Positions 1-64,000 of a stretch of DNA of 64,000 bases are shown here, in pieces (positions within the stretch are counted from its first letter, which is position 1; each line of letters opens with the position of its first letter). The stretch comes from Armatimonadota bacterium. Lineage in GTDB: Bacteria > Armatimonadota > HRBIN16. Position numbers and translations under genes: made by a program. Location: positions 3,552,001 through 3,616,000 of the forward strand of contig OY781964.1 in assembly GCA_963677485.1 (NCBI GenBank). The letters run 5' to 3'. Under the pieces are notes generated by a model. It had not been told where the DNA came from and ran no database searches. It saw nothing but the letters and a program-made list of their open reading frames with translations.

Positions 1-2
1 AT

Positions 3-1121
3 GAGTTTCAGCTACAGATCACTAAATGTGAGAAAGGCATCTTTGCCGAGGCTGGCCAAGAGTTTAATGTGGCATCGCCGAAGCAGTTGGGACAGATTCT
101 ATTTGAGAAGATGGAGCTGCCTAGCGGTCGGAAGACCGCCAAAGGCGCATGGTCTACCGATTCCGATGTGCTGGAGGCTTTGGCGGAGAAGCATCCCATC
201 GCTCGGTTGCTGACAGAATACCGCGAGATCAGCAAGTTGCGCAGTACCTACGCAGACTCGCTGCCGCGGTTGCTGCATCCGTCGGACGGGCGGATTCATA
301 GCAAGTTCAACCAAATGGTGACGGCCACTGGTCGACTGAGCAGCAGTGACCCCAACCTGCAGAATATCCCTGTGCGCAGTGAAATGGGTATGAAGATCAG
401 ACAAGGCTTTGTCGCGAAACCCGGATATCAGCTCATCTCTGCAGACTATTCGCAGATTGAGCTGCGTCTGCTGGCCCATGTTTGTGAAGAGCCCCGCTTG
501 ATCGAAGCTTTCGAAACCGGGCAGGATGTTCATACAGCGACGGCCTCGATCCTGTTTGATGTACCGGTCTCGGAGGTTACGGGGGCTCAACGCCGGAGGG
601 CGAAGACAGTGAACTTCGGGGTGCTTTACGGGCAGAGCGATTTCGGGCTTAGCAACGCCTTGGGTGTTTCTCGTACAGAAGCTAAGACGTTTATCACCGA
701 CTATTTTGCGCGTTTACCGATGGTAAAGACATACATAGAACAGACGGTGGCTTTCGCGCGTCAAAATGGATATGTGCAGACGATATTTGGCCGAAAACGG
801 ATGATGCCGGATGTGAGGCACAGTAACCATAATGTGCGAACAGCAGCGGAAAGAGCTGCTGTGAACAGCCCATTGCAGGGAGCCGCCGCCGACTTGATCA
901 AGCTGGCGATGATCAAACTCAATCCTGAACTGGCAGGCAATGGGTATAAACTATGTTTGCAGGTACACGACGACTTGATGCTGGAAGTTCCTTCCAGCAA
1001 AATTCACGATGCGGCTGCGCTCTTACGCGAAGCGATGACTCAAGTGACTAAACTGCGGGTTCCGCTTGAGGTTGATGTGAAGGCTGGCAGCAACTGGGCA
1101 GAGATGGAACGATGCCCTTAG
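3..1121 (+). CDS. polA: DNA polymerase I, C-terminal polymerase domain (5'-truncated by window edge)
   Basis: Frame is open from nt 3. PolA motifs TATGRLSSSDPNLQNIP, SADYSQIELRLLAH, AKTVNFGVLYG and QVHDDL are present. Confidence 0.97.
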   Translation, partial: EFQLQITKCEKGIFAEAGQEFNVASPKQLGQILFEKMELPSGRKTAKGAWSTDSDVLEALAEKHPIARLLTEYREISKLRSTYADSLPRLLHPSDGRIHSKFNQMVTATGRLSSSDPNLQNIPVRSEMGMKIRQGFVAKPGYQLISADYSQIELRLLAHVCEEPRLIEAFETGQDVHTATASILFDVPVSEVTGAQRRRAKTVNFGVLYGQSDFGLSNALGVSRTEAKTFITDYFARLPMVKTYIEQTVAFARQNGYVQTIFGRKRMMPDVRHSNHNVRTAAERAAVNSPLQGAAADLIKLAMIKLNPELAGNGYKLCLQVHDDLMLEVPSSKIHDAAALLREAMTQVTKLRVPLEVDVKAGSNWAEMERCP

Positions 1122-1317
1122 AAAGCCGATCAGGTGGCCATTTCAGAAATTGTTACGCATTTGCAATGAAAATTTGATAATATGAGGCAGGAATGCGTCT
1201 TATCCCTGCATAATATAATAAGAGGCGTACAATATATGTCGGACGCCCAATCAACTTGGCTAGTTGGGCGTTATAACCAAATGATAGCCATGTCAACCTA
1301 GGAGAGTTCATACGACC

Positions 1318-2673
1318 ATGTTGGACGACAACAACGTTCAGTCTACTCACAGCGACAGTATGTCGCAGATGAGTGACGCCGACCTTTTTGCTCAAGCGAT
1401 GGAGCAACCCGCTGATGGGCTGAGCCGCAGCGTGCGCCCAGGCCAGATCGTTCGCGGTACCGTAGTTAAGGTAGACCGTGAAGGAGTATTGGTGGACATC
1501 GGGTATAAATCCGAAGGCTTCATTAGACCTGACGAGCTAAGCCTGACTAACGAAAATCCCGAAGACGTCGTTAAAGAGGGTCAAGAAATTGACTGCTGCG
1601 TGCTTCGAATGCACGGCGACGAGGGACAGATTCTGCTGTCTAAGCGAAAAGCAGATTTCGATGTAGCCTGGAAGCGGCTTGATGAGCTTCAGCAGGCCAA
1701 CGCCACTATTGAAGGCGAAGTCAAGCAACACGTTAAGGGCGGATTGATCGTTGACGTAGAGGGTGTTCGCGGTTTCGTTCCTGCTTCACAAGTGGGAACT
1801 GCTCGCGGACGCGTGTCCGACTCCGCTCTCGACAGTATGGTTGGCAAGACCGTACCACTAAAAGTGCTTGAGATTGACCGCATGAAGCGGAAAGCGGTCT
1901 TCAGTAACCGCCAGGCAGAGGAAGAGCAGCGCGAAGCTCGCCGTAAAGAGGTGATGACCAACATCGCCGAAGGCGTTGAGCTTGATGGTGTGGTACGCCG
2001 CATCGTCGAATTCGGTGCTTTCATCGACCTGGGTGGTGTGGACGGCCTTCTGCACAAAAGTGAAATCAGTTGGAAGCGAGTGAACCATCCCAGCGAAGTG
2101 TTGAAAGAGGGCGATACCGTGCGCGTGGTTATCCTGCGCATGAACTCCGATTCTAATCGCATCTCACTGGGTATGAAGCAGCTGATGAGTGATCCATGGA
2201 AAGACGCCGAGCACGCTTACTACGTGGGGCAGAAGATTCATGGTCACGTCGTCCGCTTTGCACCGTTCGGAGTGATTGTGGAGCTTGAGGGCGATATCGA
2301 AGCCACCATCCACACCTCTGAACTCGCTGACAAAAAAGTGAAGCATCCCAGCGAAGTCGTAAATATCGGCGACGATATTGAAGCGATCGTGACGAATGTC
2401 AACGCCAATGACCGCCGCATGAACCTCAGTCTGCGCCAACTCAAGAAGCAGATTGAAGAGAAGCAGGAGCATGAGGTCGTTGCCACCTACGCCGCGAAAG
2501 TGGGCGAAGCGGGAGCATCAACCATAGGTGAGCGCATGGCTCAACTCCGAATCGACGCAGCAGCGGCTGAAGCCGAAGCTGAAGCAGAGGAGGCCGTTGA
2601 AGCGGCTGAGCCTGTTGAGGCCGTTGAGGCTGTCGAAACCGTTGAGGCCCCTGAAGAGCCGAAAGAGGCCTAG
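1318..2673 (+). CDS. rpsA: 30S ribosomal protein S1 (four S1 domains, acidic C-terminal tail)
   Basis: Repeated S1 motifs (VDIGYKSEG, GFVPASQV, FGAFIDLGGVDGLLHKSEISW). GGAG RBS upstream. polA-rpsA-coaE gene order. Confidence 0.95.
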   Translation: MLDDNNVQSTHSDSMSQMSDADLFAQAMEQPADGLSRSVRPGQIVRGTVVKVDREGVLVDIGYKSEGFIRPDELSLTNENPEDVVKEGQEIDCCVLRMHGDEGQILLSKRKADFDVAWKRLDELQQANATIEGEVKQHVKGGLIVDVEGVRGFVPASQVGTARGRVSDSALDSMVGKTVPLKVLEIDRMKRKAVFSNRQAEEEQREARRKEVMTNIAEGVELDGVVRRIVEFGAFIDLGGVDGLLHKSEISWKRVNHPSEVLKEGDTVRVVILRMNSDSNRISLGMKQLMSDPWKDAEHAYYVGQKIHGHVVRFAPFGVIVELEGDIEATIHTSELADKKVKHPSEVVNIGDDIEAIVTNVNANDRRMNLSLRQLKKQIEEKQEHEVVATYAAKVGEAGASTIGERMAQLRIDAAAAEAEAEAEEAVEAAEPVEAVEAVETVEAPEEPKEA

Positions 2674-2678
2674 CCTCT

Positions 2679-3305
2679 GTGAGTGAGCACCCCGGTGTAT
2701 CATCGCGAGTTCTTGCGGTGACTGGCAGTATCGCCAGCGGGAAAAGCAGGGTAACCAGCTTTTTAAGCGACCTGGGTGCGCACTCAATCAGTTTAGATGA
2801 TATATCTCGCGATCTGAGTGAACCGGGCGGCCTGATAGAAAAGGCCGTCGCAGATCACATGGGCCGCGAGTTCCTGAATCCGCGGGGAGGGCTAAACAGG
2901 GTGCGTTTAGCCGAGTTTGTATTTAGCAGCACCCGAAACCGGAAACGGCTGAACAGCATTACGCATCCGTTGATAATGGCAGAGTGTCACCGCCAATTGG
3001 AGACAACTGGCGCTGAGAGTGGAAAACCACTGGTAGTTGAAGTACCATTACTTTTTGAATGTGGTTTGCATTACCAGTTTGGTGGCAGTTTGCTTGTGTG
3101 TTGCAGTCAGGAAGTGCAGTTACAAAGACTGACACAACGAGGACTCAACCTTCGCGATGCGCAATTAAGAATAGACAGCCAGTTATCAGCACGTGTGAAA
3201 AGATACCTTGCGGATTTCGTAATAGAAAATAGTGCCGATTGGACCCTCACCGAACATCAGATTCGATCAGTATGGGAACCGTGGATCACAACACAGCATT
3301 ACTAA
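2679..3305 (+). CDS. coaE: dephospho-CoA kinase
   Basis: P-loop VTGSIASGKS, LNSITHPLI, VEVPLLFE, RIDSQL, ADFVIEN. Confidence 0.93.
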   Translation: MSEHPGVSSRVLAVTGSIASGKSRVTSFLSDLGAHSISLDDISRDLSEPGGLIEKAVADHMGREFLNPRGGLNRVRLAEFVFSSTRNRKRLNSITHPLIMAECHRQLETTGAESGKPLVVEVPLLFECGLHYQFGGSLLVCCSQEVQLQRLTQRGLNLRDAQLRIDSQLSARVKRYLADFVIENSADWTLTEHQIRSVWEPWITTQHY

Positions 3306-3351
3306 AGCTGAGTCCGGTGAAAACAAGTGACACTAGCTACCGGTCTAACAG

Positions 3352-5037
3352 ATGACATCTAAGTGGAGGAACCGTCTTTTGAAACGCAATCGGGAAACCA
3401 ACTCAAGCCGGGTTAAAGGCTGGTTGGCAGCACTGTGCGGCCTGGTGGTCGGAATGGTTGCTGTGTCTGCTCAGGCTCAGACCGAGCAGACCCAAGTGGC
3501 TGTAACCGAATTCACCGCCCGCACCAGCTCCCAACAGACCCTACTCGCCAGAGCTGCTACAGATGCAGTGGCCTTGGAACTCTCTCGAAACGGGTTCGTG
3601 GTGATGTCCCGCAGCCAAGTTCAGGCTGCGATCAGTGACCTGAGCCTTGACACTCCTTTAGATAAGGTGGGCGTCTCTCAACTAGGCCAGAAGCTGGGCG
3701 CCACGTCCATCGTGCAAGGCACCGTGATGAACCTTCGGCTGGAAGGCGAGCCACGGCGCGCCAGTGTCAACATCATTGTTCGCATGACCGACCCGCTTTC
3801 GGGCGAAGATGTGAATGGTGCCGTTGTCAGCGGACGAAGCAATCAGCGCGTAGGCTTTAACGGCGATGACCAGCAAATAATCCGTGAAGCTGTTAGCAAC
3901 GCTGCTTATGAAGCTGCCAAAACCATGGCATCATACAACATTCCTACAGCCACCGTGTTGAACACGATTGGTGGGGACGAAATACTTTTAAATGGTGGTG
4001 CCCGTGGTGGTATCGCTACTGGTATGGAGATGCTTGTTCAAAACCACGGACAGAACATCGGCCGTGTGCGCGTCATCCGCGTAAGCGACACCGATGCAGT
4101 GGCTAGAGTCATCACTTCAACCCGTGGGATTAAACCTGAAGATCGTGTCCGTGCGATTTTTGCGATTCCTGAAATTACCACTGTGAAGGGCAACACCGTT
4201 CTTAAGCCAGCTAAAGTAGCCAAACCAAGTGTTTGGAGCAGCATGGGCAAGATCCTGTTGATTGGCGCAGTGATATATGGTGTGTCTATGATCGGTGGGG
4301 GCGGTAATAACGGCGTTGATAATGTAACCGCTGTTGCCACATTAGGCCCAGCTGGTCTCCCTGCCATCGTGGTTAACTGGGAGCCAAGCAAGTTTGCTCA
4401 GGGTAATGCAGACCGTCTACAGTTCTACATCATCCGTGATGACGTGCTGTATGAAGGAAACACAACTGACAAAACCGGCTGGATCGCCACTGGTGATCCG
4501 AATGCGAAGAACTACATCGACACAACCGTTGTTGCCGGTGCAGCTCACAGTTACCGAGTTGTTCTAGAATACAACTATGTGAACCCCTCAAGTGCAGAAG
4601 TGACAGTGAAGCTGAGTGACCCTGTGTGGACCAACCGCGTGACTACTGTTGGTGCACCTAGCTGTCTATCGCCGTTCACTGGATCTGATACCGAAGACCT
4701 GACCAAGATGAAGTTCATCATCAACACCTCGTTAGGTGCTGACCAGTACCAGGTTCAAGTATCAACAGACCCAATGTTCCCAGCATCTGGCAGTTACAGC
4801 GTGATCATGCCTGCAGGCAAGACCACCACGGATGAGATCAATCTGATCTCCAGTGGCGTGGTAGGCAGCACGATGGCCGCCAGGTTCTTAGCTGCACAAA
4901 CTCAGCGCTTGCCGATCTATTGGCGAGTAGGGGCCAGACACCTTGGTGATCCAGAGCCATCTCCGAATGGTTGGATTTACGGCGAAAGGTTCCTGTTTGT
5001 ATCATCGGATACACCACCTCCGCCCCCCTCGAACTAA
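3352..5037 (+). CDS. secreted protein with CsgG/TolB-N-like domain, FlgT-C-like domain, internal hydrophobic segment, FN3-like domains and poly-Pro C-terminus
   Basis: Signal peptide ending AQA (likely start TTG 3379 after GGAGG). VAVTEF...FVVMSRSQV...LGQKLGATSIVQGTV is a CsgG-like pattern. ILLNGGARGGIATGMEMLV...IGRVRVIRV is FlgT-C-like. Ends TPPPPPSN. Domain calls are by pattern recognition. Confidence 0.6.
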   Translation: MTSKWRNRLLKRNRETNSSRVKGWLAALCGLVVGMVAVSAQAQTEQTQVAVTEFTARTSSQQTLLARAATDAVALELSRNGFVVMSRSQVQAAISDLSLDTPLDKVGVSQLGQKLGATSIVQGTVMNLRLEGEPRRASVNIIVRMTDPLSGEDVNGAVVSGRSNQRVGFNGDDQQIIREAVSNAAYEAAKTMASYNIPTATVLNTIGGDEILLNGGARGGIATGMEMLVQNHGQNIGRVRVIRVSDTDAVARVITSTRGIKPEDRVRAIFAIPEITTVKGNTVLKPAKVAKPSVWSSMGKILLIGAVIYGVSMIGGGGNNGVDNVTAVATLGPAGLPAIVVNWEPSKFAQGNADRLQFYIIRDDVLYEGNTTDKTGWIATGDPNAKNYIDTTVVAGAAHSYRVVLEYNYVNPSSAEVTVKLSDPVWTNRVTTVGAPSCLSPFTGSDTEDLTKMKFIINTSLGADQYQVQVSTDPMFPASGSYSVIMPAGKTTTDEINLISSGVVGSTMAARFLAAQTQRLPIYWRVGARHLGDPEPSPNGWIYGERFLFVSSDTPPPPPSN

Positions 5038-5154
5038 TAGAGGGTTAGGAGACCCGAATAGAGTAATATGGCCTGTCCGACAAGATTTACAGGACAGGCC
5101 GGCTCCTTGTGACGAAGCCGGATTTCGTAGGTTAGATTACGCGGGAGGATACCT

Positions 5155-8100
5155 GTGATAAACATCATACGGCGGATAGCTCAGTGGTTCGCACCATTAG
5201 CTTTGCTGTTGGCAGTTGTGTTTGGTAGCGCGGCTATGGCGGCAACTGAGCATGCACCCAACGAGGCCATTGTGTGGGCCAATGCTGGCGTAACTCGTCA
5301 GCAAATTGCCGATCTGGCAACTCAGAACGGCTATACCGTTATTCCATTATTAATGGATGACGTGTATCGGATCGTAAAGCCGGTATCGAAAACCCGAGGC
5401 GGTTCCGATATCGTGGACGGATCCGGGGAAATCATCACCCGGTACAAAGATTCTGGTCTTTGTAGATATACCGGAGAAAACCGCATGCATAGGATTTCTC
5501 AGGTTAGCCCTGTCATCCCCAATGATGCTAGGTATTCTGAGCAGTGGGGCGTACCCCTGATGAATGTGCCAAAAGCCTGGTCCGTTGAAAAGGGTAAGAG
5601 TAACGTCGTAGCCGTTGTGATGGATACAGGCGTTGTTTTAACACATCCTGATCTTGATTCTCCGCGGCTCATCAAGCGGCTGAAAGACGACGCTGGTACC
5701 GACGTGATGCTCGATACTGGTGACAATGACGCAGACCCGAGTGCTGTGTACCGTACTGATGATACTGGCTCATGGTTTCACGGCACTCACGTAATGGGTA
5801 TCATTGGAGCAACTGCGAACAATACCATAGGTGTTGCTGGCGTTACCTATGAGAATGTAACTCTTCTGCCGATTAAAGCCGCCAGATTTGAAACCACAGT
5901 TCTAGCGTGGGTGTTTTTCGACGACTCGGTTATAAACGGTATAAAAGTCTGTATGAATGCCAAGCGTTATATAGCCACCCAACTGGGTGTGCCAGACGTT
6001 AAAATGGTTGTTAATATGAGCTTTGGTGGTGCTGCCCCATCTGATGAACCGGATCTGACGGATCCTTACAACACCATATTGCTTCAAGCTGCAAACGAAT
6101 ATGGGATAGTATTCACTATAGCTGCTGGAAATTCAGCTCAAGAGGGAAACCCACCGTCACATCCAGCGAATATGGCATCGAAGAGCAAAAATATCCTATG
6201 TATCGCGTCGGTAGGACCTAAAGGCAAGCGCGCATACTATAGCTCTTATCGATCCTACACCACCGTGGCCGCACCGGGCGGTGAGATGTATAGTTCAACC
6301 GACACTAACGGCATTCTAAGCACAGGCCCTAACCGGCTAGGTGCTGGGATAGATGACTATATTTTTGAACAAGGCACCTCAATGGCCAGTCCGATGGCCG
6401 CAGGTGCAATTGCGATCATGCTTTCCCGCGGTATTCCAGCTAACCAGATCAAAGACGTGCTCATTGCAACGGCGAACCCGGTGGGTTACACCGTACCGAA
6501 CGCCGAAGTGGGATACGGTATGATTGACCTTTATAAAGCAGTGACGGCATCGTCTGTGAGCTTAACTTTACAAGATAGTGGCATTGGTAAAGTTGCTGGC
6601 AAGTACACAATGCGAACAAAGAAAGTGCAACTCAACTTTGTCGCAGGTAATACGACGAAAAAGTTGATGAAAGCTAAGATTGATGGCGATGTGGTACCGG
6701 CTGACAGCATCACTTACACGTCTATCGACGCAGATAGTGCCATAGCGGCTATCACACTTGAGTTGGAAGTTGGCAGCCACAACCTGGTTGTCACGGCCAC
6801 TAATAAACAAGACGCGACCGATACGACAACGAAGACGATCGCTTTTGACGTGACACCTTATCGTTACGACGTCAACAATACCCCCGCGAAAATGCGCCTA
6901 ATGTCGCTGCCGATCTTCGAAGCGGCTGAAGGCTCAACAACCAGCTTGTCTGCTGACAACATACTGCGTGGAAGCCTGGAAGGTGACCAACCGGCCAACT
7001 TCACGCTTCTGCGATGGATGAACCAGGACACCAACGGCTCATGGGCGTCATGGCAGAGCAACGGATCACGGAAAGACGCTGCAGCATCATTTGATGCTAA
7101 CAGCTGGATGACTGGCTATCCCGTTGATGTCGCCGCTGGCAAATCATCAAGCCCTGTAGGTCTTGGCTTCTTTGTACGCAGCGATGCGAACCTGTATGCC
7201 GTATCTTCGGGTTCTGAGACCAACGCTGTTCCGTTTGAAGTGCAGCTTGTTAAGGGATGGAACCTCATTGGTAATCCATATACCTATGATGTCGCGTGGA
7301 ATGGCTGTCAGTTCATCACCTATGATGATAAAAGCTATACCGTGCAAGCAGCAGCATCCGCAAATGTCATATTGCCGAATGTCTATGGTTACGACAATGG
7401 GTCATACTATTGGCTGACAGCTCCGTTTGGCATGCTAAGAGCATGGGAAGGTTACTGGATCATGGCGCTGCAACCTTGCCGCATGATCTTTAACCCAGTA
7501 GTCGGCGATGCGGCGAAAGCAACCGTCGCTGCAGAGAACTGGACAGTAAACTTCGCGTTGAAATTAGACGGTGGGGCGGCCGGTAATGTAGTGATCGGTA
7601 CCTCCAACAATGCCTCTGACAGTTTGGACCTCTTGGATGTCTTGGCTCCACCAGCCATCAACCCGAACTTGAAGTTGATGGGTGTTGAGAACGCACTATT
7701 GAAGGATGTTCGAAGCAACTCGGGCAAACAAAAATGGTACATTCAAGTCCCAGAAGGCGCACAGAAAGCCAACCTGAGTTGGAAATCCGCAGGCGTAGTG
7801 CCCGTGCGAAGCCGACTATTGTTGACCGATCTGAGCACCGGTACTAAGACTGGCATCAGTCGCTCCGGCGAAATTGTTGCTCAACCTGGCAGCCGCCTGA
7901 TGGTGGAACAAGTTGATAACAGCACTGGCAGTCTACGCGTGAGCAGCATGAGAGTGCGAGCCACACGTGGAGGTTCTATCAGTGTGGACTACACGTTAAG
8001 TGCTTCCGCTAATGTGACCGCGACTGTTTATGACGCCGCGGGTAAATCTGTGACCGTGATACCTGTAGGTGCCAAGAGCAGCGGGCCTGGCTCGCTGAGT

Positions 8101-8223
8101 TGGAACGGCAAGAACCGCGAAGGCGTGTCGTTACCGGCAGGCGTATACACCATGACCCTAGACGTAACAAACGACGAGGGGAACCGAATAACGGCATCTC
8201 AGCCCGTGGTTCTCGTCAGGTAG
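5155..8223 (+). CDS. secreted S8 family (subtilisin-like) serine protease with C-terminal FlgD-Ig/T9SS-CTD-like domain
   Basis: Catalytic motifs VMDTG, HGTHVMG, AAGNS, GTSMASP. Signal peptide. C-terminal WNGKN...LPAGVY motif. GGAGG RBS. Confidence 0.9.
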   Translation: MINIIRRIAQWFAPLALLLAVVFGSAAMAATEHAPNEAIVWANAGVTRQQIADLATQNGYTVIPLLMDDVYRIVKPVSKTRGGSDIVDGSGEIITRYKDSGLCRYTGENRMHRISQVSPVIPNDARYSEQWGVPLMNVPKAWSVEKGKSNVVAVVMDTGVVLTHPDLDSPRLIKRLKDDAGTDVMLDTGDNDADPSAVYRTDDTGSWFHGTHVMGIIGATANNTIGVAGVTYENVTLLPIKAARFETTVLAWVFFDDSVINGIKVCMNAKRYIATQLGVPDVKMVVNMSFGGAAPSDEPDLTDPYNTILLQAANEYGIVFTIAAGNSAQEGNPPSHPANMASKSKNILCIASVGPKGKRAYYSSYRSYTTVAAPGGEMYSSTDTNGILSTGPNRLGAGIDDYIFEQGTSMASPMAAGAIAIMLSRGIPANQIKDVLIATANPVGYTVPNAEVGYGMIDLYKAVTASSVSLTLQDSGIGKVAGKYTMRTKKVQLNFVAGNTTKKLMKAKIDGDVVPADSITYTSIDADSAIAAITLELEVGSHNLVVTATNKQDATDTTTKTIAFDVTPYRYDVNNTPAKMRLMSLPIFEAAEGSTTSLSADNILRGSLEGDQPANFTLLRWMNQDTNGSWASWQSNGSRKDAAASFDANSWMTGYPVDVAAGKSSSPVGLGFFVRSDANLYAVSSGSETNAVPFEVQLVKGWNLIGNPYTYDVAWNGCQFITYDDKSYTVQAAASANVILPNVYGYDNGSYYWLTAPFGMLRAWEGYWIMALQPCRMIFNPVVGDAAKATVAAENWTVNFALKLDGGAAGNVVIGTSNNASDSLDLLDVLAPPAINPNLKLMGVENALLKDVRSNSGKQKWYIQVPEGAQKANLSWKSAGVVPVRSRLLLTDLSTGTKTGISRSGEIVAQPGSRLMVEQVDNSTGSLRVSSMRVRATRGGSISVDYTLSASANVTATVYDAAGKSVTVIPVGAKSSGPGSLSWNGKNREGVSLPAGVYTMTLDVTNDEGNRITASQPVVLVR

Positions 8224-8238
8224 TGGAGGAGTGCAGGC

Positions 8239-10944
8239 GTGAATAGTACCTGTAGAAATAACGGCATTGTGCCTAAATGGGCACGTAGTTTAGCCGCAGC
8301 GGCAATGCTTCTAGTAGGCTTGGCCAATTGCGCATGGGCGGTTATGCCGCCCATAGACTATCCGATCAAGGTATCCGATACCAACCTTGGAGAAGGTGCA
8401 TATCGCATCATCTTCAACAATGAAAAAATCGAATATGCCCAGGGTGTGGGTCATCAAGTTGCCCACTTCATGGACGGAACCACTGCGATCATGGAAGACA
8501 CCGCAGGGCGGTTTTCCATGGGTACGAAGGCTGGAGCTGGATTTTCATCGGCCGATGATAATGTGGCTCTGCACGGAATGCACGGATGGCCCGGTGGTAA
8601 CGCCAGCTATTTCGATGTAGGAATTGGTCTGACCGCTGATGCATTAACCTGGGCCAAATACGCAGGTGATGGTGAGTGGACCACCGCTCCTTTCATCGAC
8701 ATCACCGGCCGCATCATGAGCAGCCGTTGGACGACCGATGGCGTTCTCATTACCCAGAACGTCGAACTGATTGGTTCTTGGGCCAAAATATCTTGGTCAT
8801 TTAAGAACACTAATGCAGTAGGCCGTTATGTTGACATGCGTATGGTTCTCAGCCAGATGCTCAACATCTTCAAAGTGCCTTATGTGAGCGTTCCCGGTTG
8901 GGGAATCATTGTTAGTGACACCACGATCACTGGTACCGTGCCGGATGATCTGAGTTTCCTACCAACTCAGCAGTCCCTTGCTCCTGAGCTTAAGGTCCTG
9001 CTCAAAGGCAATGGTTTGACCGAACCCAATTTGATCCAGGTTGGTGACCACGCGCTGCCCGGTGGTGGTCGTTTGGGCGTAGATATGGACCCCAACGGTG
9101 CAGTACCTTCTCGTCCTGTGAACTGGATGGGTAGTATGATCACCTACAAGCCCATTACGATTGCGGCTGGTGCTACCCAGACCATGAGCATGATGCTTGG
9201 ACTTGGTTCCAGTACACTGAACGCGCCAGCGGGTTCGAAATTCACGGCTGAGACGGAATGCCAACGGTCATTAAGCCTGAATAGCTCGATGCCAGGCAAG
9301 TATGATCCGGCTTCGTTTAGCATATATGGCTACACGACCAACCTTCATGACGAGACACTCGATCGATCTCTTGATAATGTCACCATGACGATCAGTCTGC
9401 CTAAGGGTTTGGAACTCTTGGCTGGTGAGTCTGCTACCAAGACGATTGCTTCAGTAGATAGAGGCAAGACGGTTGGAGTGAACTGGAAAGTCAAGGCGAA
9501 TACTCAAGCGTTTGGCGATCTTCAATATACAATCAGTGTGAAGTGGGATCAGATGACATACACCGTGACACGCAAGGTGTTCGTGCCTATGGTGCCCATC
9601 ACTGATATCACCGAGAACTACCAACTTAAGAGCTTCGGCTTCAAGTTTAGCAACCCTCTACCTACCTCGGTACTGGGTATCGCTGATGGTGCACCTGTTT
9701 CAGACACATATGATATGTTCGGCTGGGATGTAACTAGTCAGAAATATGTGACTGGCGACGCTTTAGCTGAAATTTCGCCAGCTACTGGGTACTGGATGCG
9801 CGTTAAGAACGTGGCTGATGCAGGGTCAAAAACCCTGAATGGAGCCATAGCCGCCGAAGACCCGTTTGGCACGACCCCCTACAGGGTAAATCTGCCTGCT
9901 ACGATGAAGGGATGGATACTCATAGGTAACCCATACCCATTCAGCGTGGCAATCGGAAACCTGAAGATATTCGACCGCACGACACAGAACACCTTGACTA
10001 TAGCTCAGGCTATCGCTCAGAACAAAGCTCGAGGAACCATCTTCAGATGGCAGCCTAAGGCTGGTTCGTATCCCGGTGGTTACCAGGCCCTTTCCTTTGT
10101 TTCACAACAAGGGGAGCTTCTGAAACCAGGCGATGGATATTGGATGTATATCGACGGTAAGTATCTGGCCCTCGAGTTCTACAGCAGCAGCGTCACTGGA
10201 GCCACTCAGACCTGGCCAAACAAGTCTGCTGCCAACGGATGGAGGATCAGCCTTAACGGCTCATCAAATGGAATCTGCAGCGGAACCGCGGCAATAGGCG
10301 GTAATGTAGATGCCAGTGATTCAGAAGACGGTATGGACACACCAGTACCTCCAAAGAGCCCTGACACGGGAGTGCAGATCAGTTTAGCCGGTGGTTTAGC
10401 TGAGGATATCCGCAGCATGAGCGGCCGCAAGAGCTGGGATCTGTTCGTCAACGTGCCTGCTGGAACCAGCAGTGTGGAGTTGAAGTGGGATGGCAGTCGG
10501 AATGTGCCAAGTAATGTAAGGCTGATGTTAGTCGATGCATCTGCTGGTCGCAACCGCGATATGCGCGGAACCAGCAGCTATGTGCTCGACATGGCCGGAC
10601 AGACTACGAAGACACTTAAGATAGTTGCCGAACCCGCCGGAAGCTCCGCATTACGCATCAATAGCGTTCGAGTTGGACGGAGCCGTGGCGGCTCAGTTCA
10701 GTTGAGTTATAACCTATCCGATAACGCAACCTGCAGCGTGCGGGTGATGGGAGCCAACGGTAGTGTAGTGAACACCCTAGCTACTTCAGGTTCTGCATCC
10801 CGCGGTGTAAACACCGTCACTTGGAACGGGCAGGATGCTAATGGTATCAACGTGCCGGCAGGAATATACCTGATGGAAATTGCCGCCAGCACAGAAGACG
10901 GCCAAACAGCAAAGACCGTTCAACCCGTAGTAATGACACGCTAA
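8239..10944 (+). CDS. large secreted protein with C-terminal FlgD-Ig/T9SS-CTD-like domain
   Basis: 901-aa ORF, GGAGG RBS, signal peptide (AWA). GWILIGNPY and WNGQD...VPAGIY motifs shared with neighbours. Confidence 0.8.
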   Translation: MNSTCRNNGIVPKWARSLAAAAMLLVGLANCAWAVMPPIDYPIKVSDTNLGEGAYRIIFNNEKIEYAQGVGHQVAHFMDGTTAIMEDTAGRFSMGTKAGAGFSSADDNVALHGMHGWPGGNASYFDVGIGLTADALTWAKYAGDGEWTTAPFIDITGRIMSSRWTTDGVLITQNVELIGSWAKISWSFKNTNAVGRYVDMRMVLSQMLNIFKVPYVSVPGWGIIVSDTTITGTVPDDLSFLPTQQSLAPELKVLLKGNGLTEPNLIQVGDHALPGGGRLGVDMDPNGAVPSRPVNWMGSMITYKPITIAAGATQTMSMMLGLGSSTLNAPAGSKFTAETECQRSLSLNSSMPGKYDPASFSIYGYTTNLHDETLDRSLDNVTMTISLPKGLELLAGESATKTIASVDRGKTVGVNWKVKANTQAFGDLQYTISVKWDQMTYTVTRKVFVPMVPITDITENYQLKSFGFKFSNPLPTSVLGIADGAPVSDTYDMFGWDVTSQKYVTGDALAEISPATGYWMRVKNVADAGSKTLNGAIAAEDPFGTTPYRVNLPATMKGWILIGNPYPFSVAIGNLKIFDRTTQNTLTIAQAIAQNKARGTIFRWQPKAGSYPGGYQALSFVSQQGELLKPGDGYWMYIDGKYLALEFYSSSVTGATQTWPNKSAANGWRISLNGSSNGICSGTAAIGGNVDASDSEDGMDTPVPPKSPDTGVQISLAGGLAEDIRSMSGRKSWDLFVNVPAGTSSVELKWDGSRNVPSNVRLMLVDASAGRNRDMRGTSSYVLDMAGQTTKTLKIVAEPAGSSALRINSVRVGRSRGGSVQLSYNLSDNATCSVRVMGANGSVVNTLATSGSASRGVNTVTWNGQDANGINVPAGIYLMEIAASTEDGQTAKTVQPVVMTR

Positions 10945-10966
10945 CGGAGACGAGGAGTAACCACAC

Positions 10967-13900
10967 GTGAAGAATTTGACCAGAAATCTCTGGCACCGAC
11001 TGAGGCCCATATTGGGCCTCTGTGCGGTGATTGCCGCTGCCGTGGCCCTCACCGGAGGGCCAGCTACGGCTGCGCCTACAGTAGTCTTTCCCTCTAAGTG
11101 TTTTGTACCCAGCCATGCGGATGTAGACGTTGGGTGGGGTGAATTTGCTCCAGGGCAGTTCTGTGATGGCACAGTCGCCTCATATTTCATGTTCCCCAAG
11201 CCTAGCATCACTGTAGGGGCTACAGAAGTCATTACAAAACTGGGACTTCGATTCAATCAGAATGAATTCGAAAATCAGTCCTCTGGTTCAGATGCATATT
11301 TCTACGATGGTGCAGGTTGGGTCATTAGAGGCAACCGTCTGTTTGCTGGTAATACTATTTATCAAACAGTAGTGTTGCGAGTTTATTGGAGAGCTGCTAC
11401 TGCCACAAACGACACAATTACGGATTTCCCGTATCCTGTCCCATATTCGACGATCAACGTCACGAATATACTGCCGCAGGTGTTCCGGCAGGCTTTATGG
11501 CCTGACCGACCATCATTTTCGTCACCTCAGCAGCATGACCCATTGCTTGTGATTAACAATGGACAAGATGATGCTGCTCATGATGAAGGCACTAGCTCTT
11601 CAATATATGAATTCCGTGTTCGTTACCAACATCCCCGTGGACTGCCGCCAATTGTCAATGGCTTATTCGAGTCATCAGACGCCAGTGCGCCACTGGTTGG
11701 ATTTAGATACCGTGATGGCTACAATTCCGGAACTGTTCCAGAAGCCGGCTTCAAACGCTGGATCGTGGACAACGTAACAGGTAACGGAGCGCGGCCAAAC
11801 ACACGTATCAACGTCAACGGATCACTGAGGGGCGCCGCTGAAACAAACGGTGTTGCCGTCATATTCGGTGACCGTAACGCCAACGTGGTTGCGAAAAAAC
11901 AGGGCACTTACCATTTCATGGAACCTGTGTCTATGTCTACAGGCGGTGTTGTATCGAGATATTCACCGACTGCTGCAGAATATGCTAATACAGCCGGTGT
12001 TCTTTACCGCTGGAGATGGGAGCCATCTCATGCGGAAAATGACAACATGCAAGCCGTCAGACCGATCTACCATCCTGGATCGATTGACAACCGCTTTGGT
12101 GTAGGGTTTGAAAACCTGGATGGCAAAGACTTTGTGAATACCGTAGATGGTTATCGCTTTGCCGCCAGCGCCGAGTATTTCCCGGCTTACGACGCCTTCA
12201 TGCCTGAGGCTGTTTTCTACCGACAGATCAGGCCTGGTGTTCTAGATGATAACCCCGATTCAGGTGAGCCTTGGGATCCCAGAGTGGCACCAAATGCCGC
12301 CGTGATTCCGACCTACCCAACAGACAGCCGTCAGTATCCTAAGGTACAGAGCGCTCTCTGGGGTGTTGACTGGACCAACAATATATCCAACTGGCTGTAT
12401 TCAGGAACCATCGCCGCGGGGGCGAAATCTACCCGTGACCTGGTTAATCCTGACTTGGATCTCGTGACTCGTCAAGGACCTTTCCATCCTCAGGTCAACG
12501 GATATGCTCAGATGGCCAGAGATGTCCAATTTGATACGAGGAACGAAACTAACGAGAGCCGACAGATATCCTTGCTTAAAAACCAGGTTCCTGTATTTTA
12601 CGGAACCAAGGCTGGAACATATGTCTTTAGTATTCGATACTGGGGACAGAACGTGCCAGCTTCTATTAACGTGATCGTAAAAAACAGAGTCACAAACCTA
12701 ACGAAGACAATACCGCTGACACTTACTGCTGTCCCGGGTGGAATCATCCTGGATTCAGTGAACGCGCTCGCGGCATTAATACCCAGCAACGCGGGCGACA
12801 CCTATTCGGCAGAGGTTAACCTCAGCGATATGGTCGGCTCAAATGAGTATTACTTCGAAGCTAGAGATGGCGAACGCGTCATCACTTTCCCGGTAAGAAA
12901 TGATAAGGATCCATTGTGGCCTGGCAAGAATGCTTTTGTCGGCCCATATGTAAACAATGCTCCTACCATCAGTGCCATTAGTGTCACACCTTCTACCGTC
13001 ACTTATCGCGACAAGGTCAGCTTCAAAGTGACCTATAAAGACCCTGATAAACAGCGTCCGCAGCGATATCGCCTATGGCTGAAGGTCAAACCATATACCT
13101 TCGTTCAAAACGGCAATACCGTGACATCAGAATGGCGATCATACATCATGAATCCGGTGGATCCGATTCCGGGCACACCTGATAATGAAGTGCTTTCTAA
13201 TCCAAATCTCGTGGCATGGGATGAAGGTGTTCAATTCGAATACACCATCGACGCCACTAAAGAACTATGGGACATCGGCTCTGGAAAGAGCATGACAGGC
13301 AAGTATTTCTTCGAGTTCATGGACAGTTGGGGCGACCCGGCTGATCCAGCTTGGAAAAACCCGCTTGACTACCTGACTTCCAACGTTCCTGGAGAAGTAG
13401 TTACAAGCCCAGCAGGCGTGTGGGTCGATACTAATAATGACAACCGCATCAACTATCTGATTTCCGATGGCGAAATCAAACCGGAAATCGCAGCTGCAGG
13501 TCCGACGATTCAACTCGAAGTTAAGCCTTTCGTCGTGATGCCAAGTACAGCAGTAGGCAGCGAGATAGATTGGGCACCTGACGCTGTGGACCAGGGCGGT
13601 GATGAGAAATCAGAGCTGGTATCTGGAACACCTCGCGTGGCAATCACCACGAAGTACGTGCAAAAGAACGGACGCGCTCCACGAACAGTAACGGTAGAAT
13701 CCGCTCCCATGACTCAGATGGAAATTCTGAACCAGAAGTGGAAAGATCCTACCTGGAACCCAGTGAGTGCCTCCAGCACTATCAACGCAGCCGAGATCGA
13801 TACGACAGTTGATTACGTCAATGGCAAGGGCTATAAAGGGCTCCTTCCTGAAGTTGTCAACATCGGTTATGTCTATCGGGTGAAAGCATCGAACGACTAC

Positions 13901-16264
13901 GACAGCGTAGTTGCTCCATGGCAGCCCATTACTAAAGCTGTGACGATTGTTGAACCAGTTCTGAGCTTGAAAGATGCACAGGACCTGGATGTAATCGACG
14001 CTGCGCCAACATCCGGTGACGACACAACAACATACACCTTCCGAGTGGTCTACAAAGATACTCTCGGTCTAGGACCTGGCACAAAAGACGGAGCAGCGGT
14101 TAAATTGCTGTTCGGCATCGCTAAAACCGAGTTTGCCATGTCTGCTGTTAAAGCAGATGGTACGTCTTACGTCCCAACAACCGACGACTATATTGCTGGT
14201 GTGATTTTCCAAGTGAAGCTCACCCCAGAACAGATAGCTGCCGTTGGTCTTGGCCTACATGACTACTCATTCGAAGCCACCAACGGTTCGAAGTTGGCGG
14301 TTCCGTTAGCTGGAGCCAGTAAAATCACAGTCAACCAGTTCAGTAAGCTGAGCAAGGCTGGAGTGTTGGTTATGCGTGATCAAGCTAACGCTATCACGGG
14401 ATACACATTCCGCGCGACCTTTACTGACAATCAAGGTAACAAGCCAATCGGCGGTATCGGCGAAGTCAACGTCACAGTAGGTGGTTTGACCTTCCCAATG
14501 GATACCGAAGTTCTCGGTACTGACTATACGACCGGTGGCGTGATGACCAAGATAATCATGGTCAACGAACTGCCAGCGAACGTAAGTGTCAGTGACGCGA
14601 TCTTCCGGTTCGGACAAGGTGCTGGACAACTCGGTATTACCGGATTGGCCTCATTCGTGAAGGTTGGATCACCTGTAGCATTTACGGTCAACCAGAACCA
14701 GTTACCTGTGAAGTTCCAAGTGAAGTATGTGGGCGGATCATCAACTGATGCACCGACCGCTGATAGCATGAAGGTCGCCATTAAGACTGGTGAGCTCATC
14801 AAGAACTTTGCACTCACACAGGATGCACCTCCAACCGGTGGTGACTACACCAAGGGTGCGATTTATAGCACCACGATTACTAGCGACCCATTCCTTGCTG
14901 CTGGAGACTATACCTTTAGCTTCATCGGCATGGATAACAACGGACTGAATATTGAACTGACGAACGCAGCGTTCAAGTTCAATTTGAAATCAGCACCTAC
15001 TACGACATTCGACCTGGCCGCAGGGCTGGATTTGGTGTCCTTCCCAATGGTGCCAAACACGACAGTGCTGGCTGACCTACTTGGTGTAGACCCTGCTACC
15101 CTTAAAGCGATGAGCTTTACCGGTAACAACAATGCACCATATGCTGCAGCTACCGTCGCTGACGCCAACGCCGGTTATTGGGTAAAACCCGACGCCGCGA
15201 CGTCATTGACGCTGAACGGATACCTATTTGATCAGACTGCCACGCAGGTATTTACACTGCGTCAGGGCTGGAACCTGATAGGCACTCAGTTCAGTGCAGG
15301 AGCGAATCTTGCCAATGCCACAGTGGAAATCGGTGGCGCTGTCATGACACTTGCTCAAGCAGGCACACAGGACAAAGTTGGTAACTGGGCATGGGGTTAT
15401 AACAAAACCACAGGCGCTTACCAATTAGTTGATGGACGAAACGGTGCGACCGGTGCTTTGGGCAACGGCCGAGGTTACTGGATATATAGCTGGGTTGATG
15501 GGGCCAAACTGAATTTGGTTGCTGCTTCATCAGCTGTAGTTGCGACCTCAGTCAAGTCAAACGTCACCGTGGATTGGTCTGCTAACATCCGTGTCAACAG
15601 CGGAGACAGATCAGACACAGCAACCATCGGTGTGGCATCTCAGGCAAGCCGCGTATTGAAACCCGCAGCGATGGCTGAGTATGTGCAAGTGAACCTGACA
15701 TCAAACGGAACGGCAGTCGGTGAGGACATTCGCCGAACAGGCAGCCTGACCAACGAGTATACCTTCGACGTGATTACCGACCAGAAGAACCAGCCCGTAA
15801 CTGTTCAGCTTGAGGGCATTGCCCGACTAGCTGGCAAGTATAACGTGCTGCTTACAGACATCTCCGGTAACGTCACTCGCAGCCTGACAGGCGCAGGTAG
15901 CTACTCATTCAACAGCGGAACCACCGGGAAGCGCAGCTTCAAGATGACCGTTGCACCGAGAAGCAACCAGAGCCCGATGATTACTGGCCTCCGTGTGGCG
16001 AAAACCCGTGGTGGTGCGGCGCAGATCAGCTTTGGGCTGAACACCGATGCGACCACCAGCGTTGAAGTGATGGATGTTGCCGGCAAGCTTATACGCACGT
16101 TAAGTTCAAGTGCAGTGAGCAAGGGCAGCAACACTATCACATGGGATGGTCGCGATCTGGCCGGGGTCTCCGTGCCCGCAGGTGCTTACCTTGTTAAGGT
16201 ACGTGCTGACGCAGAAGACGGAAACTCCAGTCAAGCGATGAGCCCCTTCGTGGTCGTTCGCTAG
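10967..16264 (+). CDS. very large secreted repetitive Ig-like protein (putative adhesin/surface protein) with C-terminal FlgD-Ig/T9SS-CTD-like domain
   Basis: 1765-aa ORF, GAGGAG RBS, signal peptide. Internal YxFxVxYxD..P / DYxxG repeats. GWNLIG and WDGRD...VPAGAY. Confidence 0.8.
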   Translation: MKNLTRNLWHRLRPILGLCAVIAAAVALTGGPATAAPTVVFPSKCFVPSHADVDVGWGEFAPGQFCDGTVASYFMFPKPSITVGATEVITKLGLRFNQNEFENQSSGSDAYFYDGAGWVIRGNRLFAGNTIYQTVVLRVYWRAATATNDTITDFPYPVPYSTINVTNILPQVFRQALWPDRPSFSSPQQHDPLLVINNGQDDAAHDEGTSSSIYEFRVRYQHPRGLPPIVNGLFESSDASAPLVGFRYRDGYNSGTVPEAGFKRWIVDNVTGNGARPNTRINVNGSLRGAAETNGVAVIFGDRNANVVAKKQGTYHFMEPVSMSTGGVVSRYSPTAAEYANTAGVLYRWRWEPSHAENDNMQAVRPIYHPGSIDNRFGVGFENLDGKDFVNTVDGYRFAASAEYFPAYDAFMPEAVFYRQIRPGVLDDNPDSGEPWDPRVAPNAAVIPTYPTDSRQYPKVQSALWGVDWTNNISNWLYSGTIAAGAKSTRDLVNPDLDLVTRQGPFHPQVNGYAQMARDVQFDTRNETNESRQISLLKNQVPVFYGTKAGTYVFSIRYWGQNVPASINVIVKNRVTNLTKTIPLTLTAVPGGIILDSVNALAALIPSNAGDTYSAEVNLSDMVGSNEYYFEARDGERVITFPVRNDKDPLWPGKNAFVGPYVNNAPTISAISVTPSTVTYRDKVSFKVTYKDPDKQRPQRYRLWLKVKPYTFVQNGNTVTSEWRSYIMNPVDPIPGTPDNEVLSNPNLVAWDEGVQFEYTIDATKELWDIGSGKSMTGKYFFEFMDSWGDPADPAWKNPLDYLTSNVPGEVVTSPAGVWVDTNNDNRINYLISDGEIKPEIAAAGPTIQLEVKPFVVMPSTAVGSEIDWAPDAVDQGGDEKSELVSGTPRVAITTKYVQKNGRAPRTVTVESAPMTQMEILNQKWKDPTWNPVSASSTINAAEIDTTVDYVNGKGYKGLLPEVVNIGYVYRVKASNDYDSVVAPWQPITKAVTIVEPVLSLKDAQDLDVIDAAPTSGDDTTTYTFRVVYKDTLGLGPGTKDGAAVKLLFGIAKTEFAMSAVKADGTSYVPTTDDYIAGVIFQVKLTPEQIAAVGLGLHDYSFEATNGSKLAVPLAGASKITVNQFSKLSKAGVLVMRDQANAITGYTFRATFTDNQGNKPIGGIGEVNVTVGGLTFPMDTEVLGTDYTTGGVMTKIIMVNELPANVSVSDAIFRFGQGAGQLGITGLASFVKVGSPVAFTVNQNQLPVKFQVKYVGGSSTDAPTADSMKVAIKTGELIKNFALTQDAPPTGGDYTKGAIYSTTITSDPFLAAGDYTFSFIGMDNNGLNIELTNAAFKFNLKSAPTTTFDLAAGLDLVSFPMVPNTTVLADLLGVDPATLKAMSFTGNNNAPYAAATVADANAGYWVKPDAATSLTLNGYLFDQTATQVFTLRQGWNLIGTQFSAGANLANATVEIGGAVMTLAQAGTQDKVGNWAWGYNKTTGAYQLVDGRNGATGALGNGRGYWIYSWVDGAKLNLVAASSAVVATSVKSNVTVDWSANIRVNSGDRSDTATIGVASQASRVLKPAAMAEYVQVNLTSNGTAVGEDIRRTGSLTNEYTFDVITDQKNQPVTVQLEGIARLAGKYNVLLTDISGNVTRSLTGAGSYSFNSGTTGKRSFKMTVAPRSNQSPMITGLRVAKTRGGAAQISFGLNTDATTSVEVMDVAGKLIRTLSSSAVSKGSNTITWDGRDLAGVSVPAGAYLVKVRADAEDGNSSQAMSPFVVVR

Positions 16265-16275
16265 ACAGAAACAAC

Positions 16276-16301
16276 GGATGGCCGGGTTCACTCGGCCATC
16301 C
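16276..16301 (+). terminator. GC-rich hairpin after the largest secreted gene (no U-tract; attenuator or transcript-stabilising hairpin)
   Basis: ggatggccgggt-tc-actcggccatcc inverted repeat. Confidence 0.4.
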
Positions 16302-16365
16302 TACCAAATGCAATCATCATACACGAGAGTGGTGTTTAACCTCTCATCGGCAAGGAGATATCTGG

Positions 16366-17133
16366 ATGAAAATCAATCGACGGTCAACCTGTTCCCATTT
16401 GACCATCACAATGGCTATGGGCGCGTTGCTCGTTCCGCTGTTCGCTTCTACGGCTGTGACAGCGGCTCCTAAGCCTGCTCCTGAGGTGACAAAGAGCCTG
16501 CTGGTGATGCCGGTCGAAAAGAACTACACGGAAGAGAGTACCGAATCATTCCTTCAAGATTTTGGCCGCTCTCTACGCGGTGCAGTCACTTTGAACTCCA
16601 ACATGGAAGTGGTGGAATTCACAGAGAAGGACCCCTCAGTCCAGCGCGCTTTGACTGAAAGCTCAATCCGACGTGAAGATGTCAAGCGGGCCAGTGAAAA
16701 TGCCTCAGTTACCGCTCGAATCGCCACTGAACTTGGCGCAGACTTTGCACTAACCACTTCGGTAGACGAGTATACCTATGATGCAGATAAAGGCACTCTG
16801 AGTGCGTCCGTCAGCTGTCAAGTGGTTGATGTTCACAGCAAGCGTGGTGTCAAGGTAGTGGTTTCGAAAGCTGATGTCTCAGGAGACCGTTCTGTGTTTC
16901 AGGCCGATCTAGAGGCATCGTTGCGAGCGAAGTTGGCTAACAAAGTCGCCATCGAACTTTATGGTGCGATGCCTGCAGTAGAGGCAACAGCACCCAAAAT
17001 CAAGAAGAAGAACAATAACAACGTGATATGGTGGATGTTGGGTGCAGGCGTGATTGCCGCGGTTGCTGGCAGCAGCAGTGGCGGTGGTAGCGGTTCTGGG
17101 AACACTATCGTCAATCCTCCAGGAACCCCATAG
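16366..17133 (+). CDS. secreted CsgG/TolB-N-like protein with basic-hydrophobic-Gly-Pro C-terminal tail
   Basis: AAGGAG RBS, signal peptide. LLVMPV...RIATELGADFAL...VVDVHS pattern. Tail KIKKKNNNNVIWWMLGAGVIAAVAGSSSGGG...NPPGTP. Confidence 0.6.
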   Translation: MKINRRSTCSHLTITMAMGALLVPLFASTAVTAAPKPAPEVTKSLLVMPVEKNYTEESTESFLQDFGRSLRGAVTLNSNMEVVEFTEKDPSVQRALTESSIRREDVKRASENASVTARIATELGADFALTTSVDEYTYDADKGTLSASVSCQVVDVHSKRGVKVVVSKADVSGDRSVFQADLEASLRAKLANKVAIELYGAMPAVEATAPKIKKKNNNNVIWWMLGAGVIAAVAGSSSGGGSGSGNTIVNPPGTP

Positions 17134-17145
17134 CGCGAACAGTTA

Positions 17146-19095
17146 GTGCTATTGTTTCATCGAAATAAGCTCCGCCGCCTTGCAGTTTACTGCTGGGCGG
17201 CGATTCTATTGCTTTTGTGCACGATGTGTATGGCCGCACCTGTGAGCCTCGAAATCAGGCCTGAACCTCCTCGTATGGTTGCCGATGGAAAGAGCGTGGG
17301 TATTATCAATATCAACGCGAGAGATGCCAGCGGCCGTCCCGTTTCCGATGGAACCACCGTGCAGCTTACCGCTACATTGGGCCAACTCCGCGATAATTCA
17401 GTATCGACCACAAACGGAATGGCCACAGTAGAAATTGTCAGTGCCGCCATAAAGGGTAAAGGCACTATCACCGCCAGTATCCCGGGGCAGGCGATTGCCA
17501 GTGTGCAGATAGCATTTGTGGATGAAGCTGATGCCTCCGTTGAGATTCCAGATTACTTTTCGCTCGATGGTGGAGGTTATCTCGCCTACAGTAGTGACTA
17601 TAGGATCATCGAAGCCTTCAGTGAAAAAGAAGCTACATTTTCGGGAGGACAGGTTTCTGTTATGTCACTATCCTGGCAGTATGATACGCGCAGTAATGGT
17701 TTGGTTGCACATCAAGCTGTCTTAACGAGACGCGGCAAGACGCAGAACTATTATCGACTGTTATATTACCCCTTGAGCGACAGCGGTATCGGGCTCATTG
17801 AAAAAGATGATGGATCTATTGAGACTGTCATGCTCGAGCAAGGCGAATTGAAAAAGCCTGATGCAATCGTTAGCCCACACCTGTTTGACCTCAAGGAAAT
17901 GTCTGACAGCCAGGTGCTCTTCAGTATGAGCCGTGGCGTTTTGGTTCCAAACCAGCGGATTCAGATGTTCAAAGTGCGAATGTATGTGTCAGGGATGAAG
18001 GCGGTGTCTATTCCGCTGTATGACATGTCGCTGCAAAGTCAAGAGCCACTTGGTCAGTCGTTCCTGGGAGCATCCAGCAATGGTCTCACCGTCGATCTGC
18101 CCATATATTACAGTATGCGGCCTGGCAGCGTCGGTGCATTACACATCCGCAGAGGACAGGTTTATTCCAGCGCCGCTGATGGTGGTGAAAAAGTATGGTC
18201 CTTGGATCTTGTGCAGAACTACTCCAAATCGGGCAAATCGCAAGGCGAATTTGGCATTTACAGAGCGAACCGAGATGACTGGTCAGTGCGCTGGAACCAC
18301 AACGTCACTTTCAACAAGAAGTCCTCTGGCTACATATATCTTGATACACCCTCGAATAGCGCTGTGTTTGGTAATACCGGCTATTCGCTACGGACGAACT
18401 CTGGCCGACTTGGGCTTAGCTTGAGCGGCAATAGCGAGTTCTCAGGCGATGAAGCACGCTCGGCGAGGGGACAGGCGTTCTGGGAAACCAAGCCGATAAA
18501 CCTGACCTCAAGGCTGCGCATGACGGTGTCACCAAGCGTTAGCTACGAGTGGATGCAGATGCTGAGCACCATCCGGCAACAGACTTTATACGGAACGACC
18601 GCCAGATTTTACACGGATCCTTACCGTGCTCTAGGTTTTAGGTTCATACCAACCGCCAGCATTGGTTATCGTGATGGCAATGAAAGCAATCGTGGTGTCA
18701 CACAGGATGCCACGATAATGGGCATTCGCGACCTGGGCAACCTGGGGGCTCTGAGCCTTGTCTACAACTATCATGACAGCCCACAGGAGACATACACTAG
18801 TAAACAAATGTTGAGTGCCCAACTTAGCCTGATGCCAGTAAAGTGGATGAACCTTAGCGTGGGCGGAAGCAAAGCTCTCGATATCCAAAATGACTCGCTG
18901 GTGGGAAGCCTGGCGTTTAAGCTGGGTGATGCGTTGCTGTTGGGTGCGGACTATTCGGGCAGCAGATATCTTGAAGACCAGTATGATGAACTGGTGATGT
19001 GGCTGGGCTACCGTCTAGGGGTGAGGCAAATGAACTTCAGTTGGAGCAACAAGACCCACACATGGCGGTTTGATATCTTGAACGCTAGCTGGTGA
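17146..19095 (+). CDS. putative outer-membrane beta-barrel protein (LptD-like architecture) with N-terminal invasin/Big_1 Ig-like domain
   Basis: Signal peptide. ADGKS..I....RD..G.PV.DGT.V.LTATLG is a Big_1-like motif. Alternating beta-strand pattern in the C-terminal half. C-terminal aromatic residue (WRFDILNASW). Confidence 0.6.
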   Translation: MLLFHRNKLRRLAVYCWAAILLLLCTMCMAAPVSLEIRPEPPRMVADGKSVGIININARDASGRPVSDGTTVQLTATLGQLRDNSVSTTNGMATVEIVSAAIKGKGTITASIPGQAIASVQIAFVDEADASVEIPDYFSLDGGGYLAYSSDYRIIEAFSEKEATFSGGQVSVMSLSWQYDTRSNGLVAHQAVLTRRGKTQNYYRLLYYPLSDSGIGLIEKDDGSIETVMLEQGELKKPDAIVSPHLFDLKEMSDSQVLFSMSRGVLVPNQRIQMFKVRMYVSGMKAVSIPLYDMSLQSQEPLGQSFLGASSNGLTVDLPIYYSMRPGSVGALHIRRGQVYSSAADGGEKVWSLDLVQNYSKSGKSQGEFGIYRANRDDWSVRWNHNVTFNKKSSGYIYLDTPSNSAVFGNTGYSLRTNSGRLGLSLSGNSEFSGDEARSARGQAFWETKPINLTSRLRMTVSPSVSYEWMQMLSTIRQQTLYGTTARFYTDPYRALGFRFIPTASIGYRDGNESNRGVTQDATIMGIRDLGNLGALSLVYNYHDSPQETYTSKQMLSAQLSLMPVKWMNLSVGGSKALDIQNDSLVGSLAFKLGDALLLGADYSGSRYLEDQYDELVMWLGYRLGVRQMNFSWSNKTHTWRFDILNASW

Positions 19096-19155
19096 TGTAG
19101 TTCCTCAGCATTTATTGTGTCATGATCCCGTTTGACCATGAAGTAATAGAAGCAC

Positions 19156-19180
19156 AAGAGGCGCAGTATCTGCGCCTCTT
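19156..19180. terminator. hairpin between convergent genes (probable bidirectional terminator)
   Basis: aagaggcgcag-tat-ctgcgcctctt perfect inverted repeat. Confidence 0.6.
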
Positions 19181-19186
19181 CGTTGT

Positions 19187-20671
19187 TTACTGGCTTTTCG
19201 CCTTTTGAACATCAAGCGCGCGATGGTAGAGCTGCTCATATTTACCGGCGGGCCGATGCCAACCAAAGTCGCTGTTCAGGGCCGTGTGAACCAGATATTT
19301 CCAGACATCCGGCTCGTTTTGGTAGGTGTGAACGGCACGCAGCAGCGTCTTCTGAAGCTCCTCGGCAGTCGGCACGTTGAAGGTGAAGCCATTGCCGATG
19401 CGGGTGGAGGGGGAGTAGTCGATGATGGTATCAGCCAGTCCTCCTGTGGTGCGCACAACGGGAATGGTGCCGTATCGTAAAGCCATCAACTGACCAAGCC
19501 CGCAGGGTTCAAACCGGCTGGGCATCAGGAATATGTCGGCGGATGAATAGATGCGGTGGGCCAGGGGCTCATCAAACCTGATGAGTGCTTTCATCTGACC
19601 AGGCATCCGCCGTTCGAGAGTCAATAAGTAGTCCCGGAAGTGCTCATCACCGATGCCCAGTGCCACAAACTGCGCACCCGTCTCTTTCATCACGGGTTCG
19701 ATGGTCTCTTCGATGAGATCAAGCCCTTTTTGCTCTGCCAGCCGGCTGATCATGCCGATCACAGGAACATCAGGGTTGATCTCAAGGCCACATTCCTTCT
19801 GAAGCGCCTCTTTACAGACCGCTTTGCCTGAGATATCGTCCGTGTTGAAATGAGCCGCGATCTCATGGTCATTGGCGGGGTCGTATACTGTGTCATCTAT
19901 GCCGTTGAGGATGCCGAACAGCCGATCCTCGCGATGAAGATTGCCCATCACGCCATCTAGACCGCAACCATATTCTGGGGTGAGTATCTCACGCGAGTAG
20001 GTCATGCTGACCGTATTTACAGCATCCGAACCGGTCAGGCCAGCCTTCAGGAAATTCAACTGACCATAACACTCTACGCCATCGATGCCCCACAGACTGT
20101 TTGGTAGCCCCGATGTTTGAAATATCTCCCAGTTGAACTGTCCTTGATAAGCCAGGTTGTGAATGGTATAGGCTGTGGCGACATCCTTCAAGCGGGGACG
20201 GGAATCACGCAACTGATTGAGGTAGTGAGGTAGGAGCCCAGTGTGCCAATCGTTGATATGAATGATATCCGGGGTCCAGCCGAGTATATCAGGCAGTTCC
20301 AGTGCGGCGCGGTCGAGGAATAAGTAGGCGAGGGGGTCACTGGTGTAGACCTTAGTGCTGTCTGAGGCATCGGTGAAATACTTATAGTGCCCGAGCATAT
20401 ACACAGGGGTTCCGTCCGATAAATAAGTCACACTCACATGCGCGTGGGTCTGCCACTTGTCACTTATCTGAACGGGTATCCGATTCTGTATAGTCTTTGG
20501 CGAAACCTTTGGATCTTTTTCATTCATGCTGTAGGATGGCATGAGGATACGCACATCATGCCCCATCGCCCGGAGTGCCTTCGGTAATGATCCTGCGACA
20601 TCGGCAAGACCGCCGACTTTAGCTAACGGGGCGACCTCGACGGACACGAATAGTATTTTAAGTGAATCCAT
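19187..20671 (-). CDS. glgA: glycogen synthase (GT5)
   Basis: EVAPLAKVGGLADV, IHINDWHTG, TIHNLAYQG, SRLAEQKG, MPSRFEPCGLGQL, TGGLADT. Confidence 0.96.
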   Translation of the reverse strand: MDSLKILFVSVEVAPLAKVGGLADVAGSLPKALRAMGHDVRILMPSYSMNEKDPKVSPKTIQNRIPVQISDKWQTHAHVSVTYLSDGTPVYMLGHYKYFTDASDSTKVYTSDPLAYLFLDRAALELPDILGWTPDIIHINDWHTGLLPHYLNQLRDSRPRLKDVATAYTIHNLAYQGQFNWEIFQTSGLPNSLWGIDGVECYGQLNFLKAGLTGSDAVNTVSMTYSREILTPEYGCGLDGVMGNLHREDRLFGILNGIDDTVYDPANDHEIAAHFNTDDISGKAVCKEALQKECGLEINPDVPVIGMISRLAEQKGLDLIEETIEPVMKETGAQFVALGIGDEHFRDYLLTLERRMPGQMKALIRFDEPLAHRIYSSADIFLMPSRFEPCGLGQLMALRYGTIPVVRTTGGLADTIIDYSPSTRIGNGFTFNVPTAEELQKTLLRAVHTYQNEPDVWKYLVHTALNSDFGWHRPAGKYEQLYHRALDVQKAKSQ

Positions 20672-20873
20672 ATCGTACCTCTCGTTCCTGTGTTCTGACC
20701 ACTATTTCCAGTTTACCCGCTATGAGCATACAAACAACCATCGCCGCCACTCTCGAGGTTCTGGCTTAAACATATCTCCTTTGTCCGGCGAGTGCCTGCA
20801 TAGCTATGCTTGCAATGGTTCTATAATGGTGCTAAAATAGCCGCGTTACTAATGAAATCTATGGGAGGGTGAT

Positions 20874-22793
20874 ATGAATTATTTCATGACCTTAGGATTG
20901 GTAGTGTTGGCCGCGGTTGTTCATGCCGCACCCGTGACAGTGCCATTAAGTAGTCTGCAAATTGAACGTATCGAACAAGGCTGGGGCACACCACACGCCA
21001 ACCAGTCGGTGGAGGGCAACCCCATCAAACTAGGTGGTACACGCTATTCGTCAGGGATCGGAACTCATGCCAATTCGATCTTCGCGGTGAAGCTAAGCGG
21101 CAAGGCAGTTCGCTTTACCAGCGCTGTCGGCATTGATGATGAAAAGACCGGACCTGGACACGCGGTGTTTTCGGTCTGGGCGAACGGCAAGAAACTGGCT
21201 GAATCGCCAATGATGCGTTACGGCCAAAAAGCGCATATCTTTGACCTTGATGTCAGCAAATTGGATGTCATCGTGCTGAAGGTCGATACGGACAACGTCG
21301 ACTCGGCTCATTCCGACTGGGCTGACGCCATGGTCTCGATGGTTGATGCCAGCGTGAAGCCGGAGATCATCGCCACACCGGCGGACAAGTCGGTACCGGC
21401 GATAGCACACATCGTGCCCGGAAAACCCCGCATCAACGGTCCTTCAGTGGTGGGCTGCACGCCTGGATATGATTTCGTCTATCTGGTGCCGGTCTCCGCG
21501 GCATGCCCAGTGACCGTCACCGCCAAGGGGCTACCAGCAGGGCTGACCATCGACTCAAAGACCGGTATCATCACGGGCAAAGTGAAATCGGCTGGTGATT
21601 ACAATGTGAGCCTGAAAGTAAGCGGTGCTCTAGGGAGCAACCAACGCATTCTGAAGATAGTGGCTGGCAAAGACAAATTGGCTTTGACCCCACCCATGGG
21701 CTGGAACAGTTGGAACTGCTGGGCAGGTGCTATCGATGACGCCAAGGTTCGCGCCGCTGCGGATGCCTTCGTGAAAAGCGGGCTGGCATCTCACGGCTAT
21801 CAATATGTCAATATCGACGACTGCTGGCAGGCTGGACGTGATGCCAACGGGAACGTCGTGGCAAACTCGAAGTTTCCTGACATGCCCGCGCTGGCTGATT
21901 ATGTGCATAGCAAAGGCTTGAAGGTCGGTCTCTACTCTTCACCCGGCCCACAGACCTGCGGCGGATATGAAGGCAGTTATCAGCACGAAGAGCAGGACGC
22001 AGCAACATGGGCAGCCTGGGGATTTGACTATGTGAAATACGACTGGTGCAGTTATGGCAACATCGCCAAACCCGGCCTGGCCGAGATGATCAAACCCTAT
22101 CGTGTGATGCGTAAGGGCCTCGATAAGGCACCACGCGACATCGTCTTCTCCTATTGTCAGTATGGCATGGGTGAGCCATGGAAGTGGGGTCCAAAAGAGG
22201 GCGGTAATCTGTGGCGTACCACCGGTGATATTACCGACAGTTGGAGCTCAATGACCGGCAATTTGTTATGGCAGTCCAACATTGCGCAGTACTCATCACC
22301 AGGCCACTGGAATGATCCTGACATGCTGGTTTTGGGTTGGGTAGGATGGGGCCCATCATTGCACCCCACACGCATGACAGCTCAAGAACAACTGACGCAC
22401 ATGACGCTGTGGTGCATGAATGCCTCACCGCTGCTTATCGGCTGTGATTTGAACCGTCTTGACGGCTACACACTGGATCTGCTGACAAACGACGAAGTGC
22501 TGGCTGTCAACCAAGATGCGCTTGGTAAGGGTGGGAAGATAGTGCTCAAGCGGGACGAAGTCCAGGTTTGGATGAAGCCGCTGGCAGATGGCTCAACCGC
22601 CATTTCTGTGACCAACCTGAACTGGACAGCTGTGAATTTCGCGTTCACTATGAAGGAGTGTGGCCTGTCCGATGGGATGAGTGCGCGCGACCTGTGGAAG
22701 CAGAAATCGGCTGGTAGCCAGTTGAAGGCAATGAACGTGAAACTCGGCGGCCATGGTTCCGCCATGTATAAGCTGACCAAGCCGAAAAAGTAG
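20874..22793 (+). CDS. secreted alpha-galactosidase GH27 with NPCBM and He_PIG-like Ig domains
   Basis: LALTPPMGWNSWN, YVNIDDCW, DYVKYDWC, WRTTGDI, WNDPDML. N-terminal QGWG...GIGTHA...AVGIDD NPCBM motif. LPAGLTIDSKTGIITG. Confidence 0.92.
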   Translation: MNYFMTLGLVVLAAVVHAAPVTVPLSSLQIERIEQGWGTPHANQSVEGNPIKLGGTRYSSGIGTHANSIFAVKLSGKAVRFTSAVGIDDEKTGPGHAVFSVWANGKKLAESPMMRYGQKAHIFDLDVSKLDVIVLKVDTDNVDSAHSDWADAMVSMVDASVKPEIIATPADKSVPAIAHIVPGKPRINGPSVVGCTPGYDFVYLVPVSAACPVTVTAKGLPAGLTIDSKTGIITGKVKSAGDYNVSLKVSGALGSNQRILKIVAGKDKLALTPPMGWNSWNCWAGAIDDAKVRAAADAFVKSGLASHGYQYVNIDDCWQAGRDANGNVVANSKFPDMPALADYVHSKGLKVGLYSSPGPQTCGGYEGSYQHEEQDAATWAAWGFDYVKYDWCSYGNIAKPGLAEMIKPYRVMRKGLDKAPRDIVFSYCQYGMGEPWKWGPKEGGNLWRTTGDITDSWSSMTGNLLWQSNIAQYSSPGHWNDPDMLVLGWVGWGPSLHPTRMTAQEQLTHMTLWCMNASPLLIGCDLNRLDGYTLDLLTNDEVLAVNQDALGKGGKIVLKRDEVQVWMKPLADGSTAISVTNLNWTAVNFAFTMKECGLSDGMSARDLWKQKSAGSQLKAMNVKLGGHGSAMYKLTKPKK

Positions 22794-22978
22794 GGCACGG
22801 CGTGCCGTGCCCAGATTTTCGGTGGACATAATGGTAGGGGCATCGCGTGCGGTGCCCCTGTCCCCCGGGAACGCCAATCTCCCGATTGGCCTCCCTCCCC
22901 ATCCGCGTTTATCCGCGTCCATCTGCGGTTTTTAATCCGGCTAGGGCGTCCGATTGGGCGGGGAGACCCCGCCCCTAC
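22790..22978. repeat. cluster of GTAG-type REP palindromes plus two other repeat modules
   Basis: GTAGGGCACGGCGTGCCGTGCCC (22790), GTAGGGGCATCGCGTGCGGTGCCC (22834) and reverse GGGCGGGGAGACCCCGCCCCTAC (22956-22978). GGGAACGCCAATCTCCCGATTGGC (22867) is identical at 62004. ATCCGCGTTTATCCGCGTCCATCTGCGGTT at 22901. Confidence 0.8.
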
Positions 22979-24018
22979 GAGCGTGCGATCATTTCACGTA
23001 TCCGGCCGTGTATCGCCTTCGCATCGTCCACACTGCCGGCCCACGGGTTGAACAGGTAACGGGTGCCTGGCAGAGCCATATCAAGCAGGTTCCGTACCAT
23101 CGCTTCGTCAGTCCATAGCATCAACACCGACTTGTTTTCAAACGCCTCAACAGCAGGACGGGCGCCTGGTGACTGGAACATGCGGTTGATGGCGCGCAGA
23201 TTCTTGAGCCGTGTGAAGTTTTCATACTGATGGTCTGCTGTGGCGCAGCAATGGATGAACAGGCCTCCAAACCGCTCGCTCAGCTTGTTCAGGCTGGGAG
23301 CCGTGAACTGCTCGAACATGGCCGTGGAGATGCTCCCCACCTCATCTTCCGACAGGCAGATGCCCATGTTGTCCGGCGTCCAGACATACGGCACGTGGCT
23401 CAAACAGCCGGTGGGGTTCTGCCGCAGGAACTCGGCGGTGAACATCTCCACTAGCCTGCGGCACTTGTCGATTAAGCGGCTGACGGACTCCGGTTCCTCA
23501 TGCATAGCCGGGAACATATCTTCTTTTCGCCATATCAATGCGGCGATATCCAGCGGGCTTTGCACATCGGGTACGGCTATGATGGCGTCCTTACCCAGCC
23601 TCTGCTGCAGCGCGGCGGCCATCTCGAAAACCCTGTCCAGGCACCTAGCATTCAGAGAGGGTTCAGGCAGCGCATCCGCCTGTTCTGCCGTGGTGACCAG
23701 CGGCAGGGCGCAGGGGATGTTGTTGGGGTAGACATGCACCTCACAGCCATAGGCGTCTGCAAAAAGCTGCGTGCCTGAGACGAGGCTGGCGATGGGCACG
23801 CTGTCGTCACCGGTTTGCTCGTGCCAGTCCATGCGCTGTTCATATAGCCGAACCATTTGGGGGATCCACTCCGCGATCGGCATGGCTGATGTGGTGAAGT
23901 CGCCATCTGACCAGTCCACCGGGCCGTAACCCGCGTCCATAATCACACCATAACGCTCAAACTCTCCGGTAAACAGGTTCGTCAGGAACTTTTTGTTCTC
24001 AGGGATTCTGGTGCTCAT
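22975..24018 (-). CDS. uroporphyrinogen decarboxylase (UroD/MtaA-CmuA) superfamily protein
   Basis: PDVQSPLDIAALI, MHEEPE, LSEDEVGSISTAMFEQF, IHCCA. GGAG RBS. Confidence 0.75.
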   Translation of the reverse strand: MSTRIPENKKFLTNLFTGEFERYGVIMDAGYGPVDWSDGDFTTSAMPIAEWIPQMVRLYEQRMDWHEQTGDDSVPIASLVSGTQLFADAYGCEVHVYPNNIPCALPLVTTAEQADALPEPSLNARCLDRVFEMAAALQQRLGKDAIIAVPDVQSPLDIAALIWRKEDMFPAMHEEPESVSRLIDKCRRLVEMFTAEFLRQNPTGCLSHVPYVWTPDNMGICLSEDEVGSISTAMFEQFTAPSLNKLSERFGGLFIHCCATADHQYENFTRLKNLRAINRMFQSPGARPAVEAFENKSVLMLWTDEAMVRNLLDMALPGTRYLFNPWAGSVDDAKAIHGRIREMIARS

Positions 24019-24250
24019 GCGGCTTCTCCAAGCTTAATGCGAATGATGATATCCGGTCTGGTGATGCTATGTATATGAACTGTAACAACAACAGGGCTAT
24101 TTGTCAAAATACCAAAATGCAGTCTCCGGGCAGTCTGAACTCGTGGCTCATCTATTACTGGCGACACCCAACCTCGGTCCGTTACAGGATTATAACAGCT
24201 GCGCGTTGAATACCTATAGCAGTAAAAGCTATTCCACTTTGGAGGCCACT

Positions 24251-26209
24251 ATGAGCGCACCGCCACAGCCACCCTCACATGACACCGCCCAGCCGAAAGT
24301 GCGGCTGGGAGCCATCATACTGGCCTTGTTACTAATCCCGGTCAACAGCTATTGGATTGTGCGCAGCGAGGCGATGGACTACAGCGGCTTCCCAACGATC
24401 ATCTCGCTGTTTTACAACGTCATCTTCAGCATCATGGTCCTGCTGGTATCCAATATGGTTGCCAGGAAAGTGGCCCCAAAGCTGGCCCTGAACCAGTGGG
24501 AGCTGCTGGTGGTCTATGCGATGGTGGCCACCGGCAGCAGCTTTGCGGGGCATGACTACCTGCAGATGTTGGTGCCCAGTCTGGCGCATCACACGGTGTT
24601 TGGTACCTCGTTTAATCACTGGCATGAGATGGTGTCCTCCAATCTACCCGACTGGATGGCCATCAACCACGACAGCGAGGCCGTGCGCGCATTCGAACGC
24701 GGGCACTCTACGCTCTACCGCTGGGATCACATCAAGATATGGCTGGTGCCGATGGGCACTTGGGGCATCTTTCTGATGTGTACCGCGATGGCCACGCTGA
24801 GTATCTGCGTGCTGCTGCGTCGGCAGTGGATAGAGAATGAGAAACTCAGCTTCCCGATAGTGCAGATCCCGTTGTTGATCACAGAAGAGGGTGGGGCTGG
24901 GCCGATTTTCAAAAGCAAGCTGTTTTGGATCGGATTTGCGATTGCAGCCTACCTGGATATTCATAACGGCCTGGCGGCTTTGGTTCCTACCATACCGGCT
25001 ATCATGGTCAAGCAAAAAGACATCGGCACCTGGGTCACGTTCAATGCGCCTTGGAATGCGATCGGGCCGACCAATATCAGCTTCTACCCGTTCGCCATTG
25101 GGTTGAGCTATTTCATGCCCACAAACCTGGCATTTTCAAGCTGGTTCTTTTTCTGGGTTCGTAAGCTTCAGCAGGTGGCCTGCAGTTCGCTGGGTTGGAG
25201 CGGTCTGGACGCGAATATGCCGTATGTGAAAGAACAGTCATTTGGTGCCCTGATGGTGATTGTCATCTTTGCGCTATGGATGAGCCGGGGGCATCTGAGC
25301 ACACTGTGGAAGATGGCCTGGAGCGGCGCGGGTAGACAGGACAGCGAGGGGCGGGAGTACCGTGGCGCGTTGGTCATGTTGGGCGCCAGTCTGCTGGGCA
25401 TGGTGCTGTTTCTGGCCGTTGGCGGGATGAGCTGGTGGGTGGCTGTGTTGTATGTGACGCTGTATATTCTCTTATGCACCTCCATCGGACGGATCAGGGC
25501 GGAACTGGGTGCCCCTGCGCACGAATTCGGCAGCATGGGCTCGTCACACATGATGGTCTACAGCCTGGGCAGCACGCTGCTGGGTCCGCATAACCTGACC
25601 ATACTTGGGATTCTATGGTTCCAGAACCGAATGTACCGCGGACTGTTGATGCCCCAACAGGTGGAGTGTTTGAAGGCTGCACACCATGTTGGAATGAAGC
25701 CCCGTTATATGGTGGGGGTGCTGGCTGCAGCGGCCTTCGTGGGCATCCTGGCGGGATACTGGGCATTACTGCATCACAGCTACGCCCGCATATTGCCGGC
25801 GTATATTCATCCCGGCGCACCCGGCAGCGCGTTCGCCGCGGAGTACCTGATCATCTTGAATAGCTGGATGGGAGCCCCTATTGAGCCGAAGGTGGCCAAC
25901 ATGACGGCGATAGGCGTGGGAGCCGCCATCACCCTCTTACTGACTAAGCTGAGTATGATTTGGCATGGAAACCCCTTCCACCCGGCAGGATATGCGCTGG
26001 GCATGGCTTTTGGTTTGGATTACATCTGGTGCCCCATCATGATTAGTTGGGCGCTGAAGAGCTTCATACTGCGCATTTACGGGTTGAAAGGCTATCGCTG
26101 GGCGATGCCGTTCTTTGTGGGCCTGGTACTTGGTGAGTTTGCGGTAGGCGGGTTGTGGAGCTGTATCCGTGGGCTAAGCGGTATCCCAACTTACTCGTTC
26201 TACCTGTAG
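24251..26209 (+). CDS. polytopic membrane protein, DUF6785/DUF6784 (OPT-like putative transporter)
   Basis: Many hydrophobic helices. LRRQWIENEKLSFPIVQIP, RIRAELGAP, PFHPAGY, PFFVGLVLGEF. ATG 24251 follows GGAGG. Confidence 0.75.
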   Translation: MSAPPQPPSHDTAQPKVRLGAIILALLLIPVNSYWIVRSEAMDYSGFPTIISLFYNVIFSIMVLLVSNMVARKVAPKLALNQWELLVVYAMVATGSSFAGHDYLQMLVPSLAHHTVFGTSFNHWHEMVSSNLPDWMAINHDSEAVRAFERGHSTLYRWDHIKIWLVPMGTWGIFLMCTAMATLSICVLLRRQWIENEKLSFPIVQIPLLITEEGGAGPIFKSKLFWIGFAIAAYLDIHNGLAALVPTIPAIMVKQKDIGTWVTFNAPWNAIGPTNISFYPFAIGLSYFMPTNLAFSSWFFFWVRKLQQVACSSLGWSGLDANMPYVKEQSFGALMVIVIFALWMSRGHLSTLWKMAWSGAGRQDSEGREYRGALVMLGASLLGMVLFLAVGGMSWWVAVLYVTLYILLCTSIGRIRAELGAPAHEFGSMGSSHMMVYSLGSTLLGPHNLTILGILWFQNRMYRGLLMPQQVECLKAAHHVGMKPRYMVGVLAAAAFVGILAGYWALLHHSYARILPAYIHPGAPGSAFAAEYLIILNSWMGAPIEPKVANMTAIGVGAAITLLLTKLSMIWHGNPFHPAGYALGMAFGLDYIWCPIMISWALKSFILRIYGLKGYRWAMPFFVGLVLGEFAVGGLWSCIRGLSGIPTYSFYL

Positions 26210-26679
26210 CTCTTGATTACCGGACGGATCATGCTCGATGGGTGACGACTGACCAATGTGGGGGTAGTTTGAGATGGCCGCGAATCGAGAATTACAGTAA
26301 AAATACCAGATTATTTGGTAGGTTTGCTTGTATATGATCTTACGAATTCGTGCTCAGGTGCTTGATAGAATCATACATACTGGCTGTGAAACACTTCCTA
26401 ATCCGTGCTTGATAGTGGACGAACATGTAGCTATCTTGTTTCCAGCGAGACTATCACGTCGAATTCTTTATACATTGCACAATGGACGTGGCTCTGGCAT
26501 ACTGACTTTACCCCGGAAGGGATGCTGCCTGTGATATAGACGAGGCGAATTACCTTCCACGCAATATGCAGTAAAAGCCTTCATTTGGACGCTCATCATG
26601 AGCGTTAGGTTATTGCGGTTCGCCAGGTACTAACCTGGGGTTACGCGATTTATTGTAAGGAATCGAGAGAGGCCAATGC

Positions 26680-26877
26680 ATGACATTTAAGGATCCGATT
26701 TCGCTGTCTGATAAGCAGACAGAGCCCAAGAACCTGGCCAACTGGTTACTAGATATCATGGCCAGATCGTTAAAGAGCGGTGACGGCATGTTGCTCCATC
26801 GCAAAGAGAACGACAAGTCAGTAGATGTCACCCGAGTGGGTGTTCTTCATGATGAGGCTGAACTAAGCCTGAATTAG
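26680..26877 (+). CDS. small hypothetical protein (65 aa)
   Basis: GAGAGG upstream of ATG. Followed by hairpin aggctcccgca-ttagg-tgcgggagcct-tta. No family recognised. Confidence 0.4.
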   Translation: MTFKDPISLSDKQTEPKNLANWLLDIMARSLKSGDGMLLHRKENDKSVDVTRVGVLHDEAELSLN

Positions 26878-27064
26878 TTCGCAGTTGTTATATAGTTGGG
26901 AGGCTCCCGCATTAGGTGCGGGAGCCTTTACGATTCGGGGGTCTTTCTTACAGGCATCCGCTCGTGCTGGCACGGTAGCCTATGGTGTAACTTACGCGTC
27001 ACATTGAGGTGACCGATGGTATGCGAATGGCTGTCCGCCTTTATTGCAGCCACATATTGCCTAT

Positions 27065-27380
27065 GTCCGGGGCGGTCTGTGCGTAGGCTAATGGCTACAG
27101 AAGGCTCAAGACCGCGCCGGTCTGGCGGATAGCCCTGAAAGATCCGTGTCAGGAACAAGCAACCGCCCGTGAAGGTACGGCAACCAGTATTGTAACGGAT
27201 ACGGTCGTAGGTGCGTCCCTTGTCGGCGCCCTACTCGATTGTTTATTCGATAGTAATTGTTTAGGGCGCCCACAAGGGACGCCCCTACGACCTGCTACAT
27301 AAAACGCCGGCGCGGTTTATAGACAGTAGCCACCGCAAGCGTACTGACAGACCGCTCCGGATAGTGCCAACCAAGTTACT
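27065..27380 (+). repeat. composite REP-doublet element (copy A) with nested insertion
   Basis: Arms GTCCGGGGCGGTCTG..AGACCGCGCCGGTCT in inverted orientation. Matches the reverse complement of 30004-30172 apart from a ~150-bp insert. Confidence 0.8.
27203..27292. repeat. GTAG-family REP doublet
   Basis: ggtcGTAGGTGCGTCCCTTGTCGGCGCCCTA ... TAGGGCGCCCACAAGGGACGCCCCTACgacc. Confidence 0.85.
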
Positions 27381-27449
27381 TGCCAGCACATGCCCGTGCT
27401 GGCACGGCAACCCTTACGGCCAGTTTCTTACATATCTCTACCCATTACC

Positions 27450-27479
27450 AAAAAAGGCCTCGCTGGTGGGCGAGGCCTT
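27450..27479 (-). terminator. intrinsic terminator
   Basis: Minus strand aaggcctcgcc-cacc-agcgaggcc followed by T6. Confidence 0.8.
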
Positions 27480-27507
27480 GGAAGACTGGTGGCTTGAGCT
27501 TCGAACG

Positions 27508-28515
27508 CTACTTGCTCTTCTTAACGGTTGGCTTGGCCTTAGGGGCCTGTTTAGGTGCAGGTTTGGGTGTTGGCTTGACTGCGGGTTTTACCGTCGGTTT
27601 TACGGCCGGTTTCGTGGCCTCAAGATATTCCGCTGCTGTTAATACCTTGATAGTAGCCTTCATATGGGTGTTTATTTTGATGTCCATCGAGGCTTGGTTG
27701 TTCTTGTTGTCCGGCATCGTCATGTTCATCACCATGTCGATATCGCCTCCTCCGCCGACTGCCAAGCCGGTCGCGAGATCGATATCGGATACCATGTCTA
27801 TCGTGCCTTCACCAGTGGCCTTCATTGCGGCTACCATGGGGTTTCCTTTGGCTGCAGCTTCAAGCAGTTTCGTCATATCCATGATGCCTCTACTGCGGAT
27901 ACTGGCGATCTGCTTACCGTTGAGCTCTTCAACCTTCTCAAGCGTGTTTGTCAACTTCATCGCTGGGCCATCGGTTTTTGTCAGGGCGAATTCATTATTC
28001 CAAGAGTCACCCACTTTGATGGGTTCTTTAGGAAAGTAGGTCATGCCAGACTGTTTCATCAGGCTGTTCAGGTCCATGGTTTTCGGCATGTTGGGAATGT
28101 CGACCTTGTCCATAGAGACAATTTCTATGGGCTGACCGAATTCATTCATTTTCATGGTGATGCCGATTTTGAGGTTCTGAATGGGTATGGGCATCGGCTG
28201 ATTGTTCATCATCATCTTGCCGTAGGTGATAGTGGCCTTAACGGTGTAGATTCCGGCTTCGTCTTTAGATAAGTAGTCTGTTTTGGTATACGTGTCCATC
28301 TTCATATCGAAGGGAGTTGAATTTTCACCGATGGTCGAAACGATGTTCCCGGCAATGGAAACACCGATGTAGTGCTGGGTTCCTGCGGGGACATTAAGGC
28401 GAATCTGGTAAGTAGGGGCTGCCGACGGCTGAACGGCGTCCTGAGCCGACATAGCTAGGGGCAGGGCAGTCATCGCTACGCACAACAATGACGCCATCTT
28501 TATGGGAAAACGCAT
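27508..28515 (-). CDS. secreted DUF6263-like protein with Lys/Pro/Ala-rich tail (paralog 2)
   Basis: Signal peptide, GGAGG RBS. FPKEPIKVGDSW, DLATGL. KPAVKPTVKP tail. Confidence 0.7.
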   Translation of the reverse strand: MRFPIKMASLLCVAMTALPLAMSAQDAVQPSAAPTYQIRLNVPAGTQHYIGVSIAGNIVSTIGENSTPFDMKMDTYTKTDYLSKDEAGIYTVKATITYGKMMMNNQPMPIPIQNLKIGITMKMNEFGQPIEIVSMDKVDIPNMPKTMDLNSLMKQSGMTYFPKEPIKVGDSWNNEFALTKTDGPAMKLTNTLEKVEELNGKQIASIRSRGIMDMTKLLEAAAKGNPMVAAMKATGEGTIDMVSDIDLATGLAVGGGGDIDMVMNMTMPDNKNNQASMDIKINTHMKATIKVLTAAEYLEATKPAVKPTVKPAVKPTPKPAPKQAPKAKPTVKKSK

Positions 28516-28592
28516 GAACGAGCCTCCTCAAACTATTCTTGTGATACAGCGTGGAACGTGGGGGCATCAGCAACCCCCACGTTAATACAGAG

Positions 28593-29573
28593 TTATTTTT
28601 TGACGGGTTTCTTAGCGGGTTTGACAGCCTTCTTCGCAGGGGCTTTTGCTTTGGCAGGGGCCTTTGCAGGAGCGGCCTTCACAACGGGCTTTGCAGCGGG
28701 CTTTGCGGCTTCCATTTCGGTAGCTGTGACGATGCCGCTAAAGGCCATCGAGAGCTTGGCATTGGTGTCTTCACCACGAAGATCACCGGTGACAGTGATG
28801 TCCGTGTTTAGGTCTAAACTGGAATCAATCGTCATACCAGTGGCCAAGTCGACATTACTTGTGCTGTTGCCAGTGATGGTACCTGTCAGGTCCAGGCCTG
28901 CGGGCATGTTGGCGGGAACCAGACCAGATAGGCTGCGGATATCGATGTTGAACTTAGATGCGATGCGTGCGATCTTCTTACCGCCCATCTCATCTACCGA
29001 TTCAAGCTTGTTGGTGGCGACGATCTTGCTGCTGGTGGTGTTGGGTACATTGATGGCGGCTTCCCAACTGTCGCCTACCTTAACGGCCTGTTCAGGATAA
29101 GCCGACACGCCACTCTGGCCCATCAGGCTGTTCATAAATCCCTGGACGTTACCGTTCGGCATCAATCGAGTGATACTTTCCATGCCGGAGGCTTGGATGG
29201 GTACACCGAGCTTGTTCACCTTGAGCAGCATCGAGATATTCTGTGCAGGCGGTGTGCTGACGGGAGATCCGTTGGCAGTGATCTGCAAGCCTTCAAAAAT
29301 CAGTTTAATCTGTGTATTACCGTCAGCATCTACGCTTGCTATGTTCTGCCGCATTGACATTGACATCTGCATATTGAAGGGCATCGGTTGAGTGCTTTGA
29401 GCCGTTAAGATGGTGCCTTGCCCATCTATCACAGACCGAACTTTATAGGTAACTCCTACCTTAGGCGTCATACGCAGTAGGTAGCCTTCTGTGGCATCCT
29501 GGGCACATACAGGGGCTGCTAACATCGCACCTGCGACGGCCAGCATCAATACCCGTGATACGGAAAGTTTCAT
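28593..29573 (-). CDS. secreted DUF6263-like protein with Lys/Pro/Ala-rich tail (paralog 1)
   Basis: Signal peptide, GAGG RBS. YPEQAVKVGDSW, DLATGM. AKPAAKPVVKAAPAKAPAK tail. Confidence 0.7.
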   Translation of the reverse strand: MKLSVSRVLMLAVAGAMLAAPVCAQDATEGYLLRMTPKVGVTYKVRSVIDGQGTILTAQSTQPMPFNMQMSMSMRQNIASVDADGNTQIKLIFEGLQITANGSPVSTPPAQNISMLLKVNKLGVPIQASGMESITRLMPNGNVQGFMNSLMGQSGVSAYPEQAVKVGDSWEAAINVPNTTSSKIVATNKLESVDEMGGKKIARIASKFNIDIRSLSGLVPANMPAGLDLTGTITGNSTSNVDLATGMTIDSSLDLNTDITVTGDLRGEDTNAKLSMAFSGIVTATEMEAAKPAAKPVVKAAPAKAPAKAKAPAKKAVKPAKKPVKK

Positions 29574-29717
29574 GAGGAAGCACCTCTCAATGTGTAGTTT
29601 CGCTTAATTGTACCCCAGTTTACTGTTAAGGTGGTGAACATGGTAACGAAAATGGAAAATGATGAAGTAGAGGCTAGAAAAATCACATAAAACCGCCATT
29701 TCGCATGATGCATCAAC

Positions 29718-29845
29718 AAAAAAGGACCCGGGTGTAAACACCCGGGTCGTACCCAGCGGAGTTCACCGTGGGTCGCGTAGTCATCCGCTTTCGCGGAGCT
29801 ACAACCTGTTTCTGTATCATCCACTTGTAAGTGACATTACAGACT
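29718..29845 (-). ncRNA. candidate structured RNA (riboswitch-like leader or sRNA), copy 1
   Basis: ~95-nt core nearly identical to 31102-31198. GAAA-tetraloop hairpin, second hairpin, terminator with T6. Promoter immediately upstream. Confidence 0.55.
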
Positions 29846-29851
29846 ATCTTT

Positions 29852-29880
29852 ATAATACCCTCCCATGCAGAATATGTCCA
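29852..29880 (-). promoter_or_regulatory. sigma70-type promoter of RNA copy 1
   Basis: TGGACA-17 nt-TATTAT on minus strand. Confidence 0.6.
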
Positions 29881-30003
29881 CAGTGTGGTGATGAATTTGA
29901 TGGAGCTCATATTATTACAGTAGAAATACTGGATATTGGCATCAACACAGAGCTCTCGCGGCAGGGTGATTTACTGTTCTCTGGCATTAATAAAAGCTTG
30001 AAA

Positions 30004-30230
30004 ATAACTTGGTTGGTTATGTCCGGGGCGGTCTGGCGGTACACTTGAAATGGCCGCTGTCTATAGACCGCGCCGGTCTTGTTCCCGACATATATCATTC
30101 GTGGCTATCCGCCAGACCGGCGCGGTCTCGAGCTTTCTGCATACGCTAGCGTACGCACAGACCGCCCCGGACTTTGCCAATTGAAGGGTACGAATCCGTT
30201 ACACTATGGGCTGCCGTGCCATCACGGGCA
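30004..30230 (-). repeat. composite REP-doublet element (copy B, uninterrupted)
   Basis: Inverted arms GTCCGGGGCGGTCTG..AGACCGCGCCGGTCT (30021-30079 and 30114-30172). Also GGGCTGCCGTGCCATCACGGGCA module, seen in reverse at ~26960, ~27164 and ~27391. Confidence 0.8.
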
Positions 30231-30280
30231 GTTTCTTGTAATGGTAGATCCATGCAACGGAGCAGATGCGGTGGTTCTAC

Positions 30281-31075
30281 CTATCCAGTCAAGCCGGAGA
30301 TCAGCCGATACAGTTCAATCCGGTCAGGGTCGATCAGTTCCAGACCATATGCATCCTTGAAGGCCTGATCATACCGATCGGTGTGCAGGTTGTAGTTGAG
30401 TGTCCAGATGCCCCAGAACAGGTCGTAGTGCCTGTCGCCAACACCGCCATACCCCACATCGATGAATGCGTTGAACTGCCAGTTATGAATGATGATATTG
30501 GGCAGGCAGTAGTCGCCATGAATCACCACATTATCGCTGTGGTTGTGAAACAGGTGGTGGCAGGATTCGACCGCGTCATCAGCGGGCATCTGCAGTATCT
30601 GCTGGTCGCCTGATGGGAATGGCTGCGGTGCGTCAGGAGCATATAGGCAGTCAATATCCTGCATCATCTGTGCTGTGCGGTTGGGGAATGGGCAGCCGGT
30701 TGTTGGAAGCTCATGAAGGAGTCGAAGCTGATGGCCGAATAACACCGCTAGCCGCTCAGGGTGTGCGAGGTGATCGGGGTGGATGCCGTCTTCGCCATCT
30801 GCCGCTTGAGTTAAAAGATAGTCATACCCATTCTCAGTTTCGAAGCTCAGCATTTCAGGTGCCATCTGGTGGCTGTGCAGAAACTGCATCATGGCAGCCT
30901 CCGGTTGTAGCGTTTCGGCAGGTGCCTGTTTGAGATAGCATGGTATATTTCCATCCGCGAACCAAACCCGGGCATCAGTGCTGCAATGGCTGTCATACCA
31001 CACTGCATCTTTCACGATGCCGCGAATCGTGTGTGGTAGATCAGGCAGCGGCCTGGTGATGAGTGTGCGTTGCAT
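30281..31075 (-). CDS. aminoglycoside 3'-phosphotransferase (APH) family protein
   Basis: Brenner motif IHGDYCLPNII, IDVGYGGVGDRHYDL. ATG 31075 preceded by GGAGG. Confidence 0.85.
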   Translation of the reverse strand: MQRTLITRPLPDLPHTIRGIVKDAVWYDSHCSTDARVWFADGNIPCYLKQAPAETLQPEAAMMQFLHSHQMAPEMLSFETENGYDYLLTQAADGEDGIHPDHLAHPERLAVLFGHQLRLLHELPTTGCPFPNRTAQMMQDIDCLYAPDAPQPFPSGDQQILQMPADDAVESCHHLFHNHSDNVVIHGDYCLPNIIIHNWQFNAFIDVGYGGVGDRHYDLFWGIWTLNYNLHTDRYDQAFKDAYGLELIDPDRIELYRLISGLTG

Positions 31076-31092
31076 AGATGACTGCCTCCAGA

Positions 31093-31225
31093 ACAAGAAA
31101 TGACCCGGGTAAAAAATCTACCCGGGTCGAACCCAGCGGTGTTTACCGTGGGTCGCGTAGTCATCCACTTTCGTGGAGCTACAACCTGTTTCTGTATCTA
31201 CCACCAAAGGCTATAGACCAGACTG
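31093..31225 (-). ncRNA. candidate structured RNA, copy 2, in the 5' leader of the APH gene
   Basis: Same core as copy 1 with compensatory CCAC-GAAA-GTGG. Terminator-like hairpin ends ~12 nt before the APH RBS. Confidence 0.55.
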
Positions 31226-31230
31226 TTTTA

Positions 31231-31260
31231 AATATACCCTCTACCGTAAAGAGAATGCAA
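31231..31260 (-). promoter_or_regulatory. sigma70-type promoter of RNA copy 2 / APH
   Basis: TTGCAT-18 nt-TATATT on minus strand, at the same offset from the RNA core as in copy 1. Confidence 0.5.
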
Positions 31261-31399
31261 TCCGAATCTACAGCAGATGTTAAAACTAGCAAAAATACGG
31301 ATATGCTCGCCGTATAGTAGGGGATACCCAGTCGCAGTATACTAATCTGAGGGGAACTATCCTTCAAATCGCCAGTTCAGAATGTGTGAGGTCGATTCG

Positions 31400-32734
31400 A
31401 TGAAAATGCTCATTTTAATGATGTTTGTGGTCGGTATGGCCGTGTTCCAAGCCAGGCCCGTATACGCTGCCAACCCGATACTGCGAGGCTTGGGAGTGTG
31501 TGACCCGCATATCCGCATCTACAACAATCGAGCATGGTTATACGCTACCCATGACGCCTCGGTCAACAACACGGGCTTCACAATGCATGACTGGTGGGTG
31601 TGGTCCTCAACTGACCTTGTGAACTGGACACATGAGAGCACACTACGGCCGGAGGATACTTACCACAAGGCTCCATCGACGACCTGCTGGGCTACCGACA
31701 GTTTGAAATCTCACGGCAAATACTACTTCTATTTCTCAATGGGTGTCACTGATGTGGGTGTGGTCGTTGGCGATACACCCAAAGGGCCATGGCGTGACCC
31801 ATTGGGCAAGCCGCTTCTACCATCCACATTGACGCCAACCGAAGAGCGTGATCCAGGCATCATCATGGATGATGATGGGAACGTCTACATCGTGTTTGGG
31901 GTGTGGGACTTCTATATTGCACGATTGAACAAGGATATGATCTCATTGGCGGAGGCACCCCGGAAGATCGAACTCGATCAAAAAGATGGTCCATATGGTC
32001 CCGGCAAGACAGACGACAAGCCGTATCTTCACAAATACAAAGGCAATTACTATCTTTCCTGGGGATGCTTCTACGCGATGTCCGATAGCGTCTACGGTCC
32101 ATATACTTATAAAGGCTCCGTGATCGTGGAAAGCCGCACCTCACCCGAGTTTCAAAAGGGGCTGACAATGGACCGTCACGGCTGCTTCTTCGAGCTCTAC
32201 AACCAATGGTATTTCATGTGCAATGATCAGAGCTGGCCTGGCAGCCACGGAGTGTTTCGAAACTCGGTGATCTGCTATGTTCACTACCGTGACAACGGTG
32301 AGATTGAACCCGTCACGCTGGACTCTGTAGGAGTGGGAGAATATGATGCGGCCAATGGGCGCATCGAGGCGGAGAACTACTTCAAGGCGGTGAACACCAC
32401 CAAGCGACAGTCACCTGAGGGCGGATTTGAGATCAAGGGCATTCGGGAGAACAGCCGTCTGGTGTATCCCCGTGTGAGGAATATACCCGCCAACTGCTCG
32501 ATGAAGTTCCACGTGGCCTCAGCAGCTCTGCAGGGGGGCGTCATAGAGGTGCGTGCAAGCGGTTTCCGGGGCAAGTTGCTGGGCCGATGTCAGGTGCCGT
32601 ATACCGGAGGATGGACCAGTTACAAGACCGTCGAGTGCAAGCTTAAAAACACGGCAGAGAAAATGGACATTGCCCTGGTATTTAAAGGTCAAGGGGCTGA
32701 GCTGATGAGGCTTGACTGGATGAGCTTCGACTAG
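31400..32734 (+). CDS. secreted GH43 glycoside hydrolase (xylosidase/arabinosidase-like) with C-terminal CBM6
   Basis: NPI...CDPHIRIYNNRAWLYATHD, SSTDLVNWT, WATD, PKGPWRDPLGKPL, DPGIIMDDDG. RIEAENY...TGGWTSY...RLDWMSF. Confidence 0.88.
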   Translation: MKMLILMMFVVGMAVFQARPVYAANPILRGLGVCDPHIRIYNNRAWLYATHDASVNNTGFTMHDWWVWSSTDLVNWTHESTLRPEDTYHKAPSTTCWATDSLKSHGKYYFYFSMGVTDVGVVVGDTPKGPWRDPLGKPLLPSTLTPTEERDPGIIMDDDGNVYIVFGVWDFYIARLNKDMISLAEAPRKIELDQKDGPYGPGKTDDKPYLHKYKGNYYLSWGCFYAMSDSVYGPYTYKGSVIVESRTSPEFQKGLTMDRHGCFFELYNQWYFMCNDQSWPGSHGVFRNSVICYVHYRDNGEIEPVTLDSVGVGEYDAANGRIEAENYFKAVNTTKRQSPEGGFEIKGIRENSRLVYPRVRNIPANCSMKFHVASAALQGGVIEVRASGFRGKLLGRCQVPYTGGWTSYKTVECKLKNTAEKMDIALVFKGQGAELMRLDWMSFD

Positions 32735-32796
32735 GCACACCAAACCAAATTTACAATGGGTTTCCAGCATAGTTTGGGGGGTGCCGTGCAGTATCG

Positions 32797-33741
32797 CTAC
32801 GTGGCCCAGTTGACCCCAGTCAAATTCACATTTTCCAGGTTGACACCGCGCAGGTTGGCACGGTGTAGATGCGCCTTATTCAAGTTGGCTCCGTCCAAGT
32901 TGGCTCCTACGAGACTAATACCGGCCAGCTTGGCGTTGCTAAGGTCCACATTGGACAGGTTTGCTTTAGAAAAATCTGCACAGTGAAGATTGGCGTAGTG
33001 CAGTATCGCATGGCTCAGATCTGCACCTTCCATACAAACGCCGCTCAGGTTGGCGCAATGTAGAACGGCATCACGAAGATTCGCACCGTGTAAGTCGGCA
33101 TCACTCAGATTCGTGTGCTCCATTTTAGCGCGTTCAAGTGTGCAGCCGCTTAGGGTGGTGCCATGCATATCAGATTGAGACAGATTGGCATCCTCGAAGT
33201 TGGCGCTCACCAAGTTCGCGCTGGTGAGGTTTGAGTCTTCCAGTTTCGCGTTGCTCAGGTTCGCACCTTGTAGATTAGCACCGGTCAGATTAGCAAAGTT
33301 GAGCCACGCACCGCACAGTTGGGCATCACGTAAATCAGCACCACTCAGATCAGCTCCAACCAGATTCGCCTCGGTCAAGTCAGCACCCTTGAGGCAGGCG
33401 TTGATCATCCGCGTATTACTTAAATTGGCTTTGCGAAGGTTGGCGTTAGAGATATTAGCTTCCGACAGGTCCGCCCTGATTAACTTAGTGCTCTCTAAAT
33501 TGGCTTTAGTGAGATTGGCACCACGTAAATCGGCACCCCACATCTGAGCCGATTCCAAGTTGGCATTTGCCAGCATCGCGCCTTTTAGATTGGCATCGGG
33601 CAGGTCGGCATGGGCTAAAACCACACCCTTCAGGTTAGCGGTATGTAGTTCGTTTTTGCTAGTCTGTATTGCGGTCAGGATATCCTGGTAATCACCGGTC
33701 ACGATGACTGCATTGTTCGTGTCCTTAATTTCTATCTGCAT
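32797..33741 (-). CDS. pentapeptide repeat protein
   Basis: About 55 A(N/D)Lxx repeats after a short N-terminal segment. Confidence 0.93.
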   Translation of the reverse strand: MQIEIKDTNNAVIVTGDYQDILTAIQTSKNELHTANLKGVVLAHADLPDANLKGAMLANANLESAQMWGADLRGANLTKANLESTKLIRADLSEANISNANLRKANLSNTRMINACLKGADLTEANLVGADLSGADLRDAQLCGAWLNFANLTGANLQGANLSNAKLEDSNLTSANLVSANFEDANLSQSDMHGTTLSGCTLERAKMEHTNLSDADLHGANLRDAVLHCANLSGVCMEGADLSHAILHYANLHCADFSKANLSNVDLSNAKLAGISLVGANLDGANLNKAHLHRANLRGVNLENVNLTGVNWAT

Positions 33742-33996
33742 CTATCTTCATTCTGCCTTGTGTGTGTTCCGCTCATGCTGTGGTTCGAGACTTCACAAAC
33801 TCTACCGCAGACGCATGATCCGTTGCCTGCATGTGCCGAATAAAACATTATACCCTAATACATATAGTTTACACCATAAGTCCGAAAATGACAAGCTGAC
33901 GCCTGCTGAGGGGGTACGGTTGCTTGTCAGCTTAGGACACACGAATAGCTATGGCCTACTTCTTGGGTTCCGGGAGGAACCGAATCCGCCGGAATA

Positions 33997-34035
33997 GTCT
34001 GAACCACGGATTACGCGGATGACACAGATGGAGCG
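33997..34035 (+). repeat. ACGGAT micro-repeat module (solo arm)
   Basis: GTCTGAACCACGGATTACGCGGATGACACAGATGG matches the arms at 61885 and 62035-62095. Confidence 0.7.
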
Positions 34036-34269
34036 GGATGATGGCGGACGCATTTCAGGCTGCTTCAACAGTCTTGTCAGTTAGTAATCGGGGACGCCCC
34101 GATAGTTCAGTTACAGCCTGGGCTGCCGTGCAAGCACGGGCCGATGCTTGGTGTTCAATAGCCGAGACATTTATGTCGCGGAACCGGTGACCTACTGGCC
34201 ATGCGATATTTGCGGGTAATAGACTGACATTGATGTCGCGGCATGGGTGATGGCCATAATTCCCATACC

Positions 34270-34304
34270 AAAAAAAGCCCCGGGTGGAAAAATCCACCCG
34301 GGGC
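34270..34304 (-). terminator. intrinsic terminator of groESL
   Basis: Minus strand gccccgggtgg-atttt-tccacccggggc followed by T7. Confidence 0.9.
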
Positions 34305-34354
34305 GAAACCTGCGGGGTTAGCCGCCGGTCTGATAACCCTCTGCTGGTGCAGAG

Positions 34355-36297
<1,943 letters not shown>

Positions 36298-36355
36298 CGC
36301 TGTTACCTCCTTGTGGTTACGGGATTGCTCCCATTTGGTTGTGTCACTAATCATG

Positions 36356-36382
36356 TTAGCACTCTCGATGTCTGAGTGCCAA
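36356..36382. promoter_or_regulatory. CIRCE operator (HrcA site)
   Basis: TTAGCACTC-N9-GAGTGCCAA, one mismatch to consensus, upstream of groES. Confidence 0.93.
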
Positions 36383-36386
36383 TAGT

Positions 36387-36415
36387 TTTATACCACGCCA
36401 TTTAACATGAGTCAA
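36387..36415 (-). promoter_or_regulatory. sigma70 promoter of groESL
   Basis: TTGACT-17 nt-TATAAA with extended -10 TG, adjacent to CIRCE. Confidence 0.8.
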
Positions 36416-36480
36416 GTATTGTCAAGTGAATTGAGAGATATTTGGAAGGATGCGTGTTTTTAGTGTGAAAACCAGTGAAA

Positions 36481-36590
36481 ATACCTGATATGTCGACGAA
36501 ATGGCGAATCATCGACACTAGGTGTGTAATATGTCGATAGCGTCGACATATACGGGATGATATGTCGAAGAAACGCCATTTCGTCGATAT
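36481..36590. repeat. 110-bp direct repeat (left) made of three ATGTCGA..TCGACAT palindromes
   Basis: 9 mismatches in 110 nt versus 37731-37840 by manual alignment. Confidence 0.9.
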
Positions 36591-36600
36591 AAGTCTGTCG

Positions 36601-37704
36601 TCAGGGCGATAACAGCTTCAAGAGCCGGTGGTTTATGTAGAGCGTCTCCCGGCCAGCAATGACCGCGGTCAGTATCTCGGCCGCCTGCAGCTCCTTCAAG
36701 TATTTGCTTGCTGTCTCACGTTTGGCGATTCCCGCTTCCACCAGGTTGCGAACCCGTGTATAGGGCAGTGTGTACACCAGTTCAATCAACTCTTTAGCGG
36801 GCGTGGTATTCTTGGTAACTTGCCGATAGAGTGCGGTTGCTCTGTCGATGTCTGCGCGGATGGCGATGATTTTGGCTAAGGTGGTACGCGATGTTTGTTC
36901 CACGGCATCAAGCATGTATAGAAGCCACGGTTCCCAAACACGTTGCTCGGTGACGGCACGAAGATTGGCGTAGTAATCAGGCCTATTCTTGATGATGTAA
37001 CCGCTGAGGTATAGAATCGGCTGTTCTAGCAGATTTTTCTGCAGCATGTACAAGATATTGAGTATCCTTCCCGTTCTGCCGTTGCCATCTGTAAAGGGAT
37101 GTATGGATTCGAACTGATAATGAATGATCGCCAGCTTTAACAGCGGGTCTGCAGAATACATCTCATCATCGTTTATGAACTGTTCGAGATTCTTAAGCAG
37201 CCGCAGGATATCCGACTGGTTATCTGGCGGCGTATAGATGACCTGACCAGTGATCTGGTTAGCGATCACTGTTCCTGGCATCGTCCTGATACCGGAGTTG
37301 GTATTTCGGATCTTCTGCACAATATGTACAAACGTGTTGGTTGTGATGAGTTGGTGTTGCTGCAGCTCCTGGTAACCCTCCCACAAAGCGGTTTGATAGC
37401 GGATTACCTCTTTGGTTGCGGGATCAGTTCCGTTAGTCTCAGGATTGGCCAGAGCCTTATACAATGAATCCGTCGTCGTGACGATGTTCTCTATCTCGGA
37501 ACTATCACGCGCTTCCTGCAAGGCGATGGTATTCAATAACACCTTTTGGTTTGGGATCAGCTCTCCAGAGCCTTTCAGCTCCGCTAACGCTCTGGAGGCG
37601 GTTGCGAGTTTACGCAGCACAGGGATGGTCTCGATTTGCTCCTTTGGCGGAAGCTCAGAAAGCTCGTTGAAAGCAATAGACGGATCGAAGCTCATTTGAC
37701 TCAC
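36601..37704 (-). CDS. Fic family AMPylase (class II/SoFic-like) with C-terminal winged-helix domain
   Basis: Canonical HPFTDGNGRTGR. Inhibitory SSEIEN motif. C-terminal RETASKYLKELQAAEIL HTH-like segment. Confidence 0.92.
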   Translation of the reverse strand: MSQMSFDPSIAFNELSELPPKEQIETIPVLRKLATASRALAELKGSGELIPNQKVLLNTIALQEARDSSEIENIVTTTDSLYKALANPETNGTDPATKEVIRYQTALWEGYQELQQHQLITTNTFVHIVQKIRNTNSGIRTMPGTVIANQITGQVIYTPPDNQSDILRLLKNLEQFINDDEMYSADPLLKLAIIHYQFESIHPFTDGNGRTGRILNILYMLQKNLLEQPILYLSGYIIKNRPDYYANLRAVTEQRVWEPWLLYMLDAVEQTSRTTLAKIIAIRADIDRATALYRQVTKNTTPAKELIELVYTLPYTRVRNLVEAGIAKRETASKYLKELQAAEILTAVIAGRETLYINHRLLKLLSP

Positions 37705-37730
37705 CTGTCGGCATATATACTACATCAGTT

Positions 37731-37874
37731 ATACCTGATATGTCGACGAAATGACGAATCGTCGACATTAGGTGTGTAATATGTCGATAGCGTCGACATA
37801 TGCGGGATGATATGTCGACGAAAGACAATTTCGTCGACATGACTCTGACCACATGTCGATGGTGTCGACATATC
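37731..37874. repeat. 110-bp direct repeat (right) plus a fourth palindrome
   Basis: Copy of 36481-36590, followed by ATGTCGATGGTGTCGACAT. Confidence 0.9.
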
Positions 37875-37952
37875 ATACAAGCACACCCCGAAACGAATCA
37901 GGCCCTCTGCACGGTAAAATGAGGGTAGAAGACGAATGCAGGAGGGTGTATA

Positions 37953-38525
37953 TTGAAGCGGATTATCATCGGGGTGACCGGAGCCAGTGGGGCGATTTAC
38001 GCGGCCCGGTTGGTCGCATTACTGGCACCACTGGTGGACCGATTGCTGGTGGTGCCTACACCCACCGCGTGGAAGGTCTGTGATTATGAAATGCCTGACC
38101 TTAATCCGCTGGAGCCCATGAACCTTCCTGCGAATGCCACGCTCTATCAAAGTGATGAGCTGTTTGCGCCTCCCGCCAGTGGTAGTTACCACCATGACGG
38201 TATGGTGGTGATCCCCTGCAGCATGGGCAGTGTGGGCAAGATCGCGAATGGGATCGCCGATAACCTGCTGTGCCGCGCGGCTGATGTCACGTTGAAGGAG
38301 CGTCGCCCGCTTATTATCGTGCCGCGTGAGGCGCCGCTGGGGATTATCCACTTGCGCAACCTGACGAAACTTGCGGAAGCTGGCGCATGCATCATACCCG
38401 CCTGCCCCAGCTTTTACCGGCATCCAAAAAGCGTGACAGAGGTCGTAGATAGCGTGGTGCATCGCGTGATGTGCCAACTGGGTGTAACCCCACCAGGTCT
38501 ACCTGAGTGGGGCGATGATATCTAA
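37953..38525 (+). CDS. ubiX: flavin prenyltransferase UbiX
   Basis: GVTGASGAIYA, APPASGS, PCSMGS, RAADVTLKERR, PREAP. Confidence 0.93.
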   Translation: MKRIIIGVTGASGAIYAARLVALLAPLVDRLLVVPTPTAWKVCDYEMPDLNPLEPMNLPANATLYQSDELFAPPASGSYHHDGMVVIPCSMGSVGKIANGIADNLLCRAADVTLKERRPLIIVPREAPLGIIHLRNLTKLAEAGACIIPACPSFYRHPKSVTEVVDSVVHRVMCQLGVTPPGLPEWGDDI

Positions 38526-38539
38526 AATGGAGAACTAAG

Positions 38540-39718
38540 ATGATACATGCAGGAGAGCGAAAAGTGAATGATTGGAACAAGGAAGTAAATGTACGCTTGC
38601 GTCCCAAGTCCATACTATCTGGACTGGTTCTGGTCATCATTGCATTGGCTGTAGGCTATCTGGCGGGCGCATTTAACCGACAACCTGATCTGCCGATTCT
38701 CAACGGAAGCCGTGCGATTGCCGCTGGGGCACCAGATTTTCGAACAGTGGCAAAGTCGGCACTGCCGTCGGTGGTGAACATCAAGAGCGCGACTGTGATC
38801 CAGGGCCGTCGGTCGCCCATGGCTGATGACCCGTTCTTTCAGTTCTTCTTCGGCGACCGCGGTGAGATGCGTATCCCAGACCGAGTCCAGCAGAGCCTGG
38901 GTTCCGGCGTGATCGTCAGCAAAGACGGTCTGATACTCACCAATAACCACGTGGTGAATGGTGCCACCCAGATTCAGGTGACGCTGTCCGACGGCCGCAG
39001 CATGGAAGCGAAACTGGTCGGAACCGACCCTGGCGTTGATCTGGCCTTGCTTCAAATCAAAGCCAACGACTTACCCGCCATCACCTGGGCTGACAGCTCC
39101 AAGGCTGAGGTGGGGGAGTGGGTTCTGGCCATCGGCGCACCGTTTGGGCTGAAATCCAGCGTGACGGTAGGCATTGTCAGCGCAAAAGGCCGCAGCGATG
39201 TGGGCATCAATCTGTTCGAAGACTTCATCCAGACCGATGCCGCCATCAACCCTGGTAATAGCGGCGGCGCCTTAGTGAACTCACAAGGTGAACTGGTGGG
39301 TATCAACACCGCCATCTTTAGTCAAAGCGGAGGCAGCGTGGGTATCGGATTTGCGATTCCAAGCCGTCTGGCCCAGCAGACTATGGGTATTTTGTTGAAG
39401 AATGGCAAGGTCACGCGAGGATGGTTGGGCATTATTCCATCGGATGACGCTGATGTGCCGGTCAGTGGCGTGGTGGTGGCGAACCTGTTCCGCGATAGTC
39501 CTGCGGACAAGGTCTCCGTGCGACCAGGCGACATTATCGTGAAGGTCGACAATAAGGCCTTCAAGACCAGCGGCGAAATGAAAAGCTACATCATCGCTAA
39601 GAAGGCTGGCGAGAAGGTCAGCTTGACCGTAAAACGCGGCAGCCAGTCAGCCACGGTAGAGGTTCCTGTGATGGACCACCCGTTTGACAGTTCAGGCCGT
39701 GCCGTGCCGGGGTTGTAA
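38540..39718 (+). CDS. HtrA/DegP-family serine protease with PDZ domain
   Basis: LGSGVI, LTNNHVV, DLALL, IQTDAAINPGNSGG. N-terminal TM segment, one PDZ domain. Confidence 0.95.
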   Translation: MIHAGERKVNDWNKEVNVRLRPKSILSGLVLVIIALAVGYLAGAFNRQPDLPILNGSRAIAAGAPDFRTVAKSALPSVVNIKSATVIQGRRSPMADDPFFQFFFGDRGEMRIPDRVQQSLGSGVIVSKDGLILTNNHVVNGATQIQVTLSDGRSMEAKLVGTDPGVDLALLQIKANDLPAITWADSSKAEVGEWVLAIGAPFGLKSSVTVGIVSAKGRSDVGINLFEDFIQTDAAINPGNSGGALVNSQGELVGINTAIFSQSGGSVGIGFAIPSRLAQQTMGILLKNGKVTRGWLGIIPSDDADVPVSGVVVANLFRDSPADKVSVRPGDIIVKVDNKAFKTSGEMKSYIIAKKAGEKVSLTVKRGSQSATVEVPVMDHPFDSSGRAVPGL

Positions 39719-39784
39719 CATCCGCTGCGACTGATCGAGCAGACGGATCGGGCCGATTGGACCGATCCGTCTGAGGTTGTGTGG

Positions 39785-40989
39785 CTACTTCCGCTTGCGC
39801 CAGGCCTTGATGGCGCTTGCCAGGTCGTTCAGCCGAGTGCAGTCGGGCTTCTTTGGGTTCAGAGCTTTCCCGATGATGGGGCAGAGGAACCCGCCCTCGC
39901 TGTGCTCATTCCAGGCGTAGATCAGCACGCTGTTCGCCTCGCACTTGGCCGGATTCGCCTTGATATACTCAAAGGCGTTCGTCAGCAGTTTGCCGATCTC
40001 ATCCGGTTTTGGCTCTTGATACCACAACGCAGCGGGATTACGGGGCCGGTCATCTACGCCTGAGAGTAGCGGTACTACCACTTTGCGGGCACCACCACCC
40101 ATATCACCATTCTCCAGGAAATCCTTCTTGATGTTCCCCAAAGGCTGCTGTATGGCGGCCCCTGTTTCGTGGCACCAAAGGCACCCCGGTAGGCACTTAC
40201 TGCATCCAGACCCGCTTCGTCGATGTAGCGCGCGGCCCAGATTCCACCGGAATTCATACCCACGATATATGGATTACCCAATCCAGCCGACTGCACCTGT
40301 TGCCGGAGATACAGAATCGCCAGTTTAAGCTGATCAATCTTGTAGTCTTTATCGCCCAGTCTTTCCGAGAACTCATCTGGTCCCATGATGTATAATAGCG
40401 GTCGGTTCCCCAGTACCTTCTGGTAAGTGGGTTCTCTCATCAGGCTAATGTATTCCGCGACCGTGTTGTGCCAGTCTGACCAGGTCGTATCTGGGCCGCT
40501 TGTTGGTAGTCCCGATCCAATAAGCCCACCCAGGCAGATTAACGAGAATCCAATGCGCTTTTTCAGAGGGCTATCTAGATAGGCCTGCAGGTTATTTCGG
40601 AGCTGCCAACCATCACCTTTACTCTTTAGGTAGTGGCAGAAGGCCCAGTAGTCGATGCCAGCATCGGCAGCGTAGCGGATTTCCTGGTTGGTGACCTTTT
40701 GAATCTCGCTCTGTGAAAATCCTGGGTTGAAGGAAAAAGGCTTCTCGGGATCGCCGGTCAGCTTCACAAACCATGGGGCCCGCCAGTGGTGTTCCGCAGG
40801 TTTGAGGAAGCCGAACTCCTGCTTTTGAGTGATCGCAGGGCTGCCGTTATAGCCATCCCAGCGGATGACGCCCACCAGTGGCGCGGTGCGAACAGGGGCT
40901 GCGGACGCGACAGCTGAGATGACGGCCGTGGCCAGGCAAAGCGTGAGTTTCAAAACCGTGGCGTAAGGTGGAATGTGGGCTGATCCCAT
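39785..40989 (-). pseudogene. secreted GH99/WbsX-like glycoside hydrolase interrupted by a -1 frameshift near 40140
   Basis: Signal peptide. VGVIRWD, QEIRYAADAGIDYWAF, YQKVLGNRPLLY in frame 1; the C-terminal LIYAWNEHSEGG continues in the other frame. The break is at a G4 run. Could be an assembly indel. Confidence 0.65.
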
Positions 40990-41020
40990 ATGGTTTCTCC
41001 TGTAGATAGGGTTGGGCGGG

Positions 41021-42040
41021 TTATATCTTGAGCTGATCGAGCTCATATTTACGGATAAGCTCACTGACATGTATCCCACAAGGGGCCACATGCTCAGCTC
41101 CAGCGTCCAGCAACCGTTGCGCCAGTTCCTCATGCCGACATCGGCAGGCGATGTGCAGTGCGGTCCATCCGAACACGTCGGGCTGGTTCAGCAACTCCGG
41201 CTGGCTCAGCAAAATCTGATCCACCAGGTCGGCATCACCTAAGAATGCGGCTTGTGGAAGGGTGACTTCGCAGTCATCGTAACAAAAGCTGAGTGCCACC
41301 GCGATGTTGATCGCCCTGGCTGGGCTTGGCTGTATAGCGAGCTGCGCCGAATGAACTCCAACGACGCCAAACTCATCTGTGGGCATGATGCCTGCGTAAT
41401 GGCACTCATAACCAAACAGTGCAGGATTGAGGCTGGCATTGATGGCACTGAGCCCTGTGAAGTCCTGATCGTAGGGATCTACTCCCAGCAAGATCAGCGC
41501 GTTCAGCACATCGTCATTGCCGTGCAGCGCGGCCAGTACGATCGGCGGGCGGCCATCTGGATCGATGTTGCGCGGATTGGCCCCGCTTAAAAGTAGCTCT
41601 TTACCGACGTTGGGGTTAAGATATCTGCAAGCGACATGCAGCGGCGCGAGGCCGGCTTCATCGCATGAATCGGTGTATGCCCCATAGCGCAGGAGAGTGC
41701 GGACACTGTCCACCGGCCCGAACTCGCATGCCAAGTGAAGGGCGGTGGTCTGAGTGCCGTCGTCACGGATGATGGGCTCTTCGATGTCAGCCCAGAATTC
41801 CATGAGCAGATCAAGAAGCTGTGGCTGGGCTGTCAATGCCAGTGGCAGCAGTGGTGTGCTCGGAGCCCCATTGCTGAGCAAATGGCGTAGGCTGAGTTCA
41901 TCATCGAGTGCGAGTGAGATCTCGGCTGCTGTCCGGCCTAACTCGTCTTGAACAGCTATCAGCTCCGGTTGATCGGCTAGCAGCGCGATGACTTGATCAC
42001 AATCTCGATTTTGGATAGCCTGAAACCAAAGCTCACTCAA
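41021..42040 (-). CDS. ankyrin repeat protein
   Basis: TALHLAC, APLHVAC, PPIVLAA, GWTALHIAC, LLxxGA motifs. Confidence 0.88.
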   Translation of the reverse strand: MSELWFQAIQNRDCDQVIALLADQPELIAVQDELGRTAAEISLALDDELSLRHLLSNGAPSTPLLPLALTAQPQLLDLLMEFWADIEEPIIRDDGTQTTALHLACEFGPVDSVRTLLRYGAYTDSCDEAGLAPLHVACRYLNPNVGKELLLSGANPRNIDPDGRPPIVLAALHGNDDVLNALILLGVDPYDQDFTGLSAINASLNPALFGYECHYAGIMPTDEFGVVGVHSAQLAIQPSPARAINIAVALSFCYDDCEVTLPQAAFLGDADLVDQILLSQPELLNQPDVFGWTALHIACRCRHEELAQRLLDAGAEHVAPCGIHVSELIRKYELDQLKI

Positions 42041-42161
42041 ATGAATCCACTCCCCGAACTGTACTGTTTTTCGTCACCTAGTGTGCATTATACCTTCATC
42101 GTTGATGCATGACCGATCCCGATGGATAATGTAGGCACTACGGCTTTCATAGGAGAACTCA

Positions 42162-44327
42162 ATGCGCATTTCTGAGATCACTGAGACGCCTCAAGACTTG
42201 CTGGAAGGTGCCCCAAAAGGCTTCAGCCGGTTCAGCTTCCCCGGTGGACAGCTTCAGGCACAACTGCTCAACAGGTACCTGTGGGATTTTTTCAAGAACC
42301 GGGCAGTCAACCTAAAGGCACCATATTTCAAGGAGTATCTTCAGATTGCCGACCTATGGCTGACTGAGGCTAATGAGCCCCGCACAGGGGTACCAATACA
42401 AGATACGCATGCAATTGAGCTCAGTGAAATATACCAGGAGAAGGACGGTTACCTGAGCAGCCATCAGGTGCCTAGCAGTGCGTATGACGCCGGATGGCCG
42501 TTTCCGGTTTGGTGCTACCCTCCCGGCTTCGAGGGGCATACCGTAGCCTGGAACTGGTGTGGTCCATACGGTCTGCCGGCCTTGTTCGTGGACTGGCAGC
42601 GGGCTCCTTATACAGGAGAAGGTGCCATCAAGGGCTGGAGCTTCCAGAACATGGAGAACGGCGGCATCACTGGCGGACACTGGCTGCTGAAGAGCACAGG
42701 GGCTGCCCCGAGTATGACCAGCCCGGAAGGTATGGAGTTCGACTCGTTCTGTACGCCATTTATCCAACTGCGCGGAATCTGTCAGACAGATATCCCGCTG
42801 ATGGCGGATGCCGTGCTGCAATGGCGGCGTGAAGGCGACAAGGGCTTCAGCACGCAGCGGCAGGTGGCCTTCGAGATCGACCCAGATAATCTGAAGGAAC
42901 CAGGTGTGAACGCGGTCACGGGCACGAACCACCTGCTCGCCAGGCTGCACCAACACCCGCAGTACAGCGGCAAGATCGCCCAGCTCCGAGTGGTGTTTAC
43001 ACCAAAGGACGTTCGCAATGATTACTGGCTGCACGAGTTTTTCACTGTTTATGACACCCGACACCCCATTAACTGCCCGATCTTCATCATCGCATCGTGG
43101 ATGCAGTATCAATGGTCGGGCGATGTGGGGTTTCTGCGCAAGAACGTGCTTCGCATGCGCAAGGCGCTCGCATGGCAGCAGCGTGAGTTTCATACGCTGA
43201 AGATGAACCATGTGCGGAACACCCTCACAGGTCATGATGGGCTGCCTGGGTTCACCAACCTTCCCGGTGGGAAGAAGCGCATCGAGTTCGGCCACGGCAT
43301 CGGCAATAACTACTTCGACATCTGCCCGTTTGGCTACGATGACCCCTACGCCACATCGCAGTATTATAAGAGCGCACTGGTGATCGCGGAGATGGAAGAG
43401 GCGATAGCCCAACATCCTGAATGGCGCATCGACCCTACTGAGGCCTGCAATCCGCGGCAGTTGCGTTCCCACGCGGCGAAAGTCAAGGATGTGATGAACC
43501 GCAAGTTCTGGGATGAGAAGAAGGGCCGTTTTATCGCCTGCATCGACCAGAACGGCAAAAAGTGGGACTACGGCTATACCTTCCTCAACATCGAGGCGAT
43601 CAACTACGGCATCGCGTCACCAGAACACGCCAGGCGCATCATACAGTGGCTGGATGGTGACATCACCATACCGGGCGAAACATCCACGGGTAAGGATATC
43701 TATGCCTGGCGGTTTGGCCCCAGAATATCGACCGTGCGCAACACGGAGTGGTACGGTCAGGGTTGGTTTGCCCCAGAGAACGTGCCGTGGGGCACTCAGG
43801 TGCAGGACGGCGGCGGTGTGCTGGGTTTCAGCTACTTCGATATCATCGCCCGCCTTCGTTCTGCCGGAGCTGATAACGCCTGGAAGCGGCTTCAAGAGAT
43901 ACTTCAGTGGGAAAAAGAAGTGCGTGACGCTGGCGGATACCGCGAATATTACAAGAAACTCGGTGTCACCCTGCAGGGCGGAGGTACTGCCGGCGGCATC
44001 GGTGTCGACTTTGAGTTCCTCGAGAGCAGCATGCTGCCGGCTGTGATACCGCTTGGCTTCATGGGTTTACGTCCAAATGGTGAGGAGCTGGCGATCAATC
44101 CGCAAATGCCAGCAGCACAGCCGGAGATGGCACTCCATGGGTTGCGGTTCCGAGATGCAGAGCTGGATGTTCAGTGCAGCAACACGCAGATCGTGCTTCG
44201 CTTGCGCAAGCGGGGCGGCCAACCCGTGATCGTGCGCCTGCCCGAGGGCTGGAAAGACCAGCAGGGGCGGAAGCTCTCGACGGCCCGGCTGTTCGCTGAG
44301 GGTGTTTACGGGTTTAGTAAGGGGTAG
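42162..44327 (+). CDS. putative six-hairpin glycosidase-like protein (paralog 1, no signal peptide)
   Basis: 721 aa. YQWSGDVGFLRKN, NYFDI..FGYDDPY, KFWDEKKGRFIACID, VQDGG motifs typical of (alpha/alpha)6 glycosidases. Confidence 0.6.
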   Translation: MRISEITETPQDLLEGAPKGFSRFSFPGGQLQAQLLNRYLWDFFKNRAVNLKAPYFKEYLQIADLWLTEANEPRTGVPIQDTHAIELSEIYQEKDGYLSSHQVPSSAYDAGWPFPVWCYPPGFEGHTVAWNWCGPYGLPALFVDWQRAPYTGEGAIKGWSFQNMENGGITGGHWLLKSTGAAPSMTSPEGMEFDSFCTPFIQLRGICQTDIPLMADAVLQWRREGDKGFSTQRQVAFEIDPDNLKEPGVNAVTGTNHLLARLHQHPQYSGKIAQLRVVFTPKDVRNDYWLHEFFTVYDTRHPINCPIFIIASWMQYQWSGDVGFLRKNVLRMRKALAWQQREFHTLKMNHVRNTLTGHDGLPGFTNLPGGKKRIEFGHGIGNNYFDICPFGYDDPYATSQYYKSALVIAEMEEAIAQHPEWRIDPTEACNPRQLRSHAAKVKDVMNRKFWDEKKGRFIACIDQNGKKWDYGYTFLNIEAINYGIASPEHARRIIQWLDGDITIPGETSTGKDIYAWRFGPRISTVRNTEWYGQGWFAPENVPWGTQVQDGGGVLGFSYFDIIARLRSAGADNAWKRLQEILQWEKEVRDAGGYREYYKKLGVTLQGGGTAGGIGVDFEFLESSMLPAVIPLGFMGLRPNGEELAINPQMPAAQPEMALHGLRFRDAELDVQCSNTQIVLRLRKRGGQPVIVRLPEGWKDQQGRKLSTARLFAEGVYGFSKG

Positions 44328-44412
44328 GGGAGATGCGTTGATGGCAGTGTTTGTCTGCCCTCAATGCCCTTGATGGCTATAATAAAACACCACACCTGCA
44401 GAAGGAGACATC

Positions 44413-46584
44413 ATGCCCAGGCCTGAGATAATACCCGCACCGACCGACTTGATGGAAGGGGCCCCCACAGGCTTCAGCCGGTTCAGCTTCCCGGGAGGGC
44501 AGCTTCAGGCGCAACTGCTGAACAGGTATCTGTGGGACTTCTTCAGGAACCGTGCGGTGAATGTAAAGGCCCCATACTATAAGGAGTACCTTCAGATTGC
44601 GGACCTCTGGCTGACGGAGGCTAACGAACCGCATACGGGTGTGCCCATCCAGCAGACCCACGCCACAGAACTGAGCGAGATATTTCAGGATGTGGACGGC
44701 TACCTGAGCAGTCACCAGGTGCTAAGCTGTGCTCATGACTTGGGTTGGCCTTTCCCTGTGTGGTGCTGGCCCGATGGATTTTCGGGTCATGCGACTGCCT
44801 GGAATTGGAGTGGTCCTTACGGCCTGCCTGCGCTGTTTCCTAACTGGAAACTGCCCGATTCGCCTTTCATTGGCGAACAGGCGCTGATGGGCTGGACCAC
44901 CCAGAACATGAAAAGCCGAGGTATCGTGGACAATCACTGGGAGCTGGAGGGCACAGGTTCATCGCCCAGCATCACCTCACCCGAAGGCTGGATCATTGAC
45001 GCCTTCTGCGCGCCGTTCACTCAGCTCAGAGGCGTATGCGCCACGGATGAAGCGGGCATGTCAGGGGTGGTGCTGCAATGGCAGCGCAAGGGTGACCGCG
45101 ATTTTAGTTCAGATCGTGAAGTGCCCATGGTGGTCGGCAAGGACAACCTGAACGCGCAGGGACTGAACTACATGACAGACGACCACCACTTGACCGCCAC
45201 ACTGCATCGACATCCATTATATAAGGGTAAAATCAAACGGCTTCGGGTGGTCTTCACAAAAACCGATGGCCGTGAGACTTATTGTCTGAACAACCTGTTC
45301 ACCGCATACGACACCCGGCACCCCATCAACTGTCCGATATTCATCATCTCTTGCTGGATGCAATACCAGTGGACCGGCGATGTGGATTTCCTGCGGATGA
45401 ACGCGCTTCGGATGCGCCGGGCGTTGGCCTGGCAGCAGAGCGAACTGAACACCCTGAAATACCAGCATGTGCGGAACACCATGACCGGGCACGACGGTCT
45501 GCCGGGCTTCAAAACGCTGCCTGGCGGCAAGAAGCAGATCGAGTTTGGGCATGGCATCGGGAATAACTACTTCGATGTCTGCCCGTTTGGGTATGACGAC
45601 GCCTACGCCACATCGCAGTATTACCGCAGTGTTCTGGTGATGGCTGAGATGGAGGAGGCCGTCGCTCAGCACCCAGAATGGCGTGTGGAACGAGAGAAAG
45701 CCTTCAATCCGCACCAACTGCGTGACCACGCCGCGAAGGTCAAAGTGGTGATGAACCGAAAGTTTTGGGATGACAAGAAAGGGCGGTTCATTGCTTGTAT
45801 CGACCAGAACGGAAGAAAATGGGACTTCGGCTATACCTTCTTGAACATCGAGGCCATCACCAACAGCATCGCCACACCAGAACATGCGAAACGCATCCTG
45901 GAGTGGCTGGACGGCAAGCATATCGTGCCAGGTGAAACCTCAACCGGCAGCGACATCTATGCCTGGCGGTTTGGTCCGCGCGTCTCCACAGTGCGCAACA
46001 CCGAGTGGTATGCTCAAGGATGGTTTGCGCCGGAGAACGTGCCCTGGGGCGGTCAGGTGCAGGACGGCGGTGGGGTGCTGGGATTCAGCTACTTCGACCT
46101 GCTGGCAAGGCTTCGGACCGCCGGAGCAGATAACGCCTGGAAGCGGCTACTGGAGATTCTGGACTGGGAGAAGGAGGTGCGTGACGCTGGCGGTTACCGT
46201 GACTACTACAAGAAGCTTGGTGTCACCCTCCAGGGCGGTGGTACCGAAGGAGGTATCGGCATCGACTTTGAGTTTTTGGAGAGCAGTATGATCCCTGCGA
46301 TCATCCCGCTGGGGTTCATGGGCTTGCAGCCGATGGGGGATGGGTTGGCGATCAACCCGCAGATGCCGTCCGCTCAGCCGGAGATGGCACTACACGGTCT
46401 GCTATTCCGTGGTTCGGAGCTGGATGTGCAGTGCAGCAACCAACAGATTATCTTCCGCTTGCGGAAGCATGGGAAGTTACCGGTGATTCTGCACCTCCCT
46501 GAAGGCTGGCGTGACGTCCACGGCCGCCAGGTGGGTTCCGCCCGGCTGTTCGCTGAGGGCGAGTTTGTGTTTACGAAGAAATAA
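44413..46584 (+). CDS. putative six-hairpin glycosidase-like protein (paralog 2, no signal peptide)
   Basis: Collinear with paralog 1, with long identical blocks. AAGGAG RBS. Confidence 0.6.
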   Translation: MPRPEIIPAPTDLMEGAPTGFSRFSFPGGQLQAQLLNRYLWDFFRNRAVNVKAPYYKEYLQIADLWLTEANEPHTGVPIQQTHATELSEIFQDVDGYLSSHQVLSCAHDLGWPFPVWCWPDGFSGHATAWNWSGPYGLPALFPNWKLPDSPFIGEQALMGWTTQNMKSRGIVDNHWELEGTGSSPSITSPEGWIIDAFCAPFTQLRGVCATDEAGMSGVVLQWQRKGDRDFSSDREVPMVVGKDNLNAQGLNYMTDDHHLTATLHRHPLYKGKIKRLRVVFTKTDGRETYCLNNLFTAYDTRHPINCPIFIISCWMQYQWTGDVDFLRMNALRMRRALAWQQSELNTLKYQHVRNTMTGHDGLPGFKTLPGGKKQIEFGHGIGNNYFDVCPFGYDDAYATSQYYRSVLVMAEMEEAVAQHPEWRVEREKAFNPHQLRDHAAKVKVVMNRKFWDDKKGRFIACIDQNGRKWDFGYTFLNIEAITNSIATPEHAKRILEWLDGKHIVPGETSTGSDIYAWRFGPRVSTVRNTEWYAQGWFAPENVPWGGQVQDGGGVLGFSYFDLLARLRTAGADNAWKRLLEILDWEKEVRDAGGYRDYYKKLGVTLQGGGTEGGIGIDFEFLESSMIPAIIPLGFMGLQPMGDGLAINPQMPSAQPEMALHGLLFRGSELDVQCSNQQIIFRLRKHGKLPVILHLPEGWRDVHGRQVGSARLFAEGEFVFTKK

Positions 46585-46607
46585 TCTATATCACATGAGG
46601 TGCATCG

Positions 46608-48887
46608 TTGGTGTTTAGCATGTTCGTCTCAGTCATGGCCGTCATCGTGCTCGCTGGTTCGGTATCGGCAGATGGCTCGCAGCCGGCGGTGAGCCCAGCG
46701 ATTGGGACCATCCCCGCCGAGTTCACTAGCTTTGAGTTTGCGGGTCACCAGCGTGAATCTGCGTTTCTGAACGGCTATCTCTGGCGTCATTTCAACTCAC
46801 GGCTGGCCGGAGGCGGGAAGGCCGTGTTCAATAAAGAGTATCTCACACTTTCAGATTTGTGGGTGGCGGGTGCCGTCGATAAGGTCGCGGAGAAGCCGAT
46901 TCAGGAGCTGCTCCGCTCAGACATCACCGACATCCAGCTCGATGATGAAGGCTATGTGCATACCCATCAGCACTTCTCCCATGCCCACGAAAACGGCTGG
47001 CCATTTCCGCTTTGGACGCAAGCAGGCACCAACCCTGAACAACTGAATGGCAAAACAGCAGGATGGCACTTCACACCGCCGCCTGCCTGGTCGCTGCTGG
47101 CCATCGTCACCAACGGATGGGATATGGCACGCTACTTCGGCGAGACGGCGATCCAAGGATGGGAACTCAGCAATTTACGCTCGCTGGGGTTCAAAGAGAA
47201 AAAGTGGCAACTGGAAAGCACCGGCCCGTCGCCAACTCTCACAACACCCAATGGCTCGGTCATAGATGCTTTTCAGGCACCATTTCTGCAGCTCAGGTGG
47301 AACCGCATCGGTGAGCCATCCAACAATGCGATGCCTTATGTAGAGTGGCTGCGTGAAGGTGATACGGAGTTTGGTGCGGACCGGCGCGTCTACTTTGGCC
47401 TGAAGAGCACCGATCTGTCCGAAATCTGTGCGATTTGGCGTCCTGACAGCAACCGCACCAACACCGCCGAATCCGGCACCGAGCACTGCATGATCGAGAT
47501 GTTTCAACACCCTAAGTGGCGGGGCAAGATCAAGCGGATGCGGATCGTGCTGGCTCCTGGCGAGTCGCACATGCAGTTCGCGATCGACTCCTTCTTCACC
47601 GTCTATGACACACGTCAATCGATCAACAACCCCCTATATGTGTTGAGTTGCTGGAATACCTTCCGCTGGACAGGCGACCTGGAGTTCCTGCGGGCCAACA
47701 TCAACAAGATGCGTGCTGCCCTGCGTTACGATCAGACGGTGATGGGCGGGATGGAGCTTGGCCACATCCGCAACCCGTGGAATGGCCACGACGGTCTGCC
47801 ATCCTGGACGACCAACCCCGACGGCTCAAAGCTGTTCCATTCGGGAAATGGTCTGGCTGATAATTACTACGATCTGCTGCCATTTGGCTGGGATGACATG
47901 TATGCCACCTCGAACTATTATGCTGCGACCAAAGCGATGGCGGATTTGGAGCAGGCGGTCATCGACCACCCGGGCTGGAATGTGTCTTGCGGGGCTTCGG
48001 CGTTCGATCCCGCTGATCTTCTGAAGCACGCGAAGGCAGTAGCGGCTGTGGCGAACAAGCGGTTCTGGAACAAACAGACCGGCCGGTTTGTGGGGTGCAT
48101 TGATCAAAACGGGAATGCACATGACTACGGCTTTACCTATATGAATCTTGAGGCCGTCTGCCGTGACCTACCGACCCCTGACCACGCAAAGGAGATCATG
48201 AGCTGGATATCCGGCAAGCGCGTGGTGAAGGGCGATACATCGACTGGCGCCGACATCTACAAGTGGGAGTTCGGTCCGCGAATGACCACAAAACGCAACG
48301 TCGAGTGGTATGTCCAGGGCTGGTATGAGCCAGAAAGCGTGCCCTGGGGCGGACAGATACAAGATGGCGGCGCGGTGCTGGGCTTTGCATATTACGACAT
48401 CATGGCCAGGTTGAAGACATTGGGACCGGATGATGCCTGGAATCGGATGAGTGAGCTGCTGGCTTGGGAGGCGAAGACACTGCCGTTCAGCAGCTATCGT
48501 GATTACTATAAAAGCGTGCCCGATGCACCCATGCAGGGGAGTGGGGTGGCTGGCGGGCTTGGTATCGACGTGGAGTTCTTTGAGAGTAGTCTGGTGCCCT
48601 CAGCGGTGGTCTATGGATTTTTGGGACTGGAGCCGAAGTCGGCTGTGTTGTGCATCGAACCCAAGCTGCCCGCGAAATGCCCTGAGATGACGGTCAGGAA
48701 CCTTCTCTACCATGGGGTTCGGATGGACGTGAGGGCCGGTAAAGGCTTTGTGGAGTTCACACTCAAGGACCGGCCTGTTGAGGGCTTGCGCCTGGAGTTC
48801 ATGCACGACCTGGCTCTGAAGGGCACCACCACGCGCGGGCGGCGGTTTGAGCTGCTCGAGCCGGGGGTCTACCGGTTCGCGGGGTAG
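46608..48887 (+). CDS. putative six-hairpin glycosidase-like protein (paralog 3, secreted)
   Basis: Same motifs (WTGDLEFLR, FWNKQTGRF, FGPR, QIQDGG), more divergent. N-terminal signal peptide. Confidence 0.6.
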   Translation: MVFSMFVSVMAVIVLAGSVSADGSQPAVSPAIGTIPAEFTSFEFAGHQRESAFLNGYLWRHFNSRLAGGGKAVFNKEYLTLSDLWVAGAVDKVAEKPIQELLRSDITDIQLDDEGYVHTHQHFSHAHENGWPFPLWTQAGTNPEQLNGKTAGWHFTPPPAWSLLAIVTNGWDMARYFGETAIQGWELSNLRSLGFKEKKWQLESTGPSPTLTTPNGSVIDAFQAPFLQLRWNRIGEPSNNAMPYVEWLREGDTEFGADRRVYFGLKSTDLSEICAIWRPDSNRTNTAESGTEHCMIEMFQHPKWRGKIKRMRIVLAPGESHMQFAIDSFFTVYDTRQSINNPLYVLSCWNTFRWTGDLEFLRANINKMRAALRYDQTVMGGMELGHIRNPWNGHDGLPSWTTNPDGSKLFHSGNGLADNYYDLLPFGWDDMYATSNYYAATKAMADLEQAVIDHPGWNVSCGASAFDPADLLKHAKAVAAVANKRFWNKQTGRFVGCIDQNGNAHDYGFTYMNLEAVCRDLPTPDHAKEIMSWISGKRVVKGDTSTGADIYKWEFGPRMTTKRNVEWYVQGWYEPESVPWGGQIQDGGAVLGFAYYDIMARLKTLGPDDAWNRMSELLAWEAKTLPFSSYRDYYKSVPDAPMQGSGVAGGLGIDVEFFESSLVPSAVVYGFLGLEPKSAVLCIEPKLPAKCPEMTVRNLLYHGVRMDVRAGKGFVEFTLKDRPVEGLRLEFMHDLALKGTTTRGRRFELLEPGVYRFAG

Positions 48888-48907
48888 GGGCGATTCGCGA
48901 ATCGCCC
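48884..48907 (+). repeat. GTAG-type REP overlapping a stop codon
   Basis: GTAGGGGCGATTCGCGAATCGCCC. Confidence 0.8.
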
Positions 48908-48974
48908 CAATGGCGAACACCGCCCCGGTTCAGGTAACCGGTGCGGTGTAGTCCGCTTGGCTTATAATGAATAG

Positions 48975-52851
<3,877 letters not shown>

Positions 52852-53193
52852 GAGAGCGGAGGTTCCTCGACCTGAATGGGTATTGGTATACCATGTGCTG
52901 TGACTTTGTGTCACCTAAATTCGTCAACCAGTCAGATCACCAGACTCGGTAATAACCGATCATTCTGCGTCTCTAGCATCAGCATCACCACACATTTTCA
53001 GCTTCCTTAACATCATTGGGTCCCATTGTTCAAATACACAGAAAAAACGTAGGAAATAAGTCAAGAATACATACAAGTGCCCTTGACGCTCACAATGTTA
53101 TTGAGGTAAAGTAATGCAAAGCATCGTATTTGAGGTGCTAATACCCATATTGGCAGGCATGTCTCTGCCAAATACTCGAATAGGAGACGGAAG

Positions 53194-53985
53194 ATGAAAC
53201 AGTCCACGAAGAGGTTAGTGCTTGCTCTTCTACCGTTAGTCGTATTACAACTTACCATGACCGGATGTGGAGGAGGAGGTGGAGATGACGGTTCGAACTC
53301 GTCATTCACCGCCGTGGAAACTCAACAGATTCAACAACTAGACCAAGCTGTTGAAACGGTGAAAAACAGTAGCAGTAGTGCTGAAATGATCGAGAAAATG
53401 GTAAATACGGCGAAGGCATGCCCTGGCGTTGAGAAGGTTTCGAAAGGATCTTACGGAATCAAGGTAACGATGACCAATGGGGTTACGACGATCTGGGATT
53501 TTTCACCGCTTGATAAGAGTGACATTCGATCATCTCATGTTCCACATCCCACTCGCGCTAGTCGGGGTAATAATGTGGGCACTCTTCTGTACCTTAGCCC
53601 ACTACATGATGTGAGCCATTCTGGCATCGCAGATTATTCCAATGACTACCAATCACTAGCATCATCCGCCAACCTAAACTTTCAAGAAATTGAGGGATCT
53701 AGTGTGTCTGTTGATGCACTAAAGCATCTACCTTCTGCAGACATGATCATATTTAACACACATGGGGGTAACTATGATGGTAAGGTTGTACTCGCAACAG
53801 GTGAAGATCCTTCTGCAAATACCTATTTAAATCAATATTACGGTGACCTAACTGGTGGTAATCCGCGACTTGTTCGATTACATCACGATTGGGATAGGAA
53901 CCATGGTGGCGCGTTTAGGTACTGCATCACTCCAGAGTTCCTCGACTATTATTATGGATCACAGAAGCTCAAACGCAACTCATGA
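53194..53985 (+). CDS. lipoprotein, N-terminal part of a putative clan CD (caspase/gingipain-like) peptidase-fold protein
   Basis: Lipobox MTGC followed by Gly linker. IIFNTHGG motif. Stop overlaps the next ATG (ATGA). Confidence 0.55.
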   Translation: MKQSTKRLVLALLPLVVLQLTMTGCGGGGGDDGSNSSFTAVETQQIQQLDQAVETVKNSSSSAEMIEKMVNTAKACPGVEKVSKGSYGIKVTMTNGVTTIWDFSPLDKSDIRSSHVPHPTRASRGNNVGTLLYLSPLHDVSHSGIADYSNDYQSLASSANLNFQEIEGSSVSVDALKHLPSADMIIFNTHGGNYDGKVVLATGEDPSANTYLNQYYGDLTGGNPRLVRLHHDWDRNHGGAFRYCITPEFLDYYYGSQKLKRNS

Positions 53986-55082
53986 TCTATACAGGCGCCT
54001 GTTTCGGGGCAGCAAATACAAGTATGGGGGATGCATTTCGACGCGCTGGGGCCTCTGTATTTATCGGCTGGAGCGATGCCGGAAATCATGGTGCTCAATA
54101 TGGTGCCCGATTCCTGAGTTATTTGATAGATGGCCGAACACTTCGGCAAGCGTATGACAGTGCCAAAAACGAAGGTATTACTGACTACCAGATCAAAAAT
54201 GAGGACACATGGTGGCCATTCGACTACTACCACCCAGAGTTGCGATTAGTTCGCAACGAAGACAGCACTGTCTGGGGATGGAAATTACCGGTTGCCTCTA
54301 CGACCGCGGCTCCTGCGATCACAATTAGCAGCCCGCTAGACGGAAGCTCGCAGTATTCACCTGTTATCCATCTTGTAGGGACTGTCAGCGATGCTTCAAT
54401 AGATAAGGGAACGGTTACCATTACAAACAATGGACGAAGTGTATCTGCTCCTCTGCTACTAGTTAATGGGGTGTTCGATGCCCGTGAAGCTATCTCGCCA
54501 GGACTAAACCGGGTAACCGTTTCTGCTCTGAACTCAGGAGGCGTCGGAAATACCAGTGTGAACGTTCGGTGTAGCTCCGCTAACCCAGTTATATGGACGG
54601 AGCTTGTTTGGGACACAAACGGAACGGATGTCGATATACACCTACTGAAACCTGGAGCATCGCTCTTCGATATCCCCGGTGATTGTTATTTCAGTAATAT
54701 GAAACCGGACTGGGGAGCAGCAGGGGCAGGTGATGATCCCCAGCTAGATATCGACGACATCGACGGATACGGACCTGAACATATCACGTTGAACAAGATG
54801 CCTACCGCTGGGCGTTACAGTCTTTGGGTACACTATTGGAACGGATATGGTTCTACCAAGTTTAATCTAGTGGTGTCGACTCTCACGGGCCTTCGCACAT
54901 TTGGTCCTTTTGAACTTAACTACTCTGGCGATCGGCAAGGCGAGGCTATACATGTTTGTGACATTGATCTACCATCGGGTAACGTTGTTGGCGCTGGCTC
55001 GCGATCATACTCTTCAGTGAGAATTGACGTGCCGACCCAAATCAAGAAGGCCATTGGCGCGCGTTTACCTGCAAAACGGTAA
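53982..55082 (+). CDS. C-terminal part: IYTGAC segment, Ig-like domain and YfaP/DUF2135-like domain
   Basis: MIYTGACF...GASVFIGWS. ELVWDTNGTDVDIH...LDIDDIDGYGPEHI...YSLWVHYW. Confidence 0.65.
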   Translation: MIYTGACFGAANTSMGDAFRRAGASVFIGWSDAGNHGAQYGARFLSYLIDGRTLRQAYDSAKNEGITDYQIKNEDTWWPFDYYHPELRLVRNEDSTVWGWKLPVASTTAAPAITISSPLDGSSQYSPVIHLVGTVSDASIDKGTVTITNNGRSVSAPLLLVNGVFDAREAISPGLNRVTVSALNSGGVGNTSVNVRCSSANPVIWTELVWDTNGTDVDIHLLKPGASLFDIPGDCYFSNMKPDWGAAGAGDDPQLDIDDIDGYGPEHITLNKMPTAGRYSLWVHYWNGYGSTKFNLVVSTLTGLRTFGPFELNYSGDRQGEAIHVCDIDLPSGNVVGAGSRSYSSVRIDVPTQIKKAIGARLPAKR

Positions 55083-55509
55083 TAATTTGTAGATCGATGT
55101 CGTAGTAAGGATGCGTGTATTTCTATGGTTCAGTTTTAGATTTGCTTTATCGAAGCTGAACCATACTTAGAAATGCATTAAGATTAGGTAATGCAGCCAA
55201 AGTAATCCAAAAGGTATGCTGTAGATCACCTGTCATGAATCGCTACAATGTCTTCGCTTCTGACGGAGTAGCTATGCGTATATGTTTCAGATAAATCACT
55301 AGAGTGCCAGTCCAGAACTACAATGGCAGTATCATATCGGTAAATCACAATACGTGATCGGAAGATAAATCGTTTATAATTTAGAGTATAGGGATACTGG
55401 GTATCTAACAACCCAATGCCTGATCTGTGGAGAGCATTAACTACCATTTCGGTATTTATTTCGTTTATCTAGTAATTGACAAACATTGTTACCTGTTATC
55501 ATACCCCCC

Positions 55510-56205
55510 CTACACCTCAACCCACGCGCCGGGGGTGGGGGTGAGGATATCCAACCCGGCGCCAGCCAGCGCGGCTTTGAACTCATCCTGAGTTCCTTGA
55601 CCGGCCCAGGTGCCGCTATGGATGGGCAGCATGCGCTTCACACCCAGCCAGCGTGTGGCGAGGGCGGCGTGCTTCGGACCCATGGTGTAGTGCCCGTCGA
55701 TAGGCAGGCATGCCAGATCGGGCTGATAGAGCTCGCCAATCAACTTCATGTCACCGAACAGGGCCGTGTCTCCCGCAAAATAAACGGTGGGTCCGGCGGA
55801 TACTTCAAGCACGAAGCCCACGGGTTCGCCAAGCATCCTGGAAGTGCCGTCGCTGTCGGTGATCGCGCTGCTGTGTTCGGCATGGACCATATGCAGCCGG
55901 TTCTTGCCGAGTAAGATGCTGCCGCCCTTATTGAAGCCTTTGGTGGTGACCCCGTTGCTGCCCAAATAACGGGCGACTTCGCCTATAGAGACGATCGTGC
56001 TTTTGTGCTGAACTGCCAGCGGAACCGCTTCGCCAATATGGTCGTTGTGGGCGTGTGTCACCATTATCCAGTCCAGCTTGTCAAATACGACGTCCTTGGG
56101 TGCATTGGGGTTGGATATCCAGGGATCGACCAGAATATCCAGCCCGTCTGCCGTCTGTAGATGGATGGCCGCATGACCTAACCAGCGAAGTCTATTGATG
56201 CTCAT
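55510..56205 (-). CDS. metallo-beta-lactamase-fold hydrolase (UPF0173-like)
   Basis: WLGHAA, VDPW, THAHNDH, AEHSS, YFAGDT, LPIDGHYTMGP. Confidence 0.9.
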   Translation of the reverse strand: MSINRLRWLGHAAIHLQTADGLDILVDPWISNPNAPKDVVFDKLDWIMVTHAHNDHIGEAVPLAVQHKSTIVSIGEVARYLGSNGVTTKGFNKGGSILLGKNRLHMVHAEHSSAITDSDGTSRMLGEPVGFVLEVSAGPTVYFAGDTALFGDMKLIGELYQPDLACLPIDGHYTMGPKHAALATRWLGVKRMLPIHSGTWAGQGTQDEFKAALAGAGLDILTPTPGAWVEV

Positions 56206-56206
56206 A

Positions 56207-57013
56207 TTAAAGCAGGTGCTCCAGACCAACCACCAGACCTTGACACTTGATGCTTCCGCGAACGGCCAGCATCACCCCGCCCATGAACGATTCGCGGTCG
56301 ATTGAGTCATGGCGAATGGTGAGTGTTTCGCCGTTGCCGCCGAACAGCACCATCTGGTGGGCGATGTAGCCGCTTAAACGTACGCTATGCACAGGCACCC
56401 GAGCTACCTCGGCACCGCGGGCACCTTCGAACTTCTCTTCTTGAACCAGCGTCTTGGGCTCCTCTGTGCGTCCAGCAGCGATCATCTCAGCGGTGCGGAT
56501 GGCGGTACCGCTGGGGGCGTCGACCTTCTTGTCGTGATGCATCTCAATGATCTCGGCATTGGGGAAGTATTTCGCGGCCTGCTGAGAGAAGCTCATCATT
56601 AACACCGCGCCAATCGCAAAGTTGGGGATAATCAGAACGGGCGATGATGATGGCTCCATCATGCTTTCGATCTGTGCCAGTGTCTGTGCCGAGAAACCGC
56701 TGGCGCCGACCACGGGTATCACGCTGTTCTGAAGGCAGATTCCGATGTGGTTCATGGCGGAGCCAAGGTTGGTGAAGTCAACTACCACCTGTGGTTTGTG
56801 CTCAGCGATCACATCGGCCAGGTTCTGCTGCACGAGTACACCGTTGGGGGTTCCGCTGGCGATGCTGCCGATGTCCTCGCCGACATGCATCTGGTCGGCC
56901 GCGCCGACGAGTTCGATGTCGGTCTGCTGCATGGCGGTGTTGACCACAGATCGGCCCATCCGACCGCACGCGCCTGCGACCGCCATGCGGATTTTGGGGT
57001 TGGTAGTATTCAT
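56207..57013 (-). CDS. dapB: 4-hydroxy-tetrahydrodipicolinate reductase
   Basis: GACGRMG, VDFT, PNFAIG, EMHHDKKVDAPSGTA, HSVRL, RHDS. Confidence 0.96.
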   Translation of the reverse strand: MNTTNPKIRMAVAGACGRMGRSVVNTAMQQTDIELVGAADQMHVGEDIGSIASGTPNGVLVQQNLADVIAEHKPQVVVDFTNLGSAMNHIGICLQNSVIPVVGASGFSAQTLAQIESMMEPSSSPVLIIPNFAIGAVLMMSFSQQAAKYFPNAEIIEMHHDKKVDAPSGTAIRTAEMIAAGRTEEPKTLVQEEKFEGARGAEVARVPVHSVRLSGYIAHQMVLFGGNGETLTIRHDSIDRESFMGGVMLAVRGSIKCQGLVVGLEHLL

Positions 57014-57140
57014 TTGGCTCTCCTTAGGGTTCAATATATATAAAAAGTATAGGATACTAATGCGCCATCGTAAGGTGGCATTCCCACGAGGTGGGTAAGG
57101 GTCGTTAAGCGACGGGTAAACAAGGTGGCCTCGGGACGGA

Positions 57141-57321
57141 CACCCACGAAGTGGGTAAGAATCTTATAGCCACGGGTGAGCGCAGCGTAACCCGTGGTGG
57201 ATGGTATGTCATTCCTACCCCGAAGTGGGTCGACCCCCATTCTGGGGTTAACAGAGTGGCCCTATACCAGGGGTATCGCTTCGCTCACCCCTGGCTATAA
57301 GAATCATACCCCTTCGGGGTG
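57141..57321. mobile_element. MITE/PATE-like non-coding element with ~55-bp imperfect terminal inverted repeats (IS200/IS605- or REP-associated type)
   Basis: cacccacgaagtgggtaagaatcttatagccacgggtgagcgcagcgtaacccgtgg versus the reverse complement of 57267-57321. Each arm contains two small hairpins. Confidence 0.65.
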
Positions 57322-57411
57322 CCGGACGGTCCATCAGCATTACCGCTTACAATTGTTGGCCACCATCATGTGACCTCGCTGCGACGATGGCCGGTATACG
57401 GTCTATGTTTC

Positions 57412-57590
57412 GGATGGCCACAAGGGCCATCCCTACGAATTCCATGAAACCAAACATGGCCATCCGCGAACATATTGAAACCCCACAGGGCCATCGGCGA
57501 ATACATTGAACCCAAACACAGCCGTCGGCACGTGTTCCATGCAACCATCCGCGTCTATCCGCGTCTATTCGTGTCCATACGTGGTTGAAA
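57412..57590. repeat. reverse GTAG REP, three degenerate 31-bp tandem units and an ATCCGCGT micro-repeat module
   Basis: GGATGGCCACAAGGGCCATCCCTAC. Units at 57445, 57476 and 57507. CATCCGCGTCTATCCGCGTCTATTCGTGTCCATACGTGGTT. Confidence 0.65.
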
Positions 57591-57628
57591 TATCCTTGCG
57601 AACACAACACAACACCCTAGAGCGCCTG

Positions 57629-58876
57629 TTACGGATTACTGCTTGTGTTGATGATACTACTTTTCGGCCCCAATATCACTTCCGCAGGCGGGCATTTAAA
57701 TAGGGGCGCCAGATGCTGCTGCATGCTCTCGGCGGTGACGGCTAACACCTTATCTTGAATCTCCTGCATACTGATCACTCGGTTGAGATACAACAGGCTG
57801 CGGGTGTTGTGGAACATCCGCGATTCGGTGCTCTCGGTAGAGATCAGCATCCCGCCGAGTATCTGCTTTTTGGCGGTCTCCAACTCACCCTCATGATAAC
57901 CATGAACGAACGGCTTCGCCAACTCGGCCGATACCAATTCTCTTACCTCAGCCACATTGGTGGGTGAACAGCAGGCATAGGTGCCGAAATACCCCGCCTG
58001 GGGGTAACAGTTGGTGAAGCTCTGCACGTGATACACCAGCCCGCGCTTCTCACGGATTTCCTGAAACAGCCGGCTGCTCATGTTGGCACCCATGAGTATA
58101 TCGAATACTACCAGCTCAAACCGCCGGTCATCGCTTTGGGTGAACGCAGGATAAGCGGTGCAGTAGTGGCACTGCTTCACACGGCTGCTGATCTGCTTAG
58201 ACTTGGGTGCCACCTTGATCTCGCGTAGCGGTTTGAGTGGCTCACCTGCCGGTATCTGTCTGAACGCCTTGGTCAGCAGCTTCAACACTGCCGGTCGGGA
58301 AAACTGGCCTGACACCGAGATAATAAGATGACAACCCGAGCAACGCTCCAGCATCATCGCGCGTAACTGATCGGCGGTGATGCTCTCAATGGTGGAGGGT
58401 GTGCCCAGCACGGTCATGGCCAGGGGGTGGCGTCCCCACAAACTGGTGGGTACATGGTCATGAACGGTGTCTTCAGGGTCGTCATGCACCTGGTAATACT
58501 CTTCCAGCACCACCTGTTTTTCGCGCTGAAGCTCTTGTTCATCCATCAGCGGGTGAGTGAGCATATCTGCCAGCACATCAATGGCTGTGCCGATTTCATC
58601 TGTGGTCACGCGGGCATAAAAGCTGATGTGGTCTCTGTCGGTTTCGGCATTCAAATACCCGCCGCATCGTTCCACCTGGTGGGCGATCTGCTGGGCGTTA
58701 CGTGTGGTGGTTCCTTTGAACAGCATGTGCTCCAGCATATGCGAGATGCCGCGTGAGGGCAGCGGATCATTCATGGAGCCGGTATCGACTGTCACGCCGA
58801 TGGATACGGAGTAGGCGGTTGGGATATCCTCAAGTACGACACGTATGCCGTTGGGAAGAAGGCTAGTAGTGATCAT
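57629..58876 (-). CDS. M16 family zinc peptidase
   Basis: HMLEHMLFKGT (HxxEH), REKQVVLEE, SSRLFQEIREKRGLVY. Conserved position after pnp. Confidence 0.93.
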   Translation of the reverse strand: MITTSLLPNGIRVVLEDIPTAYSVSIGVTVDTGSMNDPLPSRGISHMLEHMLFKGTTTRNAQQIAHQVERCGGYLNAETDRDHISFYARVTTDEIGTAIDVLADMLTHPLMDEQELQREKQVVLEEYYQVHDDPEDTVHDHVPTSLWGRHPLAMTVLGTPSTIESITADQLRAMMLERCSGCHLIISVSGQFSRPAVLKLLTKAFRQIPAGEPLKPLREIKVAPKSKQISSRVKQCHYCTAYPAFTQSDDRRFELVVFDILMGANMSSRLFQEIREKRGLVYHVQSFTNCYPQAGYFGTYACCSPTNVAEVRELVSAELAKPFVHGYHEGELETAKKQILGGMLISTESTESRMFHNTRSLLYLNRVISMQEIQDKVLAVTAESMQQHLAPLFKCPPAEVILGPKSSIINTSSNP

Positions 58877-58932
58877 ATATAAGAAGGGCGAACCGGTGGC
58901 TCGCCCTCTGTGTTACCTCGTCCGTTTAGCTG

Positions 58933-61239
58933 TTATCGGCGGGGACGGAAGCGAGCTCGGGGCATATCATCATCCTCGGGCTTCTCTTCTGGTTTCACGT
59001 CTGGCTGTGCTTGAGGCTCAGCTTCACGACGTGGGGCTCTTTCGGAGCGGTCAGGGCGCTCGGAGCGTTCGCGGCTGAAGCCACGGTCGCCTCTATCACC
59101 ACGATCGCTGCGCTCGCCGGATGGTGCACCGCCGCTGGGACGGCCTCCACCGGTGAACACGTTACCCAAGCCTTTGGCGGTGAGGTTGATGCGACCCTGC
59201 TGGTCGACCTCAATCACCTTGACCTTGATTTCGTCACCGATCTTGACCAGTTCATCAGCGCGGCGGACGCGCTCGTCAGACAACTGGCTCATCGGAACCA
59301 GACCGTCCTTACCGGGGATGATCTCCACGAACACACCAAGACTGGCGGTGCGGGTGACCTTACCGGTGAACTCTTCGCCAACCATGACTTCTTTGGTGAG
59401 GGAGGAGACGATCTTGCGAGCGGCTTCCCCAGCTTCACCGGAGTCGGCGGCGATGAATACGCGGCCGTCTTGCTCAACCTGGATGCGGGCACCGGTGTCA
59501 GCACAAATCTTCTTGATTGTGCGTCCGCCTGGCCCGATCAGTTCGCCGATGCGCTCGGGGTTGATCTCGATGCAGATCATGCGAGGCGCATACATGCTCA
59601 GGTCTTCGCGAGGGGCTTCGATGGCTTCGTTGATCTTGCCCAGAATGTGGAAGCGGCCCACCTTAGCCTGAGCTAGTGCCTGCACGAAAACTTCGTGCGG
59701 GATCGCTCCGCATTTGGTGTCCAACTGCATAGCAGTCACGCCTTCAGCGGTGCCTGTGACTTTAAAGTCCATGTCACCGGTGAAGTCTTCCATACCCTGA
59801 ATGTCGCTGAGCACAACAAACTTGTCACCCTCAGTCATCAGTCCCATAGCGATACCGGCGACTGGCGATTTGATCTTCACACCAGCGTCCATCAGGGCCA
59901 AAGTGCTTCCGCAGGTGCTGGCCATAGAGGACGACCCGTTGCTCTCCATTACTTCGGAGGTGAGCAGCATGGTGTAAGGGAATTCGTCTGCGTTGGGTAT
60001 CACAGGACGCAGGGCTCGCTCCGCCAGGGCTCCGTGGCCGATCTCTCGGCGTCCGGGTCCGCGCATGGGGCGGGTCTCGCCTACGCTGTAGGGAGGGAAG
60101 TTGTAGAAGTGCATATAGGTGCGCTCGCCGTCTTCTTCCAGCGTGTCGATGATTTGAGCATCGTCACGCGGGCCGAGGGTGCAGGTAGTGAGTACCTGCG
60201 TTTGACCGCGGGTAAACAGACCGGAACCATGCACGCGAGGCAGAATGCCTACTTCGCAACTGATCGGGCGGATTTCATCATACTTGCGGCCGTCAGGACG
60301 CACGCCATGGTTGATAATCAGGTCGCGGATGCCTTCCTTGACCACTTTGTCGGCAGCCTCTTTAAGGTCGGTCATCTGGTCGGCGTACTCACTGCTGAGT
60401 TCGCCCACGATTTCGTCCTTAAGCAACTGGATACCGGCCTCACGAGAGGCTTTCTCGGGGTCCTGGATGGCGGTCAGAATCTGGGCTGCGTAGTCCTTGC
60501 GGACGCGCTCTACTATTTCGTAGGCGGGCTTGTAGCAAGGCACTTCAGTCTTCGCTTTACCGACCTTGGCAGCGAGCTCAATCTGAGCATCGCAGATGGG
60601 CCGGATCGCTTCCTGAGCAATGAGCAATGCTTCGAGGATGATATCCTCGGACACTTCATTGGCACCAGCCTCAACCATGCAGATGGCGTCTTTAGTAGCA
60701 GCCACAACCAGGTCGAGTTCACTCTCTTCGCACTGAGCGAGAGATGGGTTGATAACCCACTCACCCTCAACACGTCCCACGCGGACTGCGCCAACTGGCC
60801 CGGCCCATGGGATGTTGGAGATCATCAGCGCTGAGGAGGCGGCGTTGATAGCCAGCACGTCCGGAAGCCGCTCACGATCTACAGAGAGGGGAAGAGCTGC
60901 GATCTGCACCTCGTTGCGCATACCGTCAGGGAACAACGGGCGCAGAGGGCGGTCGATCAGCCGAGATGTCAGAATAGCTTTTTCACTAGGGCGTCCGCCG
61001 CGCTTCATAAATCCACCGGGGATTTTGCCAACGGCATACTTACGCTCTTCGTAGTCTACGGTGAGAGGAAAGAAGTCGATGTCTGTTCGGGCCGTTCGAC
61101 TCATGGTCGCGGCGCAGAACACGATGGTATCTCCCCATTGCACCGTGACGGAGCCGCCGGCTTGCTTAGCCAGCTTGCCCGTCTCGATGATAAGGGGAGT
61201 ACCAGCGAGATTGACTTCTACGTTTAAAATGTTGTGCAT
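58933..61239 (-). CDS. pnp: polyribonucleotide nucleotidyltransferase
   Basis: DFFPLTVDYEER, RLIDRPLRPLFP, RREIGHGALA, GDMDFKV. KH and S1 domains. Confidence 0.98.
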   Translation of the reverse strand: MHNILNVEVNLAGTPLIIETGKLAKQAGGSVTVQWGDTIVFCAATMSRTARTDIDFFPLTVDYEERKYAVGKIPGGFMKRGGRPSEKAILTSRLIDRPLRPLFPDGMRNEVQIAALPLSVDRERLPDVLAINAASSALMISNIPWAGPVGAVRVGRVEGEWVINPSLAQCEESELDLVVAATKDAICMVEAGANEVSEDIILEALLIAQEAIRPICDAQIELAAKVGKAKTEVPCYKPAYEIVERVRKDYAAQILTAIQDPEKASREAGIQLLKDEIVGELSSEYADQMTDLKEAADKVVKEGIRDLIINHGVRPDGRKYDEIRPISCEVGILPRVHGSGLFTRGQTQVLTTCTLGPRDDAQIIDTLEEDGERTYMHFYNFPPYSVGETRPMRGPGRREIGHGALAERALRPVIPNADEFPYTMLLTSEVMESNGSSSMASTCGSTLALMDAGVKIKSPVAGIAMGLMTEGDKFVVLSDIQGMEDFTGDMDFKVTGTAEGVTAMQLDTKCGAIPHEVFVQALAQAKVGRFHILGKINEAIEAPREDLSMYAPRMICIEINPERIGELIGPGGRTIKKICADTGARIQVEQDGRVFIAADSGEAGEAARKIVSSLTKEVMVGEEFTGKVTRTASLGVFVEIIPGKDGLVPMSQLSDERVRRADELVKIGDEIKVKVIEVDQQGRINLTAKGLGNVFTGGGRPSGGAPSGERSDRGDRGDRGFSRERSERPDRSERAPRREAEPQAQPDVKPEEKPEDDDMPRARFRPRR

Positions 61240-61247
61240 GAAAGCTC

Positions 61248-61523
61248 CTATATTTTGGCGCGAATGCCCAGCGAAGCGACGACAGTTCGGAATCTAGTAA
61301 TGTCGATTCTCGCAAGGTATTCCATCAATCGTTTTCGCTCACCAACGAGCATCATAAGACCTCGTCTGGTAGCGTGATCGTGGATATGCGTTCGCAGGTG
61401 CTCAGTCAGGTGTTGAATCCGAGCGGTCAGGAGCGCAATTTGAACCTCGGGTGAGCCGGTATCTCCCTCGGTGCGACCGTATTTTTTTACGATCTCCGCT
61501 TTGTGATCAGTGCTAAGCGGCAT
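61248..61523 (-). CDS. rpsO: 30S ribosomal protein S15
   Basis: [32 protein letters not shown]. Confidence 0.97.
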
Positions 61524-61654
61524 GTTGGTGGTATCTCCTTTGTGGTGTGAACAGCGATTATCGCTGCCATATGGAATTAGTTTTGATAGTGGTGACGGAG
61601 TGAGGCCGCACGGCTCCGGAACGGAGAGGCGTGGAAACACACAGAAACCATATT

Positions 61655-61683
61655 AGTGTATCACATGTGGTCTGTCCAGTCAA
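61655..61683 (-). promoter_or_regulatory. sigma70 promoter of rpsO-pnp
   Basis: TTGACT-17 nt-TACACT with extended -10 TG. Confidence 0.75.
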
Positions 61684-61703
61684 TTCGCGTTTGGGGATCT
61701 TTC

Positions 61704-61884
61704 TCACGCGAAGACGCGAAGGGGTATGGTAAGTGTCACGCGAAGACGCGAAGACGCGAAGGGGTATGGTAAGTGTCACGCGAAGACGCGAAGACGCGAA
61801 GGGGTATGGTAAGTGTCACGCGAAGACGCGAAGACGCGAAGGGGTATGGTAAGTGTCACGCGAAGACGCGAAGACGCGAAGGGG
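61704..61884 (+). repeat. tandem repeat, 40-bp unit TC(ACGCGAAG)3GGGTATGGTAAGTG
   Basis: One 32-bp unit, three perfect 40-bp units (61736, 61776, 61816) and a partial unit. Confidence 0.95.
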
Positions 61885-62095
61885 GATCGTCTGAACCACG
61901 GATTACACGGATTGACTGGATGACACGGATGGGAACGGATTGGAGAGGGGGACGTGTCACGCGAAGGCGCGAAGACGCGAAGGGGATGGAGTGACTGCCA
62001 CCTGGGAACGCCAATCTCCCGATTGGCATCCGGTGTCCCTCTCCGTCCCATCCGTGTCATCCTGCAAATCCGCGTAATCCGTGGTTCAGACAATC
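61885..62095. mobile_element. MITE-like element with ~60-70-bp inverted arms enclosing two other repeat modules
   Basis: GATCGTCTGAACCACGGATTACACGGAT..GGATGACACGGATGGGA versus TCCCATCCGTGTCATCC..ATCCGCGTAATCCGTGGTTCAGACAATC. Confidence 0.7.
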
Positions 62096-62168
62096 ACCCA
62101 GCGCGGTCACACGGCTGCGGTTTCCACGCCCCGTGTATCCATAGAATGTCTGACGTATCTATATATAT

Positions 62169-64000
62169 ATGAAGAAGCAGATATTTCGTATCACAGGTAT
62201 GAGCTGCGCAGCCTGCTCAGCGGGGGTGCAGAAGCGGGTTTCGCAGATGGACGGAGTGGCGGAAGCCAGCGTGAACCTGGCCTCCGAGCGGCTGGTGACC
62301 AGCTTTGACCCCGACCGCACCTCTGTGGACGGCATCGTGGCAGCGGTCAAGAGCGCCGGATATGGTGCCATCCCGATGGAAGCCAACGATACCCTGCAGG
62401 CCGGACAGCAAAGCTCAGAGGCGGTCAGCACCAGGCTCTGGGTGTCGCTGGCGTTTGCCATCCCGCTGCTGGTGATCTCTATGGGCCCGATGGTCGGCTT
62501 CCACGCGCTGCATTTGCCCGATCCTTACGGCGGTTGGCTGCAGGCCGTGCTGTGCATGCCGGTGATCATCGTAGCCGCACCACTTTTCCGCAGCGGCTGG
62601 AAGGCGGCTCAGGTCGGCAGTCCCAACATGGACTCGCTGGTAGCACTGGGCAGCGGGACAGCATTTGTATACAGCCTGTATCTGATGATCGCGGGTGGCA
62701 GCCAGCACCACCTCTATTTCGAAAGTGCGGCGGTGATACTGGCACTGATTACCCTGGGCAAGCATCTGGAGGCACGCTCCAAAGGGAGGGCCAGCCTGGC
62801 CATCCAAGCATTGATGCAGCTCACCCCCGCGACCGCCACAGTGATTCGAGACGGTCAAGAGACCACCATCCCGGCGCAGGAGCTGAAGCCCGGCGAGTTG
62901 GTGCTCATCCGGCCGGGTGAGCGTATCCCCGCGGACGGCGAATTGGCCGAGGGGACGACCTCTGTTGATGAGTCGATGCTCACCGGTGAAAGTATGCCGG
63001 TCAGCAAACAGCCTGGTGAGCGCGTGTATGGCGGGACGGTCAACGGCAACGGGCTGATCACTATCGAGGTTCATCAGGTGGGCAGCGACACCGCGCTGGG
63101 GCACATTATCCGCATGGTGGATGACGCCCAAAGCAGCAAAGCTCCCATCGCCCGGCTGGCCGACCAGGTCTCGGCCTGGTTCGTGCCGGCGGTGCTGGTC
63201 ATCGCGATACTCAGTGCGGTGGGATGGATGCTCGCGGGTAAACCTCTGGAGTTTGCGTTGACCGTGTTTGTTTCGGTGCTCGTGATCGCCTGCCCCTGTG
63301 CACTCGGCTTAGCCACCCCCACAGCGGTGATGGTGGCGGTAGGCCGTGGTGCCGAACTAGGCGTTCTGCTGCGACATGCCGAGGCACTGGAGCAAGCGGG
63401 ACGAATCGACACCATCGCCTTTGATAAAACCGGCACCCTCACGGAGGGCAAACCGAAACTCACACGGCTTATCTGCGCAGAAGGTATCTCTGAGGAGGAA
63501 CTGCTCATCATAGCCGCCAGCGTGGAGCATGGCTCCGAGCATCCTCTGGCCAGTGCTGTAGTGAACGCCGCGGAGGATCGTGATCTCACCCTGAAGCGTG
63601 CGCTTCAGTTCCAGAACCTGCCCGGGCAGGGGGTGCAGGCCACCATCTCTGGCAAGCGCATCCTGGTGGGCAGTGCGGAGCTATTGGCTTCACGCAACAT
63701 CGAGCTGCCATCTGACTGGCCGGCAGAGGCCAGCTTCTATGTCACCAGCAATGAGCTGCCCATCGGGGCGCTGATTGTGGCTGACCCCATACGGGCCGAA
63801 TCGGCCTCGGCTATACGGCAACTCAAGGCACTGGGCATCAGCACCGCCATGATCACCGGTGACCGCGCCGAAGTGGCGCAGAAGATCGCGGATGAACTGC
63901 ATATCACCGAGCTGGTAGCAGGCGTGCTGCCCGATGGCAAAGCGGCGCAGATCGCCCGGCTGCAGAACAAGCCTGCGCATGTCGCGTTTGCCGGCGATGG
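62169..64000 (+). CDS. copA: copper-translocating P1B-type ATPase (3'-truncated by window edge)
   Basis: Manual translation from ATG 62169: [63 protein letters not shown]. Absent from the ORF track because no stop falls in the window. Confidence 0.93.

Follow-up and report, generated by a model that had tools for sequence, protein, structure and literature searches.

The locus raises a question about an APH(3')-like phosphotransferase gene (30281..31075, minus strand, 264 aa) of an Armatimonadota genome (G000): what are the two similar stretches of about 135-165 nt that flank it? The preliminary description of the window (the whole 64-kb stretch of DNA that was analysed) had proposed a new riboswitch class or attenuator, or a multi-copy sRNA. 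Both copies were found where that description had placed them, on the minus strand, copy 1 at 29715-29880 and copy 2 at 31091-31262. The order is the same in each: a 5' hairpin (P1), an invariant 22-mer, two hairpins (A and B) and a G+C-rich terminator hairpin; the linker that connects P1 with hairpin A is conserved and A/C-rich. The 22-mer, GATACAGAAACAGGTTGTAGCT, occurs exactly twice in the window with up to three mismatches allowed (29797-29818 in copy 1 and 31177-31198 in copy 2), and its mean number of occurrences in 100 shuffles was 0.00. Unless stated otherwise, all features given below are on the minus strand.

In copy 1, P1 (29812..29844) was predicted in both the minimum free energy (MFE) and the centroid folds, with outer strands GUCUGU/AUACAG and inner strands UCACU/AGUGG. 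The 22-mer comes next, and its middle part, AAACAGGUU, is a predicted single-stranded linker. Hairpin A (29776..29803), predicted by the fold and marked by a compensated pair, carries a GAAA tetraloop and a GUAG/CUAC extension; hairpin B (29751..29773, ACCCACGG / CCGCUGGGU) has a folding energy of -11.8 kcal/mol alone. The intrinsic terminator (29715..29748) consists of GACCCGGGTG TTTA CACCCGGGTC (10 pairs, 8 of them G-C; -20.0 kcal/mol); its stem ends at 29725 and is followed by the strong U tract CTTTTTTGTT, about 150 nt upstream of the start of a DUF6263 gene at 29573.

In copy 2, the folded P1 (31191..31222) is a longer helix of different sequence, and hairpins A (31156-31183) and B (31131-31153) together span 31131..31183. 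The terminator-like hairpin (31102-31128; 12 pairs, -19.7 kcal/mol) and the interrupted U tract ATTTCTTGTT occupy 31091..31128. The end of the stem (31102) precedes the APH start codon (ATG, 31075-31073) by 26 nt, and the GGAGG ribosome-binding site of APH (31085-31089) lies directly after the U tract. Everything that had been read by eye in this part of the element was thus recovered: a first hairpin variable in sequence and closed by UCUG/CAGA in both folds, hairpin A with its loop and extension, hairpin B, the terminator, and a U tract that is strong in copy 1 and weak in copy 2. APH and copy 1 are separated by a REP-like multi-copy palindromic repeat (29995..30250, no strand assigned), which lies outside the element and gave up to 293 BLAST matches per 20-nt bin in the genome; the word depth in run X4 rises to 7540 there. 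The contigs of this run had the window sequence (0 differences in the pieces listed) and broke only at REP-like repeats.

Both copies fold far better than shuffled sequences: the values were -56.3 kcal/mol for copy 1 (z -5.3) and -61.1 kcal/mol for copy 2 (z -6.2), with 0 of 200 shuffles as good in either case. A further copy of this APH-associated type was found in a second genome, G001 (see below), and the three sequences are called APH-type copies here. The P1 sequence differs between copies 1 and 2 and the hairpin is kept in each. The compensatory change that had been reported for hairpin A was confirmed: at pair 29-36, copy 1 and G001 have G-C where copy 2 has A-U. Two more pairs of this hairpin are exchanged on both sides in comparison with the groEL 3' UTRs described below. 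The APH-type alignment has 23 variable columns, of which 17 are unpaired and the other six form three fully compensated pairs; there are no uncompensated stem changes, though 58 of the 109 columns are stem columns. When three groEL UTRs were added, 91.6% of the cells could pair (38-49% in slid controls) and five of the 30 pairs changed on both sides. The covariation statistics remain thin, since the APH-type sequences are related and number three, from two genomes.

The element is not a dispersed repeat, and it has no counterpart in Rfam at the gathering threshold. A BLAST search of the 5.22-Mb genome with copy 1 returned only itself and copy 2 (87% over 110 nt) as real matches; the other 10 of the 12 matches were pieces of 15-24 nt with E >= 0.017, one of them being the palindromic terminator stem on the opposite strand. 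With covariance models the count rises to three places in the genome. Searching the whole window against Rfam 15 (4227 families) gave 0 matches at the gathering threshold, the best sub-threshold match being anti-hemB (26.5 bits against a threshold of 49.5), aligned mainly to the terminator. Among 151 genomes of the phylum, the APH-type element was found in two, G000 with two copies and G001 with one, and was not found in the other 149. Weak covariance-model matches in G004, in G014 and in a further 10 genomes of the phylum (E 3e-5 to 0.09 in these 10) were rejected, as they are ordinary terminators behind unrelated ORFs, none of them after groEL. The pattern ACAGAAACAGNTTGTAGC gave 188 matches in two public collections, of metagenome contigs (111 loci) and genome contigs (77), of which 10 passed a loose filter and a single one (L184) was real; it has the same sequence as the G001 copy. 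The copies are a very small family of a structured module, limited to one genus.

The origin of the module was traced with a covariance model (R1) built from the three APH-type copies only, with no groEL sequence. Directly behind the groEL stop, R1 found a third, diverged member (34264-34357; 53.6 bits, E 2.3e-12 for the genome). This parent or paralog of the element comprises the groEL stop codon and 3' UTR (34264..34357), with a hairpin A' (34339-34354), a hairpin B' (34308-34329), a terminator (GCCCCGGGTGG..CCACCCGGGGC, 34277-34304) and a U tract, and folds at -50.3 kcal/mol (z -6.3). The groEL 3' UTRs of G001 and of a sister genome, G002, were matched at 53.1 and 41.6 bits; beyond the groEL UTRs, nothing better than E 0.04 was obtained in 18 genomes of the family. 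The hairpin CCCGGGT..ACCCGGG occurs at exactly three places in the 5.22 Mb, namely the two copies and the groEL UTR, and pairwise BLAST aligned copy 2 with the groEL UTR at 76.5% over 68 nt (E 6e-9). The APH ortholog of G002 is preceded by a plain copy of the last 71 nt of that genome's groEL (88.7%, E 1.6e-22). Because R1 matches behind groEL and a groEL-tail copy stands before APH in G002, the element is, on this sequence homology, a duplicated groEL 3' end, descended from the tail of the nearby chaperonin gene groEL.

The correspondence extends through the element. The 22-mer aligns with the last groEL codons (GGATACGATATGTAA), hairpin B is homologous to hairpin B', and hairpin A, hairpin B and a CCCGGGT-type terminator come in the same order in the UTR and in the copies. 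The stop codon, TAA in groEL and TAG in the copies, falls within the extension of hairpin A, on its 5' strand. In the six-sequence alignment (three APH-type copies and three groEL UTRs), 51 of 110 columns are invariant. Unlike the groEL UTR, the APH-type copies are detached from groEL and have a new P1, a conserved 22-nt stretch that contains extra bases, a GAAA loop and a -10 box resembling that of a promoter. Measured against the surrounding DNA, their conservation is also much stronger than that of the groEL UTR, whose nucleotide identity of 86% compares with 98% for groEL itself. At the sister-genus loci where the true groEL frame was covered (roughly half of 28), the groEL 3' ends are simple terminators and hairpins A and B are absent.

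In G000, G001 and G002 alike, the place of the element is immediately before APH, 2-3 kb further downstream than groEL. The form before APH in G002 lacks a U tract, and BLAST detects no significant similarity between it and the copies of G000 or G001, so that the element as described is either younger than the genus or of separate origin. A 4-nt loop deletion and a linker A are common to copy 1 and the G001 leader and absent from copy 2 and from the groEL UTRs; the same sequence type has therefore been kept at 93% identity whether attached to APH or not.

The element is under selection. Identity over the core is 93/105 between copies 1 and 2, 95/102 between copy 1 and G001, and 86/102 between copy 2 and G001; the copies are thus 84-93% identical, against 40-51% at the four-fold sites of neighbouring genes compared between G000 and G001 (APH 46%, 93 sites; GH43 51%, 174 sites; DUF6263 40%, 149 sites). 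The flanking intergenic DNA of the two genomes is hardly alignable. The 22-mer is identical in both G000 copies and has one G>A change in G001. Loops and linkers are conserved beside the stems, which suggests that the RNA itself is the selected product.

Next to APH, the position of the element is informative. The APH-like protein matched Pfam APH with 96 bits and the NCBIfam APH(3') family with 146 bits, under the cut-off of 205; among the 18 family genomes, orthologs were found only in the three genomes of the genus. The spacer between the GH43 gene and APH measures 306 nt, and copy 2 reaches to 16 nt before the APH ATG, with GGAGG within those 16 nt and 9 nt upstream of the start. As the GH43 gene is divergent and the element fills the spacer, no other room is visible for an APH promoter, and from the sequence layout copy 2 would fit only a 5' leader of the APH gene. 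G001 has the same layout, with the element before APH. For DUF6263 the situation is different: about 100 nt upstream of this gene are conserved between G000 and G001, and G001 has no element there, so that DUF6263 is independent of copy 1.

The sigma70 promoter that had been described for both copies was upheld in copy 1 and not in copy 2. Copy 1 has TGGACA-17 nt-TATTAT (29852..29880; 10 of 12 in the consensus scan), the sole site between 29400 and 31500 that passes the scan, by consensus match alone. The weak promoter-like site of copy 2 (TTGCAT-18 nt-TATATT, 31231..31260) and the candidate of the G001 copy (TTGATT-18-TAATAT) each reach 8 of 12 when counted by hand, and neither passes the scan. 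The three APH-type copies align with one another at the -10 region, GGGTAT... All three passed an intrinsic terminator scan (G+C-rich stem-loop followed by a U-rich tract), the terminator of the G001 copy having 10 pairs and the tail CTTTAGATTC. In three metatranscriptome runs, whose contigs came from relatives about 90% identical, the groEL and DUF6263 genes were covered and the two copies little or not at all, a pattern that counts neither for nor against transcription.

The best reading of these results is a young short RNA with its own terminator that doubles as the leader of APH, which we hold tentatively, at somewhat short of an even chance. The 3' end of the neighbouring groEL (last codons, two 3'-UTR hairpins and terminator) was duplicated and landed directly before the APH(3')-like gene, where the unit would form a short RNA of about 130 nt. 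A sigma-70-like promoter would have arisen in the decayed groEL coding tail, and transcription would start there; P1 would protect the 5' end and most transcripts would stop at the terminator hairpin. APH would be expressed by polymerases that read through this hairpin, where the U tract is interrupted, so copy 2 would be an attenuator of the terminator type that yields a small RNA on termination. Copy 1 of G000 is a second, free-standing copy, in which the promoter match is the best of the three and the U tract is unbroken, and the RNA may be a base-pairing or protein-binding sRNA. The transcription start, the division between termination and read-through and any action in trans are what we infer in this scheme.

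Parts of this arrangement have counterparts in known systems. Terminated leaders that act as small RNAs include SreA and SreB of Listeria, and CpxQ, DapZ and SdhX are Hfq-dependent sRNAs derived from 3' UTRs. With these the element shares a short predicted RNA that ends at an intrinsic terminator, a sequence in common with an mRNA end, a conserved single-stranded stretch and a U-rich 3' end, in a genome that encodes Hfq (82 bits). It differs from them in its route, the 3' UTR having been duplicated and having seemingly acquired a promoter of its own rather than being cut out of the parent mRNA, and in being a predicted RNA, known from sequence. REP/REPIN repeats are likewise hairpin-rich intergenic DNA, and such repeats adjoin both the groEL UTR and copy 1; unlike them, the element has two copies and one distant relative instead of hundreds, all on the strand of their neighbours and ending in terminators.

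The main alternative to a short RNA and leader is a passive remnant, in which the element would be a terminator or insulator with mRNA-end hairpins: copy 1 would be the 3' end of APH and copy 2 a stable 5'-UTR block, with no sRNA and no regulation. This is unlikely. In its favour, the parent is a plain 3' UTR with a terminator, two of the three promoter candidates fail the scan, and no other terminator-like site lies between the APH stop and the copy 1 terminator on that strand, so that this terminator could simply be the 3' end of APH, as its parent is for groEL. The conservation pattern speaks against it: a terminator constrains pairing and not sequence, whereas here loops, linkers and the 22-mer are kept at 84-93% against a neutral 40-51%. 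P1, which lies upstream of all that a terminator needs, was rebuilt as a hairpin from a different sequence in copy 2. Furthermore, copy 2 and the G001 copy both have a divergent gene as their upstream neighbour, leaving no co-directional gene to terminate.

A more elaborate form of the short-RNA reading would make the element a newborn regulatory RNA, in which a duplicated groEL 3' end with a promoter serves both as a terminator-controlled leader of APH and as a trans-acting, Hfq-type sRNA whose linker pairs inside APH, giving a self-contained feedback loop on a resistance-like gene, which might respond to conditions that alter termination. We consider this full combination improbable. Its lead is a site in the APH coding region (30406..30432, HYDLFWGI codons) whose sequence complements a conserved 28-nt stretch in the element: the predicted duplex has -30.0 kcal/mol in G000, a value equalled in five of 2500 random 795-nt windows of the genome (0.002). 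In G001 the corresponding duplex has -20.5 kcal/mol and a fraction of 0.22, which is not significant. The single change in the G001 linker, G>A, has a C>T counterpart at each of two complementary sites in APH. The other of these, site 1 (30547-30561; 13 of 15 positions in G000, 11 contiguous in G001), was considered as a compensated interaction and rejected, as the whole-gene statistics were unsupportive in G001. One 15-nt perfect complement was found elsewhere, inside an ORF. No conserved target was found, the complementarity in the APH coding region being significant in G000 and not in G001, and the term 'multi-copy sRNA' used earlier was overstated for two copies. Similar complementary strings come from common codon runs, such as YNLFL.

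Translation of a leader frame could also control the terminator. A ribosome-dependent attenuator of this kind would use a leader ORF (MTTRPTV..., with candidate AUGs at 29782-29784 in copy 1 and 31162-31164 in copy 2) running over hairpin B and the terminator; a ribosome translating this ORF, or stalled on it, would open the terminator. Each of the three copies keeps the frame open (21 aa in G001, 23 aa in copy 1, continuing past the APH start in copy 2), and a 3-nt difference in terminator-loop length preserves it, yet no Shine-Dalgarno sequence is suitably spaced from the AUG (a GGA abuts it), and the AUG itself is enclosed in hairpin A, which is very stable. Most differences between the copies change the amino acid, the compensated stem changes being D>G and V>A, and the position of the stop codon is not conserved. 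We regard this mechanism as highly improbable. Antibiotic-responsive transcription attenuators of the leader-peptide type are known for resistance genes, and the likeness is a terminator hairpin between promoter and resistance-like gene, with a short open frame over the hairpin; the differences are the lack of a usable ribosome-binding site for the leader frame, the amino-acid-changing substitutions and the weak antiterminator described below.

The riboswitch reading suggested at the outset fares slightly worse still, and we give it very little credence. A ligand-binding riboswitch, for example an aminoglycoside sensor, would have P1, A and B as the aptamer and a CUGGGU/ACCCGG pairing that switches the terminator. 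Its attractions are the placement of the element in the leader region of an APH(3')-like gene, with a terminator adjoining the ribosome-binding site, the high conservation of unpaired nucleotides, and an alternative 6-bp pairing in all three copies. The proposed antiterminator is thus present as a pairing; its strength is another matter, at -6.4 to -6.7 kcal/mol against -19.7 to -22.1 kcal/mol for the terminator in the three APH-type copies, about one third of the stability, and the terminator stays the minimum-energy fold even when the 5' strand of hairpin B is blocked. A new riboswitch class is moreover hard to reconcile with a recent birth from the groEL 3' UTR, with the lack of an Rfam match and with a distribution of two out of 151 phylum genomes and none elsewhere in the collections of metagenome and genome contigs. 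There is also no gene for copy 1 to switch: DUF6263 keeps a conserved upstream region of its own, as it does in G001, where the element is missing at that place. An aminoglycoside riboswitch has been claimed for the leaders of class 1 integrons (PMC7588185), as far as is known the sole published claim of its kind, and it is disputed by PMC9410878. That system resembles the present one in having a structured leader before an aminoglycoside-modifying-enzyme-like gene and differs in that the gene here is APH and not AAC or ANT and has no integron context.

Least probable of all is a small protein gene on the opposite (plus) strand: an antisense frame is open through the element in the same frame in all three copies (stop-to-stop 125 aa at 29671-30048, 79 aa at 31078-31317 and at least 94 aa in G001), but no ATG, GTG or TTG start precedes the conserved part in copy 1, where no plus-strand ORF of 50 aa or more is listed either, no ribosome-binding site precedes the copy 2 ATG, Pfam gave 0 matches at E <= 1 for the three antisense frames as for the sense frames, and paired compensated substitutions are the product of RNA stems and not of codons.

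For the short RNA and APH leader, a literature search on Armatimonadota and small RNAs yielded incidental mentions only, and no close precedent was met among the listed papers on sRNA origins, which is not a claim that such an origin is unpublished. The practical reach of the finding is small, as the element is present in two genomes of one uncultured genus, and a search for paralogs at the 3' ends of genes emerges as a cheap control before a riboswitch is called. If the element is transcribed as proposed, it would be a clear natural example, in a barely studied phylum, of the birth of a bacterial small RNA or leader, in which a duplicated gene end gives ready-made hairpins and a terminator, and the decayed coding tail gives a promoter and a 5' hairpin.

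Two copies of the element, both on the minus strand, were located: copy 1 at about 29715-29880 and copy 2 at about 31091-31262. They can be aligned over some 165 nt and have in common the exact 22-mer GATACAGAAACAGGTTGTAGCT, which occurs twice in the window when up to three mismatches are allowed (0.00 occurrences in shuffles, n=100). Both copies folded far better than shuffled sequences (z -5.3 for copy 1 and -6.2 for copy 2; 0 of 200 shuffles as good), with the hairpins of the preliminary description: P1, a short linker, hairpin A (GAAA loop), hairpin B and the terminator hairpin T. P1 of copy 2 differs in sequence from that of copy 1 and still forms a hairpin, a rebuilding which argues for transcription of the DNA preceding the 22-mer. 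A BLAST search of the 5.22-Mb genome with copy 1 retrieved, besides the query itself, copy 2 alone (87% over 110 nt), and the element is therefore not a dispersed repeat; the other 10 of 12 matches were 15-24-nt pieces (E >= 0.017), one of them the palindromic copy-1 terminator stem, aligned to itself on the opposite strand. Searches of the whole window returned 0 Rfam matches at gathering score (best match in E-value mode: anti-hemB, 26.5 bits, threshold 49.5), and the preliminary description had likewise matched it to no known riboswitch class.

Copy 2 is placed between the APH(3')-like phosphotransferase gene (APH; 30281-31075, minus strand; Pfam APH 96 bits, NCBIfam APH(3') 146 bits, below the family cut-off of 205) and, on its other side, the divergent GH43/CBM6 gene (31382-32734, plus strand). 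Between the end of its terminator stem and the ATG of APH are 26 nt, which include GGAGG. Copy 1 lies downstream of the APH stop, past a 250-nt REP-like repeat and then ~135 nt of unique DNA, about 150 nt from the first of two DUF6263 genes. REP-like palindromic repeats are multi-copy in this genome; those at 29995-30250 (up to 293 BLAST hits), separating APH from copy 1, and at 33975-34250 (up to 180 hits), directly downstream of the groEL terminator, have one mutual 44-nt match (79.5% identity), and the assembly contigs of X4, a sequencing run matching the window, break at both. A complement scan found 12 identical copies of a stretch with CCTGTTTCTGT in G000:C1 (e.g. at 1370847, 1662271 and 2030756).

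Among 41 related genomes, BLAST found the element only in this genome (G000) and once in G001, a relative in the same genus, where it precedes the APH ortholog and adjoins the divergent GH43 gene; no copy was found between APH and DUF6263 in G001. A covariance model (R1; 105 positions, 29 pairs) was built from these three copies and run on all 18 family genomes and 151 phylum genomes. Its real matches were confined to G000, G001 and G002, another genus member; two weak family matches and 10 other phylum matches (E 3e-5 to 0.09) were rejected as plain terminators after unrelated ORFs. Exact-pattern scans of a metagenome collection (111 loci) and a species-genome collection (77 loci) yielded the element in 1 of 188 matches (L184, same sequence as the G001 copy). 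Metatranscriptome contigs matching the window came from relatives about 90% identical, and same-strain contigs were DNA-like.

R1, which is free of groEL sequence, scored the stretch directly after the groEL stop at 53.6 bits in G000 (34270-34378), 53.1 in G001 and 41.6 in G002. The groEL 3' UTR (-50.3 kcal/mol, z -6.3) matches the element in its three parts and their order: hairpin A' (CUCUGC/GCAGAG), hairpin B' (ACCGGCGG/CCGCAGGU) and a terminator with U tract (GCCCCGGGUGG/CCACCCGGGGC). Hairpins of the form CCCGGGT..ACCCGGG occur at exactly three places in the genome: copy 1, copy 2 and the groEL UTR. In a six-sequence alignment, 51 of 110 columns were invariant, and the 22-mer aligned with the final groEL codons and stop (GGATACGATATGTAA), the stop being changed to TAG in the copies and the partner strand from UUAU to CUAC. 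In G002, the 71 nt directly upstream of the APH ortholog are 88.7% identical to its own groEL coding tail (E 1.6e-22) and are followed by a diverged UTR and then by a 12-bp G+C hairpin beside the ribosome-binding site. The G002 arrangement is an intermediate between groEL tail and element. In 3 of 3 genus genomes, APH thus follows a duplicate of the groEL 3' end that lies 2-3 kb downstream of the original, an origin that explains the element's hairpins. The APH gene was found in 0 of 15 sister-genus genomes, and groEL 3' ends there (correctly read loci only) carry simple terminators.

Four-fold sites of groEL itself (34355-35983) are 92% identical between G000 and G001 (neighbour genes 40-51%), which could reflect strong codon bias or recent exchange of the groEL region. 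One groEL match was obtained in each of G000, G001 and G002, whereas 11 of the 15 other family genomes gave two, which resemble the query at about 79% and 71% identity. Between groEL and GH43 lies a gene for a 314-aa pentapeptide-repeat protein (32797-33741, minus strand; Pfam Pentapeptide 323 bits); the groEL-APH interval of G002 holds different small ORFs, so this appears to be a hot spot for insertions.

Four-fold-site identity between G000 and G001 was 46% for APH, 51% for GH43 and 40% for DUF6263, and the APH-DUF6263 spacer was alignable only in its last ~100 nt, while the 109-column core of the element was identical at 93/105, 95/102 and 86/102 positions in the three comparisons. Of 23 variable core columns, 17 are unpaired and six make up three fully compensated pairs, no uncompensated change occurring among the 58 stem columns; when the groEL UTRs were added, 91.6% of cells paired and 5 of 30 pairs were changed on both sides (slid controls 38-49%), figures that come from few, related sequences (three APH-type) and show consistency, not proper significance. 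Judged from this conservation, the element is not a neutral remnant. A 4-nt loop deletion and a linker A are common to copy 1 and the G001 leader and absent from copy 2 and the groEL UTRs; copy 1 is thus no fresh duplicate of copy 2, and the same sequence type is maintained whether attached to APH or not.

A promoter-like site precedes P1 in every copy. Of the sigma70 promoters proposed for both copies, the consensus scan accepted the candidate site of copy 1 (TGGACA-17-TATTAT, 10/12); the sites of copy 2 and G001 (8/12 by hand count) failed. All three terminator hairpins passed the terminator scan, with an uninterrupted U tract in copy 1 only. No space for a further APH promoter was seen between the APH start codon and the divergent GH43 gene; expression of APH from this spacer would therefore imply that the element is its leader. 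Copy 1 cannot, on the genome comparison, be required for DUF6263, since the conserved region upstream of DUF6263 is retained in G001, which lacks this copy. The element would be a short promoter-to-terminator RNA that, at the APH position, doubles as a leaky-terminator leader. Hfq is encoded in the genome (82 bits); CsrA was not found there.

Just upstream of the promoter-like site, G001 (locus L014, 1380-1398, plus strand) and G000 (about 31293-31309, minus strand) have a small hairpin followed by a conserved run, CCGTATTT(A/T)TGCTAGTTTT, listed as terminator-like in G001 by the terminator scan, which may shield the element from transcription running antisense to GH43. After the G001 terminator, CCUUUAGAUUCUGGAGG (L014 1600-1620, plus strand) can self-fold, covering the APH Shine-Dalgarno; in the minimum-energy fold, CUGGAGG can also be paired by the G001 P1 loop CUUUCAGG, a pairing not present in the centroid.

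Pairing of the element with APH itself was also considered. A conserved 28-nt stretch is strongly complementary to the G000 APH coding region (about 30406-30432, -30.0 kcal/mol; equalled in 5 of 2500 windows drawn at random from the genome), and the single G>A change in the G001 linker has a C>T counterpart at each of the two complementary APH sites. Taken whole, the G001 duplex did not exceed background (fraction 0.22), and common codon runs also give rise to such complementarity. The preliminary suggestion of a new riboswitch class was not borne out, given the origin from a groEL 3' end. The antiterminator on which switching would depend (CUGGGU with ACCCGG) is present in all copies but weak (-6.4 to -6.7 kcal/mol; T, at -19.7 to -22.1 kcal/mol, remained the best fold even with the 5' strand of B blocked), and the element is young and rare, so that a ligand-switched riboswitch is unlikely. 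Two reading frames, one sense (MTTRPTV...) and one antisense, run uninterrupted through all three copies, the antisense frame also through their unrelated flanks (29671-30048, plus; 31078-31317, plus; L014 1406-1690, minus); these frames have no usable starts or ribosome-binding sites, no Pfam family match and changes mostly at the amino-acid level, and the copy 1 antisense frame has no start codon. The copy 1 antisense flank contains the string CRICPQCG.

The preliminary observation is confirmed and its interpretation partly upheld. The element is a genuine structured RNA, under selection and unclassified, which probably acts as an sRNA and terminator-type leader; it forms a very narrow new family within a known kind of element.
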